Source of the DNA: Escherichia phage vB_EcoM_EP32a
Sequence record: OR544954
Reading direction: 5' to 3' (one strand)
DNA: 64,000 nt
The notes under the pieces are model-generated. The model saw only the letters and a program-made list of their open reading frames with translations, had not been told where the DNA came from and searched no databases. This document shows, piece by piece, positions 1-64,000 of the stretch. The position numbers were made by a program, and so were the translations under genes. Positions within the stretch are counted from its first letter, which is position 1. The number at the start of each line of letters is the position of its first letter.

Positions 1-1023
1 ATGGCTGAATGGATAGATAATGAATTTGCTTATCGTGCGTTTTCTCACCTACCTCGTTTTAGACAAATCAATAATTCAAGCACATTTAAATTAACATTTC
101 GATGTCCAGTTTGTGGCGACTCCCAGACAGATGCAATGAAAGCTCGCGGATGGTATTATGGCGGTACTCCTGGTAATGTACATTGCTATAATTGTCAATA
201 CCACAATACAATTTCCGGATACTTAAAAGAGTATGATGAAGAGCTTTATCGCGAATATCTAATGGAAGTTCGTAAAGAAAAAGCTAGAATGGAACCAAAG
301 ATTGAAAAGGTTCCTGAAGCTAAGCCGGAGCCAGAGAAAAAGACTATAAATTCTTTGCCGTCTTGTTCTCGTCTGGACAAGCTGCCTGAAGAGCATCCTA
401 TTGTGAAATATGTTAAGTCTCGGTGTATTCCTAAAGAATCATGGAACAGATTATGGTTCACATTAGAATGGCCTAAATTGGTCAACAAGATTCAACCCGG
501 CACATATAAGAAAGAGATTCCTGAACCACGTTTAGTGATTCCTATTTTTAATAAAGATGGTAAGGCTGAGTCATTCCAAGGACGTGCACTTCGTAAAGAT
601 GCTCCTCAGAAATATATCACTATTAAAGCGTTTGAGTCTGCAACAAAAATTTATGGTGTTGAACGTGTTAAGGAAGGAGACGTCTGGGTAATGGAAGGCC
701 CTATTGATAGTTTATTCATACCCAATGCAATCGCTATTACAGGCGGCTCAATAGATTTAGATGTGGTACCATTTAAAGAACGTCGGGTATGGGTAATGGA
801 TAATGAACCTAGGCATCCAGATACTATAGCTCGCATGAAGCGATTAGTTGATGCAGGCGAACGTGTCATGTTCTGGGACCGAGCTCCATGGAGATCAAAG
901 GACGTGAATGATATGGTAATGAAAGAAAATGCAACACCACAAGAAATTTTAGAATATATGAAACAGAATATTTCAAGTGGGTTGCATGCTAAAATGAGAT
1001 TATCTCGTTATTCTAAGATTTAG
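1..1023 (+). CDS. 61: DNA primase (T4 gp61-like)
   Basis: 340-aa ORF starting at window position 1; zinc-ribbon CPVCGDS...CYNC; N-terminus closely matches recalled T4 gp61 (WIDNEFAYRA...NNSSTFKL); synteny with gene 56. Confidence 0.85.
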   Translation: MAEWIDNEFAYRAFSHLPRFRQINNSSTFKLTFRCPVCGDSQTDAMKARGWYYGGTPGNVHCYNCQYHNTISGYLKEYDEELYREYLMEVRKEKARMEPKIEKVPEAKPEPEKKTINSLPSCSRLDKLPEEHPIVKYVKSRCIPKESWNRLWFTLEWPKLVNKIQPGTYKKEIPEPRLVIPIFNKDGKAESFQGRALRKDAPQKYITIKAFESATKIYGVERVKEGDVWVMEGPIDSLFIPNAIAITGGSIDLDVVPFKERRVWVMDNEPRHPDTIARMKRLVDAGERVMFWDRAPWRSKDVNDMVMKENATPQEILEYMKQNISSGLHAKMRLSRYSKI

Positions 1024-1217
1024 ACAAGCCCTATAATAGCAAAGGCTAAATCAACTACAGTATCCAATGGAACAGAAGGAACCATAACACCATGGGCAAC
1101 TAACAATGGTGCAATCCCGAAGTTCCATGAAATAATGCCACCTACAACTATTGCGGCGATAGCAGTTTTCTTTTTATTGCCTTTAATAGCGTTTATTAAC
1201 GATGGAAGTTTAAACAT
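1020..1217 (-). CDS. hypothetical small membrane protein, convergent to gene 61
   Basis: 65-aa ORF with two hydrophobic segments; SD TAAGGAG 5 nt upstream of ATG on minus strand; only ORF in the 61-56 gap. Confidence 0.35.
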   Translation of the reverse strand: MFKLPSLINAIKGNKKKTAIAAIVVGGIISWNFGIAPLLVAHGVMVPSVPLDTVVDLAFAIIGLV

Positions 1218-1305
1218 AATATCTCCTTAGTTACCTATTATTTATTACGCTTTATAAAATTAATGTTAGAATTAACTCTCTTATACTGAATTGAAAGGAA
1301 AAATA

Positions 1306-1827
1306 ATGGCACACTTTAACGAATGTTCACAACTTATTTCTGGTGTTGATAAAGCAGAAGAAGCTTATTTTAATGCTCTGATTCACGAAGATAAAGACCC
1401 ACTGCAGGTAATGCTTGATATGCAGAAATCTTTACAGGTTCGTTTGGCAAATGATAAGCCTGAACATAACAAACATCCTGATGAATTGGCTACTGCTGGC
1501 GATGTTGTTGATTGGCTGCGTAATCAGAAAGATTATATTGATGATGAATTCCGTGAACTGCTGACTTCACTTGGCGGTATGAGCAATGGTGAAAAAGCCG
1601 CCAGCAGTGTATGGAAGCCGTGGAAAGCACAACATGCTGAATATCGTAATCGTCGTATCGATGAACTGTCTCCTGAAGACCAGCTTGAAATTAAATTCGA
1701 GATGATTGATATTCTGCACTTCGTTCTGAACATGTTCCAAGGTCTGGGACTTTCTGCTGAAGAAATCTTTAAACTTTACTACTTGAAAAACCAACACAAC
1801 TTTGAACGCCAGGATAATGGTTACTAA
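1306..1827 (+). CDS. 56: dCTP pyrophosphatase (dCTPase/dUTPase, gp56-like)
   Basis: ATG at 1306 preceded by AAAGGAAAAA; sequence MAHFNEC...FRELLTSLG...LYYLKNQ matches recalled T4 gp56; ORF track start at 1291 is TTG. Confidence 0.85.
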   Translation: MAHFNECSQLISGVDKAEEAYFNALIHEDKDPLQVMLDMQKSLQVRLANDKPEHNKHPDELATAGDVVDWLRNQKDYIDDEFRELLTSLGGMSNGEKAASSVWKPWKAQHAEYRNRRIDELSPEDQLEIKFEMIDILHFVLNMFQGLGLSAEEIFKLYYLKNQHNFERQDNGY

Positions 1828-1833
1828 TTAAGT

Positions 1834-1841
1834 TATAAATA
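1834..1841 (+). promoter_or_regulatory. T4-type late promoter TATAAATA upstream of soc
   Basis: Exact TATAAATA 31 nt upstream of soc ATG; soc is a late capsid gene in T4. Confidence 0.6.
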
Positions 1842-1872
1842 CACCTGTAATTAAACAACAAAGGAGTTAATT

Positions 1873-2109
1873 ATGGGTGGTTACGTTAATATCAAAACCT
1901 TTACACGTCCAGCTGGTGAAGGCAAAGAAGTTAAAGGTATGGAAGTTTCTGTACCGTTTGAGATTTATTCAAACGAACATCGGATTGCAGATTCCCATTA
2001 CCAAATCTTTCCTTCTGAAAAGGCGGCATATTCTACTGTAGTTTCTGATGCAGCTGACTGGAAAACTAAGAATGCTGCAATGTTTACGCCTACACAAATA
2101 GGTGGTTAA
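1873..2109 (+). CDS. soc: small outer capsid protein Soc
   Basis: 78-aa ORF; GYVNIKTF...FPSEKAAYSTV matches recalled T4 Soc; SD AAGGAG. Confidence 0.85.
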   Translation: MGGYVNIKTFTRPAGEGKEVKGMEVSVPFEIYSNEHRIADSHYQIFPSEKAAYSTVVSDAADWKTKNAAMFTPTQIGG

Positions 2110-2116
2110 TAATTTA

Positions 2117-2143
2117 AGGAATCCTTCGGGGTTCCTTTTTTTG
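2117..2143 (+). terminator. intrinsic terminator (UUCG-loop hairpin plus U-tract)
   Basis: AGGAATCC-TTCG-GGGTTCCT stem-loop followed by TTTTTTT directly after soc stop. Confidence 0.7.
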
Positions 2144-2151
2144 TTTCTAGA

Positions 2152-2181
2152 GTTTACAACCACTAAAAACTGTGTTAAGAT
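2152..2181 (+). promoter_or_regulatory. candidate early promoter (GTTTAC -35, weak -10 TAAGAT)
   Basis: GTTTAC then 18-nt spacer then TAAGAT; weaker -10 than other copies. Confidence 0.35.
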
Positions 2182-2209
2182 ATTCTTACTTACTCAAGAG
2201 GAGAACAAT

Positions 2210-2437
2210 ATGTTAAATCATTGGATTAAACCTAATAACACATTAGGTGCGTTGATTGCTCAAGAAGTTTCGTTAAAGTATGGTCTTGGATACTATGATG
2301 ATGTTGTGGTACATTCTTTCATGATGGATGGTGAAGACGTCAAATTTAATGCCGAAATCCGTTGGGATGATGGTGGTGTTCGTTTTGTTCGAGGAACAAT
2401 TAATGCTTACGATACTGAAGAAGTTGTTTGCTGTTAA
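2210..2437 (+). CDS. hypothetical protein (75 aa)
   Basis: ATG at 2210 with SD GAGGAG; ORF track start 2102 lies upstream in promoter/terminator DNA. Confidence 0.5.
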   Translation: MLNHWIKPNNTLGALIAQEVSLKYGLGYYDDVVVHSFMMDGEDVKFNAEIRWDDGGVRFVRGTINAYDTEEVVCC

Positions 2438-2450
2438 ACCAGGCGAAGGT

Positions 2451-2636
2451 ATGATGCCTATTCCTGATACACACGAAAAAAGTTGGGAATATATCGGTGA
2501 CGGAATGATGGAAGAAGTTGTTCGTCCTAATGCTTCAAACTCTTCAAGTTATAATCATTCTTACGTATCATCCTGGTCTGGAGATTCTGGTTCAAGTTAT
2601 TCTGATTGTGATTCAAGCTCAGGGAGCTGCGAATGA
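2451..2636 (+). CDS. hypothetical Ser/Cys-rich small protein (61 aa)
   Basis: ATG at 2451 with SD GGCGAAGG; starts right after the preceding stop. Confidence 0.4.
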   Translation: MMPIPDTHEKSWEYIGDGMMEEVVRPNASNSSSYNHSYVSSWSGDSGSSYSDCDSSSGSCE

Positions 2637-2812
2637 ACAAGATAGTTAAATGGTTTAAAAGCTGGGACGACGGTGTCGGTCCAGAAGATTGGCTGGATGT
2701 TCTTGAAGAGAATATGGCTAAAGAATTCCAGAAACATGAAGAAAAGCTCGTCGAAGATGAAGGCGAACGTATTGTAAAACTTTATATGGGTGAACCATCG
2801 AGGAAATTATAA
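2633..2812 (+). CDS. hypothetical small protein (59 aa)
   Basis: ATGA overlap with preceding gene and TAATG overlap with next; below ORF-track size cutoff. Confidence 0.35.
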   Translation: MNKIVKWFKSWDDGVGPEDWLDVLEENMAKEFQKHEEKLVEDEGERIVKLYMGEPSRKL

Positions 2813-3276
2813 TGGATGCTATGTTATTTAAAATGTATTTGCTTGAAGCCAAGTCGTTTAAACATATGCCAGTGGAAGATAAGACTCCACTAGAAATAGC
2901 TATTCTCATTAACAAAAGTCTAAATAATCCGCAATATATCGTAGAAGAATTCTGCAAATTGCAGATTCCTAAAGGTTACAAAATTCGTGTAGAGCGAGTT
3001 GGAGCTATTACTCGTTCTAAAAATTCTCCGTTTAGTCTTGAAGAAGGCATAAAGGACTTAGGTTATGAATCTACGGAAAATGCCGTTTATGTGAATCCTG
3101 AAAAGCGTTTAGACTTGTTTGAAAAGCGAGACCATAAGTATTTTGCCAAAAAATACTTTATTACATCATTAGCAGATTTAATCCATTTGCAACGAGCTAT
3201 TTGGAAATTTTTTAAGACAAAAGGTGTAGCGACAGAAACATTCTCTGAACAGCCTAGTTTTTATCTCGGTGAATAA
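2812..3276 (+). CDS. hypothetical protein (154 aa), position of T4 mrh
   Basis: Uninterrupted ORF translationally coupled to neighbours; assignment by synteny only. Confidence 0.5.
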   Translation: MDAMLFKMYLLEAKSFKHMPVEDKTPLEIAILINKSLNNPQYIVEEFCKLQIPKGYKIRVERVGAITRSKNSPFSLEEGIKDLGYESTENAVYVNPEKRLDLFEKRDHKYFAKKYFITSLADLIHLQRAIWKFFKTKGVATETFSEQPSFYLGE

Positions 3277-3457
3277 TATGGACTTGATGAGTATGTTTGA
3301 CGAGCCTGAAGTTGAGGCTCCTAAAGTGCATCGTAGTGAACTTGTTGATGAACTAGATAGTATTATACAACGACACGGCTTTAGTTTACCTGTTGAAGCC
3401 CTGAAAGACCTTGCCTCTTATTATGACGACCCTCCACCATGGAGTCCTTGGAAATGA
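3269..3457 (+). CDS. hypothetical acidic small protein (62 aa)
   Basis: ORF overlapping upstream gene by 8 nt. Confidence 0.4.
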   Translation: MNNMDLMSMFDEPEVEAPKVHRSELVDELDSIIQRHGFSLPVEALKDLASYYDDPPPWSPWK

Positions 3458-3618
3458 AAGAGAAATTGAAAGAGAAATTCTTACTAGAAATCAAGGAAAA
3501 AGACTTTGAGACATGGTATCGAATGGTGAAAGGGTTGACATTGCTTTTTAAAGCATCGTTATTCATGTTAGAACAACCTGGCCCTGATGGTCCTTTAGTA
3601 GGAAAGCTTAAAAAGTAG
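3454..3618 (+). CDS. hypothetical small protein (54 aa)
   Basis: ATGA overlap with preceding ORF; lysine-rich N-terminus. Confidence 0.3.
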   Translation: MKEKLKEKFLLEIKEKDFETWYRMVKGLTLLFKASLFMLEQPGPDGPLVGKLKK

Positions 3619-3646
3619 TTTACATTCCCTCCTCTCGTGTTATGAT
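3618..3646 (+). promoter_or_regulatory. T4-type early promoter (GTTTAC-N17-TATGAT)
   Basis: GTTTAC and TATGAT with 17-nt spacer, 28 nt upstream of the first mod-like gene. Confidence 0.55.
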
Positions 3647-3673
3647 AGGCTTATCTTTAAATGGAGGTCTATC

Positions 3674-4255
3674 ATGACATGTCAATCTGAACTTCAAGAA
3701 CGTGAATACCTAACAAATCTGATTGATAGCAAATTCACCCGCCAAGAACAAAACATTCTCTGGGCTTGCACCGATTCTAAGGAAGACCCGGATTTCCACT
3801 ATGAATTAGACCATCTTGTTCGTAAGCATATGACTTCTACAGTACCAGTAGAACTCTACCGCGGTGTAACTCCAGAAGAAGTAGAACGTCTTTCACTTCT
3901 TTCTGTTGGATGCCATTGGTCTCCTGGACGAGTAACATCGTTCACAACTGATTTCAGTACAGCTCGTCAATTCTCCGGGAGATGGGAATATCAGACGTAC
4001 ACTATTCTTAGTCTCAGGAATGCTCCATTCATTTTTGATTACTACCAAAACATGGTTAACATTGTACTTGCCGGAAAGAACCCTAAGCATGTTATGGAAG
4101 AAAAGCGTGTTGACGTCCTAGATATGATTGAATCTGAACAAGAGTACATGGTCTCAGGTATCTCTAGATTTGAGATTGTGGAAATTGAAGACTTAGAATA
4201 TGACCCTTTATCTCGATTATACAAAATCATTCATTTGAAAATGTTGAATTTTTAG
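3674..4255 (+). CDS. ADP-ribosyltransferase, ModA/ModB family
   Basis: R-S-ExE triad: LYRG, SFTTD, ESEQE; size and synteny (between soc and dda) match T4 modB/modA. Confidence 0.7.
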   Translation: MTCQSELQEREYLTNLIDSKFTRQEQNILWACTDSKEDPDFHYELDHLVRKHMTSTVPVELYRGVTPEEVERLSLLSVGCHWSPGRVTSFTTDFSTARQFSGRWEYQTYTILSLRNAPFIFDYYQNMVNIVLAGKNPKHVMEEKRVDVLDMIESEQEYMVSGISRFEIVEIEDLEYDPLSRLYKIIHLKMLNF

Positions 4256-4284
4256 TGTACAAACTCTTCCGATGATGATACTAT
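4255..4284 (+). promoter_or_regulatory. T4-type early promoter (GTGTAC-N18-TACTAT)
   Basis: -35/-10 pair between the two mod paralogs. Confidence 0.5.
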
Positions 4285-4312
4285 ACCTTTATCAACCACA
4301 GGAGAAACCTAA

Positions 4313-4921
4313 ATGTTTATGCCGTATAACGAGTGTGAAATTGAAGAAATGGTTCGTCGTGCTCAAAACCCCGAATATCAAGATGTATTGCAGTACGAAA
4401 TTGATAGTCAATTCAGCGACATTGAACAAAGTGTACTGTGGCAGTGTATGGAAAACAAGCCAGACTGTATTCAACAGGAGTTAAGTTCAATCGTTCGTAG
4501 AAATTGGACGTCTTCTGTTCCTGAGACAATGTATCGTGGAATCTCTAAGAAAACTATGGCTACGCTCCAAGATAAAGGTGTTGGTAGTATTATTAAATTT
4601 GACAGAGTAATGAGCTTCAGCCCAGTGTTCGGTGTAGCACGTAACTTTGCTTCGTATAATTTTTACGGAACATTTAATATGTTCTGCGTCAAAGATGCAC
4701 CATTTGCTTTCAACTTCCGTGAACATATGCTTAATATGATTCTGGCTGCGCCATCTTGTGAGTTCAATGGAGCTTTCCCTGAAGCGACAAGACGGTCTAA
4801 TGCTAGACTTATATCTGACGAATGTGAATTTATGCTCCCTATAGGGACTACACTGCGTGTAGATTCTATTATTCAGGATGGACGTTATACAATCTGGAAT
4901 CTGTCTATTGTCAGTTACTGA
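4313..4921 (+). CDS. ADP-ribosyltransferase, ModA/ModB family (second paralog)
   Basis: R-S-ExE triad: MYRG, SFSP, ECE; tandem paralog of the preceding gene. Confidence 0.7.
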   Translation: MFMPYNECEIEEMVRRAQNPEYQDVLQYEIDSQFSDIEQSVLWQCMENKPDCIQQELSSIVRRNWTSSVPETMYRGISKKTMATLQDKGVGSIIKFDRVMSFSPVFGVARNFASYNFYGTFNMFCVKDAPFAFNFREHMLNMILAAPSCEFNGAFPEATRRSNARLISDECEFMLPIGTTLRVDSIIQDGRYTIWNLSIVSY

Positions 4922-4995
4922 CTGAATTGGAATAACCGGATGGAACTCAGAACCATTATAACACATAAAAAATTAAAGCATTTTATGAAAAAAGA

Positions 4996-5024
4996 GTGTA
5001 CACTACCTGAGGGCATGATATTAT
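4996..5024 (+). promoter_or_regulatory. T4-type early promoter (GTGTAC-N17-TATTAT)
   Basis: -35/-10 pair 50 nt upstream of the srd-like ORF. Confidence 0.5.
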
Positions 5025-5074
5025 AGACTTATCAGCTAAATGACCTTAACGTCCGTAAGACAGAGGAAAATATT

Positions 5075-5821
5075 ATGTTATCAAATAATAAAATTAACAA
5101 AATCAATCGTCGTCTTGACCACACTAGAGCTTCTGCGAAGAGACGCTCTAAGGATTTTAACTTAGACTTTAATTACCTTAAAAACATTCTTGATCAAAAG
5201 GTCTGCGCTTACTCAGGTGAATCTTTTAATAACTCTGTTGAAGGTGAGAAATTATCCTTAGAACGTTTTAATAATGATATAGGCTACATTAAAGGTAATG
5301 TTATCCCAGTTAAGAAAAAATATAACACGGCTCGTTCTGATTTAACACTAGAAGAACTTATTGAGAAACGTGACGCTGTTGCAAGACGTATTGCTAATCC
5401 TTCTGTCCGTAAAGTAGAGAAACTTAATCTCGACGAGAAGAAATGGGCCCAAATTAAAAATGTTTATGGTACTATTTTAAAAATCCGAGCAAAACGTGAA
5501 AATCGTGTTAAGCATATGGCGAACATGATGAAAAATCAACCTTTATCTAACGAATCTAAACTTAGAATTGTTGCTTTAAAAGCACGCATTAATGGCTCAC
5601 ATCAAGCAGAAGGCCATGAACTTACTAAACTCAACGTTCTTCTTAAAGGTTCTGACTGGAAAACTAAAACTAAATTAACTGACGCTGAATCGCTTTTCGA
5701 TACGTATGATAAAGTTATCCAAGGTCTGCAACGTTTTGAAAAGATTGGTTTCATTGGTAAATTAAAATTGAAACGTGGCTTACCACTTAGCGCATCATTA
5801 TTCCAACTGATTAAAGGTTAA
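5075..5821 (+). CDS. hypothetical protein, Srd-like by position (248 aa)
   Basis: Basic 248-aa ORF between mod genes and dda; size and synteny match T4 srd; no motif confirmation. Confidence 0.45.
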   Translation: MLSNNKINKINRRLDHTRASAKRRSKDFNLDFNYLKNILDQKVCAYSGESFNNSVEGEKLSLERFNNDIGYIKGNVIPVKKKYNTARSDLTLEELIEKRDAVARRIANPSVRKVEKLNLDEKKWAQIKNVYGTILKIRAKRENRVKHMANMMKNQPLSNESKLRIVALKARINGSHQAEGHELTKLNVLLKGSDWKTKTKLTDAESLFDTYDKVIQGLQRFEKIGFIGKLKLKRGLPLSASLFQLIKG

Positions 5822-5823
5822 TT

Positions 5824-6135
5824 ATGGTTTATGTATATGCAATAGTTTATCGAGATATGGAAGGATTTACTGTCCCGGTTCCACTTGATGAGCATCGTCC
5901 TGCAGTATTTTTTAGAAAGGATGTTGCAGATAAAGTTTTCGATACTTTGAAAACACAGTATAAAACAGATTTAAAAATGGGAGCTCTAAGAATGGTCGAA
6001 ACTCCGCGTAAGTTCTGGTTTAATAAGCTTGAAATGAAGCACGTTAAACTAGATGCGGAGACGCAAAGATTGTATCAACGAATCCTGGACACAGGCCGTA
6101 TTGTTAGTATTCCAATTGCAGGGACTTTACGATGA
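5824..6135 (+). CDS. hypothetical protein (dda.1 position, 103 aa)
   Basis: ORF coupled to dda by ATGA overlap. Confidence 0.5.
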   Translation: MVYVYAIVYRDMEGFTVPVPLDEHRPAVFFRKDVADKVFDTLKTQYKTDLKMGALRMVETPRKFWFNKLEMKHVKLDAETQRLYQRILDTGRIVSIPIAGTLR

Positions 6136-7445
6136 CATTTGATGATTTGACCGAAGGCCAGAAAAACGCCTTCAACGTTGTTATGAAAGCTATTAAAGAA
6201 AAGAAACATCACGTAACTATTAATGGGCCTGCTGGTACAGGTAAAACAACCCTTACTAGATTCATCGTTGAAGCCCTTATTTCTTCTGGAGAATCAGGTA
6301 TTATTTTAGCAGCCCCTACACATGCTGCTAAAAAGGTTCTAAGCAAACTTGCAGGTCAAGAAGCATCGACTATTCATAGCATTCTTAAAATCAACCCAAC
6401 TACATACGAAGAAAACGTATTGTTTGAACAGAAAAAGGTTCCTGACTTAGCCTTGTGTCGTGTACTGTTATTTGATGAAGCGTCAATGTGTGACCGTTCT
6501 CTGTTTAAAATAATGTTAGCTAGTATCCCTAAATGGTGTACAGTAATTGGAATCGGCGACCGATGCCAGATTCGTCCGGTAGACCCAGGCGAATCAACTG
6601 CGTATCTAAGTCCTTTCTTCACTCACAAAGACTTCGTGCAATGCAACCTTACAGAAGTTAAACGTAGCAATGCACCAATTATTGATGTTGCGACTGATAT
6701 TCGTAATGGCAAATGGATTTACGATAAAGTAGTTGATGGGCACGGCGTTCATGGATATACAGACCTTAAATCGTATATGATGAACTATTTTAACGTCGTT
6801 AAAACTCCTGAAGACCTTTTCGAAAATCGAATGATGGCATTCACAAATAAGTCGGTGGACAAGTTAAATTCAATTATTCGCCGAAAACTTCTTGAAACAG
6901 AAAAACCATTTATTAAAGACGAAGTCATTGTTCTACAAGAGCCATTTACTAAGACATATAATCTAGACGGTAAAAATATGACCGAAATGCTTTTCAATAA
7001 TGGGCAATTTGTTCGTATTCGAGATGCTGTAGAAACGTCTACATTCGTTAAAGCACGTGGTGTTTCAGGCGAATATATGATACGATACTGGAATCTTACA
7101 GTAGAAACATATGGTGATGATGAAGAATACGTCCGAGAGGATATAAAGGTTATTTCTTCCGAAGAAGAGCTTTATAAATTCAATTTGTTTTTGGCTAAGA
7201 CCGCAGAAACATACAAATTTTGGAATAAAGGTGGTAAAGCTCCATGGAGCGAATTCTGGGATGCTAAACGTATGTTCACTAAGGTGAAGGCACTACCGGT
7301 ATCAACCTTCCATAAGGCCCAGGGTATGTCTGTTGACACAGCCTTTGTTTATACACCGTGTATCCATTATGCCGATTCAGAATTAGCCAAACAATTACTA
7401 TATGTCGGCACAACTCGTGGTCGGTTTGACGTCCATTTTATTTGA
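6132..7445 (+). CDS. dda: DNA helicase Dda (SF1B)
   Basis: 437 aa; Walker A GPAGTGKTT; size and synteny match T4 Dda. Confidence 0.9.
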   Translation: MTFDDLTEGQKNAFNVVMKAIKEKKHHVTINGPAGTGKTTLTRFIVEALISSGESGIILAAPTHAAKKVLSKLAGQEASTIHSILKINPTTYEENVLFEQKKVPDLALCRVLLFDEASMCDRSLFKIMLASIPKWCTVIGIGDRCQIRPVDPGESTAYLSPFFTHKDFVQCNLTEVKRSNAPIIDVATDIRNGKWIYDKVVDGHGVHGYTDLKSYMMNYFNVVKTPEDLFENRMMAFTNKSVDKLNSIIRRKLLETEKPFIKDEVIVLQEPFTKTYNLDGKNMTEMLFNNGQFVRIRDAVETSTFVKARGVSGEYMIRYWNLTVETYGDDEEYVREDIKVISSEEELYKFNLFLAKTAETYKFWNKGGKAPWSEFWDAKRMFTKVKALPVSTFHKAQGMSVDTAFVYTPCIHYADSELAKQLLYVGTTRGRFDVHFI

Positions 7446-7454
7446 GAGAAAATT

Positions 7455-8132
7455 ATGAGCACTGATGTTATTATAGATTTTGAAACATTCGGCAATACAT
7501 CAAAAGCGGCTGTTATTGATCTTGCGGTTATTGCATATAATTCTGACCCTGAAGTCGTTGAATCATTTGAAGAACTTGTTCAACGAGGTAAGCGAATTAA
7601 ATTTAATTTAGCTTCTCAGAAAGGGAAGCGAGTTTTCGCTAAATCCACTATGAAATGGTGGAAAGAACAATCGGCTGAAGCACGTAAAAACTTGGCCCCG
7701 TCTGAAGACGATGTCACTACGCTTGAAGGCATTAAAATCTTTTTAGATTATTGCCGAGCTAATAAAGTTGACCAATGGAAATCACAGATGTGGTGCCGTG
7801 GTATGAGCTTTGACTTCCCGATCTTGGTCGATTTGATTCGTGACCTCTATCGTGATGAAGGTGTTCTTGAACCAGAGATTGATACTGATAAATTAGAACC
7901 GGTTAAATTCTGGGCTCAACGCGATATTCGTACGGCAATCGAAGCTTACTCGTTGACACGAGGATTAAGTATGTGTCCATTACCAATGGGTACACTAAAA
8001 GGATTCGTTGCCCATGATAGTGTTCATGATTGTGCTAAAGATATTTTGATGTTAAAATATGCTCAGCGTTATGCGCTTGGCCTTGAAGATGTCCCTGAGA
8101 ATCCTGACCCGTTAAGTGTAAAACAGCGATAA
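7455..8132 (+). CDS. dexA: exonuclease A (DexA)
   Basis: 225 aa; N-terminal IIDFETFG DEDD-type exonuclease motif; synteny after dda. Confidence 0.85.
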   Translation: MSTDVIIDFETFGNTSKAAVIDLAVIAYNSDPEVVESFEELVQRGKRIKFNLASQKGKRVFAKSTMKWWKEQSAEARKNLAPSEDDVTTLEGIKIFLDYCRANKVDQWKSQMWCRGMSFDFPILVDLIRDLYRDEGVLEPEIDTDKLEPVKFWAQRDIRTAIEAYSLTRGLSMCPLPMGTLKGFVAHDSVHDCAKDILMLKYAQRYALGLEDVPENPDPLSVKQR

Positions 8133-8137
8133 AACCA

Positions 8138-8167
8138 GTTTACAACCAAGGATGGTTGTAGTATAAT
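8138..8167 (+). promoter_or_regulatory. T4-type early promoter (GTTTAC-N18-TATAAT)
   Basis: Consensus -35 and perfect -10 upstream of ORF 8199. Confidence 0.6.
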
Positions 8168-8198
8168 CTTTCTATCTTAACTAAACAGGAAAAACATT

Positions 8199-8693
8199 AT
8201 GAATATCAATACTACGGCTACTTACATCCTGAAAGACGAAAAACAAATCAACTGGTATGGTGCTTCAGTGCGAGCTTATGAAAAGTTTTGTGAAATTTTA
8301 AGTGCCACTCAAGGTAATAGTTTCACTATTGTTAACTTCATCAAACAAGCTGAAGGCCCTTGGTTATTCTTAGAAATTAAAAATTCACACGGTACAATTT
8401 CTACTACCGCCCTTCCAAGCACTGACTTTGAACTGTTGATTGAAGAAGTAGCACCTGTTAAAGACATCTGTATTGATATGGATATCGCTTGTATGTACGG
8501 TACTCTGATTAAGCCTATTGAGCCTACTGATTTGTTGTGTAAAGCTGTTTCAATTCGACGCCCATTCGCAGGTCCAGTAAATGGATGGGTAACTGACCAA
8601 TGGATTGAAGACGGTGTTGAACTTCTGAACGTTGTTCATGCAGGTGATTTTAGTGTAGTTCCACGTAGTGCTGTGGTTAATATCCTTAATTAA
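8199..8693 (+). CDS. hypothetical protein, paralog family member A (164 aa)
   Basis: C-terminal GWVTDQWIEDGVELLNVVHAGDFSVVP shared with the next two ORFs. Confidence 0.6.
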   Translation: MNINTTATYILKDEKQINWYGASVRAYEKFCEILSATQGNSFTIVNFIKQAEGPWLFLEIKNSHGTISTTALPSTDFELLIEEVAPVKDICIDMDIACMYGTLIKPIEPTDLLCKAVSIRRPFAGPVNGWVTDQWIEDGVELLNVVHAGDFSVVPRSAVVNILN

Positions 8694-8695
8694 TG

Positions 8696-8725
8696 TTGTA
8701 CATCCAAGGAAGGATGGAGTATAAT
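8696..8725 (+). promoter_or_regulatory. T4-type early promoter (TTGTAC-N18-TATAAT)
   Basis: -35/-10 pair immediately upstream of paralog B. Confidence 0.55.
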
Positions 8726-8755
8726 GAATTCAACTTAAACAAAGAGAGAGAAATT

Positions 8756-9220
8756 ATGATTACTATTGGTGAAATTAAGCGTGTATCGTCTGCATCTCGT
8801 TCTAAAGCTGCAGGAAAGCTGGTTGAAGTAGTAGGACTTCGTACTAATGGCATGGGCCGTATTAAAGAAGTTAAAGTTCGAATCATTCCTAGTTCTGGAA
8901 AAACTGAAACTCAGTTCGCCTATGTAAGTCCTAAATTCTTGGAAACTCGTGTAAGTGCCCACTTTGCTTCAAGCGATATCGTTGAGCCTACTATACAGTT
9001 CAAATGGGCCTTGTGTAAAGGTGTTGAATTCCAGACTGATAAAGAATTTGACTTCATCGATGAATACGGTTATCCAAGCAAAACTGATACTATGTGTGGC
9101 TTCATTAGTGACCAATGGGTTGAAGATGGTGAAAAGTTATACAATATCGTATTCTTAGGTGACTTCCGAGTTGTTAAAGAATCTGAAATCACTCGCTATG
9201 TGTCTCCTCGTAAAGCTTAA
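8756..9220 (+). CDS. hypothetical protein, paralog family member B (154 aa)
   Basis: ATG at 8756 with SD AGAGAGAGA; shares SRSKAAGKLVEV and GFISDQWVEDG motifs with neighbours. Confidence 0.6.
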   Translation: MITIGEIKRVSSASRSKAAGKLVEVVGLRTNGMGRIKEVKVRIIPSSGKTETQFAYVSPKFLETRVSAHFASSDIVEPTIQFKWALCKGVEFQTDKEFDFIDEYGYPSKTDTMCGFISDQWVEDGEKLYNIVFLGDFRVVKESEITRYVSPRKA

Positions 9221-9229
9221 GGAATTATT

Positions 9230-9649
9230 ATGAATATTGTAAATCTCTCTACAGGTGATTACGTATATGTATCTGTTGCTTCTCGCTCTAAAGTTGCCGG
9301 GAAGTTGGTTGAAGTTCTTTCTGTGAGTGATCCGGTTTTTGGTCGTAACCAAGTTAAAGTTCGTGATGCTAATGGTAATATTGGCTACGTCTCAAGTCAA
9401 TTCATTGAACCAGAAGAAAAAGCGTTCAAATGGAAACTGTGCAGGTCAGTTTTAGTTGTAAAAGACCATGAATTTACTATTGCTGCCGCAACTGATGGGT
9501 CTCCATGGACAACGAATCAAGTCGCTGGTTTTATTTCAGACCAATGGGTTGAAGATGGTGTTAAGCTTTATAACATCGTTTTCGCCGGACAGTTCATGGT
9601 AGTTCCTGAATTCCAAATCAAAGGATATAGCCAAGCATCTTTCGCATAA
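9230..9649 (+). CDS. hypothetical protein, paralog family member C (139 aa)
   Basis: Shares SRSKVAGKLVEV and GFISDQWVEDGVKLYNIVF with the two preceding ORFs. Confidence 0.6.
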   Translation: MNIVNLSTGDYVYVSVASRSKVAGKLVEVLSVSDPVFGRNQVKVRDANGNIGYVSSQFIEPEEKAFKWKLCRSVLVVKDHEFTIAAATDGSPWTTNQVAGFISDQWVEDGVKLYNIVFAGQFMVVPEFQIKGYSQASFA

Positions 9650-9653
9650 AGTT

Positions 9654-9682
9654 ATTTACTTCTCCTCTGGTTTTGATATTAT
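9654..9682 (+). promoter_or_regulatory. early-type promoter (ATTTAC-N17-TATTAT) inside an inverted repeat
   Basis: -10 lies in the loop of the 9661-9672 / 9692-9703 inverted repeat. Confidence 0.45.
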
Positions 9683-9703
9683 AACCATGTCAACCAGAGG
9701 AGA
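9661..9703 (+). promoter_or_regulatory. 12-bp perfect inverted repeat whose 3' arm carries the SD of the next gene
   Basis: TCTCCTCTGGTT ... AACCAGAGGAGA; 3' arm includes GAGGAGAA just before ATG 9709. Confidence 0.5.
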
Positions 9704-9708
9704 ATAAT

Positions 9709-10233
9709 ATGTTAGTTTACCGCGTAGAACGTAGTTTTTGTACTCAACGTGAATCATTACCAGGAATTGCTATCGAAGACGGTAAAGCCGTCAGAATTTG
9801 GGAAACCTCTTGGAATAAAGAACCTCGTTCGCCATACGGTTGGTCGGGCACCGACAACTCTGAAGAAACATGGGAGTTTCTTGATAAGCATGGAATACTC
9901 TCAGGTAACTTCTACCATCACGGCGACAACTATAACGTCCCTAATCGTCCTACAGTAAATGAAGACAAACTCCTTGAACAAAATATCTTAAGATACCATA
10001 GAATTGAGCACACATTTGAATTGAGTGAAGATTGGGCTCAAGGGTTCTATTTTGGATTTGAAAGTGTTGACGCGGTTTATGCATGGTTTGATGACCAGGT
10101 GGATGTTGAACTTTTGAAAGCTAAAGGATACTACATCGCGGTCTATGAAGCACCTGATTTCATCCTCGGAAGTTGTCAATTAATGTTCAGACGTTCATTG
10201 GCAGAACAAGTTGATTTTATTTTGCTAAAATGA
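9709..10233 (+). CDS. hypothetical protein (174 aa)
   Basis: Uninterrupted ORF with SD in the hairpin arm. Confidence 0.55.
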   Translation: MLVYRVERSFCTQRESLPGIAIEDGKAVRIWETSWNKEPRSPYGWSGTDNSEETWEFLDKHGILSGNFYHHGDNYNVPNRPTVNEDKLLEQNILRYHRIEHTFELSEDWAQGFYFGFESVDAVYAWFDDQVDVELLKAKGYYIAVYEAPDFILGSCQLMFRRSLAEQVDFILLK

Positions 10234-10262
10234 TGTACAACAACTATGGTCTATGATACTAT
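10233..10262 (+). promoter_or_regulatory. T4-type early promoter (ATGTAC-N18-TACTAT) with inverted repeat
   Basis: GGTCTAT / ATAGACC inverted repeat flanking the -10. Confidence 0.5.
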
Positions 10263-10290
10263 AGACCTATCAAAACAAGAGGAGAATATT

Positions 10291-10518
10291 ATGAAACGTC
10301 AAATCATTAAAAACGTAACTACTGATTCAAACATCGATGAGTTTGAAGATGTTCTGTTTAATCCTGATTTAGTTGTTGTACAGAAAAACTGGACCGGATT
10401 TTTATGCTACACCGAAGTGGTTTACGTTTACGAAAAACTTGGTGATGAAATGCCTATCTATGGTATCTTCCGTGAAATCACTGAAAACGGTACAACTTAT
10501 TGGAAGGAAACTTACTAA
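10291..10518 (+). CDS. hypothetical protein (75 aa)
   Basis: ATG at 10291 with SD GAGGAG. Confidence 0.5.
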
Positions 10519-10928
10519 TGGCTAATAAATTCCGCGTTAACTCATGGTACCAATTTAAAGATAAACGTGCTCAAGAAGAGTTTATTAAAGACCACACCGA
10601 TAATGGGATTTACGCCCGACGTCTTGGCATGGAACCATTTAAAGTATTAGATGTTGACCATCTTGGACGTCCTACTAAACTTGTGACATCTACTGGCATG
10701 GTTGGATACGCAACAGGCGGTGATATTCTTGATGAAAACTTTATCTGGCTCTCCACGAATGAAGCAGAGTTCTTTGACGAAGTTGGAAATCCGTATCAAG
10801 CGTCCGAAGAGCAAGATTCTGATGAACTTGGCGAATTGTCTGAATTTCCTGTGATGACGATTACTATCGAAAATAACGACCAGGCATGGTCTTTGTATCA
10901 AATGTTGAAAGCTCACTTTAAGGAATAA
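10518..10928 (+). CDS. hypothetical acidic protein (136 aa)
   Basis: TAATG overlap with preceding gene; SD AAGGAAA. Confidence 0.5.
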
Positions 10929-10930
10929 TA

Positions 10931-11110
10931 ATGCCGTTATACGACTATAAATGCCAATCTGAAGATTGTGGTCATGAATATGAAAAAATTAAAAGGATTT
11001 CTGAACGAGAAAACGATGTTTGCCCTGAATGTCATCGTCTGTCTACTCGTCGGGTTTCTGCTCCTAAACATGTGAACGGTGGTTTTTACGACTTACTTAA
11101 GAAGGGTTAA
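10931..11110 (+). CDS. small zinc-ribbon protein (59 aa; CxxxxC...CxxC)
   Basis: CQSEDC and CPEC cysteine pairs; tightly packed between flanking genes. Confidence 0.4.
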   Translation: MPLYDYKCQSEDCGHEYEKIKRISERENDVCPECHRLSTRRVSAPKHVNGGFYDLLKKG

Positions 11111-11112
11111 TT

Positions 11113-11517
11113 ATGGCTTTTAATACGGCTTTTAAAGGTTTTAAAGGTTTTGAAGTTGGTAAGAAATATCGTATTATCAAAGGACAGGAAGATAATTTCT
11201 TGAGAATTCTTAATACAACTGGTAAACGTCTTAATACTAATCTGCATACTACTTTATTGTCCAAAGATTTTATTGTGGAAGAGATGATTGGTTATGGTGT
11301 TTCGCATAGTATGCAAGGTGATATTCTAATTTATGGTGCAGAATTTAAATTCTTTGAAGAAGTTCCGGAACCAGATACAGCTGTCGATTTCAAAAAAGGC
11401 TCTATAGAATTTGTTGATGGTTCTGTGATCGTATCAGGCGATGTGGTCATTACAGTTAAAAGTGAACAAGGGCGTTTAGCTGCAATTGATGCACTTCAGA
11501 AAATTAAATTTAAATAA
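11113..11517 (+). CDS. hypothetical protein (134 aa)
   Basis: ORF followed directly by a hairpin terminator. Confidence 0.55.
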   Translation: MAFNTAFKGFKGFEVGKKYRIIKGQEDNFLRILNTTGKRLNTNLHTTLLSKDFIVEEMIGYGVSHSMQGDILIYGAEFKFFEEVPEPDTAVDFKKGSIEFVDGSVIVSGDVVITVKSEQGRLAAIDALQKIKFK

Positions 11518-11535
11518 GGGCTTCGGCCCTTTTTG
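11518..11535 (+). terminator. intrinsic terminator
   Basis: GGGC-TTCG-GCCC hairpin followed by TTTTT. Confidence 0.65.
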
Positions 11536-11558
11536 CTTTAGATTTCGGATGATAGAAT
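11531..11558 (+). promoter_or_regulatory. candidate MotA-dependent middle promoter upstream of gene 39
   Basis: MotA-box-like TTTTGCTTTA, 12-nt spacer, then TAGAAT. Confidence 0.45.
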
Positions 11559-11580
11559 ACCTTCATAACGAGGAGACAAC

Positions 11581-13398
11581 ATGATTAAAAATGAAATTAA
11601 GGTATTGTCAGATGTAGAACATATTAAGAAACGCAGTGGTATGTATATTGGTTCTTCTGCTAAAGAAGCCCACGAGCGTTTTTTGTTTGGTAAATATCAA
11701 CAAGTTGAATATGTTCCTGGTCTGGTTAAATTAATCGATGAGATTATTGACAACTCGGTTGATGAAGCTATTCGTACATCATTTAAGTTTGCAAATAAAA
11801 TTGATGTGCAAATTAAAAATAACCAAGTTTCGGTGGAAGATAACGGACGTGGTATTCCTCAAGGTTTAGTTACCGACCAAACAGGTGAACAAATTCCTGG
11901 TCCTGTAGCAGCCTGGACTATTCCAAAGGCTGGTGGTAACTTTGGTGATGATTCTGAACGCAAGACTGGTGGTATGAACGGCGTCGGAAGTAGTTTAACT
12001 AATATCTTCTCTACGTTGTTTACAGGCATCACGTCAGATGGCGAAAATGAAATCACTGTTAACTGTTCAAACGGAATGGAAAACAAATCATGGTCTTCTA
12101 AGAAATCTAAAGGTAAAGGCACTAAAGTAATCTTCACTCCTGATTTCTCTTCATTTGAAGAGCATAATTTATCTCAAATTTATTTAGATATTACTTTAGA
12201 CCGACTTCAAACATTGGCAGTCGTTTATCCTGATATCAAGTTCACATTTAATGGTAAAAAGGTTGATGGTAATTTTAAACGATTTGCTAAACAATTTGGT
12301 GAAGATAACATCATTCAAGAAAATGATAAAGTCTCTATAGCATTCACAACATCACCAGACGGCTTCCGTCATTTAACTTATGTGAATAACATCCATACTA
12401 AAAATGGTGGTCATCATGTTGAATGTGTAATGGATGATATCTGCGAACATCTTTTGCCCGGCATTAAAAAGAAATATAAGGGTATTGAAGTCACTAAAGC
12501 TCGTGTTAAAGAATGCCTCACAATGTTGATGTTTATTAGAGACATGAGCAACATGCGTTTTGATTCTCAGACTAAAGAACGTTTAACGTCAACGTATGGT
12601 GATATTCGTAATCATATCCAATTAGATGCTAAGAAAATTGCTCAGGCACTTCTTAAAAACGAAGCCTTGATTATGCCTATTGTTGAAGCAGCATTAGCTC
12701 GTAAATTGGCGGCAGAAAAGGCTGCGGAAACTAAAGCAGCTAAAAAGGCAACTAAAGCTAAGGTTCATAAGCATATTAAAGCTAACCAATGTGGTAAAGA
12801 CGCAGATACGACATTGTTCTTAACAGAAGGTGATTCGGCAATTGGTTATCTCATTGATGTTCGTGACCGTGAACTACACGGCGGATTCCCATTACGTGGT
12901 AAGGTGATGAATAGCTGGGGTATGTCATATGCTGATATGATGAAGAACAAAGAGCTCTTTGATATTTGTGCTATCACAGGTCTTATTCTTGGTGAAAAGG
13001 CAGAGAATACGAACTATCGTAATATTGCAATTATGACCGATGCCGATCATGACGGTCTTGGAAGTATCTATCCGGCTTTGCTTGCTTTCTTTAGTAATTG
13101 GCCTGAATTGTTTGAACAAGGACGTATTCGCTTTGTTAAAACGCCTGTAATTATTGCACAAATTGGCAAAACTCAAAAATGGTTTTATACTGTAGCTGAG
13201 TATGAAGAAGTTAAAGATACACTGCCTAAGCATAGTATTCGATACATCAAGGGATTAGGCTCACTTGAAAAGTCAGAATATCGTGAAATGATTCAGAATC
13301 CTGTGTACGACGTAGTTAAACTTCCTGAAAATTGGAAAGAACTCTTTGAAATGTTGATGGGTGATGATTCAGAACTTCGTAAAGAATGGATGTCCTAA
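11581..13398 (+). CDS. 39: DNA topoisomerase II large (ATPase) subunit gp39, unsplit 39+60 form
   Basis: 605 aa; GyrB-like ATPase N-terminus (IDNSVDEA) and TOPRIM region (LTEGDSA, DADHDG) in one reading frame. Confidence 0.9.
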   Translation: MIKNEIKVLSDVEHIKKRSGMYIGSSAKEAHERFLFGKYQQVEYVPGLVKLIDEIIDNSVDEAIRTSFKFANKIDVQIKNNQVSVEDNGRGIPQGLVTDQTGEQIPGPVAAWTIPKAGGNFGDDSERKTGGMNGVGSSLTNIFSTLFTGITSDGENEITVNCSNGMENKSWSSKKSKGKGTKVIFTPDFSSFEEHNLSQIYLDITLDRLQTLAVVYPDIKFTFNGKKVDGNFKRFAKQFGEDNIIQENDKVSIAFTTSPDGFRHLTYVNNIHTKNGGHHVECVMDDICEHLLPGIKKKYKGIEVTKARVKECLTMLMFIRDMSNMRFDSQTKERLTSTYGDIRNHIQLDAKKIAQALLKNEALIMPIVEAALARKLAAEKAAETKAAKKATKAKVHKHIKANQCGKDADTTLFLTEGDSAIGYLIDVRDRELHGGFPLRGKVMNSWGMSYADMMKNKELFDICAITGLILGEKAENTNYRNIAIMTDADHDGLGSIYPALLAFFSNWPELFEQGRIRFVKTPVIIAQIGKTQKWFYTVAEYEEVKDTLPKHSIRYIKGLGSLEKSEYREMIQNPVYDVVKLPENWKELFEMLMGDDSELRKEWMS

Positions 13399-13426
13399 GC
13401 TCCTTCGGGAGCTTCATTTTAATTTT
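13397..13426 (+). terminator. intrinsic terminator
   Basis: AAGCTCC-TTCG-GGAGCTT hairpin followed by a T-rich run. Confidence 0.6.
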
Positions 13427-13440
13427 AATAAGGTTTAATT

Positions 13441-14541
13441 ATGAAAGTTATGTTTATCCCATCTCGTGCAGTCCCATTTAATCCTGACCGTGTACAAGGT
13501 GGACTTGAAGCAGTACATTTAAATGTGTTGAAATATCTTGTGTCCATCGGTGCTGATATTGATTATATCGGCTTTGATAATGACACATTTGGTGATTGGA
13601 AGGTTAATCATCATCCTGTTGGTCATCTGACTAAATTCAGTCTAGGTATGAGTTATACTATGGCTCGTAAGATTGTTGAACTAGCCGGCATTAATGAATA
13701 CGATTTCGTTGTTACAATGGAACCGACTAAACTAACCGTCCAAGCAATTAAAGATGCTGGACTCTCTAAAGTTCATAAGAATTTTATGGCAACACCATTT
13801 GAACCGGTATCTCGTGGCATTGTTCAAATTTGGGACCAGACTATTCAAATTCATAAGAATGGTGGTAAGAGTTATGCTCCTACTAAAGCCTTCCGTGAAT
13901 TTGAACGCAAATATTGTTATATGACTTCAGGTCTGACTGACAAAATTGATTATGATTATTGGCGAGCAAATCCGTTGTTTGAAGCCGAAGATTATCCGGT
14001 TATTTGTTTGAATGAGAAACCTGAAGTTCTTCCGGCGACTGATCTGATTATTAGTGCACAACGTTATGACACTAAAATGCGTCGTACTGATGTTGCTCTT
14101 GAAGCGATTAGAGCACTAGGCGAAAATGGTGCAGGATACTGTCCTAGTAAATGGGCACCACCAGCTAAATATCCTGTTATTATTGATGCTCCACACAGTG
14201 AAATTATGGAACGTCTTAAAACAGCTAAAGCACTTATTAATACGTGTCCTGACACAGGTACGGTAGAGAATAGTTCTATTGAAGCCATCTCTAAAGGTGT
14301 CCCTGTAATCCAGTTAGTTTTTAAGGATTATCCTCATGCGACATTAGAATACGACCCAGATACTGTGCGTGTAGAAATTGATTCCTCTACTCCTAAGAAA
14401 GAAGTAGTTGCGCTTTACACAAAAGCTGTATTAGAATTCACTGACACATACGAAGCTCGAGTTAAACGTGCTGAAGCAGTATGGAAGAAGTATAATCGAG
14501 ATGCAGTTGTTGCGATGTGGGATAAAATCTTCACAGCGTAA
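13441..14541 (+). CDS. putative GT-B-fold glycosyltransferase (366 aa)
   Basis: N-terminal MKVMFIP...GGLE and C-terminal VENSSIEAISKGVPVI resemble GT4 nucleotide-sugar-binding motifs; sits where T4 has gene 60. Confidence 0.45.
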   Translation: MKVMFIPSRAVPFNPDRVQGGLEAVHLNVLKYLVSIGADIDYIGFDNDTFGDWKVNHHPVGHLTKFSLGMSYTMARKIVELAGINEYDFVVTMEPTKLTVQAIKDAGLSKVHKNFMATPFEPVSRGIVQIWDQTIQIHKNGGKSYAPTKAFREFERKYCYMTSGLTDKIDYDYWRANPLFEAEDYPVICLNEKPEVLPATDLIISAQRYDTKMRRTDVALEAIRALGENGAGYCPSKWAPPAKYPVIIDAPHSEIMERLKTAKALINTCPDTGTVENSSIEAISKGVPVIQLVFKDYPHATLEYDPDTVRVEIDSSTPKKEVVALYTKAVLEFTDTYEARVKRAEAVWKKYNRDAVVAMWDKIFTA

Positions 14542-14552
14542 ATCCTGAATAG

Positions 14553-14613
14553 CCTGAGGCACTATTACACATAAGATGATAGATTATATGGTCTTTAGTA
14601 ATAGTGCCCTAGG
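14553..14613 (+). promoter_or_regulatory. long inverted repeat (11-bp perfect core, 29-nt loop) upstream of rIIA.1-like ORF
   Basis: GGCACTATTAC ... GTAATAGTGCC with extra flanking pairs; no U-tract. Confidence 0.4.
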
Positions 14614-14633
14614 AATCTACTGAAGAGAATATT

Positions 14634-14834
14634 ATGAGAATATATAACGTGGACTTGGAACTTTTTGATAAAGCTGTACTCCGGGAATTCCGGCTTATCC
14701 AAAGATTTTTTGATATCGAATCAGCAGAGTCCTTTAAAGAACGCTTTAAGGAAATTCGATATAAAATACAAACCGATACAGCTACTAAAGAAGAACTTCT
14801 TGAAGTAGCAGAAATTTTTAAACGTAACTTGTGA
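14634..14834 (+). CDS. hypothetical protein (rIIA.1 position, 66 aa)
   Basis: Small ORF directly upstream of rIIA. Confidence 0.45.
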   Translation: MRIYNVDLELFDKAVLREFRLIQRFFDIESAESFKERFKEIRYKIQTDTATKEELLEVAEIFKRNL

Positions 14835-14846
14835 TGAGAGAAAAAT

Positions 14847-17060
14847 ATGATTATTGAAACGGCTAAAGAAACGATTATTGGTTCAGGCGGTAAGAGCACA
14901 GCATTTACTATTCAAGGCAATAGCAAAGTTTATAAGATTTTGTCTAATGACCTTTATACAAACAAAGAATTGGCTTGTGTACGTGAATTAATCACAAACT
15001 GTATCGATGGTCAAATTCTTAATGGTTGCACTGATAAGTTTATTGTTCAGGCTCCAGGTCGTTTAGACCCACGTTTTGTAGTTCGAGACTTTGGTCCTGG
15101 TATGAGTGATTTCACCATTCGAGGTAATGACGAAGAGCCAGGAATCTATAATTCATATTTTGCTTCAACTAAAACATCGAGTAACGATTTCATTGGTGGA
15201 TTCGGACTCGGTTCTAAAGCTCCACTAGCGTATACCGATACGTTTAACCTTACGTCTTATCACAACGGCGAAGTTCGTGGTTATGTAATCTACCAAGATG
15301 ACACGGGTCCACAAATTAAGCCAACCTTTGTAGATAAGATGGGCCCTGATGACCGTACGGGTGTAGAAGTAGTTGTGCCGGTTAACCCGGAAGATTTTGA
15401 AAAGTTTGCATCCGAAATTGCATATGTTATGCGTCCTCTAGGTGATATCGCAGAAGTTCGTGGTGTTAAAGATATTAAATACTTCCCTGAATTTGACGAT
15501 GTATATTTGGCCAAGGAAGCTCCATGGGGTGAACGTGGTAATATCATGGCTGTTTATGGTGGTATTGTATATCCAATCGGAAGTGTTATTAAAGAACAAA
15601 CATGGATGATGACGCGATGCACTACAGCTTATATTAAATTCCCTATGGGTGAACTAGATGTAGCCCCGTCTCGTGAAGCATTGTCATTTGATAAACGTAC
15701 AGTAGCAAATATCCATAAACGTGTTGCAGAAATCGATGCTAAATTGTTCGCTGAAGATTCTAAGAAATGGATTGATTGTAAATACCCACGTCATGTATTC
15801 CGTGAAATTGATTCTCTTGGTTATACCGCTCGTAAATACATGGAAAAGGCTGGGTCTAATATTGAATCACTGAAATACTCTAAAGAACAACTAACTTATT
15901 CCGAGTTGTACAAACGTTTTAAAATGGGGCCCGAATGGTGCAACCTTGGTGTTGTATATGATATCGTTTCAGACCCACGACTTCGTCGTATTCGTGAAAG
16001 TGGTAGCTCATCGGCAACTATTTCAATTAACAGTCTGATTGGCATTAACATTAAAAATGTTGAAATTGTTATTGACGACGTTAAGGGACGCGTTCCATTA
16101 ATGCGAGCTCTTAATTCAATTGAAATGTCTAAAGACGAGGTTAAATTAACTGGTAAAGTTCCACGCGGTTTTGGTAAAAGCGTACTATTCGTTGACCCTA
16201 CAGACGAAGATGCAATGAAACTTCTTGAACGCCTTAAAGTTATCTTTGATGGCGACAACATTAACATGTACAAGACTTCAGAGCTTTTACAAATCGTTAA
16301 GCCATGGATTGAAGTCAAGACTCGTTCTAATGGGCCTCGTCCTAAATCCCCAAGTGCTCATCGGTTCTTTAAGAATGAAAACGATGTTTGGGTATCAGAA
16401 GATCTCTTTATTCCAGCGAGTGAAGCTGATGAAATCCAAGGTTATGCTATAGTTCGTAATCGTTCTAATGCTGAATGTCTTGACGCAGATAAAGGTTGGT
16501 TGAACTATGACTCCAATTTCTTGACCCGTATTGCTGATTTGTCAGGTATTAAAGAGTTCACTGTAGTCCGTCCACAGATTGCTAAGAAAGTTCGTAAACT
16601 TGGTGAAGTAGAATGCTTGTTCGAAAAATCAATTAATGACTATATTATGCTAATCGATAAAGTGGATTATGATGAGTATGTATCACCAAGTCGTAGAGCA
16701 CAGCCTTATTTGAATCATATTACTCGTAATGAAGAGCTTAACTTCCTTAGTAAGTATTTTAGCTCTAAGAACAAAGAAATCAGTAAAGACTTTGCAAAAC
16801 TCTCAACAGTAAATAATCGTTGGGGATGGAATCGATTCGCAGGTGCTACTAATACAGACCTGAATAAGAAGTTAGAATTGTGTGCTAAAATTTTCGATAA
16901 GCTTAAAGATAATGCTTACGATAATGATGATAAAATGGTTATTGAATTCGAAACCAATTATCATATTGTGTCAGACTACATGGGACGACGTGGTACTCTT
17001 TCTAAAGAACAAGTCGCTCAAATCGTTAAATTCATGAAGGCTGTGGAAGCAGCCAAATAA
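14847..17060 (+). CDS. rIIA: rIIA protein
   Basis: 737 aa; N-terminus ETIIGSGGKS...YKILSNDLYTNKE...VRELITNCIDG matches recalled T4 rIIA. Confidence 0.9.
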   Translation: MIIETAKETIIGSGGKSTAFTIQGNSKVYKILSNDLYTNKELACVRELITNCIDGQILNGCTDKFIVQAPGRLDPRFVVRDFGPGMSDFTIRGNDEEPGIYNSYFASTKTSSNDFIGGFGLGSKAPLAYTDTFNLTSYHNGEVRGYVIYQDDTGPQIKPTFVDKMGPDDRTGVEVVVPVNPEDFEKFASEIAYVMRPLGDIAEVRGVKDIKYFPEFDDVYLAKEAPWGERGNIMAVYGGIVYPIGSVIKEQTWMMTRCTTAYIKFPMGELDVAPSREALSFDKRTVANIHKRVAEIDAKLFAEDSKKWIDCKYPRHVFREIDSLGYTARKYMEKAGSNIESLKYSKEQLTYSELYKRFKMGPEWCNLGVVYDIVSDPRLRRIRESGSSSATISINSLIGINIKNVEIVIDDVKGRVPLMRALNSIEMSKDEVKLTGKVPRGFGKSVLFVDPTDEDAMKLLERLKVIFDGDNINMYKTSELLQIVKPWIEVKTRSNGPRPKSPSAHRFFKNENDVWVSEDLFIPASEADEIQGYAIVRNRSNAECLDADKGWLNYDSNFLTRIADLSGIKEFTVVRPQIAKKVRKLGEVECLFEKSINDYIMLIDKVDYDEYVSPSRRAQPYLNHITRNEELNFLSKYFSSKNKEISKDFAKLSTVNNRWGWNRFAGATNTDLNKKLELCAKIFDKLKDNAYDNDDKMVIEFETNYHIVSDYMGRRGTLSKEQVAQIVKFMKAVEAAK

Positions 17061-17069
17061 GGAAACATT

Positions 17070-18017
17070 ATGTACAATATTAAATGCTTGTCCCAAGAAG
17101 AACAGTTAGAAGCTTACGGCATGGTTGAATCAGGCAAATGGACTCGTAAAGAAATTGCCGATTACTTCGACATTTCAACAGATACTCTTCGTAAGATTGT
17201 TAAGAATTTTAAAGCAGAAGGCGTTGTCCCTGAAGCAAACGATGCCTCTTATGTAATCGAAGAAGTTCCAGAAAATGATGAACCTATTATCGGCGGACAT
17301 CGTCCTGAAATCGTATGGAACGCGTCATCTAAATTTATTTCAATTATTGAAGGACGCGTAGCATACAATGCGACCCCATCAAGTCATGCAAATTTTGAAG
17401 AAATTAAAGCTAATTTGGTCGCAGGAAACCTTAGTAAAGCTGTCGAACTTATTAACATCAAGAAAGCTATTAGTAAGTTTGTTGATGGTAATGTTACTAT
17501 TGAAGGTGGTAGTTTATTTTATCAAGGTATAGAAATTCGTTCAGGACTGGTTAACCGTATTATTGATTCCATGGAAAAAGGTGAAGACTTTAAATTCTAT
17601 CTGCCGTTCCTTGAAAACCTGTTAGAAAACCCAAGCGAAAAAGCTGTACAACGTTTATTCGACTTCTTGGTTGCAAATGATATTGAAATCACTGAAGATG
17701 GGTATTTCTATGCGTGGAAAGTAGTTCGTAAGGACTATTTAGACTGCTATAGTGGTACATTTGATAACTCCCCAGGTAAAGTTGTTTCAATGCCTCGTAC
17801 TCGTGTTAACGATGATGATACGCAAACCTGTTCTCGCGGTCTCCACGTTTGTGCTAAATCTTATATTCGCCACTTTGGTTCAAGCTCAGATAAAGTTGTT
17901 AAGGTTAAAGTTCATCCACGTGATGTTGTATCCATCCCGGTTGACTATGGTGATGCTAAGATGCGTACATGTCGTTATGAAGTAATTTCAGACGTTACTG
18001 AATTGTTTGCAGAATAA
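17070..18017 (+). CDS. rIIB: rIIB protein
   Basis: 315 aa; MYNIKCL...GGSLFYQ...PRTRVNDDDTQTCSRGLHVC matches recalled T4 rIIB; synteny after rIIA. Confidence 0.9.
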   Translation: MYNIKCLSQEEQLEAYGMVESGKWTRKEIADYFDISTDTLRKIVKNFKAEGVVPEANDASYVIEEVPENDEPIIGGHRPEIVWNASSKFISIIEGRVAYNATPSSHANFEEIKANLVAGNLSKAVELINIKKAISKFVDGNVTIEGGSLFYQGIEIRSGLVNRIIDSMEKGEDFKFYLPFLENLLENPSEKAVQRLFDFLVANDIEITEDGYFYAWKVVRKDYLDCYSGTFDNSPGKVVSMPRTRVNDDDTQTCSRGLHVCAKSYIRHFGSSSDKVVKVKVHPRDVVSIPVDYGDAKMRTCRYEVISDVTELFAE

Positions 18018-18022
18018 TAATT

Positions 18023-18045
18023 GGGGACTTCGGTCCCCTTTTTTC
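18023..18045 (+). terminator. intrinsic terminator
   Basis: GGGGAC-TTCG-GTCCCC hairpin followed by TTTTTT. Confidence 0.75.
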
Positions 18046-18058
18046 TTTAGGGGTAATT

Positions 18059-18346
18059 ATGATTCATCCATTTGACGTATCAGAATCCAAAATTGCTAAT
18101 CTTCGTGGTCATCATAAGTGTAAATCAGTTTATTGTGCTAAATTGGTAAAACATCCTGGCGATGCACACTACGGCTGGTTAGAATGCGACGAAGTTGTTA
18201 TTGAAATTCCGCCGGTAGATGCAGAATATCTTGAAGAAGGTGACCGCATTTATTTTGGCGAACTACACATCAGAGGTATCTATGGTAAAGACGAACTTGG
18301 GACTGTTGAGACTGAAGAATCTTCCGACATTTATCCTGTCGAATGA
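18059..18346 (+). CDS. hypothetical Cys/His-containing protein (95 aa)
   Basis: ORF with SD GGGGTAA; T4 denB-ndd region by synteny. Confidence 0.45.
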   Translation: MIHPFDVSESKIANLRGHHKCKSVYCAKLVKHPGDAHYGWLECDEVVIEIPPVDAEYLEEGDRIYFGELHIRGIYGKDELGTVETEESSDIYPVE

Positions 18347-18362
18347 GTTTTTGACTAGTGAA

Positions 18363-18839
18363 ATGAAGGTGAAGATTGCTGACACTGCTCGGTATTCGTT
18401 GAGCCAAAATCCTGACCAAAACAAAGAAGATGTAGTTCGACGTTGTAAGGTTGCAATCTTTGCAGAGTATGTAGTAGCAAATTGGCTAGATGGATATGTT
18501 AATAAAGGTAATGAAGACGTAGAAGACCCGTACACGTATGCATGGGACGTGTTAGCTCATCCTAAATATTGTGGAATTCGTGTCGAAGTCAAGACGCACC
18601 AGATAGATTCTAAATGGATTTCGGTTACCACAGGATACAGTGGTGATTATCCGGGTGGTAATGGAATCAATATAGGGCCCTTCTTGAACCATCGAGTCGC
18701 AGATTGCATTATTATATTAGATGTCAAAGAAACCTCACCTGACGTCTTCTCTTATTCTATAAAGTTCGTGGGAGACCATGAAGACCTAAAGAAAATCGTC
18801 CGTAAGAGCAACTACAACGGGTGGTATCTTCATCTTTAA
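18363..18839 (+). CDS. hypothetical protein (158 aa; start uncertain)
   Basis: First in-frame ATG after the upstream stop; weak SD. Confidence 0.4.
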   Translation: MKVKIADTARYSLSQNPDQNKEDVVRRCKVAIFAEYVVANWLDGYVNKGNEDVEDPYTYAWDVLAHPKYCGIRVEVKTHQIDSKWISVTTGYSGDYPGGNGINIGPFLNHRVADCIIILDVKETSPDVFSYSIKFVGDHEDLKKIVRKSNYNGWYLHL

Positions 18840-18851
18840 TTTCATAAAGGT

Positions 18852-18881
18852 GTTTACAACTAAGTAGGACTATGATATAGT
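18852..18881 (+). promoter_or_regulatory. T4-type early promoter with -10-overlapping inverted repeat (PeSL-like)
   Basis: GTTTAC-N18-TATAGT; TAGGACT / AGTCCTA inverted repeat around the -10. Confidence 0.55.
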
Positions 18882-18907
18882 AGTCCTATCTAAAAGAGGA
18901 TAACATC

Positions 18908-19171
18908 ATGAAATTTAAATTTTTCTACGCAAAACATAAAGTAACAGGTGAGTTTGTTTCAATGTACAACACCGCAGATGACGAAGGGATGATTTATACC
19001 CATTTAGGTCTATCTCACTGGGACTCGGACGTGCCTTATATGTCATCTGAAGCCGAAATAACTCGTTTAGTTAACGGACATATGAACGACCATTTTGGTG
19101 TTATTCTTTCTAAAGACCTTAAAGAGGTTATCAACAAAGGATATATGGAACTCGCGGAAGTTGAGATATGA
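18908..19171 (+). CDS. hypothetical protein (87 aa)
   Basis: ORF with SD AAGAGGA behind its own promoter cassette. Confidence 0.5.
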   Translation: MKFKFFYAKHKVTGEFVSMYNTADDEGMIYTHLGLSHWDSDVPYMSSEAEITRLVNGHMNDHFGVILSKDLKEVINKGYMELAEVEI

Positions 19172-19250
19172 GCTCTAAAATGTGGATCGGAATATGGTTG
19201 CTTAGTATCCCAATGATTTGTATAATATTTTCAATTGTGTTGAGGTACTT

Positions 19251-19361
19251 ATGAAAAATGCACTTCTTATTGTACTAAGAACAATTTGCGATACAGGTTT
19301 TTACATCGCATGTTCGTTCACTGGAACATGGTTGGCTTTAACATATTTTAATGTAATTTAA
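19251..19361 (+). CDS. possible small hydrophobic peptide (36 aa)
   Basis: ATG with SD GAGGT; hydrophobic; below size cutoff. Confidence 0.25.
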   Translation: MKNALLIVLRTICDTGFYIACSFTGTWLALTYFNVI

Positions 19362-19363
19362 TT

Positions 19364-19393
19364 GTTTACATCAAGGTAGGATTATGGTATAGT
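19364..19393 (+). promoter_or_regulatory. T4-type early promoter with inverted repeat (PeSL-like)
   Basis: GTTTAC-N18-TATAGT; GTAGGA...TCCTAC inverted repeat. Confidence 0.55.
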
Positions 19394-19421
19394 AGTCCTA
19401 CTGAAACATGAGGAACACAAA

Positions 19422-19622
19422 ATGGCTAAGCTTTTTAAAGATGTTGAAATTGGTGAAAAATTTGTCCTGAATAATGGTCAGCAGCTTATTCGTGTAGCTT
19501 CTATAGCCGGACAAACTCATAACTGCATCGCCCCAACGTGTTGGACCCGATTCTTTATTGAGGATGACACTGAATGTTTAACTGTTGAAGAGCTTTTTGA
19601 ACGTTCTGATATAGCCGAATAA
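19422..19622 (+). CDS. hypothetical protein (66 aa)
   Basis: ORF with SD GAGGAA behind a promoter cassette. Confidence 0.5.
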   Translation: MAKLFKDVEIGEKFVLNNGQQLIRVASIAGQTHNCIAPTCWTRFFIEDDTECLTVEELFERSDIAE

Positions 19623-19624
19623 AA

Positions 19625-19654
19625 TTGTACAAACTCTTGAGAGCAGAGTATAAT
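19625..19654 (+). promoter_or_regulatory. T4-type early promoter with inverted repeat (PeSL-like)
   Basis: TTGTAC-N18-TATAAT; GAGAGCA / TGCTCTC inverted repeat; near-identical copy at 45665. Confidence 0.55.
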
Positions 19655-19698
19655 GCTCTCATGGATTACAAAAACATTAATCAATTGAGGAAATTAGC

Positions 19699-20145
19699 AT
19701 GTCCAAATATTTAACTCGTAAAGACCTTCTGGCAGTTGGCGGTGAAGTTGTTGCAGTAGTTCGTAATGGCGAATATGGTTCTGAAGTTTCTAAAGAGTTT
19801 CGTTCTCGTGAAGGTTTTTACTTCTTTGTTAAAGGTTCATCAGATTGGCGACAAGTAGCAGCACGGTTCTTTGTAGGACGTCAACGTTCTAAACAAGGGT
19901 TGGATGCAATTCTTTCTCACATTCGTCAAGGCCGTTCGCAACTGGCTCGTACCATGGGCACTAACAATATTGAATATGATGTAATCTTTGTTGCAGCTAA
20001 GAACATGAAACCACTGACTACTGGTTACGGTAAAGGTCAATTGGCTCTGGCATTCACTCGCAACCATACATCAGAATATCAAACACTCACTGAAATGAAC
20101 CGTCTTCTGGCTGATAACTTCAAATTCATTCTGCAGAGTTATTAA
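19699..20145 (+). CDS. hypothetical protein, possibly Ndd (nucleoid disruption) by size and position
   Basis: 148 aa; located between rIIB-proximal ORFs and gene 52 as ndd is in T4; no motif confirmation. Confidence 0.4.
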
Positions 20146-20197
20146 TTTATACGGGCCTATTAAGTTGGGCCTTTAATTTATTTTTGAGGTAATTAAA

Positions 20198-20344
20198 ATG
20201 GTAGCATGGATTATTGCATTGCTGTGTTGGTCGTTTTTATTCGTTAACACTTTAGTTACAGGCGAAACAACAGTATTTCAACAGGCCGTATCACAAGGTA
20301 CCTTAGCGGTCTTAGCTCTTCTTAACGTGTTAAAAGGCGAGTAA
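20198..20344 (+). CDS. possible small membrane protein (48 aa)
   Basis: ATG with SD GAGGT; single hydrophobic helix; T4 has small membrane gene ac here. Confidence 0.3.
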   Translation: MVAWIIALLCWSFLFVNTLVTGETTVFQQAVSQGTLAVLALLNVLKGE

Positions 20345-20484
20345 TGATTAAGAAAATCTTAGCAGGAGCCTTCGGGCTCTTGTTGCTGCTTACGGTTCTG
20401 TACTATGGTGTGATGTTTGGACTAATCCAAGTAGTGCTTTTCATTTCAGATGTTATAATGGTTATTCGTTCATTAATATGGTGA
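20344..20484 (+). CDS. possible small membrane protein (46 aa)
   Basis: TAATG overlap with preceding small ORF; hydrophobic. Confidence 0.3.
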   Translation: MIKKILAGAFGLLLLLTVLYYGVMFGLIQVVLFISDVIMVIRSLIW

Positions 20485-20488
20485 AAAT

Positions 20489-21814
20489 ATGCAATTGAAT
20501 TCTCGTAATCTAAAAAGTATTATTGATAACGAAGCCTTAGCATATGCGATGTACACCGTTGAAAACCGTGCAATCCCAAACATGATTGATGGATTTAAGC
20601 CGGTTCAACGTTTTGTGGTTCATCGTGCGTTAGATTTGGCTCGTGGTAATAAAGAAAAATTTCATAAACTTGCGTCAATTGCAGGAGGTGTTGCAGATTT
20701 AGGTTATCACCATGGTGAATCTTCTGCACAAGATGCAGGTGCATTGATGGCTAACACGTGGAACAACAACTATCCACTGTTAGATGGCCAAGGCAACTTT
20801 GGTTCTAGAACAGTCCAAAAAGCTGCAGCATCTCGTTATATTTTTGCTCGTGTAAGTAAAAATTTCTATAACGTATATAAAGATACTGAATATGCTCCAG
20901 CTCATGAAGATAAAGAACACATTCCACCAAAATTCTATCTTCCTATTATTCCGACAGTTCTTTTGAATGGTGTTTCTGGTATTGCAACCGGTTACGCAAC
21001 AAATATTCTGCCTCATAGTTTTAAATCGGTAAAAAAGGCTGTATTACAAGCTCTTCAAGGTAAAAATGTCACTAAGCCAAAAGTTGAATTCCCGGAATTC
21101 CGTGGTGAAGTACATGAAGTTGATGGGCGTTATGAGATTCACGGAACATATAAGTTCACATCTCGTACTCAAATGCAGATAACTGAAATCCCATATAAAT
21201 TCGACCGTGAAACGTATGTGAGTAAGGTTCTTGACCCGTTGGAAGACAAAGGTCTAATCTCATGGGAAGATGATTGCGGTGAACACGGCTTTGGGTTTAA
21301 GGTGAAGTTCCGTAAAGAGTACTCGCTTCCTGATGATGAAGAGCTACGTCATGAAAAAATCATGAAAGATTTTAGTCTCATCGAACGTCGTTCACAAAAC
21401 ATCACAGTGATTAATGAAAAGGGTAAATTAGCTGTCTACGATAACGTAGTGGACTTAATCAAAGATTTTGTTGAAGTCCGTAAGACTTACGTTCAGAAAC
21501 GTATTGACAACAAAATCCTTGAATCTGAAAAAGCATTTAAACTTGCTTTTGCTAAGGCACACTTCATCAAAAAAGTTATCAGTGGTGAAATTGTGATTCA
21601 GGGCAAGACTCGTAAAGCTTTGACTGAAGAGCTAGCACAAATCGAAATGTATAAAGAACATGTCGATAAACTGGTAGGTCTTAACATCTTCCATATCACT
21701 TCCGACGAAGCACGTAAACTAGCAGAAGAAGCTAAAGCTAAGAAAGAAGAAAATGAGTATTGGAAGTCTACTGATGTTGTGACAGAGTACACTAAAGACT
21801 TGGAGGCACTTTGA
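20489..21814 (+). CDS. 52: DNA topoisomerase II medium subunit gp52 (GyrA-like)
   Basis: 441 aa; N-terminus AYAMYTVENRAIPNMIDGFKPVQRF typical of type II topoisomerase A subunit; size matches T4 gp52. Confidence 0.9.
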   Translation: MQLNSRNLKSIIDNEALAYAMYTVENRAIPNMIDGFKPVQRFVVHRALDLARGNKEKFHKLASIAGGVADLGYHHGESSAQDAGALMANTWNNNYPLLDGQGNFGSRTVQKAAASRYIFARVSKNFYNVYKDTEYAPAHEDKEHIPPKFYLPIIPTVLLNGVSGIATGYATNILPHSFKSVKKAVLQALQGKNVTKPKVEFPEFRGEVHEVDGRYEIHGTYKFTSRTQMQITEIPYKFDRETYVSKVLDPLEDKGLISWEDDCGEHGFGFKVKFRKEYSLPDDEELRHEKIMKDFSLIERRSQNITVINEKGKLAVYDNVVDLIKDFVEVRKTYVQKRIDNKILESEKAFKLAFAKAHFIKKVISGEIVIQGKTRKALTEELAQIEMYKEHVDKLVGLNIFHITSDEARKLAEEAKAKKEENEYWKSTDVVTEYTKDLEAL

Positions 21815-21890
21815 GTGCCCTAGCCTTAGGATTTCTCGGTGCAATAGCTGTACTAGTGATTTGGCTGTATTGGTTAGACAAACATGATTA

Positions 21891-21911
21891 GGGAGCTTCG
21901 GCTCCCTTTTG
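21891..21911 (+). terminator. intrinsic terminator
   Basis: GGGAGC-TTCG-GCTCCC hairpin followed by TTTT. Confidence 0.7.
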
Positions 21912-21931
21912 TGCATTTTTCTCACAAAACA

Positions 21932-21960
21932 GTTTACTTTTGCTTCAAACATGATATTAT
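21932..21960 (+). promoter_or_regulatory. T4-type early promoter (GTTTAC-N17-TATTAT), copy 1 of duplicated cassette
   Basis: Part of a ~75-bp direct repeat with 22252-22326. Confidence 0.55.
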
Positions 21961-21999
21961 AGACATATCAAAACAAAACAACCAAATTGGAGAAATAAA

Positions 22000-22215
22000 A
22001 TGTCTAAAATGAAATTAACCCAAAACACAACTACTCGTTTCGGTAAAGTTAAACCTGGCATGAATGCTCCACGTAAAGCACTTGTTGAAGAATTAAATTT
22101 CTTAGAAGTTGAAATCAATTCTTTAGTGGTTCGCGGTTCAAATGGACATCATTTAGAAAAGCTTCGTTCTAAAAAGGCAAAGCTTATTAGCCTTATTAAA
22201 GAAATGAGTTTGTAA
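22000..22215 (+). CDS. hypothetical basic protein (71 aa)
   Basis: ORF behind duplicated promoter/RBS cassette; starts MSK like motA. Confidence 0.5.
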   Translation: MSKMKLTQNTTTRFGKVKPGMNAPRKALVEELNFLEVEINSLVVRGSNGHHLEKLRSKKAKLISLIKEMSL

Positions 22216-22252
22216 ATTTTACCAGGGCTTTTGAAAAAGAGCCCAAAATAAA

Positions 22253-22281
22253 GTTTACTTTTGCTTCAAACATGATATTAT
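22253..22281 (+). promoter_or_regulatory. T4-type early promoter (GTTTAC-N17-TATTAT), copy 2, upstream of motA
   Basis: Near-identical to the cassette at 21932. Confidence 0.55.
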
Positions 22282-22318
22282 AGACCTATCAAAACAAATA
22301 CTAATTTGGAGAAATAAA

Positions 22319-22951
22319 ATGTCTAAAGTTACTTACATCATCAAAGCTTCTGAAAACGCTCTGAATGAAAAAACTGCTGCAATAATGGTTTATATCATTA
22401 AGAACAACTTCACCACTGCTGCCAATGTCCGTGAAGCTCTGGAAGCAGAATACAATGCATCGGTTGTTAACTCTAACATTGGTGTATTGATTAAGAAAGG
22501 TTTAGTCGAAAAATCCGGTGATGGACTTGTAGCAACAGGCGAAGCAATGGATATTATCCAAAAAGCTGCAGACCTCTTTGCTCAAGAAAATGCTCCAGAA
22601 CTTCTTCAGAAACGTAACACTAGAAAAGCACGTGGAGTTACTCCTGAAATGCATGAATTAGCAAACTTTGTTTTTGAAAATATTAAAGATAAAGTTGAAG
22701 TTAAAGAAATTGGTGAAAACCGTAGTAACTTGGAAGTTCGATTTGCAAAACGAGTTCTAGGTATTCGTCAGATCGAAATTCGTCGAGATGGTTCTCTTAG
22801 AATCTTTGCATACAACATGACAGAAACTGAATCAAAGCTGTTTACTTCTCTTGAAAATGATGTTAAGATTAAGATCGGTGGTAAATATACTTACATTGAC
22901 TTCCCTAATGTGTCCAAAGAAATCATTACCCTTGTAACTAACGTACTGTGA
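22319..22951 (+). CDS. motA: middle-transcription activator MotA
   Basis: 210 aa; MSKVTYIIKAS...VVNSNIGVLIKKGLVEKSGDGL...QENAPELL matches recalled T4 MotA. Confidence 0.85.
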   Translation: MSKVTYIIKASENALNEKTAAIMVYIIKNNFTTAANVREALEAEYNASVVNSNIGVLIKKGLVEKSGDGLVATGEAMDIIQKAADLFAQENAPELLQKRNTRKARGVTPEMHELANFVFENIKDKVEVKEIGENRSNLEVRFAKRVLGIRQIEIRRDGSLRIFAYNMTETESKLFTSLENDVKIKIGGKYTYIDFPNVSKEIITLVTNVL

Positions 22952-22961
22952 GGAATACATA

Positions 22962-23291
22962 ATGAATAAGCTGAATATTATTAACGAACTTCGTAAATGT
23001 GCAGAACCTACTCAGGAAGGATGGGATATTTGGTACCACGGGGCTTATTTAGGGACAATTGTAAAGATTAAAGCAGGCCAATATACGGTTATTCGTGAAA
23101 ATAATGACGCGCCATTTGGCCTTCGTAAAAACTACATGGCAGCGATCAGTTCATTTGTTGATGCAGCTTACGAAATCTATAAAGAAGATTATAAAGAATA
23201 TCAGCAGTCACAACCGGTTATTCGTTCGATTGGTGTAAATAAACAAGCACAAAAATCTATTTGGCAACGTATTAAGGAATGGTTTAAATGA
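22962..23291 (+). CDS. hypothetical protein (109 aa)
   Basis: ORF in motA-asiA variable cluster. Confidence 0.5.
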
Positions 23292-23734
23292 AAACTTTTA
23301 AAGAACGTTTAGCTCTGTTAGATAAAGCTTTATCTCGTGAGACTCCGGAAAGTCTGGCTGCTAAATTAGCTTCTTACGGCGGTGAATATACAGAACAAAA
23401 TGTTTTAGATGAAGTTCCTGAAATCTGTTGGCAGACTCTGTATTGGGATGAAAACCAAAAGTATCAACGACGAATTGTCTGTGCAGCTAATCGTTTTAAA
23501 TTAAAAGATGGACGAACTCTTATTATTCCAGGTGCTCGTCATTACTCTAAAGATATGGCTGAAGTTCCTCAATTAGTTACTCAACAAGTTTGTGATGATG
23601 ACCAAGGGTTTATTGACCAATATAGTAATTATTGGACACGTGAAGAAGCAATGATTATTGCAACGTATGCTGGACAGGTACGTATTGAACGTGGTGGTAA
23701 TGAAAAAGAGCTTTATTCAGAGGACCTTTATTAA
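23288..23734 (+). CDS. hypothetical protein (148 aa)
   Basis: ORF coupled by ATGA overlap. Confidence 0.5.
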
Positions 23735-24015
23735 TGAATATTAAACAACTCCAGATTGATGCTATTGAAGCCCACATTAATCATATCAAACGCCTGAATG
23801 CTATGATGGAAGAAAATTATGGTATGTATGCTAATCAGCCTGGTTGGGATGCTTTAGACCATCCTTATTTGGTTAATTTATGTAAAGGTGATACGTTAGC
23901 AATTATTCGTGATGGATTAAAACCTTTCTTGCGTGACATGTATATTAAAATGAATGAAGAAATTATTAGCTCGTTGCAATATCAATTAAGGAAATTAGAT
24001 GATGAGAATAATTGA
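23734..24015 (+). CDS. hypothetical protein (93 aa)
   Basis: ORF coupled by TAATG overlap; position and size compatible with T4 arn but unverified. Confidence 0.45.
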   Translation: MNIKQLQIDAIEAHINHIKRLNAMMEENYGMYANQPGWDALDHPYLVNLCKGDTLAIIRDGLKPFLRDMYIKMNEEIISSLQYQLRKLDDENN

Positions 24016-24217
24016 TTCTAAAGCAGATTATTTTAATTCTGTTAATGATAAGAATAAAGCTTTAATTCGCCACTTTATTATTGAGATGGGTTATACCGAC
24101 TCTAAAGATTTGAAAGAGCACATTATCGAATGTTCTGTGGCTAAAAAGTTTTCTTTCACTGATAAATGTTTAAACGAGGTTATAAAGCATTATGAACAAT
24201 CTTGTAGCAAAACATGA
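23999..24217 (+). CDS. hypothetical protein (72 aa)
   Basis: ORF overlapping neighbours. Confidence 0.4.
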   Translation: MMRIIDSKADYFNSVNDKNKALIRHFIIEMGYTDSKDLKEHIIECSVAKKFSFTDKCLNEVIKHYEQSCSKT

Positions 24218-24300
24218 TTTCAATAAGGCTTCCGTCCATAAGGACAAAAAGAAATCAGAACTTCAATCTAAACGTAAACAAAAACATAAGGGTAAAGACT

Positions 24301-24600
24301 ATGCTTACTAAAATCAAAGAAAATCCTGCCACTGAACTTGTTATTCGATGTGAAGAACTTGCAGAGCTTTATCAGGTTAACCGAGAAGTGTGTCGTAGTG
24401 TTATCGTAGATATGGCAGACGAAGTATGTTCTCGTATTCCTTTTAGTGTCGATTTCAATCATATGAAGCCTGGTGAAATCACTATCGTCTTTGGTTCTGA
24501 CTATACTGAAGAACGGGCTCTTAATGTCCTAGAATATGAAATGTCATTCTTTGACATACAGGATTACATTGATAGTTATAAGGAACGATATGAGTCATAA
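24301..24600 (+). CDS. hypothetical acidic protein (99 aa)
   Basis: ATG at 24301 with SD AAGGGTAAAGA. Confidence 0.45.
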   Translation: MLTKIKENPATELVIRCEELAELYQVNREVCRSVIVDMADEVCSRIPFSVDFNHMKPGEITIVFGSDYTEERALNVLEYEMSFFDIQDYIDSYKERYES

Positions 24601-24751
24601 TCTTCAGAACGTAGTAGAGGCCGAACGTGAGCGTGAGGCCTTAGTCTATAATGAATTATTAGCTCAATTCTTGGCCTTACACTCGTACGAACAGGAAGAC
24701 TATACCAATTACGTTAAAAGCGTAGAAAAAGCCATTTACAATCAACACTGA
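24590..24751 (+). CDS. hypothetical small protein (53 aa)
   Basis: ATG with SD AGGAA; ATGA overlap with preceding gene. Confidence 0.35.
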   Translation: MSHNLQNVVEAEREREALVYNELLAQFLALHSYEQEDYTNYVKSVEKAIYNQH

Positions 24752-24797
24752 TAATGGTACTATATCCATATCAACTAAGTGGAATGAATAAAACGTT

Positions 24798-25070
24798 ATG
24801 AATAAAGACATTGAAATCGTACGTGAAATTATTACTATTGCTTCTATTTTGATTAAATTCTCTAGGGAAGATATTGTTGAAGACCGAGCAAGTTTCATCG
24901 GATTCTTGAATGAGATTGGAATTAAAAAAGATGGTCGGCAGCTAAATCAGAATTCGTTCAGAAAACTAATTACAAATTTAACTGCCGAAGAAAAGAAAAC
25001 ACTGATTAGTGAATTCAATGAAGGTTTTGAAAATATTTATCGTCATTTAGCGATGTATTCTAACAACTAA
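24798..25070 (+). CDS. asiA: anti-sigma-70 factor AsiA
   Basis: 90 aa; IVREIITIASILIKFSREDIVE...LNQNSFRK matches recalled T4 AsiA. Confidence 0.9.
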   Translation: MNKDIEIVREIITIASILIKFSREDIVEDRASFIGFLNEIGIKKDGRQLNQNSFRKLITNLTAEEKKTLISEFNEGFENIYRHLAMYSNN

Positions 25071-25730
25071 TTATTTAGCCCTTCCTAGTATTCGGACCGC
25101 TTGGTTGCATATAGCCGCTAAGCGGTCCTCCTCAAGTATATTATTCCCCTTATACCAATACATCGTCACAGTTCCAGCATAGATGTTATCCAAATTAAAG
25201 TATGGACAGCTATACATATAAGAAAGTTCGGCAGTCTTAGATTTTGTAGGCAAAAATGCAAATTCTGATTTAGATGAGAAATGACGGCCGCTTAAATGAA
25301 TTATATATTCATCGGCCGTTTTATCCACTGGGAATCCGCCAAGGGACTTTTCAGAAATTGTGCTAGGTAGTTTGCCTTCATAAGCTATAAGGTCGACAAA
25401 ATAATTTAAGTTTTTAGGTCTGAAAGAATACACAGCACTAAAATCTGCACCAGATGAGATATGAACTATTTGCAGTTGTTCTAGAGCCGCAGATTCAAAA
25501 CGTAAAGCTCGTTCTTTTTGGATTATTTCAGTATAAGTATCATACTTAGCTCTTACATAATAATCCAGCAAAATACTTCCTTTGTACCATATTAGTGCCA
25601 TTAGGAACAAAAGAATAATTACCGCTACTCGGGACATTAAAACCTTTCCAGTAGCGTTATCTTTGAAAATACGATCTAGCAACCCAAATAGAATATCACT
25701 AGGCGAAAATGACACTTTTGGTGTTGCCAT
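25071..25730 (-). CDS. t: holin T
   Basis: 219 aa; VSFSPSDILFGLLDRIFKDNATGKVL then TM segment, matches recalled T4 holin; SD GGAGGT. Confidence 0.9.
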   Translation of the reverse strand: MATPKVSFSPSDILFGLLDRIFKDNATGKVLMSRVAVIILLFLMALIWYKGSILLDYYVRAKYDTYTEIIQKERALRFESAALEQLQIVHISSGADFSAVYSFRPKNLNYFVDLIAYEGKLPSTISEKSLGGFPVDKTADEYIIHLSGRHFSSKSEFAFLPTKSKTAELSYMYSCPYFNLDNIYAGTVTMYWYKGNNILEEDRLAAICNQAVRILGRAK

Positions 25731-25739
25731 AATACCTCC

Positions 25740-26291
25740 TTACTTAAAGATATTTATAATCGCTTTGATAATAGATTTATTTTCAAGGTCAGGGAATTTA
25801 GGGAATTCGCCGCCAAGATGTTCATGTTTTTCTAAAAGGGCAAAGAATTTTTTGAGCTCTTTAAATTTTCGTTTTTCTTCTCTATTAGCAACCTCTGCGT
25901 CAATAAGAGAACTTAAAACATTGAATAATTTATAGAGTTCATGAATTTTCTTATCACGTTGAACTACGCGTTTATATGCTTCATCTTCCTTCCACCCGTC
26001 ATCGGTCCAAATGTCAAATTCACCAGGTTCTTCTGTAGTAACATTTTGAAGAGCACCTGGAGTGTCAATAACAATTTTTTGCTTATCATAAGTCCATACT
26101 GTTTTTCCTCGATGGTCTTCAACATATACCCATTCTTGCTCGCGTTCGTCAAATATAACAGCATAGCCTTCTTTAGGGTCTAAAGGTTTTTTTGGTGTCG
26201 AATGAGCTGGAAATCCTACGCCTTTTAATGGTTTATAATTTTCTTCTTTGTAAAATTCTTTAGTGTCAAAATAATAGTGATAGAGTTTCAT
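25740..26291 (-). CDS. 38: long tail fiber assembly chaperone/adhesin gp38 (T4-type)
   Basis: 183 aa; MKLYHYYFDTKEFYKEENYKP...FDIWTDDGWKED matches recalled T4 gp38. Confidence 0.9.
   Translation of the reverse strand: MKLYHYYFDTKEFYKEENYKPLKGVGFPAHSTPKKPLDPKEGYAVIFDEREQEWVYVEDHRGKTVWTYDKQKIVIDTPGALQNVTTEEPGEFDIWTDDGWKEDEAYKRVVQRDKKIHELYKLFNVLSSLIDAEVANREEKRKFKELKKFFALLEKHEHLGGEFPKFPDLENKSIIKAIINIFK
25751..25758 (-). promoter_or_regulatory. late promoter TATAAATA for holin t, embedded in 3' end of gene 38
   Basis: TATAAATA on minus strand 21 nt upstream of t ATG. Confidence 0.55.
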
Positions 26292-26295
26292 ATTA

Positions 26296-26316
26296 TAAAA
26301 AGGGACCGAAGTCCCT
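26296..26316 (-). terminator. hairpin plus U-tract between gene 37 remnant and gene 38
   Basis: GGGAC-TTCG-GTCCC followed by TTTTTAT on minus strand; a GGAG sits 5' of the hairpin. Confidence 0.55.
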
Positions 26317-26321
26317 TCTCC

Positions 26322-27269
26322 TTATGCTAAACGAACGATATAGTTAAAAGCAACGTTTTTAACTGTGTTTTCTGTATTTCCTGTGGCATTTACAGTTATT
26401 GTGTGTCCATGGGAACCAATTGCAACAGTATGAGAATGAGCACCAATACCTACCGAATGGGTATGAGCGCCAATACCCACAGTATGAGCATGGTTACCCG
26501 TAGCGCTAGTAGTTCCTGACCAACTATGGGTGTGGGCACCGTCTGAAGAAGTTTTGGCCATATTCGACGATGCAGTAGCACCGTTCACGGTTCCAGTGAA
26601 TTTAGCGTCGGCGTTTGCACCTACACTATTATATCCGTCATAGAATATGTTATTGGATATGTCGGCTCGTACCTGAGGACCTGAACGCGCGTGTTGGTGA
26701 GCTCCTGCGGAACTAGTATTACCACTCACTGTATGGTTATGGTTGCCAGTGGTATTACTGGTCTTAGTACCATAATCAAAGCTTGAAGTCGTTTTGCTAC
26801 CGTAATCAAAACTAGACGTGGTCTTAGTACCCAAATCTGTGTTTGATGCACTTGCACTATGGCTATGTGACTTAACACCGTCTGCTTCTGTACTTAATAC
26901 AGCACGCCCAGATGGTTTACCTTTAATCGTTTGCCCACGCATATCAGGCAGAGAGCCGGAAGGATACACCGCAGCTAACTTAGGATACAAGCCAGCATCA
27001 AATGTTTGACCTTCCATTATGGCATAACCTTCAGGAGGTGTATCAGTAGGCCATGGAATCGGAGCACCAATTGGGTAACTCGACACAATATCCGTCTTAA
27101 GGTTATTTATTGTGGTATTCAAGTTAGCAAAGTTGCCAGAACCACCAGTAATATTACCATCAGTACCGAATCATCTTTAGTAAAAAGAGTTCTATCTTTT
27201 AAGTTTATAGCCAATTCACCTTCGGCTAATTTTGCTTCTTTTAAATTGTATCTGTTTTAATGTAGCCAT
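26322..27269 (-). pseudogene. 37: long tail fiber distal subunit gp37 remnant (N-terminal 40 codons plus C-terminal tip; frame-disrupted)
   Basis: ATG at 27269 encodes MATLKQIQFKRSKI then stop; [19 protein letters not shown] in a second frame; C-terminal 266 aa (His-rich GxHxH tip) back in ATG frame after four stops; about 2.1 kb shorter than T4 gene 37. Confidence 0.6.
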
Positions 27270-27277
27270 AAGTCCTC

Positions 27278-27943
27278 TTAATAATAGCCGAAATCTTGAA
27301 CAGAATCTTTAATTACAATCTGGTCGAAACGAGGAACATGATTAGCCTCAGACGCCGGATTCTGTGAGAAAAAGTTTGGTGCAGTTAAGTTACCTGTCAT
27401 GGTATCGCCTTTACGCAATACACGGGAATTTGCGTTATCCGTAACAATATTTATTCGTCCATCAACATAATCTTTTCTTGTGAGATCATTTGCTGCAACC
27501 GGAGCAGTCATATCGCTTCTTACTTGTCCTGAAGCAGATACAACGCCCTTTGTATTAATATCGCCATTACGTGTATTGATTACTACAGTTCTACCCGCTG
27601 TTCCTTGTGATGATTTAAAACCAATACCATACCACGAAACAATATCAATATTTGCTGTAACAAAAGTAGCTGCATCTCCATTACCAGGATAAATACCAGA
27701 TTGATTTGTATTGTTTATAGCATATGGTATTTGCACGCCGTTATTAAATGTTACCTTTGATGCATACGTACCACCATTAGCTTTAGAAACGAAATCGTTA
27801 TCAGCAGCTTGTGGTTTATTATATTCTGAATAGAGTTTAAACGTTTTATACAGGACGTCATCACCTGCTGGCATTAAAGGGAAATTACCTTGGTGCCATA
27901 TAACAGCACCGCCAGTTGTACTACCAGCTTTTAAATCGGCCAT
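27278..27943 (-). CDS. 36: long tail fiber hinge connector gp36
   Basis: 221 aa; near-identical to recalled T4 gp36 (MADLKAGSTTGG...VIKDSVQDFGYY). Confidence 0.9.
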   Translation of the reverse strand: MADLKAGSTTGGAVIWHQGNFPLMPAGDDVLYKTFKLYSEYNKPQAADNDFVSKANGGTYASKVTFNNGVQIPYAINNTNQSGIYPGNGDAATFVTANIDIVSWYGIGFKSSQGTAGRTVVINTRNGDINTKGVVSASGQVRSDMTAPVAANDLTRKDYVDGRINIVTDNANSRVLRKGDTMTGNLTAPNFFSQNPASEANHVPRFDQIVIKDSVQDFGYY

Positions 27944-27967
27944 AGTTGTCTCCTTATATGTATACCA

Positions 27968-27975
27968 TATTTATA
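27968..27975 (-). promoter_or_regulatory. late promoter TATAAATA upstream of gene 36
   Basis: TATAAATA on minus strand 25 nt upstream of gp36 ATG. Confidence 0.55.
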
Positions 27976-28000
27976 CAAAAATGGGAGACCGAAGTCTCCC
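27976..28000 (-). terminator. intrinsic terminator between genes 35 and 36
   Basis: GGGAGAC-TTCG-GTCTCCC followed by ATTTTTG on minus strand. Confidence 0.6.
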
Positions 28001-28005
28001 TAAAT

Positions 28006-29133
28006 TTATTCTGATGCTTCTTTAAATTCTTGTCCAAATACCTTACCTGTATCAGTTGAAGATTGAGTAGGTAATGTCATTATGTCTGGGGCACTTAAAG
28101 ATTCCGAAACATAATTTACACGAATACCATTTACACCAAACTCAGCAGGTTTTGAAACGCTTCCATTACATGATACTTCAGTGAATATAATGTTTCTTAA
28201 TCCACCTTGCCCGACTGGAGCTGTACGATAACAATAAATCGTGAACCCGTCAGCACCAGCAGGAATTTCTATGTAGTCTTCATATATCTTCCATTCACCT
28301 GCAGCCCCATCAAAGTTTGTATCCTTAAATGAAATAGGTGAAGTAGAAGGAGATTTAAAGAAACGAATAGAAAGTCGTGTCGTCCCTTGTGCTAACAAAT
28401 CGGCGTCAGCCATTAGTTGGAATTTCATATAAAGGAAATCTCCAGGCTTCAATTTATACCCGGCGAGAGGTGTAATAAGGGATGTTGTAGGCATCCTTTT
28501 AATTTCATTATTAGTACCTCCAATGGCAGATAAAAATGTGTCTGTCGATTCATACGTACGACTAGGGAAGCCCGTAGCACCAATATCGTCGATCGTGTCA
28601 TACACAACATCAAGTGGTGTACTATAGTCGGTTGAAGTTTTCTTATTACTATACTTAATATGTTCTAGTGCTATAGCATTCTTACCAGAAATATAAAATG
28701 CTGAATAAGAAAGGTCCACTATATTTAAAACTTGTTGAGCTAATGGAATAGCAGAACTTCCGGCTTTATTAAACCATGTAAGAACTTCGGGTGGAAAGTT
28801 TGTTTTAGCGTTAGTAACAAGAGCAAATATAAAATTTGAAGCATATGTGTCCATGAAAGTAACAAATGCACTTGACGTGGCGTCGTTTTCAGTAGAGAAA
28901 TTATATGACTTAGATTCAACTACTGCACCTGTTGTAGGATTTATTACACGAACGTTTAATCCAACGGAAAAAACCTGGGACCCGAGTGGATTATCCTGGA
29001 ACTTAATATAAGCAGGAGATGTTGATAGCGGACAAGAGCCCGCTATGCTTAATTTAAATCGTACTGAATTGCTTTCCGATAAAAACGGCGTTTGGACGTA
29101 TCCTTGTCCAAACTTAGCCATAAATTTTTCCAT
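28006..29133 (-). CDS. 35: long tail fiber proximal connector gp35
   Basis: 375 aa; size and synteny between gp34 and gp36. Confidence 0.8.
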   Translation of the reverse strand: MEKFMAKFGQGYVQTPFLSESNSVRFKLSIAGSCPLSTSPAYIKFQDNPLGSQVFSVGLNVRVINPTTGAVVESKSYNFSTENDATSSAFVTFMDTYASNFIFALVTNAKTNFPPEVLTWFNKAGSSAIPLAQQVLNIVDLSYSAFYISGKNAIALEHIKYSNKKTSTDYSTPLDVVYDTIDDIGATGFPSRTYESTDTFLSAIGGTNNEIKRMPTTSLITPLAGYKLKPGDFLYMKFQLMADADLLAQGTTRLSIRFFKSPSTSPISFKDTNFDGAAGEWKIYEDYIEIPAGADGFTIYCYRTAPVGQGGLRNIIFTEVSCNGSVSKPAEFGVNGIRVNYVSESLSAPDIMTLPTQSSTDTGKVFGQEFKEASE

Positions 29134-29141
29134 AATACCTC

Positions 29142-32100
29142 TTATTCAATCCACTCGAATTTAACAGATTTATTCACAGGGTCTGGAATAATGCGGACGT
29201 TACCAATCCTTAAGAAATCCCTTATCGTCAAGTTTCCGATTGTTGCATTATCAGAAGGTAAAGCACCAATATCAGAAGGTTGAGGAGGGTTTCCACCATC
29301 AAATACTTGAACAAAACTTGACCAAGAATTTTTAGTTTTCTGCCATGTACGAGTCCAGCGAGTGGTACGCGCTTCCGGTGTCGTTGGATAAGTAATCCAA
29401 TCTTGGTAAAGTGAATCAAGTGTGTTACCAAACTGAGTCAATGTACCAGGAGATTTAACTTCTTCACCACGTTCTAAATATGGAAGCCCAGTCACTTCAT
29501 TAGTTTTTTCAACCATTTTAAAATAACCTGGGAACTGGTTATAAGTGGCTGAATCGTTAATATCGATTGACCAGAATCCGACTGTATCAGATGTTGGTGC
29601 ACGGGTATATAAATCAGACGTTTTAGTACCCTGAGAACGAATTCTCGAGTTAACAGTCAAACCATCTGAATTTATAGTAGCACCTTTGGCAATGATTAAG
29701 CCTTCACCAATTGTAATCTGACCGGATTGGTTATTAATTGATAATGGACGTAATCCATTAAATCCACCAGTCTGATCACCTGATGCAGTAAGCATAAAAT
29801 ATGTGCTGCCTCCATCATTGCGAATAAAGAATCCGTAATCACCACTAATTGCTCTGAAAGCATTTGCAGACTTGCTAATGAATTCACCATTGGCTGTAAC
29901 TGAACGACCAAATGTTGCAACACCATTCGCATTTAACGTGCCTGAAGCGTTAACATTTATTGGCATCACAGTACCATTAATGCTAAACGCTATATTCCCA
30001 TCTTTATTACGTTGAGAATAAAAATGATTAGACGTTTCATCACCAACTTCAAATACAGTAGAACGTGTTGTATCTGATCCGCCACCAAACTGATTTCCCC
30101 AAACTCTGATAGTCATCGTCTGTGCTGGGTTAGTTCCAGTCTGAGGTCCTTTTTCAAAAATCAGTCGAGTAGCTGTTCCCGTATTAGAAATAGTTAATGT
30201 ACTATTTGCCGAAACTGAACCACCAAACGTAGCAGTACTAGATGATACAAGAGGGGCACTCAGATTCGTTTGTTGAGTTAATGTTAGTGAACCATTAACC
30301 GTCTGTGCAATGTCCCTACGAATGAACTGAGATGAATCTAGGCCATCTAATAAATTACTATCTACGGCTTTAGCTTTCAATGGCAAATAGTTAGCTAGTA
30401 CACGGTTTAATTCATATGGGGATATAGCATAGCTATTTTTCTCATATGATTCTAAAGGTTGTGTTGAACCAACTGTATCATTACCAACAAATGTAATAGA
30501 ACCGGATGAAGTTTTAACGAATCCACGAATCGCCGTAGTAGCAGCCCATGTCGGTTCGTTCTGGACAATCCATTTTAAATTCTTAGGAGATACAGCAGTA
30601 TTAGCAGAAGTTCCTATTACAGTTTCAGCCCGAGTAGCAACCTTAATTACGCCTTCAGACGTTTCAGTGGACTTAGTCCCTAAAAGCTTTTTAGGAGTAA
30701 TAAGAACATCATCTAAAGTTCCTGCATTAGATTCTGCCTGGGTCGCTACGCGAAGTGTACCACGCTGTGTTTCATTTGCTTTAGAAATATCAAGAGTATA
30801 ATGGTTCCACAAGGTTCCTTCTTCAATAAGTCCGGAATCAGAATTAACACTGGTACGGTCAGAAGAATCAAAATGAGTTTTAATTTTCAGTGGAGTCGAG
30901 ATACGAGTATCATCAGTTCCAGTATCAAATTCAACTTGCGTAGCAAGTTCGGCTATGCCGGATAATCCTTCCGTAGCTTTCCTATCATTTAACGTCTTAG
31001 GCGTTACTGCACGTGTATAATCAGTCCCAGCATTAGTTTCTGTTTGCGTAGCAATTTCAATTAAACCAATACGTCCATCGGTAGAAGTTTTCTTATGTAG
31101 TGTTTCAGGAGTTACTACAGCGTGAGAATAACCTGCTTGAGATTGTCCAGCAATTACTTCACTATCAACAGCTAAAATTACTGCACCTTGTTGAGCATAA
31201 GTTGCTTTATATTGGTCAAGGGCTTTAGGAGAAATAGTTAAATTATTTACGGTTTTATTATAAACGTTAGTGCCTGCGGCCCCACGAGTTTCAGCAGGAG
31301 TAGCAGAAGTAGTTGATACATATTTAACTATACCAGATAGTGTTTCAGAACCCTGACGTGCCTGCAATTTCTTAGGTGTAATAATCGTTGTGTCATCAAG
31401 ACCAGCATCAGTTTCAGCCTGAGTAGCAATTTCAGCAAGACCACGACGAGTTTCAGTTGCTGTACGCTCATTTAGTTTTTTAGGCGTAACAATAGTATCG
31501 TCCACAAATGTTGCTGTGGAATTCTGGTTAACTTGCGCTGTTGTAGCAATTTTGGCGATACCACGTCGAGATTCAGTTGCTGTACGATTTGCCAACGTTT
31601 CAGGAGTAATAGCAACTTCTTTAGCTGGAGTATTCTCTAAATCAACATTTGCTTGCGCTTGAGTAGCAAGAGCAATAACACCTACACGAGCTCGTGTAGC
31701 ATCAGTTCCAGCATCAACACGTTCTACCGTAGGGACATTCTGTTGCACAACCCAATAACGTGTACCAGCAACGGTGTCTTCGATATACGCTAATTCTAAT
31801 ACAGGAACATATGAAGTAGTGCCATTGAATTCTAGTTCAGTAACAGAGACCCATTGAGCATCAGGTGGATATTCAGAACGTTTAGGGAACTGAAGCAATG
31901 CAACAGAAGAAGCAATTGTATCACCTTCGGCAGCTTTAATTTTTACTGTTTGGCCTTTACGCATGTAGTTCATTGAAATTTTAACAGTGTCACCACTCAA
32001 AATTCCGGAAGGCAGCGTAAGATTAATAGTTCCGGCTGTAGCGTTATTTGTGCCAAAAATAAGAACTTCTTCATTTGGACGAATATTTGAATCCGCACGG

Positions 32101-33017
32101 ATAATACGAAGACGCGATTTCTGGTCGCCTTCCCATATACGCCATAAACTATTTGAAGCATCAAAAACAAAAAACGCGTCAGAGTCATTTCTGCCTTCGG
32201 CAATATGAGTCCCGACTTCACCAATAGACGTTGTATCATCAAATGTTTTAACAATTGTATGATACAGTGGGTTTAATTTATCTAAATCGACTAGGGTGAT
32301 TATATCGCCATTGTTAGCATTACGTGGAAGTGTAATGTTGATTGGTGCTGCACTAGTAAAACGACGAACGATAAAATCATTTGCTTGTGCTTGATATGGT
32401 GTCGCAGGTGTAACAGTGATTGATTCTTTACCATAATCAGTAATATACATCTGCCACAAACGATTACTAAACACAAACAATAGTTGTGAACGTGGACGCG
32501 TCATTAAAACTGTACGAACTTGTTCACCTCTAAAGTTTAAAATACTTTGCACAGACGCGTTAATCTGTACTTTAACTGTCCCGGTTCTTCCACCAATATC
32601 AGCCAAAACAACAGTATCACCATCAACCGGCGTATTTGGCAATGTGAAAACCATATCATTGCCGGCACCAGTGTTAACCGAAATCGATTCGCCTGAAGAA
32701 AGTTGATAAGTCCCAGAAGCGACAGTTATCCATTGTGCATCAGTACGAACTGCACGCCATTGTAAAAGGTTAAATGCCCCGGAAGGAGACACGATATCAT
32801 TTATTGCTTGATATAAACGGTTGTCATAAAGAACAACAAATCCTTTGTTATATCCACGCGTAGAATCATATACTTGAACGGTGTTTTCTTGTACCAGGAA
32901 GTCAACGTTTACGCCATCAGTACCTACTGTACGGTCGGCTAATGCTACGTTAACAATCTTGTCGCCACCGGCGTCCAGACCGTCTTCGGCTCTGAACTTA
33001 CGTTTGATGTCGGCCAT
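29142..33017 (-). CDS. 34: long tail fiber proximal subunit gp34
   Basis: 1291 aa; N- and C-termini match recalled T4 gp34; internal repeated xTATETRRG segments. Confidence 0.9.
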   Translation of the reverse strand: MADIKRKFRAEDGLDAGGDKIVNVALADRTVGTDGVNVDFLVQENTVQVYDSTRGYNKGFVVLYDNRLYQAINDIVSPSGAFNLLQWRAVRTDAQWITVASGTYQLSSGESISVNTGAGNDMVFTLPNTPVDGDTVVLADIGGRTGTVKVQINASVQSILNFRGEQVRTVLMTRPRSQLLFVFSNRLWQMYITDYGKESITVTPATPYQAQANDFIVRRFTSAAPINITLPRNANNGDIITLVDLDKLNPLYHTIVKTFDDTTSIGEVGTHIAEGRNDSDAFFVFDASNSLWRIWEGDQKSRLRIIRADSNIRPNEEVLIFGTNNATAGTINLTLPSGILSGDTVKISMNYMRKGQTVKIKAAEGDTIASSVALLQFPKRSEYPPDAQWVSVTELEFNGTTSYVPVLELAYIEDTVAGTRYWVVQQNVPTVERVDAGTDATRARVGVIALATQAQANVDLENTPAKEVAITPETLANRTATESRRGIAKIATTAQVNQNSTATFVDDTIVTPKKLNERTATETRRGLAEIATQAETDAGLDDTTIITPKKLQARQGSETLSGIVKYVSTTSATPAETRGAAGTNVYNKTVNNLTISPKALDQYKATYAQQGAVILAVDSEVIAGQSQAGYSHAVVTPETLHKKTSTDGRIGLIEIATQTETNAGTDYTRAVTPKTLNDRKATEGLSGIAELATQVEFDTGTDDTRISTPLKIKTHFDSSDRTSVNSDSGLIEEGTLWNHYTLDISKANETQRGTLRVATQAESNAGTLDDVLITPKKLLGTKSTETSEGVIKVATRAETVIGTSANTAVSPKNLKWIVQNEPTWAATTAIRGFVKTSSGSITFVGNDTVGSTQPLESYEKNSYAISPYELNRVLANYLPLKAKAVDSNLLDGLDSSQFIRRDIAQTVNGSLTLTQQTNLSAPLVSSSTATFGGSVSANSTLTISNTGTATRLIFEKGPQTGTNPAQTMTIRVWGNQFGGGSDTTRSTVFEVGDETSNHFYSQRNKDGNIAFSINGTVMPINVNASGTLNANGVATFGRSVTANGEFISKSANAFRAISGDYGFFIRNDGGSTYFMLTASGDQTGGFNGLRPLSINNQSGQITIGEGLIIAKGATINSDGLTVNSRIRSQGTKTSDLYTRAPTSDTVGFWSIDINDSATYNQFPGYFKMVEKTNEVTGLPYLERGEEVKSPGTLTQFGNTLDSLYQDWITYPTTPEARTTRWTRTWQKTKNSWSSFVQVFDGGNPPQPSDIGALPSDNATIGNLTIRDFLRIGNVRIIPDPVNKSVKFEWIE

Positions 33018-33047
33018 TCGTTTTTCCTTTATTGTTTCAATAATACT

Positions 33048-33055
33048 TATTTATA
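33048..33055 (-). promoter_or_regulatory. late promoter TATAAATA upstream of gene 34
   Basis: TATAAATA on minus strand 31 nt upstream of gp34 ATG; SD AAAGGAAAAA. Confidence 0.6.
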
Positions 33056-33058
33056 CCA

Positions 33059-33088
33059 GTTTACGCTTTCAAATGAGTATGTTACTAT
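33059..33088 (+). promoter_or_regulatory. T4-type early promoter (GTTTAC-N18-TACTAT) for rnh, divergent from the gene 34 late promoter
   Basis: -35/-10 pair 33 nt upstream of rnh ATG. Confidence 0.5.
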
Positions 33089-33120
33089 AGACAAGTTGAC
33101 TAACTGAACAAGAGGTTCAT

Positions 33121-34038
33121 ATGGATTTAGAAATGATGTTGGATGAAGATTACAAAGAAGGTATTGCACTTGCCGACTTTAGTAACATTGCATTGGCAGC
33201 TGCATTAAACAACTTTGAAGACGGCGATAAAATTACTGTTCCGATGGTTCGTCATGTAATCTTGAATTCAATTCGTAAAAACGTAGTGATGTTCCGTAAG
33301 CAAGGCTATACAAAATTTGTATTGTGTATGGATAATGCTACTTCAGGTTATTGGCGTCGTGACTTTGCTTACTATTACAAGAAAAATCGTAAAACCGATC
33401 GTGAAGCTTCAAAGTGGGATTGGGAAGGATATTTTACTGCACTCCATCAAGTTGTTGATGAGATTAAGAAATACATGCCATACGTCGTAATGGATATTGA
33501 CAAGTATGAAGCGGATGACCATATCGGTGTATTAACTAAATATTTGTCATTAGCCGGTCATAAGGTATGTATTGTTGCATCAGATGGTGACTTTACACAA
33601 TTACACAAATATCCTAACGTTAAACAGTGGTCGCCACCACAGAAAAAATGGGTTAAAATTAAGAACGGTTCTGCTGAAATTGATTGCATGACTAAAATTC
33701 TTAAAGGTGACCGTAAAGATGGCGTTGCATCTGTTCGAGTTCGTGGTGACTTCTGGTTTACTCGAGTTGATGGTGAACGAACTCCAAGCATGAAAACATC
33801 AATTATTGAAGCAATTGCCAATGACCGTTCTCAAGCTGAAGTATTATTAAGTGCAGAAGAATATAAACGGTATCAAGAAAATTTGGTTCTCATTGACTTC
33901 GATTATATCCCTGATAATATTGCTTCAACCATTATAGAATATTATAACTCATATAAACCACAACCTAAAGGCAAGATTTATTCATACTTTGTAAAATCTG
34001 GTCTTTCTAAATTAACAAGTGTAATTAATGAATTCTGA
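33121..34038 (+). CDS. rnh: RNase H (5'-3' exonuclease, FEN family)
   Basis: 305 aa; size and synteny identical to T4 rnh. Confidence 0.85.
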   Translation: MDLEMMLDEDYKEGIALADFSNIALAAALNNFEDGDKITVPMVRHVILNSIRKNVVMFRKQGYTKFVLCMDNATSGYWRRDFAYYYKKNRKTDREASKWDWEGYFTALHQVVDEIKKYMPYVVMDIDKYEADDHIGVLTKYLSLAGHKVCIVASDGDFTQLHKYPNVKQWSPPQKKWVKIKNGSAEIDCMTKILKGDRKDGVASVRVRGDFWFTRVDGERTPSMKTSIIEAIANDRSQAEVLLSAEEYKRYQENLVLIDFDYIPDNIASTIIEYYNSYKPQPKGKIYSYFVKSGLSKLTSVINEF

Positions 34039-34045
34039 GGTAAAC

Positions 34046-34315
34046 ATGGCTAAGAAAGAAGCAGTTGAATTTAATCAAGATGTGCATGGTGAAGAACTGG
34101 CTAAACTAGTCAAAGAAGCTTCCGATAACAAACTTAAAATTTCTGGTTATAATGAACTGATTAAAGACATTCGTACTCGTGCTAAAGAAGAGCTTGGCGT
34201 CGATGGAAAAATGTTTAATCGTTTGTTAGCTCTTTATCATAAAGACGCTCGTGACCAATTTGAAGCTGAAAACGAAGAGGTAGTCGAGCTTTATGACACA
34301 GTTTTCACTAAGTGA
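34046..34315 (+). CDS. dsbA: dsDNA-binding protein DsbA
   Basis: 89 aa from ATG 34046; synteny rnh-dsbA-33-59-32. Confidence 0.7.
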   Translation: MAKKEAVEFNQDVHGEELAKLVKEASDNKLKISGYNELIKDIRTRAKEELGVDGKMFNRLLALYHKDARDQFEAENEEVVELYDTVFTK

Positions 34316-34631
34316 TATTAAACCGGTTGATGAGACCGGTTTATCTGAACAAGAATTAGCAGTAAAACACGATAAAGATGATATCGCTAAATTGCTTGAC
34401 CGACAAGAAAACGGATTCATTATCGAATCCATGGTTGAACAATTTGGTATGTCTTATTTAGAAGCAACAACTGCTTTTTTGGAAGAAAATTCTATTCCAG
34501 AAACACAATTTGCTAAATTTATTCCTACAGGAATTGTTGAAAAAATTACAAGCGAAGCAATTGACGAAAACATGCTTCGCCCATCAGTTGCTCGTGGTGA
34601 AAAAACTAATACGTTAGATTTCTTATTATGA
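34293..34631 (+). CDS. 33: late transcription co-activator gp33
   Basis: 112 aa, acidic; size and synteny as T4 gp33. Confidence 0.75.
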   Translation: MTQFSLSDIKPVDETGLSEQELAVKHDKDDIAKLLDRQENGFIIESMVEQFGMSYLEATTAFLEENSIPETQFAKFIPTGIVEKITSEAIDENMLRPSVARGEKTNTLDFLL

Positions 34632-35281
34632 TTAAAATACGCATGCCTCCTGACGGAGAACGTTATATTAACGGAAAATCGGTATACAAACTATACTTGA
34701 TGTGCAAACAACATTTTAATGGTCGGTATGACGTAATCAAATATAACTGGTGCATGCGTGTTTCGGATAATGCGTATCAAAAACGCCGAGATAAATATTT
34801 CTTTGAAAAACTAGCAGAGAAATATAAATTGAAGGAACTCACCTTGATATTCATAAGCAACTTAGTTGCTAACCAAGACGCATGGATTGGTGAGATATCA
34901 GACGCTGATGCATTAGTTTTCTATAGGGAATATATTGGACGTCTCAAACAAGCCAAGGAGACGTTTGCTGAAGATGTACGTAACATCTACTATTTCAGTA
35001 AGAAAGTTGAAGTTAACGCGCTTCAAGAGATATTTGATTATAATAATAAAGTTCAGTCGAGCTACATATTTAAACTGCTACAAAGCAATGTAATTTCATT
35101 TGAAACCTTCTTGTTGTTAGATTCATTTTTGAATATTATAGATAAGCACGACGAACTCACCGATAACTTAGTCTGGCAAAATTATTCTACCAAATTAAAG
35201 GCATATCGAAAAATACTTCAAATCGATGGAAATGCTGCTAAGAAATTGTTCATAGAAACAATCAAATCATGTAAGTATTAA
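34628..35281 (+). CDS. 59: helicase loader gp59
   Basis: 217 aa; synteny immediately upstream of gene 32. Confidence 0.8.
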   Translation: MIKIRMPPDGERYINGKSVYKLYLMCKQHFNGRYDVIKYNWCMRVSDNAYQKRRDKYFFEKLAEKYKLKELTLIFISNLVANQDAWIGEISDADALVFYREYIGRLKQAKETFAEDVRNIYYFSKKVEVNALQEIFDYNNKVQSSYIFKLLQSNVISFETFLLLDSFLNIIDKHDELTDNLVWQNYSTKLKAYRKILQIDGNAAKKLFIETIKSCKY

Positions 35282-35310
35282 GCTTTATTTCTTGTGTGTT
35301 AAAATTACTT

Positions 35311-35318
35311 TATAAATA
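35311..35318 (+). promoter_or_regulatory. late promoter TATAAATA upstream of gene 32
   Basis: Exact TATAAATA in the 59-32 intergenic region. Confidence 0.5.
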
Positions 35319-35328
35319 AATCATACCA

Positions 35329-35399
35329 GCTACGAGGTATAAGTGTCGTAGCAACCAACTGTAAATAAATTAAATAATCTAAATAAAAGGTAATAATCC
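35329..35399 (+). promoter_or_regulatory. gene 32 translational operator (hairpin plus A/U-rich unstructured leader)
   Basis: GCTACGA...TCGTAGC hairpin followed by AAUAAAUUAAAUAAUCUAAAUAAAAGG before the ATG, as in the T4 gp32 autoregulatory site. Confidence 0.6.
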
Positions 35400-36302
35400 A
35401 TGTTTAAACGTAAATCTACTGCTGACCTCGCTGCTCAAATGGCTAAACTGAATGGTAACAAAGGTTTCTCTTCAGAAGATAAAGGCGAATGGAAGCTGAA
35501 GCTAGATGCATCCGGTAATGGTCAAGCGGTAATTCGTTTCTTGCCAGCAAAAACTGATGATGCACTACCATTTGCAATTCTTGTTAACCACGGTTTCAAG
35601 AAAAATGGTAAATGGTATATTGAAAATTGCTCTTCTACACATGGTGATTATGACTCTTGTCCTGTATGTCAGTACATTAGTAAAAATGACCTGTACAATA
35701 CCAACAAAGCTGAATATTCTCAACTGAAACGTAAAACTTCTTATTGGGCTAATATTCTGGTTGTTAAAGACCCTCAAGCTCCAGATAACGAAGGTAAAGT
35801 ATTTAAATATCGTTTCGGTAAAAAGATTTGGGACAAAATCAATGCAATGATTGCAGTTGATACCGAAATGGGCGAAACTCCAGTTGATGTTACTTGTCCG
35901 TTTGAAGGTGCCAACTTCGTTCTGAAAGCTAAGCAGGTTTCCGGTTTTAGCAACTATGACGAATCTAAGTTCTTGGGTCAATCTGAAATTCCTCGTATTA
36001 ATGACGAAGCATTCCAGAAAGAACTGTACGACCAAATGGTAGACCTTACTACTTTGACGGCTAAAGACCAGTTCAAATCATTTGAAAAATTAAATGAATC
36101 TTTCGCTAAGGTTCTTGGTACTGCCGCTCTTGGTGGTGCAGCAGCTGCCGCCGCTTCTGTTGCAGATAAAGTTGCTTCTGACCTTGACGATTTTGATAAA
36201 GACATGGAAGCCTTTAGTTCTGCAAAAACTGAAGATGACTTCATGAGCTCTACCTCATCCTCTGATGATGGCGACCTCGATGACCTGTTAGCTGGTCTAT
36301 AA
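35400..36302 (+). CDS. 32: ssDNA-binding protein gp32
   Basis: 300 aa; [23 protein letters not shown]... and acidic C-terminal tail match recalled T4 gp32. Confidence 0.95.
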
Positions 36303-36308
36303 TAAATT

Positions 36309-36332
36309 GGGAGACTTCGGTCTCCCTTTTGA
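36309..36332 (+). terminator. intrinsic terminator
   Basis: GGGAGAC-TTCG-GTCTCCC followed by TTTT. Confidence 0.75.
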
Positions 36333-36357
36333 GTATCTGTAAATTGCCGAAAAAGTT

Positions 36358-36386
36358 GTTTACTTCTTCCCTGGATGTGTTAGTAT
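36358..36386 (+). promoter_or_regulatory. T4-type early promoter (GTTTAC-N17-TAGTAT)
   Basis: -35/-10 pair upstream of ORF 36416; conserved CAACAACATGAGGAAA leader. Confidence 0.5.
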
Positions 36387-36415
36387 AGTCATATCAACAA
36401 CATGAGGAAATCAAA

Positions 36416-36808
36416 ATGGAAATCGGAAAATCTTATATCATTAACCCTTTATTTAAAGACGACTTTGTTCAAGAAGCACCACATAATAACGCTAAGATGT
36501 TAAAACTGATTGAACTCCACGGGCCTAGTTTTGTTGTAAACGGAATGGAACCTGATTATGATAGCGATACGTCAAACGTAGTAAGTGTAACTATGGAAGA
36601 TGGTACTGTATGTTCTGCCGGTGGTGGAATTGAAACTTATTTTGAGATTTATCCTGACGAGTTCAAATACTTTACTGAGGTAGATTTAGTAAAGCCTCAA
36701 CCTACTAACGAAGGTATAACTTTAGGTGTAACAAAAATCCATTGTATCGTAGATGAAACCAACGTCGACGAAATCATCGAACTTTTGCAAAAAACTTTTA
36801 AAAAGTAG
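36416..36808 (+). CDS. hypothetical protein (130 aa)
   Basis: ORF behind a promoter cassette. Confidence 0.5.
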   Translation: MEIGKSYIINPLFKDDFVQEAPHNNAKMLKLIELHGPSFVVNGMEPDYDSDTSNVVSVTMEDGTVCSAGGGIETYFEIYPDEFKYFTEVDLVKPQPTNEGITLGVTKIHCIVDETNVDEIIELLQKTFKK

Positions 36809-36837
36809 TATACAATCAGATAGGGCTATGTTATAGT
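36808..36837 (+). promoter_or_regulatory. T4-type early promoter with inverted repeat (PeSL-like)
   Basis: GTATAC-N18-TATAGT; ATAGGGCTA / TAGCCCTAT inverted repeat. Confidence 0.5.
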
Positions 36838-36870
36838 AGCCCTATCAAATCAAAAGTGAAGGAGAATAAA

Positions 36871-37119
36871 ATGAGATTGCAACGCCAGAGCATCAAAGAT
36901 TCTGAAGTTAGAGGTAAATGGTACTTCAACATCGTTGGTAAAGACGCTGAACTCCTTGAACAAGCTGAAGAAGCTTTACGCGAAATGGGTTGGAATGAAG
37001 AATGTGATGGATGTCCACTTTATGAAGATGGTGAAAGTTCAGGATTCTGGATTTGCCACTCTGATGTTGAAATGTTCAAAGCCGATTGGAAAATTGTTAA
37101 GAAAAATCTGAGGAAATAA
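36871..37119 (+). CDS. hypothetical Cys-containing small protein (82 aa)
   Basis: ATG at 36871 with SD GAAGGAGAA. Confidence 0.5.
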   Translation: MRLQRQSIKDSEVRGKWYFNIVGKDAELLEQAEEALREMGWNEECDGCPLYEDGESSGFWICHSDVEMFKADWKIVKKNLRK

Positions 37120-37121
37120 TT

Positions 37122-38807
<1,686 letters not shown>

Positions 38808-38808
38808 A

Positions 38809-39063
38809 ATGATTTTACGTTTTATTAATTCATATGGCACCACAATTTTTGAAATGAAAAATCCTACCGAACTGGATATCCCTTCGCCGAATAGTGAAAT
38901 CACAGTTAAAGGTGAACGATTCATTTGCTATTCACACGAACGAATTTATGAATATCGTGAATTTTGTGGTGGTTACGGTATAGAAAAAGAACCGTTGGTT
39001 TATTTCGATATCACGGTCTTGACTCCTAAAGAATATGAAGAAATTATTGCTGAGGATAATTAA
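38809..39063 (+). CDS. hypothetical protein (84 aa)
   Basis: ORF between td and nrdA. Confidence 0.5.
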   Translation: MILRFINSYGTTIFEMKNPTELDIPSPNSEITVKGERFICYSHERIYEYREFCGGYGIEKEPLVYFDITVLTPKEYEEIIAEDN

Positions 39064-39150
39064 CGCTTCAGTTTAAAAGTGTATAATAAATTAACGGGAT
39101 AAATACTATCCCGTTTGGAGTAATGTCTATCAACCTATACTGAGGAATAT

Positions 39151-41406
39151 ATGCAAGTAACTAAGAGCAGTGGGGTATCCCAAAATTTTGATGCACAGAA
39201 AATTATTCAAGTATTAACTTGGCAATGTGAAGGAACACAAATCGACCCATATGAATTGTATGAAGAAATTAAGACCCATCTTGTCGATGGGATGAGCACC
39301 AAAGACATTCAGAAGATTTGTATTAAAGTTGCAGCTAACTCGATTTCTGTCGAAGAACCTGATTATCAATACGTCGCCGCTAAAGGACTAATGTTTGCAC
39401 TTCGTAAAGATGTATATGGGCAGTTTGAACCGCCTGCTTTTATCGACCATATTTCTTACTGTGTTAATGAAGGCAAATATGACCCTGAGCTGTTGTCTCA
39501 ATATTCAGCAGAAGAAATCATTTATCTCGATTCACAGATTAAACATGAACGAGACTTTGACCTGACTTATGCTGGTGCTATGCAGCTTAAAGAAAAATAC
39601 CTGGTTAAAGATAAAACAACTGGTAAGATTTATGAAACTCCCCAGTTTGCTATCATGGCTATTGGTATGGCCTTACATCAAGACGAAACTCATGACCGTT
39701 TGAAACATATTATTCGTTTTTACGATGCCGTTTCTACTCATCAAGTTTCATTGCCTACTCCAATTATGGCAGGTGCTCGTACTCCAACTCGCCAGTTCTC
39801 TAGTTGTGTAGTTATTGAAGCCGGTGATTCGTTAAAATCTATTAACAAAACTTCAGCATCAATTATTGAATATATTTCTAAACGAGCTGGTATCGGTATC
39901 AACGTTGGTATGCTTCGTGCAGAAGGTTCTAAGATCGGTATGGGTGAAGTTCGACATACGGGTGTTATTCCATTCTGGAAACATTTCCAAACTGCAGTAA
40001 AATCTTGTTCTCAAGGTGGTATTCGTGGTGGTGCTGCTACAGCGTATTATCCAATGTGGCACTTAGAAGTAGAGAACCTATTAGTTCTGAAAAATAACAA
40101 AGGTGTGGATGAAAACCGTATTCGGCATATGGACTACGGAATTCAGATTAATGACCTTATGATGGAACGCCTTGGTAAAAATGATTATATTACTTTATTT
40201 AGCCCTCACGAAATGTCAGGCGAACTATACTACTCGTTCTTTGAAGATCAAGATAAATTCCGTGAGCTTTATGAGAAAGCTGAAAAAGACCCAACAATCA
40301 GAAAGAAAAGAATCAAAGCACTAGAACTCTTTGAATTGTTCATGACTGAACGTTCTGGCACTGCTCGAATTTATCCGCAGTTTGTTGATAACACGAATAA
40401 CTACACTCCATTTATTCGTGAAAAAGCTCCAATTCGTCAGAGTAACTTATGTTGTGAAATCGCTATTCCGACTAATGATGTGAATGGACCTGACGCTGAA
40501 ATCGGTTTATGCACATTATCTGCTTTTGTATTAGATAAATTTGATTGGCAAGACCAAGATAAAATTAATGAACTTGCTGAAGTACAAGTACGTGCACTTG
40601 ATAACCTGTTAGACTATCAAGATTATCCGGTTCCAGAAGCTTTAAAAGCTAAAAAGCGTCGAAACCTCGGTGTCGGTGTGACGAACTATGCTGCATGGTT
40701 AGCTTCTAACTTTGCTTCATATGAAGACGCTAACGATTTGACTCATGAATTGTTTGAGAGATTGCAATATGGCCTTATCAAAGCTTCAATCAAACTCGCC
40801 AAAGAAAAAGGACCTTGTGAGTATTATTCAGACACTAAATGGTCTAGAGGCGAATTACCTATCGACTGGTACAATAAAAAGATTGACCAAATCGCAGCCC
40901 CGAACTACGTCTGTGACTGGGAAGAACTTCGAGCTGAACTCAAAGAACATGGAATTCGTAACTCAACGTTGTCTGCACTCATGCCTTGTGAGTCAAGCAG
41001 TCAAGTATCGAACTCTACAAACGGGATTGAGCCACCACGTGGTCCAGTAAGTATTAAAGAATCTAAAGAAGGCAACTTCCGACAGGTTGTTCCTAATATC
41101 GAACATAACATGAGTCTTTACGACTATGCGTGGAAACTTGCTAAGAAAGGTAATAAACCTTATTTGACCCAAGTTGCTATCATGTTGAAATGGGTGTGCC
41201 AATCTGCTTCTGCTAATACTTACTATGACCCTGCAGTATTTGAGAAAGGTAAAGTGCCAATGTCAGTAATGCTTGACGATCTGCTTTACTTCTGGTACTT
41301 TGGCGGAAAAAACCTCTACTATCATAACACTCGTGATGGGTCAGGTACAGACGACTATGAATTAGAAACACCTAAAGCTGAAGATTGTTCTGCTTGTAAG
41401 CTTTAA
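39151..41406 (+). CDS. nrdA: ribonucleotide reductase large subunit NrdA (class Ia)
   Basis: 751 aa; class I RNR active-site motif SNLCCEIAIPT; synteny. Confidence 0.95.
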   Translation: MQVTKSSGVSQNFDAQKIIQVLTWQCEGTQIDPYELYEEIKTHLVDGMSTKDIQKICIKVAANSISVEEPDYQYVAAKGLMFALRKDVYGQFEPPAFIDHISYCVNEGKYDPELLSQYSAEEIIYLDSQIKHERDFDLTYAGAMQLKEKYLVKDKTTGKIYETPQFAIMAIGMALHQDETHDRLKHIIRFYDAVSTHQVSLPTPIMAGARTPTRQFSSCVVIEAGDSLKSINKTSASIIEYISKRAGIGINVGMLRAEGSKIGMGEVRHTGVIPFWKHFQTAVKSCSQGGIRGGAATAYYPMWHLEVENLLVLKNNKGVDENRIRHMDYGIQINDLMMERLGKNDYITLFSPHEMSGELYYSFFEDQDKFRELYEKAEKDPTIRKKRIKALELFELFMTERSGTARIYPQFVDNTNNYTPFIREKAPIRQSNLCCEIAIPTNDVNGPDAEIGLCTLSAFVLDKFDWQDQDKINELAEVQVRALDNLLDYQDYPVPEALKAKKRRNLGVGVTNYAAWLASNFASYEDANDLTHELFERLQYGLIKASIKLAKEKGPCEYYSDTKWSRGELPIDWYNKKIDQIAAPNYVCDWEELRAELKEHGIRNSTLSALMPCESSSQVSNSTNGIEPPRGPVSIKESKEGNFRQVVPNIEHNMSLYDYAWKLAKKGNKPYLTQVAIMLKWVCQSASANTYYDPAVFEKGKVPMSVMLDDLLYFWYFGGKNLYYHNTRDGSGTDDYELETPKAEDCSACKL

Positions 41407-41460
41407 GACTTTTGATTATAATTTACTCATGGATGAGTCAATAACTTATTGAGAAATATA

Positions 41461-42639
41461 ATGAGTACAGTTTTTAATACACAACAAGTTGATGTTTTGA
41501 ATGAACCGATGTTCTTTGGTTCTGGTCTTGGCCTCGCACGGTATGATATTCAGCGTCATAAAGTTTTTGAAGAGCTTATCGAAAAGCAGCTCTCGTTCTT
41601 TTGGCGTCCCGAGGAAGTAAACTTGATGTTGGATTCGGCCCAGTTCAATAAGCTTCCTCAGTTCCAACAGAATATCTTTACCAACAACCTTAAGTATCAA
41701 TCATTATTAGATTCTATCCAAGGCAGGGCACCATCTGCGGTACTTATGTCATTGCTTTCAGACCCTTCATTAGATACATGGGTTGCTACATGGACTTTCA
41801 GTGAAACTATTCACTCCCGTTCATATACTCATATCATGCGAAATCTTTATACCGATCCATCGAAGGTATTCGACGAGATTGTATTAGATGAAGCTATTAT
41901 GAAGCGTGCTGAATCTATCGGACGTTATTACGACGATGTCTTAGTTAAAACTCGTTATTGGGAAAATGCTAAAGCTGATATCGAATACCAAAAAGAAATT
42001 AATGCAGACGAAGACGTTATTGAAGATGCTATTGAGCATGAGACATATTGGAAGCGTGAGCTAATGAAATCTCTTTATCTCTGTCTGCATGTTATTAACG
42101 CCTTGGAAGCTATTCGTTTTTATGTATCTTTCGCATGCACCTTTAACTTCCACAAGAATATGGAAATCATGGAAGGTAATGCCAAGATTATGAAGTTCAT
42201 TGCTCGTGATGAACAGCTCCACCTCAAGGGCACTCAATATATTATTCGTGCTTTACAAGATGGCGAAGACGGTGATGAATGGGTCAAAATTGCTCAAGAG
42301 TGTGAACAAGAAGCAGTTGATATTTTCATGGAAGTTAATGCTCAAGAAAAAGAATGGGCTGAACACTTGTTTAAAGATGGTGCTCTGCCAGGGCTAAATG
42401 TTAAAATCCTAAGTGAATTTGTGGATTACCTTACTGTATCTCGTATGCGTAGTTGTGGTCTGCCATGTCCTCTTAAAGACGTATCAACTCGTCATCCTAT
42501 TCCATGGATTCGTGAATATCTGAACTCCGATTTAGTTCAAGCAGCTCCTCAGGAAGTTGAAATCAGTTCTTATCTTGTCGCACAAATTGATAATGATGTA
42601 GACCAAAATGTAATCAATTCATACAAAAAATATTTCTAA
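41461..42639 (+). CDS. nrdB: ribonucleotide reductase small subunit NrdB (intronless)
   Basis: 392 aa from ATG 41461 (ORF track start 41449 is TTG); di-iron/tyrosyl-radical R2 fold; no intron. Confidence 0.9.
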   Translation: MSTVFNTQQVDVLNEPMFFGSGLGLARYDIQRHKVFEELIEKQLSFFWRPEEVNLMLDSAQFNKLPQFQQNIFTNNLKYQSLLDSIQGRAPSAVLMSLLSDPSLDTWVATWTFSETIHSRSYTHIMRNLYTDPSKVFDEIVLDEAIMKRAESIGRYYDDVLVKTRYWENAKADIEYQKEINADEDVIEDAIEHETYWKRELMKSLYLCLHVINALEAIRFYVSFACTFNFHKNMEIMEGNAKIMKFIARDEQLHLKGTQYIIRALQDGEDGDEWVKIAQECEQEAVDIFMEVNAQEKEWAEHLFKDGALPGLNVKILSEFVDYLTVSRMRSCGLPCPLKDVSTRHPIPWIREYLNSDLVQAAPQEVEISSYLVAQIDNDVDQNVINSYKKYF

Positions 42640-42643
42640 GGAC

Positions 42644-42665
42644 GGGACTTCGGTCCCACTTTATT
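42644..42665 (+). terminator. hairpin terminator-like element
   Basis: GGGAC-TTCG-GTCCC followed by ACTTTATT. Confidence 0.55.
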
Positions 42666-43076
42666 ATGAAAGATATTGCCGCCGAATATTCCTTTATTAA
42701 ATATACAGAATTGGAGCTATTAGAAGATGCAACAATTAAAACAGTTGATGTCCCTAATAAGAAAAATGTCATATACGCTATTGCTATAGATGACGAACTT
42801 GTGTATATTGGTAAAACCAAGAATTTAAAGAAACGCATTAACTATTATCGAACAGCCATAAATCGAAAAGACCAGACTTCAGATTCAAGAAAATCACTTA
42901 TGATTTTGGATGCCTTAATGCAAGGCAAAAAGGTTGAATTCTGGGCCCGCCAATGTTTTGACCTTTCAGTCACCAACGAACTTGGTTCAATGACCATCGC
43001 AACAATGGACCTTGAAGAACCGCTTTTTATCAAAAAGTTCAACCCGCCTTGGAATATCCAACATAAGAAAAAGTAG
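42666..43076 (+). CDS. denA: endonuclease II (DenA), GIY-YIG family
   Basis: 136 aa; GIY-YIG-like IYAIAIDDELVYIGKT...R..Y; size and synteny match T4 denA. Confidence 0.7.
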   Translation: MKDIAAEYSFIKYTELELLEDATIKTVDVPNKKNVIYAIAIDDELVYIGKTKNLKKRINYYRTAINRKDQTSDSRKSLMILDALMQGKKVEFWARQCFDLSVTNELGSMTIATMDLEEPLFIKKFNPPWNIQHKKK

Positions 43077-43105
43077 TTTACACACCACAAGGATTGTGGT
43101 ACAAT
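43076..43105 (+). promoter_or_regulatory. T4-type early promoter (GTTTAC-N18-TACAAT)
   Basis: -35/-10 pair with CCACAA/TTGTGG inverted repeat upstream of rnlA. Confidence 0.5.
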
Positions 43106-43123
43106 TTAAAAAAAACTAACTGA

Positions 43124-44257
<1,134 letters not shown>

Positions 44258-44259
44258 TG

Positions 44260-44289
44260 GTTTACAAACACCAAGGAAGGTGTTACTAT
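44260..44289 (+). promoter_or_regulatory. T4-type early promoter (GTTTAC-N18-TACTAT)
   Basis: -35/-10 pair upstream of ORF 44319. Confidence 0.5.
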
Positions 44290-44318
44290 GGGTTTATCAA
44301 CAACACGAGGAGAAAATT

Positions 44319-44819
44319 ATGAATATGCAATTGATTACTAACGATATGGTCGTAAACGCTTTTGGAGACACAACAGACGGAATCCGAGTCTTTAAGAAAG
44401 GACGTCCAGTTGGTTATCTTACTGACCTACGTGTTACACTGGCCAAAAATCTTAAAAAGAAAGTAAAACAAAAAGAGTATTCCACCCGATACGCTGAAGA
44501 GAAACGCGAAGCGATGCCGGAAGCAGTTAATGCCATGGTAGAATTTCTTCAAAACAATTTGACTAAATATGACGCTAATGTTTTCGTTAATATTAGTCAA
44601 CCAAACGTACATATCGCAGGTATAAAATTCTACATTATTTGCGACCCTCTTACAGACAAATTCAACCGCCTCGGAATTTCAAGTCCATATCATACAGCAG
44701 AAGAGTTGTGTGTATTGTTTGAATCGTACAAAATCCAGTGTGATGGTTTGAAAACCGTTCTTATCAATGGATTATCCCGAGATGAAATCATTGAGATTAT
44801 TAAAACATGCTTAAAGTAA
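44319..44819 (+). CDS. hypothetical protein, Alc-like by size and position (166 aa)
   Basis: ATG at 44319 with SD GAGGAGAAA; located right after rnlA as alc is in T4. Confidence 0.4.
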   Translation: MNMQLITNDMVVNAFGDTTDGIRVFKKGRPVGYLTDLRVTLAKNLKKKVKQKEYSTRYAEEKREAMPEAVNAMVEFLQNNLTKYDANVFVNISQPNVHIAGIKFYIICDPLTDKFNRLGISSPYHTAEELCVLFESYKIQCDGLKTVLINGLSRDEIIEIIKTCLK

Positions 44820-45163
44820 ATCCGATTTATGCTATAATAGCAGCTTTTGCTCTAGTTTCTACGGTAACAATAGTTGTCTTAAACAACAAAGTTGATTCGT
44901 TGAATACTGAATTAGCTTCTGTTAAAAAGACCGCTAAAAACAATGCTAAAGTATTAGACGACTTCAAAGCTCAATATCAGTCAATCGAAGAAATGACTTA
45001 CAAGAATCGTGTTTTAGTTGACCAACTTAAGGCCGAAAATGAAAAGCTCCGTAAGGATTCGAAGAAGAAGAACGTGGTGGCAAGTAAACCAGGATTGGTC
45101 GAAAAACAAATCAACAAGTCCTTCGATTCCTTTGCAGAAGACCTCAGGAAGCTCTCAGAATGA
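44807..45163 (+). CDS. i-spanin (Rz-like; pseT.3 position)
   Basis: N-terminal TM helix IYAIIAAFALVSTVTIVVL followed by charged coiled-coil region. Confidence 0.6.
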   Translation: MLKVNPIYAIIAAFALVSTVTIVVLNNKVDSLNTELASVKKTAKNNAKVLDDFKAQYQSIEEMTYKNRVLVDQLKAENEKLRKDSKKKNVVASKPGLVEKQINKSFDSFAEDLRKLSE

Positions 45164-45450
45164 TTAAATTAACCGCAGTTGTATTATCTATTGGTCTCCT
45201 AGTTGGATGTACTCAGGATGTGCCAGTAAGCCCTAAAGAAACTTTACATCCTTCATGGCCTACGCCTATTTCCGAATATAACCAGAAATGGCAAGTAAAG
45301 GTTATTGATGGTAATCCATGGGTTGGAATGCCATTTGAAGACTCTCAAGAATTTCGTATCTGGTTAAACGACGTAAAAAGATATGTACATGACCAGAAGA
45401 CTATGATATGTTATTATCGTAGTGGTTTAAAAGAGGAAAAATGCCAATGA
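45160..45450 (+). CDS. o-spanin lipoprotein (Rz1-like; pseT.2 position)
   Basis: Signal peptide with lipobox LLVGC; separate non-embedded ORF immediately after the i-spanin. Confidence 0.6.
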   Translation: MIKLTAVVLSIGLLVGCTQDVPVSPKETLHPSWPTPISEYNQKWQVKVIDGNPWVGMPFEDSQEFRIWLNDVKRYVHDQKTMICYYRSGLKEEKCQ

Positions 45451-45665
45451 CTAAAGAACAGCATGAATACATTAAAGGGCTTATCTATGAATCTGAAATG
45501 GCGGCTATGATTTATGGGCGCCAGATTCAACGATTAGAATCTTTGCCTCCGACTAATGACCGCTTGTTAGTTCAGTCTCGTGCTAATCTGAAAAATGAAT
45601 ATCAGAATAAGTGGGCAGTAGCGACTAAAGCTCTTCACGAGTATATTGAATCTTTAGTAAAATAG
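45441..45665 (+). CDS. hypothetical protein (74 aa)
   Basis: ORF overlapping the spanin gene end. Confidence 0.45.
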   Translation: MPMTKEQHEYIKGLIYESEMAAMIYGRQIQRLESLPPTNDRLLVQSRANLKNEYQNKWAVATKALHEYIESLVK

Positions 45666-45694
45666 TTTACAAACTCTCAGGAGCAGAGTATAAT
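45665..45694 (+). promoter_or_regulatory. T4-type early promoter with inverted repeat (PeSL-like)
   Basis: GTTTAC-N18-TATAAT; AGGAGCA / TGCTCCT inverted repeat; near-duplicate of 19625 cassette. Confidence 0.55.
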
Positions 45695-45722
45695 GCTCCT
45701 ATGGATAATTGAGGAAATCTAA

Positions 45723-46021
45723 ATGAAAACATTACTAGAGAATTACATCAAACGGTCTGATGAGTATATTGATATCTGTCGTGGAATGTCACTTGGCAAT
45801 TATGACAAAGATGCAGCAAAGGCACTAGATGAAGCAGGTAAAGCTCTTCGTAAAGCTGCTAAAGAAAAAGGGTTGGATTTGCAACAACTCAAAAGTCATA
45901 TGATTAAATTTATTTCTTCAAACGTTAGAAGTACGTCAATTAATAAAAACGTTGCTGAAATTAATAAAGACCGGCGCGAGCATAACATTCGTATTCTTGA
46001 AATTTTCTTAGGAATAAAATA

Positions 46022-46022
<1 letters not shown>
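45723..46022 (+). CDS. hypothetical protein (99 aa)
   Basis: ORF behind a promoter cassette. Confidence 0.5.
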
Positions 46023-47108
<1,086 letters not shown>

Positions 47109-47109
<1 letters not shown>

Positions 47110-47300
47110 TGAAACGATTATATGAAGTGATTGAGGCCATCGAACAGCATAAAGAATATTTGTTTGTAGCCTGGCCTTTAGTAAATGGACAGTTCGGTAT
47201 TGATGTGCTGGACTATGAGCATGAAGAACGTTTGGACGGTGGTATATTTGATAACGTCGACCAGGCAATTGAATGGTTAAATGAAAACTATGTACGATAA
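47109..47300 (+). CDS. hypothetical protein (63 aa)
   Basis: ORF in pseT-cd variable cluster. Confidence 0.45.
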
Positions 47301-47505
47301 ACATCATGAAATCGAAGATGAAGCATACAAAATGCTTCGTGAACTAGTGGGACTTAATATGAGTCCTACATTAATCAACAAACTCGCAGGAATTCGTAAT
47401 GATCTGAATACTCGTTACAAAGGCGAATATCATGTAGAGTTTGTTCCTGTAGGTGAACCGACCGAGCGATTTGTTGTTCGAGTTAAAGTAAATACTGTAC
47501 ACTGA
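47281..47505 (+). CDS. hypothetical protein (74 aa)
   Basis: ORF in pseT-cd variable cluster. Confidence 0.45.
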   Translation: MKTMYDKHHEIEDEAYKMLRELVGLNMSPTLINKLAGIRNDLNTRYKGEYHVEFVPVGEPTERFVVRVKVNTVH

Positions 47506-47512
47506 GGTAATT

Positions 47513-47788
47513 ATGTTCCCAACTTATTCTGAAATTGTAAAGGTAGTCTTCAGTCAGATTATTGCTAATAATATGTTTGAAGTGCTTGATAATGCAGCCG
47601 AACTCAGAGTTCATGCTCAACTAACTCATGTACTCAATGCTTTGCTCCCAGACCAAGTAGATTCTATTGCTATTACTCTTCTCCCTGGGTCTGCGCACGT
47701 CATAGTGGTATTTGATCTTGATGGTGATTTAGTTATCCAGTGTGATATCAATTTCGGTACACAAAAAATTGAATGCAAAGCAATTTAA
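47513..47788 (+). CDS. hypothetical protein (91 aa)
   Basis: ORF in pseT-cd variable cluster. Confidence 0.45.
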   Translation: MFPTYSEIVKVVFSQIIANNMFEVLDNAAELRVHAQLTHVLNALLPDQVDSIAITLLPGSAHVIVVFDLDGDLVIQCDINFGTQKIECKAI

Positions 47789-47790
47789 TG

Positions 47791-47820
47791 GTTTACAACA
47801 TGGTGGAGTTGTGATACTAT
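47791..47820 (+). promoter_or_regulatory. T4-type early promoter (GTTTAC-N18-TACTAT)
   Basis: -35/-10 pair upstream of ORF 47849. Confidence 0.5.
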
Positions 47821-47848
47821 AACTCTACCAACAAATGAGGAAATAGAA

Positions 47849-48085
47849 ATGCTAAGTGAAAACCCAATTACAGTACACGAATTTCAGATTAAAGTAAAAG
47901 AATTTGCTCAAGCACTCATCAATAAAGTGTCTGAACGTTTCCAAGATGCAACATTACGAGTTATTCAAGAATCTCCACGTTCTTTTCTCATAATCGTTAA
48001 TCCTAAAGATGGTGACCAAATTACTAATCTTAAATTAGGCAGTGATGGTCTTGTTGAAGCAACTCGAGTATATGGAACACTATAA
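47849..48085 (+). CDS. hypothetical protein (78 aa)
   Basis: ORF behind a promoter cassette. Confidence 0.45.
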   Translation: MLSENPITVHEFQIKVKEFAQALINKVSERFQDATLRVIQESPRSFLIIVNPKDGDQITNLKLGSDGLVEATRVYGTL

Positions 48086-48205
48086 TGAGAGCTATCTCAT
48101 TACTATCGAGAATGGTCATAAATCTGAGCACTACCAACTTAGCCTGGCTGGTCCGGTTAAAGGTATTGTTGAATCAGAATCTGTTTATATCTCCTAAGGA
48201 TTGTT

Positions 48206-49198
48206 ATGTTACCTGTCATCAGAAAACTTATTTCTCCAAAAGAACTGGCTGAGATTATTCCTTTGTCGGAAGCTTACGCATCACAAGTGGCTTCTCATCG
48301 CGAACAAGTTAATTCGATTATGAACGGTGAAGACTCACGCAAACTTATTGTTGTAGGTCCTTGTTCAATTCATGACCCTATTGCTGCTGTTGAATACGGC
48401 AAACGTCTGGCTGAACTTCAAACTCGTCTTCCTAATGTTCTGTTAGTGATGCGCGTTTATTTTGAAAAGCCTCGAACTACCGTAGGTTGGAAAGGTCTTG
48501 TAAATGATCCATATCTTGACGGAAGTTTTGATATGAACCACGGTCTTATAGTTGCACGAACATTGTGTCGTAAACTTCTACGTATGGGACTTCCATTAGC
48601 AACTGAAGTATTAGACCCATTCACGATTAAGTATCTTTCTGGTATTTTCTCATGGGTTGCTATTGGCGCCCGTACGACTGAAAGTCAGACACATCGTGAA
48701 ATTGCTTCAGGTCTACCGATGTGCGTAGGCTTCAAGAACGCAACCAATGGTTCTATTAAAGTAGCTACAGACGCGATGTATAGTGCCGCCTGGCCTCATC
48801 GGTATATGGGTATGGACGTCGATGGTACTGTAGGCATTGTTGAAGCTGAAGGTAATCAGAATACGCATATCGTATTGCGTGGCGGGACCAACGGCCCGAA
48901 CTATCATTCTTCTGATATTCAAGAAGCTTCTAACAAAGCAAGGGCAGTAGGTCTGAATCATTATGTAATGGTTGACTGTAGCCATGCAAACGCTGATGGG
49001 CATTATAGCAATCAAATCGGTATTGGTAAAAATTTAGCAGCTAATGATTTGGTCAAAGGAATTATGATAGAATCGTTCCTACATGAAGGAAATCAAAAAA
49101 TTTCTGATAATATGTCCTATGGCGTTTCCGTTACCGATGCGTGCATCAGTTGGGAACAAACTAAAGAGCTGTTAACTTATATTAATAAGGTTCAATAA
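48206..49198 (+). CDS. 3-deoxy-D-arabino-heptulosonate-7-phosphate (DAHP) synthase, class I (AroG/AroF/AroH-like)
   Basis: 330 aa; motifs LIVVGPCSIHDP, MRVYFEKPRTTVGWKGL, IGARTTESQTHRE, VGFKNATNGS, ILRGG, DCSHANA, ESFLHEGNQ, VTDACISWE align with recalled E. coli AroG incl. metal ligands Cys/His/Glu/Asp; SD TAAGGA. Confidence 0.85.
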   Translation: MLPVIRKLISPKELAEIIPLSEAYASQVASHREQVNSIMNGEDSRKLIVVGPCSIHDPIAAVEYGKRLAELQTRLPNVLLVMRVYFEKPRTTVGWKGLVNDPYLDGSFDMNHGLIVARTLCRKLLRMGLPLATEVLDPFTIKYLSGIFSWVAIGARTTESQTHREIASGLPMCVGFKNATNGSIKVATDAMYSAAWPHRYMGMDVDGTVGIVEAEGNQNTHIVLRGGTNGPNYHSSDIQEASNKARAVGLNHYVMVDCSHANADGHYSNQIGIGKNLAANDLVKGIMIESFLHEGNQKISDNMSYGVSVTDACISWEQTKELLTYINKVQ

Positions 49199-49765
49199 TG
49201 AAAGCTAGCACATACCTTCAGATTGCATATCTGATTTCTCAAGAATCAAAATGTTGTTCATGGAAAGTTGGCGCAGTCATTGAAAAAGATGGGCGCATTA
49301 TTTCTACTGGGTATAACGGCTCTCAACTGTTGCGAACATGCATCTGAAAATGGTTGGTTGAAGAATAAACCAATCCCAGTCATCGTTGCTGGGCATAAAG
49401 AAGGCACTACAGCATTTGGACGGGCCGATAATTTTGTTTTGGCTAAAGAACATCGGGCTGCTCATAGTGCATGGTCTGCCAATAACGAAATCCATGCGGA
49501 ACTGAATGCAATTTTGTTTGCAGCTCGTAAAGGTAATTCTATTGAAGGTGCTACGTTGTATACGACACTTTCTCCATGTCCTGATTGCACTAAAGCTATT
49601 ACACAGTCAGGTATTAAAAAGGTTGTATACGCAGAATTATATGACAGATCTCCTGAAAATTGGGCAGACATTCTAAAACAAGCCGGTATTGAAGTAATTC
49701 AGTACTCTCGTAATAATCTTCGTTCTCTGAATTGGGAACAAATCCGAAACTTTTGTGGTGAATAA
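49198..49765 (+). pseudogene. cd: dCMP deaminase (cd) interrupted by a frameshift
   Basis: ATG 49198 gives MKASTYLQIAYLISQESKCCSWKVGAVIEKDGRIISTGYNGS then stop at 49345; deaminase core (NCCEHA...HAELNAIL...SPCPDC) continues in +1 frame 49268-49765; about 14 nt missing relative to recalled T4 cd. Confidence 0.6.
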
Positions 49766-49766
49766 T

Positions 49767-50063
49767 ATGATTTTAACTGAACAAGAGACTATGGTTCTTC
49801 GTGAACGTATTAAAACTATTCTGTCTGTAGGCGTTCATTGTGTTGTATTTGAAAAGGCTAACGGTGAGGTACGCACTATGTTTGCTTCTCGCGATGAACT
49901 TGAAGTCAAATATGAAAATAACAATCCGGCAACAGAAGTTCGTTATGAACCTCGTGAATCAGTTCGAGCATTCGATACCAAGTTAGGTCAGTGGCGTTCT
50001 TTCCGCCTTGATAAAGTAATTTCGGTTGATGGTACTCCGGTAGAACGTTTGCTTCTTATGTAA
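49767..50063 (+). CDS. hypothetical protein (98 aa)
   Basis: ATG at 49767 right after cd stop. Confidence 0.45.
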   Translation: MILTEQETMVLRERIKTILSVGVHCVVFEKANGEVRTMFASRDELEVKYENNNPATEVRYEPRESVRAFDTKLGQWRSFRLDKVISVDGTPVERLLLM

Positions 50064-50120
50064 TATGCTTTACGAATAGTATGGTATTATTAATCTATCG
50101 TCAAACAACAAGGAAATAAG

Positions 50121-50453
50121 ATGTCTGAAGTACAACTCCCAATTCGTGCTGTTGGTGAATATGTCATTCTGGTTTCTGAACCCGCTCAAGCAGGTGATGA
50201 AGAAGTTACCGAATCAGGACTTGTGATTGGTAAACGTGTTCAAGGTGAAGTTCCTGAACTATGTGTAGTTCATTCTGTAGGTCCTGATGTTCCTGAAGGT
50301 TTTGTTGAAGTCGGTGATTTGACTCCACTACCAGTTGGACAAATTCGAAATGTTCCACATCCATTTGTGGCTTTGGGACTTAAACAACCTAAAGAAATTA
50401 AACAGAAATTCGTAACATGCCACTATAAAGCTATTCCGTGTCTTTATAAGTGA
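50121..50453 (+). CDS. 31: co-chaperonin gp31 (GroES-like)
   Basis: 110 aa; near-identical to recalled T4 gp31 ([34 protein letters not shown]...). Confidence 0.9.
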
Positions 50454-50461
50454 TATAAATA
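50454..50461 (+). promoter_or_regulatory. candidate late promoter TATAAATA downstream of gene 31
   Basis: Exact TATAAATA starting 1 nt after gp31 stop; next ORF is 117 nt downstream. Confidence 0.35.
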
Positions 50462-50577
50462 ACTATATGAAGAGAACACTCTTCTAAGCGGTAGCCTACA
50501 ACTGAGAGACTTGTCGAAAGAAGGTGAAATTCAGACGAACGTGGCTACTAAATATTATCTCGAATTGAGAATTTAAA

Positions 50578-50826
50578 ATGATTAAACAATTACAACACGC
50601 TCTTGAACTGCAACGAAACGCATGGAATAACGGTCACGAAAACTACGGCGCGTCGATTGATGTTGAAGCCGAAGCACTTGAAATCCTGCATTATTTCAAA
50701 CATCTGAACCCGGTACAGGCAGCTTTGGCCTCTGAACTGGAAGCAAAAGATGAACTGAAATATGCTAAGCCTTTGGCTTCTGCAGCTCGTAAAGCAGTAC
50801 GTCATTTTGTTATTACCCTTAAATAA
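50578..50826 (+). CDS. hypothetical protein (82 aa)
   Basis: ORF followed by about 300 bp of non-coding sequence. Confidence 0.45.
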   Translation: MIKQLQHALELQRNAWNNGHENYGASIDVEAEALEILHYFKHLNPVQAALASELEAKDELKYAKPLASAARKAVRHFVITLK

Positions 50827-51123
50827 GTTTTAGGTGATTCGCTACCTTAAGTGCGGCTAGAAAATCGAGGAGCCGTCGAACTGTCTGATTAATGATTTGC
50901 GAATCATTATAGTTTTAAGACCCCGGCAGTTTTACGGTGTACCTCTTGAATGTATTTTGTACTATCACGCGTCAGAAAAAGGTTATCTGTCTAAGTCGTG
51001 GTTGGTATGATGACGGGTTTATGGTTATCCTGTCGTTAAATATCCAAAACCTATGTTCCCCTTTGAGGGCTTTCGCAGGCAATGTCAATAAGTCCTGCAT
51101 TTTCATTTAAAAGAGAATTTATA

Positions 51124-51303
51124 ATGGCAAAACAAGCTAAAGCAAAGAAAGCAGTTGAAAAGAAAGTTGATGGTACCTCTAAACGCGCTGGATACAAGCG
51201 TGGGTCGAACTCTCGTATTAATCAAACAGTTGAGAAGATCATGCGCAGAGCACGTGCAGTTCTTCGAGATGATGCTTCTCGTTTTGGAAAGGTTGTTGCA
51301 TAA
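51124..51303 (+). CDS. hypothetical small basic protein (59 aa; start uncertain)
   Basis: Lys/Arg-rich ORF; alternative in-frame ATG at 51082; followed by hairpin terminator. Confidence 0.4.
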   Translation: MAKQAKAKKAVEKKVDGTSKRAGYKRGSNSRINQTVEKIMRRARAVLRDDASRFGKVVA

Positions 51304-51308
51304 TTTTA

Positions 51309-51332
51309 GGGAGACTTCGGTCTCCCTTTTGT
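51309..51332 (+). terminator. intrinsic terminator
   Basis: GGGAGAC-TTCG-GTCTCCC followed by TTTT; identical hairpin to the one at 36309. Confidence 0.75.
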
Positions 51333-51362
51333 GCGTTTAGGGCAGAAAAAGTTTAAAAAGAT

Positions 51363-51391
51363 GTTTACTCTCCTGTAGGATGTGTTACTAT
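51363..51391 (+). promoter_or_regulatory. T4-type early promoter (GTTTAC-N17-TACTAT)
   Basis: -35/-10 pair upstream of ORF 51434. Confidence 0.5.
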
Positions 51392-51433
51392 AGACTTGTA
51401 CCATCTAATCAATAAAACAACCTGGAGAACAAA

Positions 51434-51802
51434 ATGAAAATCAATCTGAACTCATACATCAAATGTAAAGACCACGATGGTTATAAAGCTATCGAAATTA
51501 AAGAATTCCAGTGGATGTTATACAAAGAGCAATTTGAGTTCGTAGGTTGTATGACCCCTGAAGGTCCTTCTGATGATTTCTCTTGGAAAATTGTGTTAGC
51601 AAACTTTTTCACAGGTGACACATACGAATTAAAAACTATTATTACCGGTAAAATTCGTTCAGAAACATATGTTGACGAAGAAACTGGTTACTCTGAAGAT
51701 GTTACATGGTATCAAAATGGACGCATTACAGCAGATAACCTGATCGAAAAAATGAAAGCCAAAGGTGTTTTAAATTTAGACAATTGGATTAAAGTTGCAT
51801 AA
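51434..51802 (+). CDS. hypothetical protein (122 aa), CMTP-motif paralog 1
   Basis: Shares a C-x-E-x3-CMTP segment and similar length with ORF 51877. Confidence 0.5.
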   Translation: MKINLNSYIKCKDHDGYKAIEIKEFQWMLYKEQFEFVGCMTPEGPSDDFSWKIVLANFFTGDTYELKTIITGKIRSETYVDEETGYSEDVTWYQNGRITADNLIEKMKAKGVLNLDNWIKVA

Positions 51803-51806
51803 AACA

Positions 51807-51835
51807 GTTTACTTTGGTACAGGTTATGTTATTAT
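51807..51835 (+). promoter_or_regulatory. T4-type early promoter with inverted repeat (PeSL-like)
   Basis: GTTTAC-N17-TATTAT; ACAGGT / ACCTGT inverted repeat. Confidence 0.5.
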
Positions 51836-51876
51836 AGACCTGTATCAACAAACAACCTAAACATCTGGAGAATAAA

Positions 51877-52242
51877 ATGAACTACATCAACTTCGAACGT
51901 AAATATGTTTCTAATGGTATCGCTGGTTCTTCTGAAGTTATTTGCTTATGGAAACACGAAAACGGTACAGTTTGTGAAATCGAACAGTGCATGACTCCTA
52001 ATTACGTTTATATGCGATTTGAAAATGGCATCACGGTTTCAATCACGATGGAAGGTTCCAACTTCAAAATTGCATTAGATGATGATTTCCGTCAACGTGA
52101 TTTAGGTACTCATCCTTGCTGGAATGGTGTTAATCGTAAACTTCTGGTTAAAACTTGGATTCGTCATATCCTGAGTAACCGAGCTAAACCTGAACATCTC
52201 GAAGCAATCTTTGATGTAGTTCTTAACGAATTCGATATCTAA
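51877..52242 (+). CDS. hypothetical protein (121 aa), CMTP-motif paralog 2
   Basis: Tandem to ORF 51434 with its own promoter cassette. Confidence 0.5.
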   Translation: MNYINFERKYVSNGIAGSSEVICLWKHENGTVCEIEQCMTPNYVYMRFENGITVSITMEGSNFKIALDDDFRQRDLGTHPCWNGVNRKLLVKTWIRHILSNRAKPEHLEAIFDVVLNEFDI

Positions 52243-52249
52243 TTTAACT

Positions 52250-52265
52250 GGGAGCTTCGGCTCCC
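52250..52265 (+). other. GGGAGC-TTCG-GCTCCC stem-loop without U-tract, immediately 5' of an SD
   Basis: Same hairpin as terminator 21891 but followed by ACTGAGGAAATTATG. Confidence 0.4.
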
Positions 52266-52277
52266 ACTGAGGAAATT

Positions 52278-52892
52278 ATGTTTAAAGTTAATACTTTTTA
52301 TAAAATGAATTTTAAAAATGGGGATATTACTCCACGCCTTAAAAACATGTTCTCATATGATCTTATCGAGCCTTTTGAAGTTTTAGAAGTTACTGATGCT
52401 GGCTCGGTTTGTGAAATTAGAACGTCTGAAGGTAAAATTTATCAGGCAGGTGTTGGTAAATTCAGACATTGTTTTACTTTAATATTCTCGACCGATTTAG
52501 ATGAGCATTTTATTGAATGTCCTAACCCTAAGGTCCATGAAGTTCCACATCAAGAAACTAAGAAAAATGGCCCACACGAATATACGAAGGTTGAAACTCC
52601 TCACGGCGTGATGTGGCGTCATAACTCTCCTTTTGGAAGTAAAGGAACATTTGCTCAACTGCCTAAACCTTATGACGATGAAAAATATGTAGTAGTCCTT
52701 TTATCTGAACAGGGTACTCAAGACCGTGGATGCCAGCGTTCTGGTTTACTAAGTGAACTTGAAGCTCATAACCAAGCACGTGAATTCGTTGAGAAAAATC
52801 CTGGCTCTGAAGCTCTAGTCATGAAAGCAATTACTCAATATATCACTGCTCAACCTGTTGTTCATCCGGTAGAAATTAATTTCATTAAGTAG
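52278..52892 (+). CDS. hypothetical protein (204 aa)
   Basis: ORF with SD GAGGAAA. Confidence 0.5.
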   Translation: MFKVNTFYKMNFKNGDITPRLKNMFSYDLIEPFEVLEVTDAGSVCEIRTSEGKIYQAGVGKFRHCFTLIFSTDLDEHFIECPNPKVHEVPHQETKKNGPHEYTKVETPHGVMWRHNSPFGSKGTFAQLPKPYDDEKYVVVLLSEQGTQDRGCQRSGLLSELEAHNQAREFVEKNPGSEALVMKAITQYITAQPVVHPVEINFIK

Positions 52893-52922
52893 TTTACATC
52901 CAAGGACGGATTAGAGTATAAT
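52892..52922 (+). promoter_or_regulatory. T4-type early promoter (GTTTAC-N19-TATAAT)
   Basis: -35/-10 pair upstream of ORF 52947. Confidence 0.5.
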
Positions 52923-52946
52923 GATTTCTTTAGTAAGTGGAAAAAT

Positions 52947-53144
52947 ATGAAATTTTTAATAGCACAAACAGTCCAATTAAAAGGTGTTGGAATTCCTGGG
53001 GTGATTTTTAAAGTTCTCCCTGAATTTAAAACCGCCGCTGGAATTATCAATGAAGCGTATGCTGTTCAATGGGTTGATTGGACTTCTGACATACGTATGG
53101 GTAAAGAGTTATCTCCTATTAAAGGGTTGAAACATGTTGAATAA
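52947..53144 (+). CDS. hypothetical protein (65 aa)
   Basis: Small ORF behind a promoter cassette. Confidence 0.45.
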   Translation: MKFLIAQTVQLKGVGIPGVIFKVLPEFKTAAGIINEAYAVQWVDWTSDIRMGKELSPIKGLKHVE

Positions 53145-53352
53145 ATTAATCCAGAAATTGTTTGGTACGGAAATGATTGAAGTTACTTATCGTGTAACCG
53201 ACGTTTTTCCATATTACGCGGAAAACCGTTTAGAACCATACGTTACGTCAATTAAAATGCCTAAAAATGACAGAAATTTATCTATCGAAGACCGTATACC
53301 TGGATACGGACATTGGGCTGATGTTGAAATTATAAGTGTTAAAGATGTCTGA
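53134..53352 (+). CDS. hypothetical protein (72 aa)
   Basis: Overlapping small ORF. Confidence 0.45.
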   Translation: MLNKLIQKLFGTEMIEVTYRVTDVFPYYAENRLEPYVTSIKMPKNDRNLSIEDRIPGYGHWADVEIISVKDV

Positions 53353-53803
53353 ATTAGAAATAAGAAGTAATTTCAAATGGCCGTCATGTGCATTAAGTAA
53401 CTTTGCTCAATGGCCTTTTGTTATGGATGGTATTCAATTCGGAGGTCTTGAAGGATTTCTCCAAGGATGTAAGGTGAAAAATGTTGAACAACAAAGACGT
53501 ATATTTGGGTTGTCTGGATTGGCTGCACAGCAAGCTGGAAGGTCTTACGCAAGAGCTCAGGACCGTGGGACTCTCTTCTGGTTAGGAGTTCCATTTTCAA
53601 GATACTCTGAAGCGTGGAAAGAATTATACACAAATGCATATTTTGAAGCCGCGATCCAAAACAAGGGGTTTCGCGATGCCTTACAAGCCTCTAAAGGAAA
53701 AATTTTGAAGCACAGCATGGCCAGCCACCTAACAAAAGATGATACAATATTAACCGAAGCCGAATTTATTGATGTGTTAAACCTATTAAGAGACTCTTTA
53801 TGA
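53345..53803 (+). CDS. NADAR/YbiA-like (DUF1768) domain protein
   Basis: 152 aa from ATG 53345; LSNFAQWPFVMDGIQFGGLEGFLQGCKV resembles recalled E. coli YbiA FSNFAAWPIKVDGKTWPTSEHYFQAQKF. Confidence 0.5.
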   Translation: MSELEIRSNFKWPSCALSNFAQWPFVMDGIQFGGLEGFLQGCKVKNVEQQRRIFGLSGLAAQQAGRSYARAQDRGTLFWLGVPFSRYSEAWKELYTNAYFEAAIQNKGFRDALQASKGKILKHSMASHLTKDDTILTEAEFIDVLNLLRDSL

Positions 53804-54624
53804 AGCCTACTATTTTGACTGATATTGATGGTGTATGTTTAAGCTGGCAATCTGGACTTCCTTATTTTGCCCAAAAATATAATCTTCCATTAGAACATAT
53901 TTTAAAAATGATTCAGGACGAAAAATTTATTTCTCCTGGTAAACTGTTCAATACCGACGATAACCTTGGTAAACAATTAATAGAAAAATATAATAGCTCT
54001 GATTTTATTCGTTACTTAGCGCCTTATTCGGATGCTCTTCGAGTTATCAATAAACTAAAAGAAGACTATAATTTTGTAGCCGTGACGGCGCTAGGTGATT
54101 CAATTGATGCTCGATTGAATAGACAATTTAATTTGAATGCTTTGTTCCCAGGCGCTTTCTCTGAAGTAATGATGTGTGGTCATGATTCTTCAAAAGAACA
54201 ATTATTTGAACTAGCTAAAACAAAATATAACGTGATTTGTTACGTTGACGATTTAGCTCATCACTGTGACCATGCAGCAGAAATTCTTAATGTACCGATT
54301 TATTGGTTGGCTCGTGGTGAACGTGATGCCATTCCTCGTACTGCACAACGTGTACACACGTGGGATGATATTGAATCTCGTTTGGTTCCACCCGAGCATA
54401 ATTCAGATTCAGATCGTGAAGACCTTTTAAAACGATTGGCGGATTTGCTTAAAGAATCTGGTGCAACAAGTCCAGGTGCATGGCCTAATCAAATTGGTGG
54501 CCCCTCGACAACACGTACTCCATATACCTGGCGAACCCCAGGACCAACTGATATGCAGCCGTGGTGGACGATTCAAAACTTTCCTTTAGATTCGTCTAAA
54601 TGGACTTGGTCTATAAATTGTTAA
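53800..54624 (+). CDS. HAD-like phosphatase/nucleotidase-family protein with atypical Trp/Pro-rich C-terminal tail
   Basis: N-terminal DxDGV motif (LTDIDGV); last ~55 aa compositionally unusual. Confidence 0.45.
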   Translation: MKPTILTDIDGVCLSWQSGLPYFAQKYNLPLEHILKMIQDEKFISPGKLFNTDDNLGKQLIEKYNSSDFIRYLAPYSDALRVINKLKEDYNFVAVTALGDSIDARLNRQFNLNALFPGAFSEVMMCGHDSSKEQLFELAKTKYNVICYVDDLAHHCDHAAEILNVPIYWLARGERDAIPRTAQRVHTWDDIESRLVPPEHNSDSDREDLLKRLADLLKESGATSPGAWPNQIGGPSTTRTPYTWRTPGPTDMQPWWTIQNFPLDSSKWTWSINC

Positions 54625-54633
54625 GGGTTAATT

Positions 54634-54903
54634 ATGTTTGTAGTTCATGATATTACAGATGGCAAAAATACCACACGTGACTACGGTCACGTTAACATGT
54701 TCTTTCGAGACTGGCCATTGTTTCGTTCAGTAAAAGACGCAGAAATATTTAAAGAGTGTGTTGAACAAGGGTTCATCTACATTTCAGAATACTATGTTGA
54801 AGGACTCGGTAAATGGATTACCACTTATCAGAAAACGCTGAAATCGCTTCTAGATGAAGTGGCTTATAATAGAACCGTAACCAAAATCGAGGACATCAAA
54901 TGA
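54634..54903 (+). CDS. hypothetical protein (89 aa)
   Basis: ORF immediately upstream of the ligase gene. Confidence 0.45.
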   Translation: MFVVHDITDGKNTTRDYGHVNMFFRDWPLFRSVKDAEIFKECVEQGFIYISEYYVEGLGKWITTYQKTLKSLLDEVAYNRTVTKIEDIK

Positions 54904-56393
54904 TTTTAGATATTTTAAACCAAATAGCTGCGATCGGTTCTACTAAAACAAAACAGGAAATCCTTAAGAAAAATAAGGACAACAAATTACTTGAACGTGT
55001 GTATCGTTTAACATATGCACGTGGTATCCAGTATTATATTAAGAAATGGCCAGGACCAGGTGAAAGGTCTCAAGCGTATGGTCTTCTTGAATTAGATGAC
55101 ATGTTGGATTTTATTGAGTTCACATTAGCCACTCGTAAACTCACTGGTAATGCTGCAATTAAAGAGCTCATGGGTTATATCGCTGACGGTAAACCTGATG
55201 ATGTAGAAGTCCTTCGTCGTGTAATGATGCGCGACCTTGAAGTAGGTGCTTCAGTGTCTATCGCGAATAAGGTGTGGCCTGGACTTATTCAATTGCAACC
55301 ACAGATGTTAGCATCTGCATATGACGAGAAATTGATTACTAAAAATATTAAATGGCCTGCATTTGCTCAATTAAAGGCCGATGGTGCTCGTTGTTTCGCT
55401 GAAGTTCGCGATGATGGTGTTCAATTCTTTTCTCGTGCTGGTAATGAATATCATGGTCTTACTCTATTAGCGGATGAACTAATGGAAATGACTAAAGAAG
55501 CTCGTGAAAGACACCCTAATGGGGTTTTAATCGACGGTGAATTAGTTTATCATTCATTTGATATTAAAAAGGCTGTGAGCTCAGGAAATGACCTGTCGTT
55601 CTTATTTGGTGATAATGAAGAATCCGAAGAAGTACAAGTTGCGGACCGTAGCACTTCAAACGGTTTAGCAAATAAATCTCTTCAAGGGACTATTTCTCCT
55701 AAAGAAGCTGAAGGTATGGTTCTTCAAGCCTGGGACTATGTTCCTTTAGATGAAGTCTATTCTGATGGCAAAATTAAAGGTCAGAAATACGATGTTCGTT
55801 TTGCTGCTCTTGAAAATATGGCTGAAGGCTTTAAACGAATTGAGCCAATTGAAAATCAGTTAGTTCGTAATCTTGACGAAGCTAAAGTGGTTTATAAAAA
55901 ATATGTTGACCAAGGTCTTGAAGGTATTATCCTTAAAAACCGTGATTCATATTGGGAAAACAAACGTTCTAAGAACCTAATTAAATTTAAAGAAGTTATT
56001 GATATCGCTTTAGAAGTTGTAGGATACTATGAACACTCTAAAGACCCTAACAAATTAGGTGGTGTCGAACTCGTATCACGTTGTCGTCGTATTACAACCG
56101 ATTGTGGTTCAGGGTTTAAAGATACAACTCATAAAACAGTTGATGGTGTAAAGGTTCTTATTCCTTTAGATGAGCGACATGATTTGGACCGTGAACGATT
56201 AATGTCCGAAGCTCGTGAAGGTAAATTGATTGGACGTATTGCTGATTGTGAATGCAATGGTTGGGTTCATTCTAAAGGACGTGAAGGCACTGTAGGTATT
56301 TTCCTCCCAATTATTAAAGGGTTCCGTTTTGATAAAACAGAAGCGGATTCGTTTGAAGACGTATTTGGACCGTGGTCCCAGACAGGTTTATAA
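54900..56393 (+). CDS. 30: ATP-dependent DNA ligase gp30
   Basis: 497 aa; ligase motif I KADGAR; size close to T4 gp30. Confidence 0.9.
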   Translation: MILDILNQIAAIGSTKTKQEILKKNKDNKLLERVYRLTYARGIQYYIKKWPGPGERSQAYGLLELDDMLDFIEFTLATRKLTGNAAIKELMGYIADGKPDDVEVLRRVMMRDLEVGASVSIANKVWPGLIQLQPQMLASAYDEKLITKNIKWPAFAQLKADGARCFAEVRDDGVQFFSRAGNEYHGLTLLADELMEMTKEARERHPNGVLIDGELVYHSFDIKKAVSSGNDLSFLFGDNEESEEVQVADRSTSNGLANKSLQGTISPKEAEGMVLQAWDYVPLDEVYSDGKIKGQKYDVRFAALENMAEGFKRIEPIENQLVRNLDEAKVVYKKYVDQGLEGIILKNRDSYWENKRSKNLIKFKEVIDIALEVVGYYEHSKDPNKLGGVELVSRCRRITTDCGSGFKDTTHKTVDGVKVLIPLDERHDLDRERLMSEAREGKLIGRIADCECNGWVHSKGREGTVGIFLPIIKGFRFDKTEADSFEDVFGPWSQTGL

Positions 56394-56581
56394 TGAAAGC
56401 TTATTTAGAAACAGTTATTGTAGCTAAGAAGGATGGTGGAGATGTTTCCACCTCTTGCTCTCAGATTATATTAGATTTTCCTAATAACGATTCCTATCAT
56501 ATTTTTATGGACAATTTCGATAAGTACGAAAAAGGCTCTAATTTTGAAGTTTATCGTACTTTGCTTCCGATTGTGGATTAA
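56393..56581 (+). CDS. hypothetical protein (62 aa)
   Basis: TAATG-coupled to ligase; ends at hairpin terminator. Confidence 0.45.
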   Translation: MKAYLETVIVAKKDGGDVSTSCSQIILDFPNNDSYHIFMDNFDKYEKGSNFEVYRTLLPIVD

Positions 56582-56601
56582 GAGCCTTCGGGCTCTTTTT
56601 G
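56581..56601 (+). terminator. intrinsic terminator
   Basis: AGAGCC-TTCG-GGCTCT hairpin followed by TTTTT. Confidence 0.7.
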
Positions 56602-56608
56602 GCATAAA

Positions 56609-56616
56609 TATAAATT
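56609..56616 (+). promoter_or_regulatory. candidate late promoter (TATAAATT variant) upstream of alt
   Basis: 7/8 match to TATAAATA 20 nt upstream of alt ATG. Confidence 0.35.
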
Positions 56617-56636
56617 ATTACTAAAAGGAAAACACT

Positions 56637-58724
56637 ATGTCTGAACAATTAAATGAAGTGTTTGAATCTGAAGGCAGTCTTCCTGTCGTCAATTTGAACC
56701 CTAAAGCTAAAGTTCCACAAGTCTGGAAAATTGGTGATATCGATACAAATATTGTAGTTCGTTTATTCTCTTACCTTTCCGAAGGCGATGCTGTAAAACA
56801 AGTTAAACTCGGCGACAAATACGCTCATGTTGTTATTATGAGTCTGTCTGAAAAGGGTAATCTAGCTGAATTGAAAAATGGCCTTGGTCCTGCTCCTATT
56901 GATGCAATCAACACTATTTTCAATACAGTATATGAACAGGTTAAAGCTCTTCGTATGGATGCAGTTCTGTTCCGATTCCCTACCAAGAAATTGAAAGGAC
57001 GTGGACAACAGCTTCAAACTCTTCTTGCTCGTTTAGTTTCTACTAAAACCGGTGGTCGTTTTAAAGTATTGTCGGCAATGTATCAATTCACAGGTAAACA
57101 CACCTATGTGATGATGGTTCGTAAAAATGCCAACATTGAAGATATTAAAGGCATCCCTAACATTAACACAGAGTTGTACACGAAAGTAGATTCTGATGTT
57201 GGCGAAGTTTACGTGAGTAAAAAGACCGGCGAAACGGTCACCAAAGAAACGGCTATCGCTGGTTCTATTGCTGCTGTAGAAGAAAAACGTAAAGATAAGC
57301 CTGTTATTGCTCGTACTAAAATTTCTCGTCGTGCTATTGCAGCAAGTCAATCTTTAGAAGCTGACCGCCAAGAAGGTGAGGTATTCCAGAAATACGAAAA
57401 TTCTGCTAAAGAAGTTAGTGGCCCGGCTACAGCCGAATTACTTCCTGAAGCATATGAAATCGTACTAGCCCAAGCATCATCCACAGCAAAAGGCACTTTA
57501 GTTGCTGATATCGAAAATAAGATTTATAATCGTATTGATGAATCCTTTAGATTTGCTGATGAAGTTTCTTATGGTAGTGTTATTAAGCCAACTTTAGAAA
57601 AGTTTGCTAAGAAAATTAAAACTGAAAAAACAACATCTGTTAAAGCATTAGCTGCTTTTGTTGAAGCTGCAAACGAAATTGCGGACTCTATTAAAGACGA
57701 ATGGTTTGAAGATTTTAGACGTGATAATTTCCAACTGGCTGATGACGTTTTAGCTGAAGTATCTGAAAAAACTTGGAAACAACGTAAATCAGCGTTCTTG
57801 TCTAATGTGATGTATACTTATGCACGAGAATCGGCTAGAGGCACCTTTAATATAACAATGAATCGGGACCCTAAACAATACTCTGTTGCTGAAAAACGAG
57901 CTATTCGCGAATATGCCTCTTCTGCGTATACCGATATCAATAATATGTTGTTAGGTCGTTATAAACCAGATTTTTACGATGTTGCAGATGAAGACGAAGT
58001 TAAACGCGCTATTGATGGTCTTGATTCGGCGTTTTTAAATGGAGACCGTTTACCTGAAGGACTAACGTTATATAGAGCTCAGTCTATCAGAATGCCTATT
58101 TACGAAGCAATGGTTAAAAATAAGGTATTCTACTTCAGAAACTATGTTTCCACTTCACTAGCTCCTATTATTTTCGGTGGGTTTAAAGAGAACGTTGCCC
58201 TTGGACTTGCTCCTGAAGAAGTTCGCAAAGAGCTTAACATTGACAATAATGACGAAGGTGTTACTATTTCTCCTAGTCTGGCAAGTACAGCTATGCATGC
58301 ACCAGAACAAATCCGTGTTAACGTTGGATGGGCTATTGATGGCGCCCATAAAGTTAACGTGATTTATCCGGGACAGTTGAGTAATCACCCTAATGAGCAA
58401 GAAATTATTTTGCCTAGAGGCATTCTCTTGCAGATAAATAAAATTACAGATGCGTCATCTGACACTGGTGCAGGTTTAGAATCCAACCTTAAATTTATTC
58501 AAGCTGAAGTCATGTCCTCGGACCAGTTGGACGAAGCTGTCATTTACGATGGTGATGTTCTCATGGAAACAGGCGAGGTAGTTGCTATGACGGGTGAAAT
58601 CAAATCAGATGAGCCGGTATCTTTTGCCTCATTTGTAGAAAAAACTAGTGCTCCTAAAGGATTGAAATTGTTAGCATCTTTAATGGATTTAGAATCAGTT
58701 CCGTTTAAATTTGTCCAAGGATAG
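56637..58724 (+). CDS. alt: ADP-ribosyltransferase Alt (virion-packaged)
   Basis: 695 aa; R-S-ExE triad LYRA, VSTSL, EQEIILP in C-terminal half; size as T4 Alt. Confidence 0.8.
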   Translation: MSEQLNEVFESEGSLPVVNLNPKAKVPQVWKIGDIDTNIVVRLFSYLSEGDAVKQVKLGDKYAHVVIMSLSEKGNLAELKNGLGPAPIDAINTIFNTVYEQVKALRMDAVLFRFPTKKLKGRGQQLQTLLARLVSTKTGGRFKVLSAMYQFTGKHTYVMMVRKNANIEDIKGIPNINTELYTKVDSDVGEVYVSKKTGETVTKETAIAGSIAAVEEKRKDKPVIARTKISRRAIAASQSLEADRQEGEVFQKYENSAKEVSGPATAELLPEAYEIVLAQASSTAKGTLVADIENKIYNRIDESFRFADEVSYGSVIKPTLEKFAKKIKTEKTTSVKALAAFVEAANEIADSIKDEWFEDFRRDNFQLADDVLAEVSEKTWKQRKSAFLSNVMYTYARESARGTFNITMNRDPKQYSVAEKRAIREYASSAYTDINNMLLGRYKPDFYDVADEDEVKRAIDGLDSAFLNGDRLPEGLTLYRAQSIRMPIYEAMVKNKVFYFRNYVSTSLAPIIFGGFKENVALGLAPEEVRKELNIDNNDEGVTISPSLASTAMHAPEQIRVNVGWAIDGAHKVNVIYPGQLSNHPNEQEIILPRGILLQINKITDASSDTGAGLESNLKFIQAEVMSSDQLDEAVIYDGDVLMETGEVVAMTGEIKSDEPVSFASFVEKTSAPKGLKLLASLMDLESVPFKFVQG

Positions 58725-58753
58725 TTTACAAACACATGGATGTGTGATACTAT
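58724..58753 (+). promoter_or_regulatory. T4-type early promoter (GTTTAC-N18-TACTAT)
   Basis: -35/-10 pair overlapping the alt 3' end; CAACAACATGAGGAAA leader. Confidence 0.5.
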
Positions 58754-58782
58754 CATCCCATCAACAACATGAGGAAAACGTT

Positions 58783-59076
58783 ATGAAATCTATGCTTCGC
58801 TTTAATGGTCAAGAACTAGTAGTTGAAGATGCTATCCCAGCGGATGATGTTTTTAACGAAGCTGTGATTGACGAATTGAATCGAGTATTCCCAGGTGCAT
58901 TCCATATTGCTATGGAACCTCTTAAAAACTTTCGTGACCCTGAGCACACTGATCAAATTTTTATCGGTGTAGTGACAGGTCATTTAGAAACAGAGGTACC
59001 AATGGTCGTATTAGTTAAATACTCTAAAGATGATACTCCATTCCGAGCACCAGCATTCCTTTCATTCCGTAAATAA
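58783..59076 (+). CDS. hypothetical protein (97 aa)
   Basis: ATG at 58783 with SD GAGGAAA. Confidence 0.5.
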   Translation: MKSMLRFNGQELVVEDAIPADDVFNEAVIDELNRVFPGAFHIAMEPLKNFRDPEHTDQIFIGVVTGHLETEVPMVVLVKYSKDDTPFRAPAFLSFRK

Positions 59077-59085
59077 ACCCCTAAA

Positions 59086-59107
59086 GGGAGACGTTGTCTC
59101 CCTTTTT
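59086..59107. terminator. hairpin terminator between convergent genes (bidirectional candidate)
   Basis: GGGAGAC-GTTG-GTCTCCC followed by TTTTT on plus strand; lies between ORF 58783 (+) and gene 54 (-). Confidence 0.65.
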
Positions 59108-59108
59108 C

Positions 59109-60071
59109 TTATAGTCCTAAAACTCTTGACGCAGAATTCACAACACCTGTCAATGTGTTTATATTAGACACACCGCCAGCAGTCCCACCTAATCTAGAAA
59201 GTCTTGATACTGCACTTCCTAGTCCAGAATCATTCTGATTATTTCCAAACATTCCTGAAACACTACTAATAAGTCCTGATTCCAGCCATTCTAAAGCAGC
59301 CTGTCTATTTACAGCACCTGATTGCATAACGCGATAAGCAAATGTTACATCAAAAACTGTTATCTGATTATCACCATCATACGTTAACTCAGGAGAAGAG
59401 ACACTAACAGGAATACATCCGGTGAACATGACAGCGGTATGCGGTAAACCATTTCGTGCATGTAAATTAACCTGAATATCTGCTTCGACGTCTTGTGGTA
59501 AAGCACGAAGACCTGTTACAGGGTCTTGGACCGAGTTTACCCAGTCTTGCATTGCTCTAAAGTTAGATGCTTCGGAATCCATTCTAAAGCTTATTACTAA
59601 CGGGTCCATTTCACGACCGGTAATTCGGATGTTCGGGGAGTTATAGTTGAAATCCGTTTCATAAGATAATCGGTTCTCAGGCATTTTTACAGAATAAATC
59701 ATTAAACCTGTATTATTATATGCCATATTGAAGAAGTCTATCAGATAAGTTCCTACTGTGAACTCACCTAACAAGCTTTGTACCGTACGTTGACTCATTG
59801 CTCCAATCAGATATTTACTTGCACCCGATTTTCGAATTAATTTCTGTGTTCCTGCTGTAATCAGGGTTGTTACGCCCTGATTGATATCACCTTGAGACAA
59901 TCCTAGCCAATCTGAATCCAACCCTAAGTTATTATAAGCAAAACTACCAATTGACGAAATTAGTGAAGATGATTTAGTCGATGGGGTAGTAGCAAATACA
60001 CAACTAAACATATTGTTTCGTTGGAAATCCGCATTTATAGCTTGGTTATTAAATTCTTCTAAAGAGTACAT
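59109..60071 (-). CDS. 54: baseplate tail-tube initiator gp54
   Basis: 320 aa, same length as T4 gp54; synteny 54-48-29-28-27. Confidence 0.8.
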   Translation of the reverse strand: MYSLEEFNNQAINADFQRNNMFSCVFATTPSTKSSSLISSIGSFAYNNLGLDSDWLGLSQGDINQGVTTLITAGTQKLIRKSGASKYLIGAMSQRTVQSLLGEFTVGTYLIDFFNMAYNNTGLMIYSVKMPENRLSYETDFNYNSPNIRITGREMDPLVISFRMDSEASNFRAMQDWVNSVQDPVTGLRALPQDVEADIQVNLHARNGLPHTAVMFTGCIPVSVSSPELTYDGDNQITVFDVTFAYRVMQSGAVNRQAALEWLESGLISSVSGMFGNNQNDSGLGSAVSRLSRLGGTAGGVSNINTLTGVVNSASRVLGL

Positions 60072-61180
60072 TAGAAAGTCCCCGCATAAAGTGAAGAACG
60101 GTTTAATGTAATAATTTCTCGCATTGTTATCTCTAACGTAAATGTTGATGGTAAGTTAGGAGCAACAGCAAGACCATTAAATTGTCCATTTGGAGTTTTA
60201 TCAAAACGTACGCTTTGTATTTGGCATGGACCAAATACGTCAGTTAATCCATCAAATTTAGACGTATAACCAAAGTTTTTAACCATCCAAATTGTAGGGT
60301 TGCTTACAACTAATACATTTGTTAATGACGCAGTAATCTTTTCAAACAATGTCTTATTTTTTACTGCATCATCTGGCGTCATAGGCTCAATAAACGTTGA
60401 ACGGTACCATTCGTCTAAATAACTTTTAATCTCTTGGGCGTACTGTGATTTACCGGTCTCACCATATGAGAAATAGTTAAAATACTGGTAAATGTTTATA
60501 ATAGCCATAAGGTCTTCAGTTGAACGCGGAGTTAAATCCCATGTAAAGACTTTAGTACGGTTCTCGGCACCGCCATACATACTACGAGAAGTCGTATAAA
60601 TCTGCTCGTTATTATCAGCCATAAGCCCTTGAGTAATAGAATCTAATGCACCAAAAACTGCAGTAGAAGCAATGTTACTTAAAACACCCGTAGCAGTACC
60701 TCCACCTTTAGTAATAAGGCTATCACCGATATCATTAAAACGATGTGAAGTTGTATCAACGTCAGATTTGGAACGCGGCAAAAGTATATTAGCAACAGGA
60801 GTTTTATTTATAGTAGGTTTATTAGCTCCGGCAGGAAGCAACCCATTAGAGAATTTAGTCACTGCATCTTTCACATTATCAGTTAAATCTGATATGATAC
60901 CATTAGATGAAGTGCCGGCGTATGCCGGACGTAAATTCCTGAGGGATCCTGAATCGCGTGCAGACATATTGTACGCGGTAAATAATAATCCATTCTTATA
61001 AAGGTCTGTTACCTGGAAGTCTCCTGTGGAGTCATTTCCGGCTGCTCTTCCTGTCGGAAATTGAGCAACATAAGTTTTAGTAGTTGTTTCGGTTTTAGTG
61101 CTTTGCCCGGCACTTTCTGAGACTGGGATTGCTTTATTTAAATCCTTTGCATCTACTACTATTTCTTTTACACTAATCAT
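60071..61180 (-). CDS. 48: baseplate tail-tube junction protein gp48
   Basis: 369 aa; size and synteny. Confidence 0.8.
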   Translation of the reverse strand: MISVKEIVVDAKDLNKAIPVSESAGQSTKTETTTKTYVAQFPTGRAAGNDSTGDFQVTDLYKNGLLFTAYNMSARDSGSLRNLRPAYAGTSSNGIISDLTDNVKDAVTKFSNGLLPAGANKPTINKTPVANILLPRSKSDVDTTSHRFNDIGDSLITKGGGTATGVLSNIASTAVFGALDSITQGLMADNNEQIYTTSRSMYGGAENRTKVFTWDLTPRSTEDLMAIINIYQYFNYFSYGETGKSQYAQEIKSYLDEWYRSTFIEPMTPDDAVKNKTLFEKITASLTNVLVVSNPTIWMVKNFGYTSKFDGLTDVFGPCQIQSVRFDKTPNGQFNGLAVAPNLPSTFTLEITMREIITLNRSSLYAGTF

Positions 61181-61188
61181 AATAATCC

Positions 61189-62961
61189 TTAATTAACACC
61201 GGTGGCATGGAAAATTCCAGGAGCCGTTGTACTTGTTACAGGGGTCATATTCTGGACTACGGTATTCTTTTTGACGACATTATTTGTGTTACTAATCGCC
61301 GCTACCGGTTGCTGTTGTTTAGATTCAGAAGCACGTCCTTTCTCTATTGACTGAACTTGTTTTGCTTCCGGAGATTTAGACGAAGATTCAGGCTTAACTG
61401 TTGTCTGAGCCTTTTTGGCTTCAGCCATTTTATTATTTAGCTTTTCAAATCTAGCATCTAATTCCTTTTTAATAACAGGAGTTTTATTAAGTTCAGGGTC
61501 TTTAATAAGTTTACTTAAATCAGCATAAGACTTCTCGACGTTTTTAGCATTTTCCGGATTAGTCATATCGATTTTATCGATATAATCTTCAAATCTAACC
61601 AGTGCCGCACGAGTTTCATTCGCTTTTATGTATGCCTCTTTACGTTCCTCTTCAGGTAACTCTTTTAATTTTGCTGATTCCGCAGCACGCTCATCGCTTG
61701 TACTAAACTCTTCTTTATTGTCATTACCACGAACCCAGTTAGTAACGAATGTTTTGCCGCGTTGTAACATATCAAGACCTTTAGAAACGGTTCCTAATTC
61801 CCCATCGTCACGCTTCATTTGATATTTAGCGACTTTCTCTTGGTCTTCTTTCTTTAATTTGTTCCCAGTAGTTTCTTGGAATCCTTCTAAAGCACGTCCT
61901 TCTATTTCGTCCGCGGTATCGCCAAAACCTATAGCACGCAATATAGACGCGGAGAGTTTAGCCATTCCTAATTGAATTAGTTCACCTAAGTTCATTAATG
62001 CTGTTCCTACACCTTTGACAATAGCAACGGTTAAACCACCCCAGTCTCCAGCTTCCCACAATTGTTTTATCGAGTCAATAGAAGTGAATATATCGCTTAA
62101 GAATTTACCCCACTCTTTAGCTTCATCGGAGAATTTAGTAAAGTTTTCATCAAATAAATCCCAGGCAGAAGTGAACTTGTCTGTCCAATATTTGAAATGG
62201 ACTATCAATAAATCAATACCGATAACAATACCAAGAATAAGTGCGGCCATTTTTGCTGCTTCAATAGCAGCCGTTATAGTGTATTTGAAAAGCATTCCAG
62301 CAATTCTGTCTGAAATTGATATTGATTTATTAAACCCGGTTTGAACTGTTTTGGTGAGCATTGCAATTTTATCGCTCAATTTAAAGCTAATTCCACCTTT
62401 AGAATCGGAAGTAGAATTAGCACTTTCTTGAACCGGGGCTGGGAAGAAATCTTCGTCTGGCTTATTATCAATCTTTTCAGGTGTAGGTAATGCTTTAAAC
62501 AGCTCATCAGAAGTTTCATTCTCAACCACTTTAACAGGTATTGCGTTCTCAATTACTTCAAGAGAGGTGCCTCCTGTATTTTGAATAGCGGTAGATGTTT
62601 GTAATTTTTGCTCTAATAATGTAGCTAATCGGTCTAACTTAGAGCTTATTGCACTAGAAACTTCGTTTATACTTTTAGCGACTTCAGTTTGTTTTTCAAT
62701 AACTTCTGCGATAAGCTCTGTGCCTTCAGCAGTATTATCTGTCGAATTCTTTAAGTCTCCAATTGATTCAATAATTCCATTGCCTTTATCTTCTACACTT
62801 TGTGATGTGAGTTCAGACGCGGCTTGGACATCGTCTAGTTTTGATGAAATGTTATTCAATGCTTCTAATGAATCGGTAGCTGCTGTTGCAGCTACTTTTT
62901 GTGGTTTATTATCGGCAATGACCTTATTTCTACGCATGGATTTCATTTCTTCAGGTTTCAT
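61189..62961 (-). CDS. 29: baseplate hub / tail length determinator gp29
   Basis: 590 aa, same length as T4 gp29; synteny. Confidence 0.8.
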   Translation of the reverse strand: MKPEEMKSMRRNKVIADNKPQKVAATAATDSLEALNNISSKLDDVQAASELTSQSVEDKGNGIIESIGDLKNSTDNTAEGTELIAEVIEKQTEVAKSINEVSSAISSKLDRLATLLEQKLQTSTAIQNTGGTSLEVIENAIPVKVVENETSDELFKALPTPEKIDNKPDEDFFPAPVQESANSTSDSKGGISFKLSDKIAMLTKTVQTGFNKSISISDRIAGMLFKYTITAAIEAAKMAALILGIVIGIDLLIVHFKYWTDKFTSAWDLFDENFTKFSDEAKEWGKFLSDIFTSIDSIKQLWEAGDWGGLTVAIVKGVGTALMNLGELIQLGMAKLSASILRAIGFGDTADEIEGRALEGFQETTGNKLKKEDQEKVAKYQMKRDDGELGTVSKGLDMLQRGKTFVTNWVRGNDNKEEFSTSDERAAESAKLKELPEEERKEAYIKANETRAALVRFEDYIDKIDMTNPENAKNVEKSYADLSKLIKDPELNKTPVIKKELDARFEKLNNKMAEAKKAQTTVKPESSSKSPEAKQVQSIEKGRASESKQQQPVAAISNTNNVVKKNTVVQNMTPVTSTTAPGIFHATGVN

Positions 62962-63491
62962 TCAAGCAATCCAATAATTTCTGCTATACCCTTAATAGGG
63001 CCATTAGGGCCTGGAATAGCAATAGTTGTCGAAAGGTCTTCTGCCCATTTGATTACAAAAGCAGGCATCTCAAGGAAAGAAATTTCTTTCTCTTCGTCAT
63101 TAACTTTTATTAAGCAATTTGATAGCATTTCACTAATTGTAGCGAATTGTTCAAATTTGCCTGGTGGTCTAAAATAAAAAGTATTACCTTGGAATTGGAA
63201 TTCTGTTCGTTGGCATACATAGACATCATCCAGTTTATAAGTGAATCCATCTTTTTCAACTTCAGACTTAAGTTTGTTATTAAATTCCAATATGTGTAGA
63301 CATGCAAAATCAAAATCTGCGGGACTCATATTTTTACAAATAGAATCAGCTAAGATTTTCATGTTTTCGTCAGGACCTTTAACGTCCTTTAAAAGATTAT
63401 AATGTTTGAGCCCTAATTTAGGAATCATTACCTTTTTATTAGACTGTGGTAGAATTATTTTCTTTAGAGGTAGAATCAGATTTAAGTTCAT
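62958..63491 (-). CDS. 28: baseplate distal hub subunit gp28
   Basis: 177 aa, same length as T4 gp28; synteny. Confidence 0.75.
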
Positions 63492-64000
63492 TTTTAACCT
63501 TAACCGGGTTAACAGGTTCTAACACCATTGAGTTGGTAAACATGTACAGATGAGTTTGTGAGTTGTTATTTGATAACTCATGAATAACTTCATCCACGTA
63601 AAATTCGGATTTGAATTGGTTCTTTTGGTCAACAAATATAATTTTAGTAGCAGGCGTTATGTTAAAATTACCTGTAGTAGTGCATTTAGCATATCCATCA
63701 TATTGAGCCATTGTCTGAAGACGACTTGCTTCTTCAAATCCATTACGATAGGTCATTTCGGAATATCCACCAGATCTTGACACAAGAATAGCATTATCAC
63801 CATCACCTGTAACAATAACCGGAATAGATGTATCTAAAAATGAATGAGCGAATATCGTGGCGTTTTTAATAGGGTCTCTTGTAAATTGGTTAGCTTTAGT
63901 CATCCAGGTGAAATCCCATACTAATGGATACTCAAGCTCTTGAATATACTGACCTACAGTATTTGGCTCACCTACAATCATCTTAATGCCTTCCTGACCA
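63439..64000 (-). CDS. 27: baseplate hub subunit gp27 (partial; 5' end beyond window)
   Basis: C-terminal region MIVGEP...[12 protein letters not shown]...[13 protein letters not shown] matches recalled T4 gp27; frame open to window edge. Confidence 0.8.

Follow-up and report, generated by a model that had tools for sequence, protein, structure and literature searches.

The motB.1-motB-second motB cluster of the RB69-like phage vB_EcoM_EP32a: a common C-terminal domain, differing N-terminal domains and variation by recombination

Three consecutive small genes found directly downstream of dexA in Escherichia phage vB_EcoM_EP32a (sequence record OR544954) are best read as the Mosigvirus motB.1-motB-second motB cluster, encoding three early small proteins that have a C-terminal beta domain in common and differ in their N-terminal nucleic-acid-binding modules, a reading to which we assign a probability of about 80%. 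The 64,000-nucleotide stretch analysed (hereafter the window) belongs to a Mosigvirus, an RB69-like relative of T4, and the cluster region is 98% identical to that of phage APCEc01 and matches 453 phage records. The arrangement is one already described for RB69-like phages and is real but ordinary: RB69 has been reported to carry two motB genes and one motB.1 (Patterson-West et al. 2021, PMC7827196), so the paralogy is already in print for this phage group. Little is new, then, in meeting once more a gene family that is annotated and in print, the phage being 98% identical to isolates already sequenced. Of modest value for T4 biologists is the finding that the variability of this family is driven by recombination under purifying selection; charge and architecture also suggest the directly testable idea that the KOW-like N-domain may be the DNA-binding part of these proteins and the C-domain an interaction module.

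The original prediction had described three open reading frames of 164, 154 and 139 amino acids in a row, and these are indeed present, all on the plus strand: ORF1 (164 aa, motB.1) at 8199-8693, ORF2 (154 aa, motB) at 8756-9220 and ORF3 (139 aa, a second, diverged MotB paralog) at 9230-9649. The dexA gene occupies 7455-8132, with ORF1 next downstream. The neighbour on the other side, ORF4 (9709-10233, plus strand, 174 aa), lies outside the MotB family: it is a homologue of T4 motB.2 (34% identity, with a match to phrog_1106) and gives no match to the MotB model PF17613. A tblastn search found no further copies of the C-terminal motif elsewhere in the 64-kb window. The order dda-dexA-cluster-motB.2-cef-goF-39.2-39 is the same in the window, RB69 and APCEc01, and the cluster genes of RB69 (RB69p013 motB.1, RB69p011 motB, RB69p010 MotB-like) and APCEc01 (APCEc01_017 to _019) correspond in identity, order and flanks (dexA upstream, motB.2 and cef downstream), with proteins 87-99% identical to those of the window. 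The cluster occupies the position typical of MotB-family genes, namely the dispensable early region from dexA to cef of a Tevenvirinae genome. T4 differs in having a single motB, where the window has two, and in placing motB.2 before motB.1 rather than after the cluster. Comparison with T4 dexA.1 and dexA.2, which had been recommended, proved misdirected: in T4 both are found on the other, upstream side of dexA, and neither is related to the cluster or to ORF4.

Matches to T4-early/sigma-70-like promoters are found on the plus strand before ORF1 (8139-8167, TTTACA-17-TATAAT, 11/12 consensus), with a palindrome at 8140-8161 within the spacer, and before ORF2 (8697-8725, TGTACA-17-TATAAT, 10/12 consensus), and ORF4 is preceded by a promoter-like site at 9655-9682. 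The second gene, which had been credited with an early promoter of its own, does therefore have a candidate, although that of ORF1 is the better match. The consensus scan returned no promoter-like site for ORF3 itself, which starts 9 nt past the ORF2 stop codon behind a ribosome-binding site only. Across the region there are 19 promoter-like sites, compared with 13.2 +/- 4.2 in shuffled sequences, all of them consensus matches only. By analogy, ORF1-ORF3 are predicted to be expressed early. A longer open frame for ORF2 begins at 8693, but the annotation of APCEc01 starts the gene at the ATG at 8756, a choice supported by the location of the promoter-like site at 8697-8725 within the longer frame.

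All three proteins score above the gathering cut-off (25 bits) of PF17613 (MotB, 'modifier of transcription'), with 137.9 bits for ORF2 (E=3.7e-40), 80.9 bits for ORF3 and 34.4 bits for ORF1, the match in ORF1 being confined to residues 92-159 (the C-terminal 68 residues). The same ranking is seen with the MotB-like family phrog_1671 (E=1.5e-65 for ORF2, 1.8e-50 for ORF3 and 3e-15 for ORF1). T4 MotB (NP_049626, 162 aa) aligns end to end with ORF2, with 48% identity over 155 aa (E=5e-45), and is 38% identical to ORF3; it resembles these two proteins in its KOW-like N-domain with SRSKAAGKLVEV, its C-domain with DQWVEDGVKLYN, the basic character of the N-domain and the early-gene position between dexA and cef. 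These alignments make ORF2 orthologous to T4 MotB. For this member of the cluster, an outcome that the original prediction had named as telling against it, a clear ortholog among characterised genes, thus does occur. ORF1 instead has a full-length match to the MotB.1 family phrog_2333 (E=1.9e-81 over residues 1-164) and shows 46% identity to T4 MotB.1 in its intact, 143-aa form, across the whole length of the latter. Judged by sequence, ORF1 is MotB.1, in which a different, putatively SH3/LSm-like N-domain is joined to the shared C-domain.

How far the three proteins resemble one another can be seen from pairwise BLASTP. Homology between ORF2 and ORF3 extends over their full length, at 43% identity across 148 aa (E=3e-31), whereas ORF1 aligns by its C-terminus only, over its last 29 aa with ORF3 (62% identity, E=2e-11) and over its last 36 aa with ORF2 (44% identity, E=2e-10). 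The C-terminal block G[WF][VI][TS]DQW[VI]EDG...N[VI]V..G.F predicted for all three is upheld, being common to ORF1, ORF2 and ORF3 far beyond chance; at the nucleotide level it is visible as a 68-nt direct repeat on the plus strand, encoding DQW(I/V)EDG..L.N.V..G.F.VV, with three copies (8595-8662, 9110-9177 and 9539-9606) that are 60-72% identical. The N-terminal segment SRSK(A/V)AGKLVEV, also predicted for all three, is present in two: a 48-nt plus-strand repeat encoding the KOW-like VS.ASRSK(A/V)AGKLVEV occurs in ORF2 (8782-8829) and ORF3 (9268-9315) with 81% identity and is absent from ORF1, the N-terminal half of which is unrelated. It follows that 'triplicated' is too strong a term, because the N-domain of ORF1 differs: the genes are true paralogs, but two of them are so over their full length and ORF1 by its C-terminal domain alone.

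With just some 30-60 residues of ORF1 in common with ORF2 and ORF3, it might be supposed that convergence, chance or the translation of repeats accounts for the shared blocks, and that homology does not. We consider this extremely improbable. The pairwise alignments that had been proposed as a check give E-values of 2e-10 to 3e-31, a single Pfam model scores above threshold on all three proteins, and ORF1 can be aligned to T4 MotB itself over 73 residues with 34% identity. Furthermore, in the family-wide alignment the core DQW.EDG..L.N.V..G...V keeps its D, W, E, G, L, N, V, G and V residues unchanged, whether the protein is of MotB type, of MotB.1 type or a hybrid.

The build expected of MotB, a KOW-like N-domain with SRSK.AGK followed by a C-terminal beta domain with DQW.EDG..L.N, is recovered in ORF2 and ORF3. 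In an AF2 model of ORF2 (30-sequence alignment, mean pLDDT 84.6), residues 1-62 form a beta N-domain and residues ~80-150 a five-stranded C-terminal beta domain (pLDDT 90-97), with a disordered linker (66-78) between them. ORF3 has the same two domains with the inter-domain linker deleted; relative to T4 MotB, a linker of ~25 residues has gone together with most of the positive charge. ORF1 consists of a putative SH3/LSm-like N-domain (~1-85), whose model has the SH3-like domains of FeoA and IdeR as structural neighbours, a poorly modelled linker with DMDIACMYGTLIKP and a MotB.1-type C-domain (~108-164). A 21-residue segment of this linker (DMDIACMYGTLIKP...) is missing from T4 MotB.1. Confidence in the ORF1 C-domain model is low (pLDDT 35-60), probably because the alignment is nearly invariant there: the MotB.1-type sequence PTDLLCKAV..RRPF...GWVTDQWIEDGVELLNVVHAG..SVVPRSAV, present in ORF1, is invariant in 26 aligned homologues. 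The domains differ markedly in charge. The N-domain of ORF2 (pI 10.7, net +8) is strongly basic, as is that of T4 MotB (pI 9.9, net +6), that of ORF3 is close to neutral (pI 8.1, net +1), the C-domains are acidic to neutral (pI 4.7-7.9, net -4 to +1) and ORF1 as a whole is acidic (pI 4.65, net -8).

The family is a narrow one. Sequence searches of the PDB gave no match for ORF2 alone (E up to 1) or for a profile of the MotB alignment (E up to 10), and Foldseek against BFVD returned MotB-family phage proteins and weak two-domain look-alikes only. Resemblance to the KOW domains of NusG and Spt5 and to Tudor-type SH3-like barrels is one of fold only; MotB proteins differ in having no NGN domain and no sign of binding to RNA polymerase or the ribosome, and their sequences could not be linked to any solved structure. 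A profile built from the three C-domains and searched against 1.84 billion representative proteins found 26 clusters only, all of them proteins of 43-251 aa with the domain always at the C-terminus. Proteins of ~180 aa and 248 aa that differ from ORF1 in their N-terminal parts have C-domains 74-88% identical to its own, and four proteins (P0108, P0118, P0171 and P0175) have a KOW-type N-domain fused to a MotB.1-type C-domain. Such fusions of the C-domain to varied N-domains correspond to Categories 2-4 of Patterson-West et al. 2021 (PMC7827196), the MotB.1 subgroup being 'Category 2'. In a neighbour-joining tree of the 40-residue core, which is weak overall and too short for deeper inference, MotB-type and MotB.1-type C-domains are separate and ORF3 forms a clade with a bootstrap of 97.

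Is ORF3 a gene in its own right? Located 9 nt behind motB and, as read from the sequence, in the same transcription unit, it could in principle duplicate motB redundantly, as a spare or for dosage, or be decaying, with no distinct function, and some phages (Kelasse, for example) have merged both copies into one hybrid gene. We think this unlikely. ORF3 is just 43% identical to ORF2, carries a different charge and has no linker; it is intact in 10/10 genomes examined, its dN/dS is 0.17 in both domains, and in the C-domain tree, albeit on an alignment of 40 aa, it groups separately. About 207 phage records contain an ORF3-type gene with at least 80% identity, and the next matches are below 60%. 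ORF3 is an old, stably maintained paralog.

The original prediction saw in the locus a tandemly triplicated host-takeover or anti-defence gene, situated in a hyperplastic region and diverging under diversifying selection. Part of this is borne out. Gene content from dexA to cef varies among the 11 genomes compared, and copy number likewise differs from phage to phage; membership of the host-takeover class is supported by homology to T4 MotB, an early, host-directed protein (PMC6070864, PMC7827196). The proteins, too, are variable: in otherwise nearly identical Mosigvirus genomes, ORF2 ranges from 72 to 99% identity and ORF3 from 85 to 99%, compared with 96-100% for dda, dexA and cef. The pattern of substitution, however, is not that of an arms race. 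Pooled Nei-Gojobori (NG86) dN/dS among seven Mosigvirus genomes, the window included (orthologs were also taken from three Tequatrovirus genomes), is 0.12 for ORF1, 0.24 for ORF2 and 0.17 for ORF3, indicating purifying selection, although these are pairwise, gene-wide values with which a few positively selected sites remain compatible. Among the neighbours the corresponding values are 0.025 for dda, 0.03 for dexA, 0.10 for motB.2 and 0.05 for cef. When calculated by domain, dN/dS peaks at 0.49 in the disordered linker of ORF2, never coming near 1, and is 0.05-0.17 in the shared block. A value of 0.75 for a 134-aa ORF at 11113-11517 was discarded as an extraction artefact due to an offset start and an indel.

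Synonymous divergence points the same way. Within Mosigvirus, dS is 0.18 for ORF1, 0.38 for ORF2 and 0.29 for ORF3, whereas in dexA (0.07), motB.2 (0.09) and cef (0.14) it is 0.07-0.14, the cluster exceeding its flanking genes by 2-5 times; for dda the value is 0.12. That excess protein divergence is paired with excess dS indicates older or imported alleles rather than fast protein evolution. MotB.1-class C-domains, moreover, keep 74-88% identity even where the N-domains attached to them are unrelated, and ORF1 is a partial duplicate only. The gene-wide dN/dS values give no signature of positive selection, Pfam and PHROG return MotB-type families only, and the literature consulted on the family gave no link to anti-defence. 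Neither diversifying selection nor an anti-defence role is thus supported, and we regard an arms-race origin for the cluster as improbable.

Variation in the cluster is due instead to homologous recombination at the two conserved blocks and to exchange of cassettes between phages, as the combination of high dS, hybrid genes and cross-genus cassettes indicates. In the Tequatrovirus teqhad, a cassette of Mosigvirus type (protein identities of 96%, 84% and 91%) lies beside a dexA that is only 68% identical. The complete genome of Kelasse has one hybrid gene in which the N-terminus of ORF2 is joined to the body of ORF3, the junction falling exactly at the SRSK block. CrRp10 has a T4-type motB, an ORF3-type copy and a 30-aa remnant of the MotB.1 tail, and the Mosigvirus JM17 has no motB.1. 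Unequal crossing-over at the two blocks and the swapping of cassettes between genera are the processes at work. Three further candidates for recombination (P0028, P0029 and P0031) were set aside because they derive from short Logan contigs and could be assembly chimeras.

What the cluster proteins might do can be approached through T4 MotB. This protein has been reported to be toxic to E. coli, to bind DNA non-specifically whether the DNA is modified or not, to come down with H-NS and StpA on purification and to double the burst size (Patterson-West et al. 2018, PMC6070864). It also changes the H-NS footprint, with up-regulation of 75 host genes, and HHpred relates its N-domain to KOW and its C-domain to OB folds; the C-domain is described as common to MotB and MotB.1, possibly via duplication (Patterson-West et al. 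2021, PMC7827196). We infer a comparable activity for ORF2 by homology, although ORF2 is only 48% and ORF3 only 38% identical to T4 MotB. ORF2 would be made early, bind and coat DNA tightly without sequence specificity and remodel H-NS/StpA-DNA complexes, thereby relieving H-NS silencing of host genes and modestly raising burst size. Charge and conservation suggest that it touches DNA through its basic N-domain of KOW-like type (SRSKAAGK motif, pI ~10.7) and that the conserved, acidic-to-neutral C-domain serves for docking or oligomerisation. ORF3 may be a charge-reduced, independently maintained MotB variant, sub- or neo-functionalised, since loss of the linker and a near-neutral N-domain make altered or weaker DNA binding probable. 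In ORF1 the same class of C-domain is placed on an acidic, putatively SH3/LSm-like N-domain, and the protein is unlikely to coat DNA itself. For the N-domain of MotB.1, modelling has given an LSm/SH3-like barrel akin to GoF and Frd.2 (Kim et al. 2025, PMC12152347); our ORF1 N-domain model has the same structural neighbours as this 'LSm-like fold' group, and ORF1 is acidic. Knockdown of T4 motB leaves the phage transcriptome almost unaffected, which counts against the explanation favoured here.

T7 gp5.5 and T4 Arn are phage proteins that counter H-NS, and they do so by binding H-NS directly or by mimicking DNA; the outcome proposed for MotB, relief of H-NS-mediated silencing, is the same. We know of no sequence or fold relationship between MotB and either protein. 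By contrast with both, the DNA is what MotB binds, and the footprint of H-NS is altered (PMC7827196).

A more speculative extension starts from the extremely conserved C-domain, with its 26 clusters, invariably C-terminal location and at least four kinds of N-domain partner. It might be a common docking or oligomerisation module through which the three paralogs, presumably co-expressed, assemble together on a single host target such as H-NS/StpA-DNA filaments or compete for it, with the N-domains supplying binding to DNA (basic KOW) or to RNA or another ligand (acidic LSm-like). We regard this as unlikely; were it true, MotB.1 would be a modulator or antagonist of MotB and not an independent factor.

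A by-product of the comparison concerns the motB.1 reference sequences. In the T4 reference (NC_000866.4 / AF158101.6) motB.1 stops at 119 aa, there being one extra G (ATTGGAAG for ATTGAAG) inside the DQWIEDG codons, past which EDGVELLNVVHAGEYSVVPRSAVVAILN is encoded in the next frame. In thirteen further records of T4 or of T4-identical sequence, MotB.1 is intact at 143 aa and is recovered by tblastn as a single piece, and the gene is split in the two reference records only. The 119-aa form is without the last 28 residues of the C-domain; the extra G is very probably responsible for this loss from the conserved domain. The annotation matters in that it was used for gene synthesis: Kim et al. 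2025 (PMC12152347) had motB.1 synthesised from NC_000866.4 and reported a 13.8-kDa protein, and the form used was therefore the truncated one. In RB69, the reference motB.1 is split into 132 aa plus a 29-aa 'peptide', while the window has one intact 164-aa ORF. The RB69 '29-aa peptide' (RB69p012) represents the end of motB.1 read out of frame, two single Ts having been inserted relative to the window, and it is an artefact or lesion of the same kind as that in the T4 reference motB.1.

The motB cassette has been exchanged across genera. In the Tequatrovirus teqhad, motB.1, motB and the second, diverged motB copy all lie within 2451-3920 of the comparison locus (L006), and the encoded proteins are 96%, 84% and 91% identical, respectively, to those of the Mosigvirus window; dexA is 68% identical between the two. 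Within Mosigvirus itself, motB.1 is wholly missing from JM17 (site at L005 2961-3027).

Recombination at the conserved blocks, namely the 68-nt C-terminal block common to all three genes and the 48-nt SRSK block of motB and its second copy, has given rise to three products. Kelasse encodes a single hybrid gene (L003 3459-3911) in which the N-terminus of ORF2 (motB) is joined to the body of ORF3 (the second copy), with the SRSK block at the junction. In CrRp10, a 30-aa tail (L008 2827-2919) is the sole remnant of a MotB.1-type C-domain. The third product is P0185, a 43-aa protein in which a motB.2 N-terminus is fused to the MotB.1 tail.

The T4 reference motB.1 (L002, NC_000866.4, 3640-4151, minus strand; compare 8595-8693 of the window) has one extra G within the DQWIEDG codons, which cuts the protein short at 119 aa; the conserved tail that it lacks is encoded in the next frame. 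In thirteen further records, of T4 or identical to it, motB.1 is intact and codes for 143 aa; among the records compared, the gene is split only in AF158101.6 and NC_000866.4. The motB.1 gene used by Kim et al. (2025; PMC12152347) was synthesised from the reference sequence, and the form of MotB.1 studied was therefore the truncated one. In RB69, the reference motB.1 region (L010, NC_004928.1, 4377-4873, minus strand) carries two single-T insertions ~60 nt apart when compared with the window, where motB.1 is intact; the insertions reflect either errors in sequencing or a true lesion of the laboratory stock. The 29-aa RB69p012, a peptide placed in 'Category 3' by Patterson-West (2021; PMC7827196), is the C-terminal tail of motB.1, out of frame.

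The linker of ORF1 (MotB.1 of the window; residues 93-106, 8475-8516) contains the sequence D-M-D-I-A-C-M-Y-G-T-L-I-K-P, modelled with pLDDT <50. This motif recurs at the N-termini or in the linkers of many family members, namely the ~180-aa and 248-aa proteins and the hybrids that join KOW to a MotB.1 C-domain, and is absent from T4 MotB.1. It may act as a short linear interaction motif.

A 134-aa ORF at 11113-11517, which relative to APCEc01 has an in-frame deletion of 42 nt and a 5' extension of 21 nt, may encode a further small SH3/LSm-like protein of the same region: its LIYGAEFKFFEEVPEPD segment weakly matches (E=0.008) the N-domain end of a 180-aa MotB.1-class protein.

Both early-type promoter matches (8139-8167 and 8697-8725) share the spacer motif CCAAGGA(T/A)GG, and a palindrome with a 9-bp stem (8140-8161) lies between the -35 and -10 hexamers of the first. 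The same palindrome additionally scored as a terminator-like hairpin.

Follow-up and report, generated by a model that had tools for sequence, protein, structure and literature searches.

A GT-B glycosyltransferase gene between topoisomerase gene 39 and rIIA.1 of a Mosigvirus-like Escherichia phage, a probable second DNA arabinosyltransferase

In our study, the 64,000-nucleotide stretch of DNA from Escherichia phage vB_EcoM_EP32a (sequence record OR544954; the whole stretch is called the window hereafter) was found to contain a 366-aa open reading frame (ORF) whose product is a GT-B enzyme of GT4-like type with two Rossmann domains. The protein is probably the "arabinosyltransferase 2" of Mosigvirus, the ortholog of RB69 gp3/ORF003c, which adds a second D-arabinofuranose to the phage DNA. 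Publications from 2018 to 2026 already describe the gene with its fold, a crystal structure and the role proposed for it, and the finding itself is therefore already known. What is added here is a comparative argument for the second-sugar role, in which the copy number of the family is set against the glycan length.

The gene and its position

The ORF started with an ATG codon, opened with MKVMFIPSRAVPFNPDRVQGGLEAV and included TVENSSIEAISKGVPVIQ. It is a real gene, because the open frame is too long for chance (the probability of 366 sense codons in a row was about 4e-12 at the window composition, GC 0.377) and because dN/dS against three relatives, at about 3% nucleotide difference, was 0.04-0.07 at a dS of 0.12-0.13. 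The minus-strand ORFs within the gene (40-74 aa) were rejected, as they were short and the conserved frame was the plus frame. Horizontal acquisition with an odd composition was also rejected, as the GC content (0.37-0.40) agreed with that of the neighbouring genes.

The upstream neighbour was found to be an unsplit topoisomerase gene 39 (11581..13398, 605 aa), and the downstream neighbours were rIIA.1 (14634..14834, 66 aa) and then rIIA (14847..17060), exactly the arrangement given in the preliminary description. The coordinates of the features are listed in the table. The first 25 kb of the window showed 97.6% identity to Escherichia phage APCEc01 (Mosigvirus, RB69 group; APCEc01 record positions 1-25055). 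From gene 39 to rIIA (5.5 kb) the window showed 95.1% nucleotide identity to RB69, where the order of the genes is rIIA - rIIA.1 - RB69ORF003c - 39. The RB69 match and the shared gene order identify the ORF as the ortholog of ORF003c of RB69 (gp3, RB69p003, NP_861693), and the gene order around the orthologs was identical in RB69 and about 155 relatives.

Table. Features of the window that bear on the glycosyltransferase gene, with the basis of each
Feature	Coordinates	Strand	Basis
dCTPase, gene 56 homolog	1291..1827		72% identical to T4
Terminator-like hairpin AAGCTCC-TTCG-GGAGCTT, UUCG tetraloop, T-rich tail	13397..13414	+	pattern scan; overlaps the gene 39 stop codon
Shine-Dalgarno-like AAGG, 7 nt 5' of the ATG, putative function	13430..13433	+	read from the sequence
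CDS, 366-aa GT-B (GT4-like) enzyme, probable DNA arabinosyltransferase	13441..14541	+	ortholog of RB69 ORF003c/gp3 and of the HY126 glycosyltransferase (PDB 9iqz/9ir0)
N-terminal Rossmann-like domain, about residues 1-175	13441..13965	+	secondary-structure order of the model, invariant columns; G20-G21-L22 loop, E94, T118-P119 and R125 invariant
Putative nucleotide-sugar-binding C-terminal Rossmann-like domain, about residues 200-366	14038..14541	+	hhalign to P0018; ortholog crystallised with UDP; invariant columns

In T4 the order of the genes is rIIA - rIIA.1 - 60 - 60.1 - mobA - 39. T4 gp39 aligned to 11581-13002 of the window (79% identity), T4 gp60 to 12997-13390, which is the C-terminal end of the unsplit gene 39, and T4 rIIA.1 to 14634-14831 (71% identity). 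The gene 60 bypass element, 60.1 and mobA were absent at 11581-13398, where gene 39 is unsplit. As gp60 is homologous to the C-terminal end of the gene 39 of the window, the ORF is no replacement for gene 60. The earlier placement of the ORF "where T4 has gene 60" was thus right about the neighbourhood, as the ORF lies near the gene 60 equivalent, but it was not right about the place. Judged by these alignments, the ORF occupies the site of the 54-bp spacer of T4 between gene 60 and rIIA.1.

The hairpin at the end of gene 39 carries a rho-independent terminator annotation in the 99%-identical phage SA79RD. Since this terminator-like hairpin lies between gene 39 and the ORF, the two may not be transcribed together in a simple way. 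A scan for sigma-70 promoters around the ORF found 10 matches against 13.7 in shuffled sequence, which is fewer than in the shuffled sequence and uninformative. The spacer between the ORF and rIIA.1 (14542-14633) was found to be 92 nt long, whereas T4 has only 54 bp at the corresponding place. It contained a strong hairpin with 11-bp arms, GGCACTATTAC...GTAATAGTGCC, with a dG of -28.6 kcal/mol and a z score of -4.4 against shuffles. In Shigella phage JK45 (L005, NC_054940), a perfect (100%) 503-bp tandem duplication of the last 390 nt of the gene plus the spacer was found at 2207-3212, which yields an extra annotated 136-aa ORF corresponding to residues 237-366. Either the duplication arose very recently or it is an artefact of assembly. 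The JK45 record is classified as Tequatrovirus, though this region of it is Mosigvirus-like.

Fold, domains and conserved residues

Database searches with the sequence gave few matches. The Pfam scan of the ORF found no family at E <= 10, PHROGs matched it only to a family of unknown function, and a profile of 11 diverse family members searched against all PDB sequences found only 9iqz and 9ir0 and no other solved glycosyltransferase. These two entries (9iqz apo, 9ir0 with UDP) are the glycosyltransferase of phage HY126, of 369 residues, in which 8 of the 366 aligned positions differ from the ORF. Their source is probably He et al. 2026 Nat Chem Biol. The presence of UDP in the crystal of this 98%-identical protein was taken from the title of 9ir0, and from it we infer the binding site and its contacts.

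The AlphaFold2 model of the ORF protein (8-sequence alignment, mean pLDDT 83.4, pTM 0.79) contained two alternating strand/helix halves. With Foldseek, the model was placed on 9ir0_A (E 3.5e-62, TM 0.92) and 9iqz_A (TM 0.95), followed by GT4-type GT-B enzymes at 10-14% identity, namely tetrahydrobiopterin glucosyltransferases, PimA, LmbT, BshA, MshA and WaaG. Two Rossmann-like beta/alpha/beta domains with an interdomain cleft were found, as in the GT-B fold, so that the GT-B call made earlier from short motifs held in the structure prediction. The ORF did not reach the curated threshold of CAZy GT4 or Pfam Glycos_transf_1 (PF00534), and its relatives gave only weak sub-threshold GT4-conflict matches. 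By hhalign, residues 246-333 aligned to the Glycos_transf_1 region of the bacterial glycosyltransferase P0018 with 94% probability. The GT4 link was visible only through this alignment, the fold and the HHpred results of PMC6024577; a plain HMM search cannot show it.

From general GT-B architecture, the N-terminal domain is presumed to form the acceptor side, which would face the DNA-bound arabinose, and its boundary is likewise presumed. The invariant residues of the C-terminal domain were Q207-R208-x-D210, R214, K243 and the motif T272-G-T-V-E276-x-x-S279-x-E281-A282. Conservation of the G20 G21 L22 residues and of this motif with its continuation (G286-x-P288-V289) was complete or nearly complete down to 36% identity, and the two segments that had been picked out in the preliminary description proved to be the most conserved blocks of the family.

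The canonical E-x7-E of the C-terminal domain was not found in the family, which has "PDTGTVENSSIEA" where P0018 has "PDESFGITALEA". The profile-profile alignment with P0018 (94% probability) set "PDTGTVENSSIEAISKGVPVI" opposite "PDES-FGITALEALSRGVPCI". The second Glu of EX7E was kept as the invariant E281, the first was substituted by Thr272, and a new invariant Glu276 was present between them. This T-G-T-V-E-x-x-S-x-E-A variant (residues 272-282) was shared by the two Acinetobacter paralogs and by metagenomic members of the family at 36-39% identity; its replacement of E-x7-E may be the reason that Pfam Glycos_transf_1 detects no member. The E281 residue probably contacts the UDP ribose, and R208 and K243 probably contact the phosphates. 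The E276 residue may stand in, within this family, for the first Glu of EX7E, as an adaptation to a furanose donor.

Family distribution and the proposed role in DNA arabinosylation

Thomas et al. 2018 (PMC6024577) reported arabinose in RB69 DNA and, from custom HMMs and HHpred, proposed ORF003c as an arabinosyltransferase with a GT-B fold. Lee et al. 2026 NAR (PMC13326640) reported that the base is 5-hydroxycytosine, with 5hodCMP made by a thymidylate-synthase homolog, and that 5hodC in RB69 DNA bears mono-arabinose or beta-D-Araf-(1->3)-alpha-D-Araf through an ether bond. In that paper the first transferase is proposed to be gp46:47, and gp3 is proposed to be "beta-arabinosyltransferase 2"; in its Table 1, gp3 is marked as putative and not as "confirmed experimentally". 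In the DNA of Mosigvirus NP the mono:di ratio was 1:4 (2026 AEM paper, PMC13390438), and the ortholog of the ORF is named as the putative second transferase in both PMC13326640 and PMC13390438. The 5-hydroxycytosine of RB69 and NP DNA carries arabinose, and this DNA contains no glucose and no hmC (PMC6024577, PMC13326640, PMC13390438). In vitro, purified DLP3 gp76 and gp77 use UDP-Araf to place a third arabinose on RB69 DNA; each was inactive alone, and the two were active only together, on di-Ara DNA (PMC13326640). A preprint that cites Mahler et al. 2025 (Cell Host Microbe) gives the DNA of LC53 as mono-arabinosylated and that of Bas46 as di-arabinosylated. Another paper, on the same authority, mentions that deletion of the "arabinosyltransferase Aat" in Bas46 made the phage sensitive to a plasmid-borne defence system. 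The papers covered, among them the three with PMC numbers above, describe no direct assay for the enzyme of Mosigvirus.

In the published pathway, the phage thymidylate-synthase homolog makes 5-hydroxy-dCMP, which replaces C at replication. The first transferase (AraT1; RB69 gp46:47) would then attach alpha-D-arabinofuranose to the 5-hydroxyl, on the nucleotide or on the DNA. The ORF protein would bind UDP-arabinofuranose in its C-terminal domain and would add a further D-arabinofuranose at O3 of the sugar already on the DNA, which would give beta-D-Araf-(1->3)-alpha-D-Araf-5-hydroxycytosine. The longer glycan would shield the phage DNA from host nucleases and other defences. The ORF protein probably performs this second step by itself.

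A tblastn search with the ORF found the family in 211 phage records, about 155 of them from Escherichia/Shigella at 95-99.5% amino acid identity and 55 from Acinetobacter phages at about 42%. Even with the most divergent query at E <= 1e-3, the family remained at about 210 records, all from Mosigvirus-type or Acinetobacter phages. In public protein space the family made up 7 clusters at 90% identity, and an exhaustive phmmer search of 1.84 billion representatives found only 10 proteins at E < 1e-10. The sole bacterial-type match, P0018, aligned only to the C-terminal domain. AraT1, searched with the APCEc01 protein, was found in 348 phage records of many genera. The hosts of these records were Escherichia, Klebsiella, Serratia (including LC53), Yersinia, Proteus, Providencia, Edwardsiella, Pectobacterium, Shewanella (Thanatos-1), Acinetobacter and others. 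Among the annotated records listed, the AraT1 match overlapped an annotated thymidylate-synthase-like gene, except in those from Proteus, Providencia, Shewanella and Acinetobacter. No homolog of the ORF family was found in Serratia LC53 or Shewanella Thanatos-1, both of which are AraT1-positive and reported as mono-arabinosylated.

The number of family copies followed the glycan, although the correlation is drawn from few chemically characterised phages: no copy was found in the mono-Ara phages (LC53, Thanatos-1), one copy in the di-Ara phages (RB69, Bas46, NP-type) and two tandem copies in the tri-Ara phage DLP3. DLP3 gp77 and gp76 were 42.6% and 41.1% identical to the ORF over the full length, at E values of 1e-100 to 1e-108. 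In Maestro and DLP3, the two copies lay directly 3' of genes for a nucleotide kinase, AraT1, the 5hodCMP synthase, a phosphatase, a bifunctional kinase/nucleotidyltransferase and an arabinose-5-phosphate isomerase, and each of these operon genes was a clear homolog of its APCEc01 counterpart. The tandem paralogs inside the arabinose operon of Acinetobacter phages were located at L004 9001-11300 and L010 3324-5619. One metagenome contig (L008, 450-2482) contained a 42%-identical member followed immediately by AraT1 and kinase homologs; another (L007, 3040-4224) contained a family gene after dsbA in a T4-like context. With sites as different as the gene 39/rIIA.1 interval, the operon and these two contigs, the gene therefore changes position and yet stays with the arabinose pathway.

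The second-sugar role is supported because AraT1 is widespread, mono-Ara phages included, and the ORF family was found only in di-/tri-Ara lineages, and also because the paralogs DLP3 gp76/gp77 arabinosylate DNA that is already arabinosylated. The preliminary description had suggested a DNA-modifying transferase of the arabinosylating sort in an hmC phage. That was right in kind, by the orthology with RB69 gp3 and the literature; the base is 5-hydroxycytosine and not hmC (PMC13326640), and the sugar added is probably the second and not the first.

The reading in which the ORF protein is the base-proximal transferase, joining the first or only arabinose directly to the modified cytosine, was proposed by Thomas et al. 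2018 and was implied in the preliminary description. It agrees with the original HMM/HHpred assignment (PMC6024577) and with the "putative hmC-arabinosyltransferase" annotation of Bas46 and Bas47. However, the mono-arabinosyl-5hodC phages LC53 and Thanatos-1 have AraT1 beside the 5hodCMP synthase and no ORF homolog, AraT1 is syntenic with the synthase across the arabinosylating lineages whereas the ORF family is confined to lineages with at least two sugars, and the paralogs act on DNA that already carries arabinose (PMC13326640); we therefore consider this reading quite unlikely. Several GenBank records would make the protein an hmC glucosyltransferase, that is, a divergent alpha-GT, which is extremely improbable. 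Against these annotations stand the absence of sequence similarity to T4 a-gt or b-gt, the absence of glucose and hmC from the DNA of RB69 and NP (PMC6024577, PMC13326640, PMC13390438) and the production of 5hodCMP, not hmdCMP, by the phage thymidylate-synthase homolog (PMC13326640). The predicted structure is also nearer to bacterial GT4 enzymes than to AGT.

That the protein glycosylates a nucleotide, a phage protein, a lipid-linked host glycan or the like instead of DNA, or serves as the non-catalytic partner of another transferase, is highly unlikely. A case for it could be made from the closest solved non-phage relatives (PimA, BshA, MshA and tetrahydrobiopterin glucosyltransferases), which use small molecules and lipids, from the mutual need of DLP3 gp76 and gp77, which hints at an accessory subunit, and from the first arabinosylation, which could take place on the nucleotide or on DNA (PMC13326640). 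But genomic DNA was the acceptor in the in-vitro reaction of the paralogs (PMC13326640), the residues put forward for catalysis and nucleotide binding do not vary between the two paralog lineages and the ORF, the ortholog binds UDP according to the 9ir0 title, and the gene and the length of the DNA glycan vary together. The GT4-like fold relatives of the ORF protein are retaining enzymes. It is conceivable, though unlikely, that the single-copy enzyme is not a simple stand-alone second transferase and may need AraT1 or a homo-oligomer partner. The T-G-T-V-E-x4-E residues may define a furanose-specific donor pocket that gives a beta linkage from a normally retaining GT4-like scaffold, a stereochemistry not seen in other DNA glycosyltransferases.

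Related enzymes, the rest of the pathway and annotation

The RB69 ORF003c/gp3 and HY126 glycosyltransferases differ from the ORF by few substitutions, and nothing suggests a different function. DLP3 gp76/gp77 and Maestro gp077/gp078 belong to the same family (41-43% identity over the full length) and share all of the invariant motif residues, and gp76/gp77 use UDP-Araf and arabinosylated DNA in vitro (PMC13326640). In DLP3 and Maestro the two tandem paralogs lie within the arabinose operon, are needed together and add a third sugar (beta-1,5), whereas in Mosigvirus only one copy is present, at about 20 kb from the operon, and the chain ends at two sugars. AraT1 (RB69 gp46:47/APCEc01_258/DLP3 gp79) acts in the same pathway and is reported to be GT-B-like and a predicted user of UDP-arabinose (PMC13326640). 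It has no detectable sequence similarity to the ORF (BLASTP E > 4), it is about 300 aa long, and its proposed linkage is alpha, to the base.

T4 AGT (1y6f/1xv5) and beta-glucosyltransferase showed no similarity to the ORF by BLASTP, as had been stated in the preliminary description, and their genes have different genome positions. The T4 enzymes use UDP-glucose as donor and the hydroxymethyl group of hmC as acceptor, whereas the ORF enzyme is proposed to use UDP-arabinofuranose and a sugar hydroxyl. The beta-alpha-glucosyltransferase of T2/T6 (gentiobiosyl-hmC) likewise extends a monosaccharide on DNA cytosine to a disaccharide (PMC13390438), with a different sugar and base. The bacterial GT4 retaining glycosyltransferases (PimA 2gej, BshA 3mbo/6n1x, MshA 3c4q, WaaG and sucrose-phosphate synthase 6kih) were 10-14% identical to the ORF, in which the first Glu of EX7E is Thr272, the invariant Glu276 is added and the acceptor is probably DNA.

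The window begins at or inside the primase gene 61 (1-1023), and the dCTPase gene was the only gene of the cytosine-modification pathway found in it besides the ORF. A tblastn search of the 64-kb window with T4 a-gt, b-gt, gp42 and seven proteins of the APCEc01 arabinose cluster found no real match (best E 0.014), so that the check for agt and bgt proposed in the preliminary description came out negative within the window. In APCEc01 the arabinose cluster (155451-162003) is flanked by DNA polymerase and uvsX and lies just upstream of the position that corresponds to the left end of the window, and the slot of T4 a-gt (between genes 47 and 55) contained only small ORFs. The cluster is probably present in the source genome, going by relatives at about 97% identity; the genes for the 5hodCMP synthase, AraT1 and UDP-arabinose synthesis were not found in the 64-kb window.

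DNA hypermodification decides which host defences can attack a phage, such as restriction enzymes, CRISPR-Cas, DNA glycosylases and GmrSD/BrxU-type enzymes, and it matters for phage therapy and phage engineering. The ORF gene appears to determine how long the arabinose chain on the DNA of Mosigvirus becomes. The annotations of the family were found to be inconsistent, as its members are called "hypothetical protein", "DNA alpha-glucosyltransferase" (HX01 and Acinetobacter phages) or "putative hmC-arabinosyltransferase" (Bas46, Bas47), and the value of the present analysis lies mainly in the correction of these names. The arabinose/5-hydroxycytosine cluster of APCEc01 (L002, 20452-27004) was also found to be largely mis-annotated, with genes named "phosphoheptose isomerase", "peptidase", "hypothetical protein" and "thymidylate kinase"; in that record the label "hypothetical protein" covers the 5hodCMP synthase (238 aa) as well as AraT1 (299 aa).

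Follow-up and report, generated by a model that had tools for sequence, protein, structure and literature searches.

The gene 37 locus of EP32a

The window analysed here is a stretch of 64,000 nucleotides from the genome record of Escherichia phage vB_EcoM_EP32a (OR544954; hereafter EP32a). EP32a is a Mosigvirus, an RB69-like member of the Tevenvirinae, and its window is collinear with, and 97.9% identical to, the corresponding region of APCEc01 (KR422352). An earlier sequence-only reading of the locus had compared it with T4; the phage is not T4, and its nearest relative is APCEc01. Four EP32a proteins (WPK28650.1, WPK28657.1, WPK28660.1 and WPK28661.1) match the window exactly, and all four belong to a single contig of 163,906 bp. 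The first base of the window aligns with the first base of APCEc01, at the start codon of the primase, and this shared start base implies that the EP32a genome was either oriented to APCEc01 or built against it. The long tail fibre genes and what remains of gene 37 are laid out as follows:

25740 to 26291, minus strand: gene 38, a T4-type fibre assembly chaperone of 183 aa, intact and identical to WPK28657.1 of EP32a
26322 to 27167, minus strand: 3' part of gene 37, 846 nt, intact, with the collar and the His-rich needle tip and no internal stop
27168 to 27171, minus strand: junction J2, where 2,074 nt of APCEc01 have no counterpart; microhomology of 4 nt, ATTC (gene sense)
27172 to 27228, minus strand: body of an out-of-frame island, giving stop codons when read in the ATG frame
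27229 to 27230, minus strand: junction J1, at which 29 nt are absent (APCEc01 sequence CCGCAGGTGCACGTCCTGCTGCTTCAGTA, gene sense) and the frame is shifted
27231 to 27269, minus strand: 5' end of gene 37, the ATG with the 13 first conserved codons, MATLKQIQFKRSK
27278 to 27943, minus strand: gene 36, 221 aa, intact and identical to WPK28660.1 of EP32a
28006 to 33017, minus strand: genes 35 and 34, 375 aa and 1,291 aa, intact, with lengths equal to those of APCEc01, gp35 being identical to WPK28661.1 of EP32a

The remnant of gene 37 between the intact genes 36 and 38 measures 948 nt (26322 to 27269, minus strand). Gene 37 in relatives spans 3,051 to 3,294 nt (3,051 in APCEc01 and 3,117 to 3,294 in six others), and a single continuous gene 37 reading frame of about 1,000 to 1,100 codons is absent from EP32a. 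Translation from the ATG at 27269 gives MATLKQIQFKRSKISRR followed by a stop; three more stops succeed it, after which the frame is open to ...NYIVRLA and the terminal stop. Residue 14 of this product ("I") is created by the junction, the relatives having T or V at this position. The silent variants in the 5' end of the gene (ACA, CAG) are of the type found in phiD1 and in EP32b (OR544955), the sibling phage from the same study, and are unlike the APCEc01 type.

Against all seven full-length relatives the gap at J1 is exactly 29 nt, with 1 nt of microhomology or ambiguity, and it corresponds exactly to a 30-nt patch that separates two allele families of gene 37. The aligned island block that follows (27168 to 27230) is identical to APCEc01 at 63 of 63 positions, and its conserved protein segment is encoded in another frame, within an ORF at 27119 to 27214. 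The two N-terminal pieces that join gp36, MATLKQIQFKRSK and AEGELAINLKDRT, are both present as DNA, in frames set apart by the 29-nt gap. Relative to APCEc01, the gap at J2 takes the whole rod domain (~690 residues). The two gaps together amount to 2,103 nt, or 701 codons, which brings the tip back into the ATG frame and leaves the island outside it. When EP32a is set against APCEc01 gene 37 (AKO61353.1), which occupies the same position between genes 36 and 38, 39 nt at the 5' end, the island of 63 nt and 846 nt at the 3' end (~97%) are collinear, whereas nt 41 to 69 and ~132 to 2205 are missing and no continuous frame is left.

Among the codons of the 846-nt 3' part that differ from APCEc01, 22 are synonymous and 8 non-synonymous. 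The 266-aa ORF that begins at the TTG at 27122 matches the Pfam Collar domain (PF07484, E=2e-11), and its alignment with the T4 gp37 structure 2XGF runs over the whole length (E=1e-80). Everything that the sequence-only reading stated about the sequence itself holds: it had described a remnant of about 950 nt between intact gp36 and gp38, an ATG frame that ends at an early stop, about 29 nt missing ahead of a conserved segment in a different frame, a tip that returns to the ATG frame after four in-frame stops, and a C-terminal 266 aa that constitutes the gp37 tip. Its proposal of tip synthesis starting at the internal TTG fares less well. We found no Shine-Dalgarno sequence upstream of the TTG at 27122, and a product begun there would lack the N-terminus that binds gp36, leaving the proposal unsupported.

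The changes that distinguish genes 34, 35, 36 and 38 from their APCEc01 counterparts are mainly synonymous. Decay of these partner genes would be expected of a fibreless phage carrying a gene 37 pseudogene and was not seen, all four being intact. Four intact partner genes together with an intact tip would be unexpected in a lineage that had dispensed with its fibre.

Deletions unique to the record fall on patches of divergence from EP32b

Comparison of the whole window with APCEc01, FP43, HX01 and JK36 as references identified five deletions that are unique to the EP32a record (2,074, 29, 42, 15 and 14 nt). Two of these are the gaps in gene 37, and the others lie elsewhere in the window:

11304 to 11305, plus strand: 42-nt deletion, in frame, in the ORF at 11113 to 11517
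23566 to 23567, plus strand: 15-nt deletion, in frame, in an arn-like ORF at 23288 to 23734 (annotated as an anti-restriction nuclease and identical to WPK28650.1)
49324 to 49325, plus strand: 14-nt deletion that frameshifts cd (dCMP deaminase, 49198 to 49765)

The frameshift splits cd into ORFs at 49198 to 49347 and 49268 to 49765. In database searches, the 14 nt missing from cd were kept in 149 of 149 full-length relatives, the 15 nt missing from the arn-like ORF in 655 of 655 relatives covering the site, and the 42 nt missing at 11304/11305 in 156 of 156 relatives covering that site. APCEc01 has 63 ORFs that reach 100 aa or more; only two of them are disrupted in the window, namely gene 37 and cd, and the whole-window comparison with APCEc01 revealed no frameshift of 1 to 2 nt in coding sequence. 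Microhomologies at the junctions of the five deletions are 0, 0, 0, 1 and 4 nt, which is as expected for arbitrary abutment and atypical of slippage; given values this small, we rejected replication slippage and microhomology-mediated deletion as their source. The EP32a junction sequences had no match in IMG/VR or in JGI metagenomes. A contig index yielded no exact protein match to gp38 or to the 266-aa ORF, and the EP32a proteins that match the window exactly occur under NCBI sources alone, with no Logan or ENA assembly. The only phage record that spans more than 80% of the gene 37 locus is EP32b (OR544955), and none is collinear across it.

Two other indels were first taken as lesions as well: an allele ~12 to 15 nt shorter at position 2527, and a repeat-like insertion of 21 nt at 11118 to 11138, near the start of the ORF at 11113 to 11517. 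Both are common to other Mosigviruses, and we therefore classed them as natural polymorphisms.

The EP32b record, a "complete genome" of 156,698 bp, is similarly damaged. When compared with three relatives, its homologous 64 kb contains ~25 abrupt deletions of 14 to 389 nt, and its annotation splits the genes for gp32, thymidylate synthase (td), nrdB, DNA ligase, endonuclease IV (denB), gene 34 and gene 37. Split genes of this kind are impossible for a phage that forms plaques, so the pipeline itself generates such lesions. The EP32b gene 37, annotated as five CDS, is of the O157-typing-phage-3 allele and has five deletions within it; its islands of 148 nt and 85 nt are 100% identical to O157-typing-phage-3. 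It shares study, host and pipeline with that of EP32a and likewise has abrupt internal deletions, one with a junction at the J2 site. It differs in carrying the O157-typing-phage type of allele and in the number of lesions in the homologous region (~25, against five in EP32a). EP32b is named as a podovirus (vB_EcoP) despite its T4-like myovirus genome.

Divergent patches are taken here as those in which EP32b and APCEc01-type sequence mismatch at 6 or more of 15 nt. Outside gene 37, divergent patches account for only 0.45% of positions, and all four of the small deletions (42, 15, 14 and 29 nt) fall exactly on such patches. EP32b and APCEc01-type sequences mismatch at 19/42, 6/15, 6/14 and 12/29 positions within the segments deleted, respectively, and at 2 to 8 positions per 30 nt in the flanks. 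The location of the deletions outside gene 37 in divergent patches, 3 out of 3, is far beyond chance. The arn-like deletion sits on a patch that separates EP32b/HX01-type from APCEc01-type alleles. Next to the gene 37, arn-like and 42-nt deletions the window carries EP32b variants on one side; around the cd deletion it does so on both. J2 ends downstream where the conserved C-terminal block begins, a boundary at which conservation among relatives climbs from 0.44 to 0.78-0.97, and this end lies within a few bases of a junction in EP32b's own gene 37. Overall, ~10% of the divergent patches are deleted in the window, which has the APCEc01-type allele at the others.

The distribution of identity along the window points the same way. 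In gap-free intervals of 40 nt, identity between EP32a and APCEc01 never drops below 80%, whereas natural pairs, including APCEc01 and JK36 (98.1% identical overall), contain replaced patches with identity as low as 35%. This pattern in the aligned sequences suggests that, where more divergent sequence might have stood, nothing is left in the EP32a window.

Between 17000 and 22500, identity is 99-100% to EP32b and only 96-98.7% to APCEc01, and a run matching EP32b exactly in this 17-22 kb segment of the window extends for 1,524 nt from position 20153. Such a segment may derive from reads or contigs shared between the two phages, or may reflect a recent natural exchange.

Origin of the deletions

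E. coli O157:H7 strain J32 was the isolation host of EP32a as well as EP32b, and both were purified through three rounds of plaque isolation (PMC11657129). EP32a is an environmental isolate from wastewater, with no engineering described; its particle has a contractile tail, with no fibres mentioned, and it forms clear plaques, the EOP ranging over 0.5-1.0 among seven strains of E. coli O157 (PMC11657129). Sequencing used 100 Mb of 2x150 reads per sample with de novo assembly in SPAdes 3.13, and APCEc01, at 98.08% identity, is termed the "reference phage" (PMC11657129). A T4-type phage without the distal half-fibre should not plaque as EP32a does.

The most likely explanation, and one in which we place considerable confidence, is that divergent segments were lost during assembly or finishing of mixed EP32a and EP32b reads. 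We favour it because the record-unique deletions lie at sites where the sibling diverges, the EP32b record is similarly damaged and EP32a is a published plaque former. The sequence-only reading had offered two possibilities, and of these the mis-assembled gene 37 is the one we retain, in this more specific form; the internal-deletion pseudogene is unsupported. In the process we envisage, reads or contigs of two co-isolated Mosigviruses of ~97% identity, the APCEc01-like EP32a and the O157-typing-phage-like EP32b, would have been resolved together, the mixing having come about through an incompletely separated lysate or through cross-talk between the two libraries. Assembly would have run through the near-identical stretches, while short, sharply divergent patches, and likewise the gene 37 rod, hypervariable over 2 kb, would have been dropped and their conserved flanks abutted. 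Gene 37 would have lost 29 nt and ~2.07 kb in this way, and three other sites 42, 15 and 14 nt. These losses might have occurred as bubbles or branches of the de Bruijn graph were handled, as contigs were joined against the "reference phage", or at consensus calling. In the real EP32a, gene 37 is almost certainly continuous and ~3.1-3.3 kb long, and the stub in the deposited sequence is very probably no biological feature.

Some observations sit uneasily with an artefact. Plain de novo SPAdes normally deletes no 14-42 nt at repeat-free sites, and only ~10% of the divergent patches are deleted. Under a simple bubble model, flanking SNPs closer than k to a patch should have vanished into the gap, yet they are present. 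That the two gaps in gene 37 sum to a multiple of three would happen by chance in 1/3 of cases and is also expected of a deletion that was once in frame.

More specific technical causes were considered and set aside. A pure reference-guided consensus on APCEc01 would fit the shared start coordinate, the collinearity with APCEc01 and the 100%-identical island, but we rejected it as the sole mechanism, since the paper states de novo SPAdes and the window has a 21-nt insertion relative to APCEc01. Dropout of GC-rich sequence was discarded as well, for GC content is 66% in the 29-nt segment but only 20-30% in the arn-like 15-nt segment. As to a common restriction or adaptor motif, CTTCAG and CAGGTG occur in the 29- and 14-nt segments, at a frequency near chance and on different strands, and neither is found in the 15- or 42-nt deleted segments.

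We think it unlikely that genuine deletions were formed in vivo, in a mixed infection of the EP32a/EP32b type in which defective recombinants dominate and are complemented by co-infecting phage with intact fibres. They would then have passed through recombination heteroduplexes, with non-homologous patches excised, for example after loop cleavage by endonuclease VII. The positions of the deletions, exactly on patches that diverge between the two phages and with allele type switching at one flank, speak for this route, and the 5-kb segment of the window that is 99-100% identical to EP32b fits exchange; T4-type gene 37 mutants can, moreover, be complemented in trans. Heteroduplex repair, however, normally converts to one allele and does not delete both, and EP32b would need ~25 such events, gp32 and ligase included. 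We know of no selection for genomes null for gene 37. Three single-plaque purifications and the high EOP further argue against a helper-dependent consensus (PMC11657129). It is very unlikely that gene 37 is truly inactive and that infection proceeds without distal long tail fibres, relying on a permissive baseplate together with the short tail fibres, or on an adhesin encoded outside the window. The deposited consensus has no translatable gene 37 and yet the phage plaques, and T4 baseplate (gene 9) mutants that are infective without fibres were reportedly described by Crowther in 1980; gene 9 of EP32a lies outside the window. Fibre-independent infection is hard to reconcile with the intact and conserved genes 34, 35 and 36 and the gene 37-specific chaperone gene 38, with an 846-nt tip-coding stretch free of stops, or with similar lesions in unrelated genes. 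Nor does the window offer an alternative fibre, which had been suggested earlier: a second fibre gene was sought in the 64 kb and none was found, the window being collinear with APCEc01 with no insertion longer than 21 nt. That EP32a stocks are dominated by a genome null for gene 37, whether fibre-independent or cheating on fibres supplied by EP32b, strikes us as quite improbable; were it so, the precise fit of the deletions to the patches would be the trace left when heteroduplexes between two co-infecting T-even phages were processed in an error-prone way.

Deliberate intervention and a working short fibre have still less to recommend them. A laboratory deletion of gene 37, made for instance for fibre swapping or trans-complementation, might well take out the rod domain and keep both ends of the gene, as seen here. 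No scar, marker or restriction site is present at the junctions, gene 37 is left out of frame, three more unique deletions affect unrelated genes, and the phage is reported as a wastewater isolate with no engineering (PMC11657129). Nothing supports this option, which had also been raised in the sequence-only reading, and we regard it as having next to no chance of being correct. We find it scarcely credible that the stub yields a shortened functional fibre, through a restart at the TTG at 27122 or through recoding across the island. The ATG and tip frames do coincide, with 2,103 nt or 701 codons lost, but four in-frame stops intervene, the TTG has no Shine-Dalgarno sequence before it, and a 266-aa product would have neither the gp36-joining N-terminus nor a rod.

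Comparison with T4 fibres and use of the two records

In work by Hyman and Goldberg, T4 gene 37 was reportedly engineered to lose internal sequence in frame, and the shortened fibres assemble. In those constructs the rod is lost and the termini are kept, as in EP32a, but the EP32a stub is out of frame and carries four stops.

If the deletions arose in assembly or finishing, as we propose, OR544954 and OR544955, both labelled as complete genomes of candidate biocontrol phages, misrepresent the receptor-binding fibre gene along with other genes. Host-range prediction, catalogues of receptor-binding proteins, pangenome and pseudogene counts, and safety assessment would all be misled by the two records. 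The signature described here, record-unique and microhomology-free deletions that lie exactly on patches of divergence from a co-isolated sibling, provides a reusable test for artefacts of this type. Real deletions would instead bear on fibre-independent infection or cheater dynamics in T-even phages; the evidence points against them.

Like the T4 gp37 tip (2XGF, residues 785-1026), the 266-aa EP32a ORF has a collar domain and His-X-His needle motifs. It differs in being detached from N-terminal and rod sequence, and in its central loop, the latter difference being within the normal variability of tips. Among the other fibre proteins, the hinge connector gp35 (28006 to 29133) has a match to the Pfam ILEI/PANDER family (PF15711, E=8e-7) over residues 58-129.

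What the first reader, a model, noticed from the sequence alone, without database searches (positions are those of the whole stretch)
48206..49198. Phage-encoded class I DAHP synthase (AroG-like) among T4-type early genes
A 330-aa ORF carries essentially all signature segments of class I-alpha DAHP synthase, the first enzyme of the shikimate pathway: GPCSIHD, KPRTTVGWKG, GARTTESQ, ILRGG, DCSHANA, ESFLHEGNQ, TDACISWE. The Cys, His, Glu and Asp metal ligands and the PEP-binding Lys/Arg are all present. It sits between pseT and cd, where T4 has only small cd.x ORFs, and has its own SD. The N-terminal approximately 45 residues are shorter and divergent compared with E. coli AroG; in AroG that region takes part in phenylalanine feedback inhibition, so the phage enzyme may be feedback-insensitive. 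I do not know whether this gene has been reported in T4-like phages.
Basis: partly seen in the sequence, partly recalled or inferred. Interest (0 to 1): 0.8.

Follow-up and report, generated by a model that had tools for sequence, protein, structure and literature searches.

The report
Phage DAHP synthase with remodelled feedback site
This T4-like coliphage really does carry an intact gene for the first enzyme of aromatic amino-acid synthesis, but the gene is already annotated in over 200 phage genomes; the one fresh point is that its feedback-inhibition pocket has been rebuilt, so it probably ignores the host's off-switch.

Summary
Window 48206..49198 (+) encodes a 330-aa type I-alpha DAHP synthase (PF00793 E=2.9e-75; TIGR00034 aroFGH 428 bits against a cutoff of 173; AlphaFold model TM 0.95-0.96 to solved enzymes). 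All metal, PEP and E4P ligands are intact.

It is not new. The gene is at least 99% identical to genes in 118 deposited Mosigvirus genomes and belongs to PHROG 5045. Homologues sit at the same pseT-cd position in 212 phage records, and two papers mention it in passing. I found no experimental study.

The phage proteins form one clade (bootstrap 100/100). They are only about 53% identical to any cellular enzyme, have phage-like GC3, and show dN/dS of about 0.2.

The idea of feedback insensitivity nevertheless gains better support. Of only 9 clade-defining substitutions, 6 lie in the allosteric pocket (P150I, Q151K, D155G, L175I, S180P, F209Y; p=2e-7), at or beside known feedback-resistance sites. 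AroF residues 2-10 are also missing. That remains an inference.

Best reading: an early-expressed auxiliary metabolic gene that pushes carbon into the shikimate pathway regardless of Phe, Tyr or Trp levels.

In passing: the adjacent cd gene carries a unique 14-bp frameshifting deletion.

The parts
47792..47835 (+). T4-type early promoter (GTTTAC…17 nt…TACTAT) overlapping a 13-bp stem-loop; probable start of the cd.2-DAHPS-cd early transcription unit
   Evidence: Promoter scan hit at 47792-47820. The same site is annotated as a T4 early promoter plus terminator in phage SA79RD. Sequence. The hairpin folds at -16.9 kcal/mol, z=-4.1, with 0 of 200 shuffles as stable.
47849..48085 (+). cd.2 homologue (78 aa), the gene immediately upstream; in phages lacking DAHPS its stop codon overlaps the cd start
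48086..48205 (+). 120-bp leader of the inserted cassette. Its first ~45 nt resemble the 5' end of cd (a remnant target duplication). No sigma-70, MotA-box or late promoter motif and no significant RNA structure.
   Evidence: Junction alignment. 12 of the 15 bases after the shared TAA match; local alignment score 17 against a shuffle mean of 9.6, reached by 8 of 2000 shuffles. Promoter scans. Fold z=-0.59.
48196..48200 (+). Shine-Dalgarno AAGGA, 5 nt before the ATG
   Evidence: Read directly from the sequence.
48206..49198 (+). Type I-alpha DAHP synthase CDS (330 aa; EC 2.5.1.54 by homology)
48362..48364 (+). Codon for Cys53 (AroG Cys61), a metal ligand. The other metal ligands are His260 (48983-48985), Glu289 (49070-49072) and Asp311 (49136-49138).
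   Evidence: Invariant in 25/25 phage-clade and 98/98 cellular sequences.
48626..48643 (+). Remodelled allosteric-pocket segment: Ile141-Lys142 (AroG Pro150-Gln151) through Gly146 (AroG Asp155)
   Evidence: Phage clade I 24/25, K 24/25, G 24/25; cellular P 81/98, Q 87/98, D 97/98. AroG P150L and AroF Q152 replacements give feedback resistance.
48716..48718 (+). Codon for Pro171 (AroG Ser180 / AroF Ser181, the residue that contacts the inhibitor)
   Evidence: Phage clade P 25/25; cellular S 87/98. AroG S180F is feedback-resistant.
49196..49240 (+). Right junction of the cassette: the DAHPS stop overlaps the cd start (TAATG). This is the genuine cd 5' end that the left-junction remnant resembles.
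49198..49765 (+). cd (dCMP deaminase), the downstream gene of the same unit; in this window it is frameshifted by a 14-bp deletion after 49322

Best explanation
The ORF is a catalytically competent type I-alpha DAHP synthase, which condenses PEP and erythrose-4-phosphate into DAHP. It is a long-standing accessory gene of a large clade of T4-like phages of Enterobacterales. It appears to be transcribed before DNA replication as part of the cd.2-DAHPS-cd unit, from a T4-type early promoter and possibly a middle promoter inside pseT. Its regulatory pocket has been rebuilt at the residues that bind Phe or Tyr in the host enzymes, and the N-terminal segment that closes that pocket is missing. The enzyme is therefore predicted to be insensitive to aromatic amino-acid feedback. 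In an infected cell it would keep carbon flowing into the host's shikimate pathway (host AroB to AroC) when the host isozymes are inhibited or repressed and cannot be re-made after host shut-off. That would sustain aromatic amino acids and/or chorismate-derived cofactors such as folate and quinones for phage production. SHOWN: family membership, intact active site, fold, purifying selection, monophyly, conserved position, presence/absence as a cassette, and clade-wide pocket substitutions. INFERRED: enzymatic activity, feedback insensitivity, timing of expression, physiological benefit, and which downstream product matters.
For: Family: PF00793 E=2.9e-75; TIGR00034 aroFGH equivalog 428.5 bits (cutoff 173.2) and PRK12755 455.9 bits (cutoff 343); PHROG 5045, category 'moron, auxiliary metabolic gene and host takeover'. 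Active site: C61, H268, E302, D326, R92, K97, R99, R165, K186 and R234 (AroG numbering) are conserved in 25/25 phage-clade sequences. Fold: pLDDT 94.3, pTM 0.93, beta6a/beta6b hairpin retained; TM 0.95-0.96 and rmsd 1.3 A to NmeDAH7PS and AroG. Selection: dN/dS 0.18-0.22 between genera. Old resident: GC3 0.30, about 53% identity to the nearest cellular protein, clade bootstrap 100/100. Same pseT-cd position in Mosigvirus, Marfavirus, Winklervirus and Bragavirus. Feedback site: only 9 clade-defining substitutions in 330 positions, 6 of them in the pre-defined 15-residue pocket (hypergeometric p=2.3e-7) and 2 more adjacent. P150I, Q151K, D155G and S180P fall at positions where AroG P150L and S180F and AroF Q152 replacements abolish inhibition, and where Q151/Q152 and S180/S181 contact the inhibitor (PMC9529685; PMC5791370). 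AroF residues 2-10 are absent, and deleting Ile11 alone desensitises AroF. Residues before the catalytic Cys number 48-52 in phage proteins against at least 58 in all 98 cellular ones. Expression: early promoter/stem-loop at 47792-47835; MotA-box-like site at 46802; no late-promoter motif nearby.
Against: There is no biochemical or genetic data for any phage DAHPS in the searchable literature. Feedback insensitivity is inferred from analogy with point mutants: the natural substitutions are Ile, Lys and Pro, whereas the tested mutants were Leu, Ile/Ala and Phe. The pocket is more conserved within the phage clade than the protein average (0.95 vs 0.74, p=5e-5). That argues against a simply dead site and leaves room for a different ligand. 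D146, L179, V221 and the AroF-type P148 and G211 equivalents are retained. The gene is dispensable: it is absent from RB69, mar008P4 and ECO111 5-P. The promoter assignment comes from consensus scans, whose overall hit count was at chance level. The 'cellular' comparison set includes unclassified metagenome proteins, and the tree is neighbour-joining only.
Confidence: 0.62

Rival explanations
1. It is an ordinary Tyr-sensitive AroF-type enzyme, as several GenBank records label it, which simply adds DAHPS capacity that remains under aromatic amino-acid feedback.
For: The closest E. coli isozyme and PDB entry is AroF (51% identity; 6agm E=5.7e-104). AroF-type residues P148 (phage P138) and the Gly at AroG S211 (phage G202) are kept, as are D146, L179 and V221. 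The beta6a/beta6b regulatory hairpin is retained. Depositors annotate it 'aroF, Tyr-sensitive'.
Against: The Q152 equivalent is Lys, the S181 equivalent Pro, the P151 equivalent Ile and the D156 equivalent Gly, in 24-25 of 25 clade members. AroF residues 2-10 are missing. Replacing Q152 or deleting Ile11 alone makes AroF Tyr-insensitive. The 'Tyr-sensitive' labels are automatic name transfers, not experiments.
Confidence: 0.12
2. The pocket has been re-targeted, not inactivated. The fixed Ile-Lys…Gly…Pro…Tyr set binds a different small molecule or a protein partner, so DAHP synthesis responds to an infection-specific signal.
For: The pocket positions are significantly more conserved within the phage clade than the rest of the protein (0.949 vs 0.740; 5e-5 of random 15-column sets reach this) across sequences as low as 57% identical. 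A new positive charge (Lys/Arg142) is fixed in 25/25. The moderately supported sister group (75/100) is a Pseudomonas-type subgroup that also has a non-canonical pocket, QPAGDPHG.
Against: No candidate ligand or partner is known. High conservation could equally reflect a structural role at the dimer/tetramer interface formed by this region. Nothing in the neighbourhood suggests a partner gene: the ORFs between DAHPS and cd differ between genera.
Confidence: 0.15
3. The protein has drifted to a different aldolase chemistry within the PF00793 family, for example KDO8P-synthase-like use of arabinose-5-phosphate, perhaps linked to sugar or DNA modification.
For: PF00793 also covers KDO8P synthases. 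The phiC120 genome paper loosely links the domain to lipopolysaccharide synthesis.
Against: It matches the DAHPS-specific equivalog TIGR00034 at 428 bits against a cutoff of 173. It keeps the DAHPS-type KPRTT loop (KDO8PS has KANRS, from my own knowledge) and all four metal ligands. All top structural matches are DAHPS. RB69, a Mosigvirus, lacks the gene, so it cannot be a core DNA-modification function of the genus.
Confidence: 0.03
4. It is a recently captured host gene or a decaying passenger with no role for the phage.
For: It is accessory: absent from some close relatives, and flanked by a short repeat that would allow loss.
Against: It is only 44-51% identical to the host AroF/G/H. GC3 is 0.30, like neighbouring phage genes. 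The clade is monophyletic across at least 6 host genera. dN/dS is about 0.2 with no stop codons in 9 sequences examined. It is 99.3-99.6% conserved within Mosigvirus while its neighbours are mosaic.
Confidence: 0.02

Closest known systems
E. coli AroF (Tyr-sensitive DAHP synthase; PDB 6AGM/6AGL)
   Same: Same family, fold and chemistry. 51% identity over the full length. All metal and substrate ligands are identical, and the AroF-type residues Pro148 and the pocket Gly are retained.
   Different: 26 residues shorter. It lacks AroF residues 2-10 and has two internal deletions (5 aa and 3 aa) near the C-terminal third. Q152 is Lys, S181 is Pro, P151 is Ile and D156 is Gly, so Tyr sensitivity is unlikely.
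E. coli AroG (Phe-sensitive; PDB 1KFL/1QR7) and its engineered feedback-resistant alleles (P150L, S180F, D146N and others)
   Same: 48% identity; model TM 0.95-0.96 and rmsd 1.3-1.5 A. The phage enzyme naturally carries substitutions at P150, Q151 and S180, the positions exploited in engineered fbr alleles.
   Different: It falls below the AroG equivalog cutoff (365 vs 568 bits). The substituting residues differ from the tested mutants. D146 is retained.
PHROG 5045 / annotated DAHP synthases of T4-like phages (Mosigvirus such as Shf125875, JS09 and phiC120; also Kanagawavirus, Winklervirus, Marfavirus and Bragavirus)
   Same: The window's gene is a member: E=5.7e-182 to the PHROG; 99.6% nucleotide identity to Shf125875, phiC120, F2 and others; same pseT-cd position.
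   Different: Only three private amino-acid differences (I5, R6 and S44, where five relatives have V, G and P). The neighbouring cd gene is frameshifted only in this window.
Pseudomonas-type cellular type I-alpha DAHPS subgroup (P0040, P0053, P0086 and others)
   Same: Nearest cellular branch in the NJ tree (75/100). It also has Pro at AroG position 180 and lacks Gln151 and Pro150.
   Different: Only about 53% identical. It has a long N-terminal extension (356-364 aa in total), keeps Asp155, and has a different pocket signature (QPAGDPHG vs DPIKGPYG).

Membership tests
DAHP synthase type I (Pfam PF00793 DAHP_synth_1) | Significant match to the family HMM above the gathering cutoff | tested here: met
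   253.1 bits against a cutoff of 25.5, E=2.9e-75, residues 36-323 covering profile positions 8-269 of 270.
Type I-alpha DAHP synthase, AroF/G/H (NCBIfam TIGR00034 equivalog) | Score above the curated equivalog cutoff over the full length | tested here: met
   428.5 bits against a cutoff of 173.2; residues 5-327 match profile positions 8-335 of 342.
Type I-alpha DAHP synthase, AroF/G/H | Metal ligands Cys61, His268, Glu302, Asp326 (AroG numbering) | tested here: met
   They correspond to C53, H260, E289 and D311, invariant in 25/25 phage-clade and 98/98 cellular sequences.
Type I-alpha DAHP synthase, AroF/G/H | PEP/E4P-binding residues Arg92, Lys97, Arg99 (KPRTT loop), Arg165, Lys186, Arg234 | tested here: met
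   They correspond to R83, K88, R90, R156, K177 and R225, all invariant.
Type I-alpha DAHP synthase, AroF/G/H | (beta/alpha)8 barrel decorated with the beta6a/beta6b hairpin and an N-terminal extension | tested here: met
   AF2 model pLDDT 94.3; strands at 198-203 and 209-214 (the hairpin); N-terminal helices at 11-17 and 22-39. TM 0.95-0.96 to NmeDAH7PS and AroG. The extreme N-terminal segment (AroF 2-10) is absent.
Type I-alpha DAHP synthase, AroF/G/H | Canonical aromatic amino-acid inhibitor site (AroG Pro150, Gln151, Asp155, Ser180, Phe209, plus N-terminal residues 6-10) | tested here: not met
   The phage has Ile141, Lys142, Gly146, Pro171 and Tyr200, and the N-terminal residues are deleted, in 24-25 of 25 clade members. 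This bears on regulation, not on membership as a catalyst.
Type I-alpha DAHP synthase, AroF/G/H | DAHP synthase activity (PEP + E4P gives DAHP + Pi) | not testable with these tools
   Needs an enzyme assay or complementation of an aroF aroG aroH mutant.
AroG (Phe-sensitive) equivalog NF006723 / AroH (Trp-sensitive) subfamily NF009396 | Score above the isozyme-specific curated cutoff | tested here: not met
   AroG model 365.3 bits (cutoff 568); AroH model 386.7 bits (cutoff 463). It should not be filed as AroG or AroH.
PHROG 5045 (phage phospho-2-dehydro-3-deoxyheptonate aldolase) | Full-length match to the phage family profile | tested here: met
   E=5.7e-182, 605 bits, residues 1-330 against profile positions 8-337 of 341.
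T4-type early (pre-replicative) gene | Located downstream of an early (sigma-70-like GTTTAC…TAnnnT) or MotA-dependent middle promoter, with no late promoter | tested here: inconclusive
   An early-promoter-like site with a stem-loop lies at 47792-47835, upstream of cd.2. A MotA-box-like site lies at 46802. No TATAAATA occurs between 35318 and 50454 on the + strand. These are consensus matches only, with no transcript data.

The most novel reading that the evidence does not exclude
The allosteric pocket of the phage-clade DAHP synthases is neither ancestral nor dead. It is a virus-specific, strongly conserved rebuild (Ile-Lys…Gly…Pro…Tyr plus a truncated N-terminus) that either locks the enzyme permanently on or responds to a new, infection-relevant effector. 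Under this reading, T4-like phages carry a naturally evolved device for overriding, or re-wiring, the host's control point for aromatic biosynthesis.
Probability: 0.15. Interest if true: 0.6.

Novelty: already known. Interest (0 to 1): 0.3.

Why it matters
The existence of the gene does not change what is known. It is a catalogued phage auxiliary metabolic gene, present and named in more than 200 public genomes. What could matter is the untested biochemistry. If the phage-clade enzyme is naturally feedback-insensitive, it would be a concrete case of a lytic coliphage overriding a classic allosteric control point of host amino-acid metabolism. It would also be a ready-made, evolution-optimised feedback-resistant DAHP synthase for aromatic-compound bioproduction, where engineered AroG and AroF fbr alleles are used now. 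A practical point: the 'Tyr-sensitive aroF' labels in GenBank phage records are probably wrong.

Tried and rejected
1. A promoter of its own in the 120-bp leader. The sigma-70 scan, the MotA-box pattern and the late-promoter pattern all found nothing between 48086 and 48205, so the gene has its own SD but probably not its own promoter.

2. A regulatory RNA structure in the leader. The fold has z=-0.59, not significant.

3. A terminator after the gene. There is none; the stop codon overlaps the cd start.

4. Recent capture from the E. coli host. Rejected: 44-51% identity to AroF/G/H, GC3 0.30, and separate deep clades in the tree.

5. Donor lineage. It is not resolved beyond a 75/100 NJ affinity to a Pseudomonas-type subgroup, and the nearest cellular hits (50-55%) span Pseudomonadota, Planctomycetota and Kiritimatiellota-like MAGs.

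6. A recent sweep of the cassette among Mosigviruses. The gene is 99.3-99.6% identical between phages, but so are gp31, cd.4 and ORF231c, so I cannot separate a sweep from strong constraint.

7. Literature. Nine searches found no experimental work on a phage DAHPS, only one-sentence mentions. The library covers open-access papers only.

8. Minus-strand ORFs inside the gene (48713..49015 and 48457..48624). I found no support for them and treat them as shadows of the coding frame.

9. The AlphaFold output gives no coordinates, so pocket geometry (for example whether Lys142 fills the inhibitor site) could not be inspected.
Full report
OBSERVATION. The ORF is exactly as described: ATG at 48206, stop ending at 49198, + strand, 330 aa. 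An AAGGA Shine-Dalgarno sequence lies at 48196-48200, 5 nt before the ATG. Six of the seven quoted motifs are present verbatim; 'ILRGG' is actually VLRGG. The gene follows pseT (46210..47109) and four small ORFs (cd.4, ORF227c, cd.3, cd.2). Its stop codon overlaps the start of cd (TAATG at 49196-49200).

WHAT IT IS. The protein matches Pfam PF00793 (E=2.9e-75, 253 bits against a cutoff of 25.5). It matches the NCBIfam aroFGH equivalog TIGR00034 (428.5 bits, cutoff 173.2) and the subfamily PRK12755 (455.9 bits, cutoff 343). It falls below the isozyme-specific cutoffs for AroG (365 vs 568) and AroH (387 vs 463). Against solved structures the best sequence match is E. coli AroF (6agm, E=5.7e-104), followed by N. 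meningitidis DAH7PS and then AroG. Aligned with the three E. coli isozymes it is 48% (AroG), 51% (AroF) and 44% (AroH) identical.

All four metal ligands are invariant (C53, H260, E289, D311, equivalent to AroG C61, H268, E302, D326). So are the PEP/E4P-binding residues (R83, K88, R90, R156, K177, R225). An AlphaFold2 model built on a 60-sequence alignment is confident (pLDDT 94.3, pTM 0.93). It retains the beta6a/beta6b hairpin and superposes on NmeDAH7PS and AroG with TM 0.95-0.96 and rmsd about 1.3 A. Membership in the type I-alpha DAHP synthases is therefore met on every computable criterion.

IS IT NEW? No. A megablast of the gene finds 145 phage records, 118 of them at least 99% identical. 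They are Mosigvirus phages of E. coli and Shigella such as Shf125875, JS09, phiC120, F2 and the O157 typing phages. Most are already annotated 'phospho-2-dehydro-3-deoxyheptonate aldolase', 'AroG', 'aroF' or 'DAHP synthase I alpha'. The protein belongs to PHROG 5045, whose category is 'moron, auxiliary metabolic gene and host takeover' (E=5.7e-182).

tblastn finds homologues in 212 phage records. These include T4-like phages of Enterobacter and Edwardsiella (76%), Klebsiella, Serratia and Erwinia (66-69%) and Proteus (58%). More distant copies occur in an Aeromonas phage and in gut-virome contigs (35-37%). Two papers mention the gene in a sentence each: the phiC120 genome paper (PMC8022965), and a Klebsiella phage survey that lists it as an amino-acid AMG and hypothesises that it helps make aromatic amino acids (PMC11845039). 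Nine full-text searches found no experimental characterisation.

EVOLUTIONARY ANATOMY. The 25 phage-type sequences recovered from a 5.8-billion-protein search form one clade (NJ bootstrap 100/100). The nearest cellular proteins are only about 50-55% identical and come from mixed phyla. A Pseudomonas-type subgroup is sister with moderate support (75/100). The gene's GC (0.41) and GC3 (0.30) resemble its phage neighbours. dN/dS between genera is 0.18-0.22, with dS saturated, so the true ratio is probably lower. The position pseT - small ORFs - DAHPS - (0-2 ORFs) - cd - 31.1 - 31 - rIII is kept in Mosigvirus, Marfavirus, Winklervirus and Bragavirus. This is an old gene under purifying selection in these phages, not a recent capture from the host.

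The gene is nevertheless accessory. RB69 lacks it: the RB69 cd.2 and cd proteins have consecutive accession numbers in the notes. Mosigvirus record LR027386.1 (mar008P4) and ECO111 5-P also lack it, and in the annotated mar008P4 record the cd.2 stop overlaps the cd start directly. The indel in the window is 48086..49197 (1112 bp). Its left edge carries a degenerate copy of the cd 5' end: 12 of the 15 bases after the shared TAA match, and the local alignment extends about 45 nt and is matched by only 8 of 2000 shuffles. That is the footprint expected of cassette gain or loss by short-homology recombination. Within Mosigvirus the gene is 99.3-99.6% identical while neighbours are mosaic (cd.3 about 71%, rIII 86-93%).

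EXPRESSION CONTEXT. There is no promoter-like or terminator-like signal in the 120-bp leader, and it has no significant RNA structure. Upstream of cd.2, at 47792-47835, lies a T4-type early promoter (GTTTAC, 17 nt, TACTAT) overlapping a 13-bp stem-loop (-16.9 kcal/mol, z=-4.1). The same site is annotated as an early promoter and terminator in phage SA79RD. A MotA-box-like site lies inside pseT at 46802; such sites are enriched in the window, 13 against 3.8 expected. The nearest late-promoter motif on the + strand is downstream, at 50454. I infer pre-replicative transcription as a cd.2-DAHPS-cd unit. This is not shown.

THE FEEDBACK QUESTION. In fact the protein is about 9 residues shorter: phage L2 aligns with AroF I11. 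The region from residue 8 onward aligns without gaps. The shortening is real and specific to the clade: 48-52 residues precede the catalytic Cys in all 25 phage proteins, against at least 58 (median 63) in all 98 cellular ones.

The stronger evidence is in the pocket. An unbiased scan asked for positions where at least 90% of phage proteins share one residue and at least 80% of cellular proteins share a different one. It returns only 9 of 330 positions. Six are in a pre-defined list of 15 allosteric-pocket residues (hypergeometric p=2.3e-7), and two more (AroG 156 and 223) are adjacent. The six are P150 to I, Q151 to K, D155 to G, L175 to I, S180 to P and F209 to Y.

According to PMC9529685:
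- AroG P150L is completely Phe-resistant.
- S180F, L175D and F209A/S are also resistant.
- Q151 (AroG) / Q152 (AroF) and S180/S181 contact the inhibitor's main chain.
- D155 forms a stabilising salt bridge.

According to PMC5791370, AroF becomes Tyr-insensitive on replacement of P148 or Q152 or on deletion of Ile11. The phage enzyme thus combines, naturally and across the whole clade, changes at four or five sites where a single change suffices in the host enzymes. I consider insensitivity to Phe, Tyr and Trp the most likely outcome, at roughly 0.6-0.7 given that the protein is active, but it is an inference by analogy.

One observation complicates the picture. The pocket columns are more conserved within the phage clade (mean majority fraction 0.949) than the protein as a whole (0.740; p=5e-5). 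A merely abandoned site should drift. Either these residues serve a structural role at the oligomer interface and lock an active conformation, or the site now binds something else. I carry that second reading as the novel case, at about 0.15.

MECHANISM PROPOSED. Early after infection the phage supplies a DAHP synthase that aromatic amino acids cannot switch off. The host's own AroG, AroF and AroH are allosterically inhibited and transcriptionally repressed in aromatic-replete conditions (TyrR/TrpR; established knowledge). They cannot be re-made once a T4-type phage has shut down host transcription; alc lies 4 kb upstream in this window. The phage enzyme would keep PEP and E4P flowing into the host's AroB-to-AroC enzymes. 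I cannot tell from sequence whether the benefit lies in aromatic amino acids for virion proteins or in chorismate-derived cofactors such as folate for the dTMP/hm-dCMP pathway, whose genes surround this locus.

RIVALS. The alternatives I considered, with my confidence in each:
- A regulated AroF-like enzyme: 0.12.
- A re-targeted allosteric site: 0.15.
- A different aldolase chemistry: 0.03.
- A decaying passenger gene: 0.02.
Each is set out with its tests in the structured fields.

VERDICT. Novelty class: already known. Interest is about 0.3, which rests on the sharp, cheaply testable prediction of a natural feedback-resistant viral DAHP synthase.

CAVEATS. The tree is neighbour-joining only. 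The cellular comparison set comes from the top 120 of 8000 scored hits and includes unnamed metagenome proteins. The alignment of the first ~10 residues is inherently uncertain. The literature library is restricted to open-access papers. The role of AroG Asp6/Asp7 in binding Phe and the KPRTT-versus-KANRS substrate-specificity motif come from my own knowledge and were not checked here.

Noticed in passing
window 49198..49765 (deletion between 49322 and 49323): The cd (dCMP deaminase) gene just downstream lacks 14 bp (ACCTGCAGGTGGTA) relative to Shf125875. The loss removes the perfect 12-bp palindrome CACCTGCAGGTG and shifts the frame, leaving a 49-aa N-terminal ORF and a 165-aa ORF that holds the deaminase motifs. 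None of 76 matching phage records shares the deletion. It is either a genuine cd-defective phage or an assembly error at a palindrome.
   Followed up: partly
window 47792..47835: A T4-type early promoter (GTTTAC…TACTAT) overlaps a 13-bp perfect stem-loop (z=-4.1) between cd.3 and cd.2. It resembles the 'promoter-early stem-loop' elements proposed (from my memory) to mediate modular shuffling in T4-type genomes. It sits next to the highly mosaic cd.3 gene.
   Followed up: partly
window 47513..47788 (cd.3): cd.3 is 98.6% identical to Shf125875 but only 70-72% identical to phiC120, OLB35, ST2 and LF82-2, while flanking genes are 94-100% identical. This is an allelic replacement of a single small ORF within the genus.
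   Followed up: no
L005 (LR027386.1) versus OZ035759.1: Two records carry the name mar005P1 but differ at this locus. LR027386.1 (strain mar008P4, 167,773 bp) lacks the DAHPS cassette. OZ035759.1 'Mosigvirus mar005p1' (168,962 bp) has it at 98.5% protein identity. The 1,189-bp length difference is about the size of the cassette.
   Followed up: no
whole window, e.g. 46802..46826, 50066..50090, 37871..37894: MotA-box-type middle-promoter motifs (TGCTTnA, 11-13 nt, TAnnnT) occur 13 times against 3.8 expected, and 0 of 100 shuffles reach 13. This fits a T4-like middle-transcription programme in this phage.
   Followed up: no
proteins P0037, P0040, P0043, P0053, P0054, P0075, P0086, P0087, P0094, P0105, P0119: A Pseudomonas-type cellular subgroup of type I-alpha DAHP synthases has its own non-canonical pocket signature (AroG D146Q, P150A, Q151G, S180P, F209H) and a long N-terminal extension. 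It is the nearest cellular branch to the phage clade (75/100). Its regulation may also be atypical.
   Followed up: partly
GenBank records seen: Several annotation problems appear in public records. The phage DAHPS is labelled 'Tyr-sensitive aroF'. cd is labelled 'ribD riboflavin biosynthesis protein' or 'tRNA-specific adenosine deaminase'. gp31.1 is labelled 'tail fiber protein'. The 171-kb T4-like phage ST2 (OM982647.1) is filed under Guernseyvirinae/Kagunavirus. P0001, from a 170,875-bp contig, is named as an E. coli protein.
   Followed up: no
window 48042..48197: A 51-aa GTG-started ORF spans the end of cd.2 and the leader, ending 9 nt before the DAHPS start. Comparable small ORFs are annotated as hypothetical proteins in ST2 and LF82-2. 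I did not test whether it is coding.
   Followed up: no
L010 (Aeromonas phage HJ05, 3001-3975) and MT837410.1 / MT838377.1: Distant DAHPS homologues (35-37% identity) occur in a 79-kb, non-T4-like Aeromonas phage and in human-gut 'Bacteriophage sp.' contigs. This suggests that other phage groups acquired the enzyme independently.
   Followed up: no
window 48218..48223 and 48335..48337 (DAHPS codons 5, 6 and 44): This window's protein differs from five sequenced relatives at three N-terminal positions: it has I5, R6 and S44 where they have V, G and P. Three of its four nucleotide differences from Shf125875 are therefore non-synonymous, and all lie in the regulatory N-terminal region.
   Followed up: no

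Follow-up and report, generated by a model that had tools for sequence, protein, structure and literature searches.

A 14-nucleotide gap at a variable patch splits the dCMP deaminase gene in the record of Escherichia phage vB_EcoM_EP32a and may reflect dropout during sequence construction

The dCMP deaminase of phage T4 (Cd, PDB 1VQ2) is a zinc-dependent, hexameric enzyme that dCTP activates and dTTP inhibits. The G(Y/W)N(G/A) motif marks the allosteric dCTP/dTTP site, the T4 enzyme being inactive without dCTP, and the catalytic motif is defined as H-A-E (PMC12088426). The cd gene belongs to the 'quasicore' auxiliary genes of nucleotide metabolism, can be circumvented and is dispensable to T4-type phages in some backgrounds (PMC2993671). 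The classical loss-of-function mutants of T4 cd are laboratory mutants. In the RB69 group, phages AV117, JS09 and F31 carry cd as one continuous 193-codon ORF, at the same locus as the gene described here (DAHP synthase, cd, 31.1, gene 31, rIII) and with 97–98% nucleotide identity to it. F31 Cd, used here as the intact relative, can be matched to T4 Cd position by position from 1 to 193 (E=3.6e-94; about 71% protein identity). The GxNGxPxG...NCC stretch of dCD from cyanophage S-TIM5 (4P9C) aligns with this intact relative as well.

The DNA analysed here, hereafter the window, is a 64,000-nucleotide stretch of Escherichia phage vB_EcoM_EP32a (record OR544954). The phage is a Mosigvirus of the RB69/JS09 group, a T4-type coliphage. 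Over a 20-kb stretch around cd the window is 97–98% identical to F31, APCEc01 and MM02, and over 800 nt around the cd lesion it is 95–97% identical to AV117, JS09 and others. No record in the phage collection is identical to the window. The gene order, DAHP synthase, cd, a 31.1-like gene and gene 31, is the same as in annotated relatives. The DAHP synthase gene (48206–49198, + strand; Pfam PF00793, E=2.9e-75; annotated in relatives) is intact and translationally coupled to cd, whose ATG overlaps its stop codon (TAATG). Its product is a class I, aroF/aroG-like enzyme of 330 aa, an auxiliary metabolic gene product conserved and annotated in Mosigvirus relatives. The identical protein was found in an NCBI contig (L047) of a 98% relative with an intact cd, and in a Logan contig too short to reach the lesion. 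Downstream, an intact 31.1-like WYL_2 protein is encoded at 49767–50063 (+ strand), starting 1 nt past the cd stop codon, and gene 31 lies at 50121–50453.

The GYNG, NCC, HAE and PCPDC motifs of T4 Cd are all encoded in the window, but over two frames and without the SP(A/S)GG loop. The frame-0 ORF runs from the ATG at 49198 to a TGA at 49345–49347 and comprises 49 codons, and the +1-frame ORF is open up to the TAA at 49763–49765. Instead of a single continuous ORF of about 180–193 codons, the gene is therefore split into 49198–49347 and a +1 ORF ending at 49765. Both pieces match the dCMP_cyt_deam_1 profile (PF00383), the N-terminal piece over profile positions 4–46 (E=8.4e-7) and the C-terminal piece over positions 50–101 (E=1.1e-16). 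When intact F31 Cd was used as a tblastn query, residues 1–42 matched 49198–49323 in frame 1 with 100% identity, and residues 48–193 matched in frame 2. The second HSP was reported as residues 23–193 from 49265; its first part is a spurious out-of-frame translation, and the genuine match extends from N48 (49325) to 49762.

Codons 1–42 (MKAST...GYNGS; 49198–49323, + strand) are thus written in frame 0 and include the G-Y-N-G allosteric/substrate motif. They are followed by an out-of-frame tail of seven codons, QLLRTCI, and the premature TGA (49324–49347, + strand). Codons 48–193 (NCCEH...HAE...PCPDC...FCGE) and the TAA occupy 49325–49765 of the + strand in the +1 frame, and align with T4 Cd through F31 Cd. 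The HAE motif, which carries the zinc ligand His and the proton-shuttle Glu, is encoded in this frame at about 49490 (EIHAELNAI), as is the zinc-binding P-C-x-x-C motif (SPCPDC). GYNG (codons 38–41) is found only on the 49-aa frame-0 ORF, on a separate polypeptide from the catalytic half. Between GYNG and NCC, the conserved [ST]-P-[AS]-G-[GQ]-x loop, whose place is immediately after the G(Y/W)N(G/A) motif, is absent, codons 43–47 being missing. A prior sequence-only reading had identified the gene as cd, noted the change of frame and placed NCC, HAE and PCxxC in the +1 frame, all of which agrees with these alignments. Two details of it need small corrections: the stop it placed at 49345 occupies 49345–49347, and the N-terminal part has 42 authentic codons, not 41, followed by 7 out-of-frame ones. 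The gene is a standard T4-type zinc-dependent dCMP deaminase gene of Mosigvirus, and as written it is predicted to be unable to encode an active enzyme.

Alignments with relatives place the lesion junction at 49320–49329 (+ strand). Between 49324 and 49325 the window lacks exactly 14 nt, a loss that removes P43-(A/S)44-G45-G46-(V/T)47 after GYNG and before NCC. As a result the frame shifts just past GYNGS, a stop codon is met seven codons on, and the half with HAE and PCxxC is left in the +1 frame. The span around the lesion measures 815 nt (816 in one case) in 40 listed relatives and 801 nt in the window, so that the deficit is exactly 14 nt; the sequence-only reading had put it at about 14, relative to T4 cd (GYNGS-PAGGV-NCC), and its size estimate is confirmed. 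Compared with F31/L047-type alleles the gap is clean and reads GGCTCTC-CTTCAGGTGGTNNN-AACTG, or, with the variable end of the missing patch displayed, GGCTCTC-CTTCAGGTGGT(ACA/GTT)-AACTG. Compared with AV117 and JS09, which are otherwise the nearest alleles, the window shows the 14-nt deletion together with 2 substitutions at most 5 nt from the junction. The flanks of the junction are of the AV117/JS09 type, yet the 5 nt adjoining it are of the F31/L047 type. No clear or convincing microhomology was seen at the cd junction. The presumed ancestral allele, in which the window flanks surround an intact patch, had no match in phage records, IMG/VR or metagenomes. With the 14 nt restored, the repaired ORF equals AV117/JS09 Cd at all residues except codons 44 and 47, and differs from these genes by 5–8 synonymous and 0 non-synonymous changes. 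This lack of pseudogene decay indicates that the lesion is either very recent or not biological.

The lesion was found in none of the relatives listed. Two separate searches gave 40 and 25 listed matches, out of 149 records (about 150) that cover the full query, and all the matches listed keep the 14 nt. The comparison with related genomes proposed in the sequence-only reading thus showed intact relatives, with 193 codons and with the gap in none of those listed. Junction searches did not find the cd junction in IMG/VR, JGI metagenomes or GTDB genomes, a similarity search of E. coli RefSeq gave no match to the region around the lesion, and exact-protein look-ups showed both ORF products to be absent from an index of 15 billion proteins. 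A cd homologue is present in 1398 phage records and was uninterrupted in all 60 that were evenly sampled among them. The motif GYNG[ST]P[AS]G[GQ]xNCC occurs in 41 of 42 IMG/VR T4-like loci, down to 61% protein identity, and the loop is kept in all close relatives.

Two IMG/VR genomes carry cd genes that also depart from the intact 180–193-codon form, and neither has the 14-nt gap. In the T4-like locus L042 (IMGVR_UViG_2974741249_000001, 1201–1644), cd has lost about 45 residues in frame (GYN/LLKEH). The loop that links the GYNG motif to the LAKEH helix is entirely gone, and the gene could be either a natural loop-less variant or a lesion. In L044 (IMGVR_UViG_2706796796_000001, 1619–1623), one extra G (TAT-G-GAC) near codon 152 shifts the frame of cd, and has the look of a simple error or mutation of a single nucleotide.

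The state of the surrounding genes was assessed by comparing the 104 annotated F31 genes with the window. Matches were obtained for 102. Of the two unmatched F31 genes, the first is located past the start of the window and the second is an accessory ORF of 101 aa. The latter, a hypothetical ORF adjoining nrdA (144834–145139 of the F31 record), has no counterpart at 39057–39142 of the window, a case of accessory presence/absence. Among the 102 matched genes only cd and gene 37 are broken, the rest being full-length and in one frame. A third gene was flagged at about 2528, where a Ser-rich, low-complexity ORF of 82 aa differs in length from F31 by 15 nt in frame; closer relatives differ by 3 nt. 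We rejected this difference as a fourth lesion and regard it as a natural in-frame length polymorphism. Every 1-nt indel against F31 falls between genes or is offset a few bases away, and gp56, td, frd and nrdAB are intact, with 97–100% identity. That the whole genome SYSTEMATICALLY is erroneous is thus excluded for the 64-kb window. A direct repeat of about 78 nt (about 90% identity; 21931–22008 and 22252–22327) flanks a small ORF (22000–22212) upstream of motA, and F31 has this repeat too.

Gene 37, which encodes the distal long tail fibre, is cut to about 950 nt (26322–27269, − strand), and the 5′ end of this remnant (27170–27269, − strand) carries the lesions that accompany the one in cd. 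A unique 29-nt deletion at codons ~13–22 shifts the frame, and the listed relatives all keep these 29 nt. In addition, the junction 27170/27171 skips residues 44–744, about 2.1 kb. Both lesions had been described in the sequence-only reading and were recovered by alignment. The 2.1-kb junction possibly involves a microhomology of 4 nt, ATTC, provided that its ancestor resembled APCEc01. By established T4 biology, a phage that lacks this distal fibre would not propagate alone or be grown from plaques. As the gene 37 lesions would abolish this fibre, the record is unlikely to be a faithful genome.

The position of the deletions was then compared with the local diversity of the relatives. The 14 nt fall on the short patch with the greatest variability in cd: in six relatives the diversity of the deleted stretch ranks 11–13 of 569 sliding windows, about 4.5 times the gene mean. 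Codons 41–47 (G-S-P-A/S-G-G-V/T; 49310–49330 of the window) show dense, mostly synonymous differences and at least 5 allele types between near-identical flanks, a variability that probably reflects a run of four-fold degenerate codons. In gene 37, the 29 nt are the sole variable patch (rank 1 of 99) within 130 nt of N-terminal sequence that does not otherwise vary, and the 2.1-kb loss starts at the end of the conserved N-terminus of gp37. Hyper-divergent clusters this strong number 11 in the 46.8 kb aligned to F31, one of them being the cd lesion itself; a random deletion would strike such a cluster in less than about 1% of cases. Elsewhere, as in gp34, patches of this kind are kept as substitutions; the gp34 protein of the window gave no match in an exact-protein look-up. 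The three lesions, namely the 14 nt of cd and the 29 nt and 2.1 kb of gene 37, thus share one divergence-linked signature. This shared signature favours dropout during consensus calling or assembly over independent real mutations.

We therefore favour, with restrained confidence, the reading that the cd gap is a divergence-linked consensus or assembly dropout and not a mutation of the phage; we infer this bioinformatic cause from the sequence. A short, mismatch-dense patch would have been lost and its conserved flanks joined. Candidate processes are reference-guided mapping in which the reference has diverged, or a consensus called from reads or haplotypes that are mixed or diverged. The real phage would then carry an intact cd of 193 codons. 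This reading is favoured by the coincidence of the cd and gene 37 deletions with variable patches and by the gene 37-null state, which is not propagable. It is further favoured by the complex cd junction, whose flanks and adjoining bases are of different allele types combined in no record or contig, by the repaired ORF without decay, and by the uniqueness of the lesion among the relatives and databases searched. Against it stands the otherwise very clean window, with about 100 intact genes. Moreover, since other hyper-divergent patches were retained, any dropout process was not general. Deletions of 14 nt are rare in the output of short-read de novo assemblers, which also counts against dropout. 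So does the possible ATTC microhomology at the 2.1-kb junction of gene 37, of a kind typically seen in genuine illegitimate recombination, and so do the dispensability in principle of cd and the occurrence of cd lesions in L042 and L044. The window consists of A, C, G and T only, and an earlier removal of N runs is neither proven nor excluded by this composition. The sequence-only reading had proposed real small deletions or systematic assembly errors; the usual systematic errors do not fit about 100 intact genes, and the artefact is favoured in the sense given by the divergence signature.

The main competing explanation, less probable in our view but to be taken seriously, is that the sequenced DNA carried a real, recent and strain-specific deletion, so that cd would be a null allele (pseudogene). 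T4 cd mutants are viable, as known from classical T4 genetics, and dUMP could still be supplied by the gp56 dCTPase/dUTPase and by the host to feed intact Td and Frd, the only expected cost being a shifted dCTP/dTTP balance. The unambiguous sequence within a clean window that retains intact gp56, td, frd and nrdAB is in line with such an allele, as is the place of cd among the quasicore auxiliary genes (PMC2993671). The in-frame 45-aa deletion of L042 and the 1-nt insertion of L044 indicate that cd lesions occur in T4-like genomes of IMG/VR, and both the possible ATTC microhomology at the large gene 37 junction and the retention of hyper-divergent patches elsewhere (gp34) can be added on this side. 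However, the chance that a random deletion strikes a hypervariable patch is below about 1–2%, and the coincidence is repeated at gene 37. The cd junction lacks microhomology and has two extra substitutions abutting it, and the allele is seen nowhere else in the collections searched. If real, the lesion would be null like the classical T4 mutants; unlike them, it co-occurs with lethal lesions in gene 37, so that the genome cannot represent a propagating phage, and the allele occurs in no sequenced relative of those collections. It is very unlikely that the deletions are footprints of imprecise repair at biologically hypervariable sites, for instance if the synonymous-variant patches of cd and of the 5′ end of gene 37 were polymorphic targets of homing endonucleases, other sequence-specific nucleases or defence systems in mixed Mosigvirus infections, the defective genome being maintained by helper co-infection.

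Random errors of an error-prone assembly, such as homopolymer or basecalling noise, would account for more than one broken gene in the window (cd and gene 37). The other matched genes are, however, full-length and in one frame, the 1-nt indels are intergenic or compensated, and lesions of 14 nt, 29 nt and 2.1 kb do not resemble homopolymer slips, which refutes this very unlikely origin for the 64-kb window. Least probable of all is a functional split gene, expressed either by programmed +1 frameshifting or bypass, or as a two-chain deaminase of 49 aa and ~158 aa. The two frames overlap at roughly 49235–49345, so that a shift is geometrically possible, and the +1 frame has an ATG at 49289. This ATG is the sole one of that frame and lacks a convincing Shine-Dalgarno sequence. 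Reading of 49235–49347 revealed neither a slippery nor a shifty motif: re-pairing in +1 is impossible in the stop context AUC-UGA, and the run of five A is not long enough, while its use would garble GYNG. Even a joined product would be without the P-(A/S)-G-G-x loop, and the two-frame arrangement occurs in none of the relatives' matches listed (about 150 cover the query).

Sequence signals that might have directed the removal were also considered. In some alleles both patches carry GCAGGTG/CACCTGC (AarI/BspMI-type), and a 12-bp palindrome, CACCTGCAGGTG, is present in the AV117 allele of the cd patch; about 0.3 occurrences of CCTGCAGG are expected anyway. Motif-directed removal was rejected, nine CACCTGC sites remaining in the window, and the palindrome was likewise rejected as a removal signal. 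The nine sites (for example at 8640, 27862 and 50190) compare with 3.4 expected, and none of 100 shuffles reached nine; this excess may be driven by codon usage (Ala-Gly, GCAGGTG).

The finding is mainly a matter of data quality. From the record as it stands, annotators would label cd as a pseudogene and gene 37 as truncated, and could be led to wrong conclusions on nucleotide metabolism or host range. Lesions that fall on hyper-divergent patches are a fingerprint of consensus or mapping dropout, for which other phage records can be screened. If the lesion is real, it would simply be a naturally occurring null allele, and the enzyme concerned is well known and dispensable.
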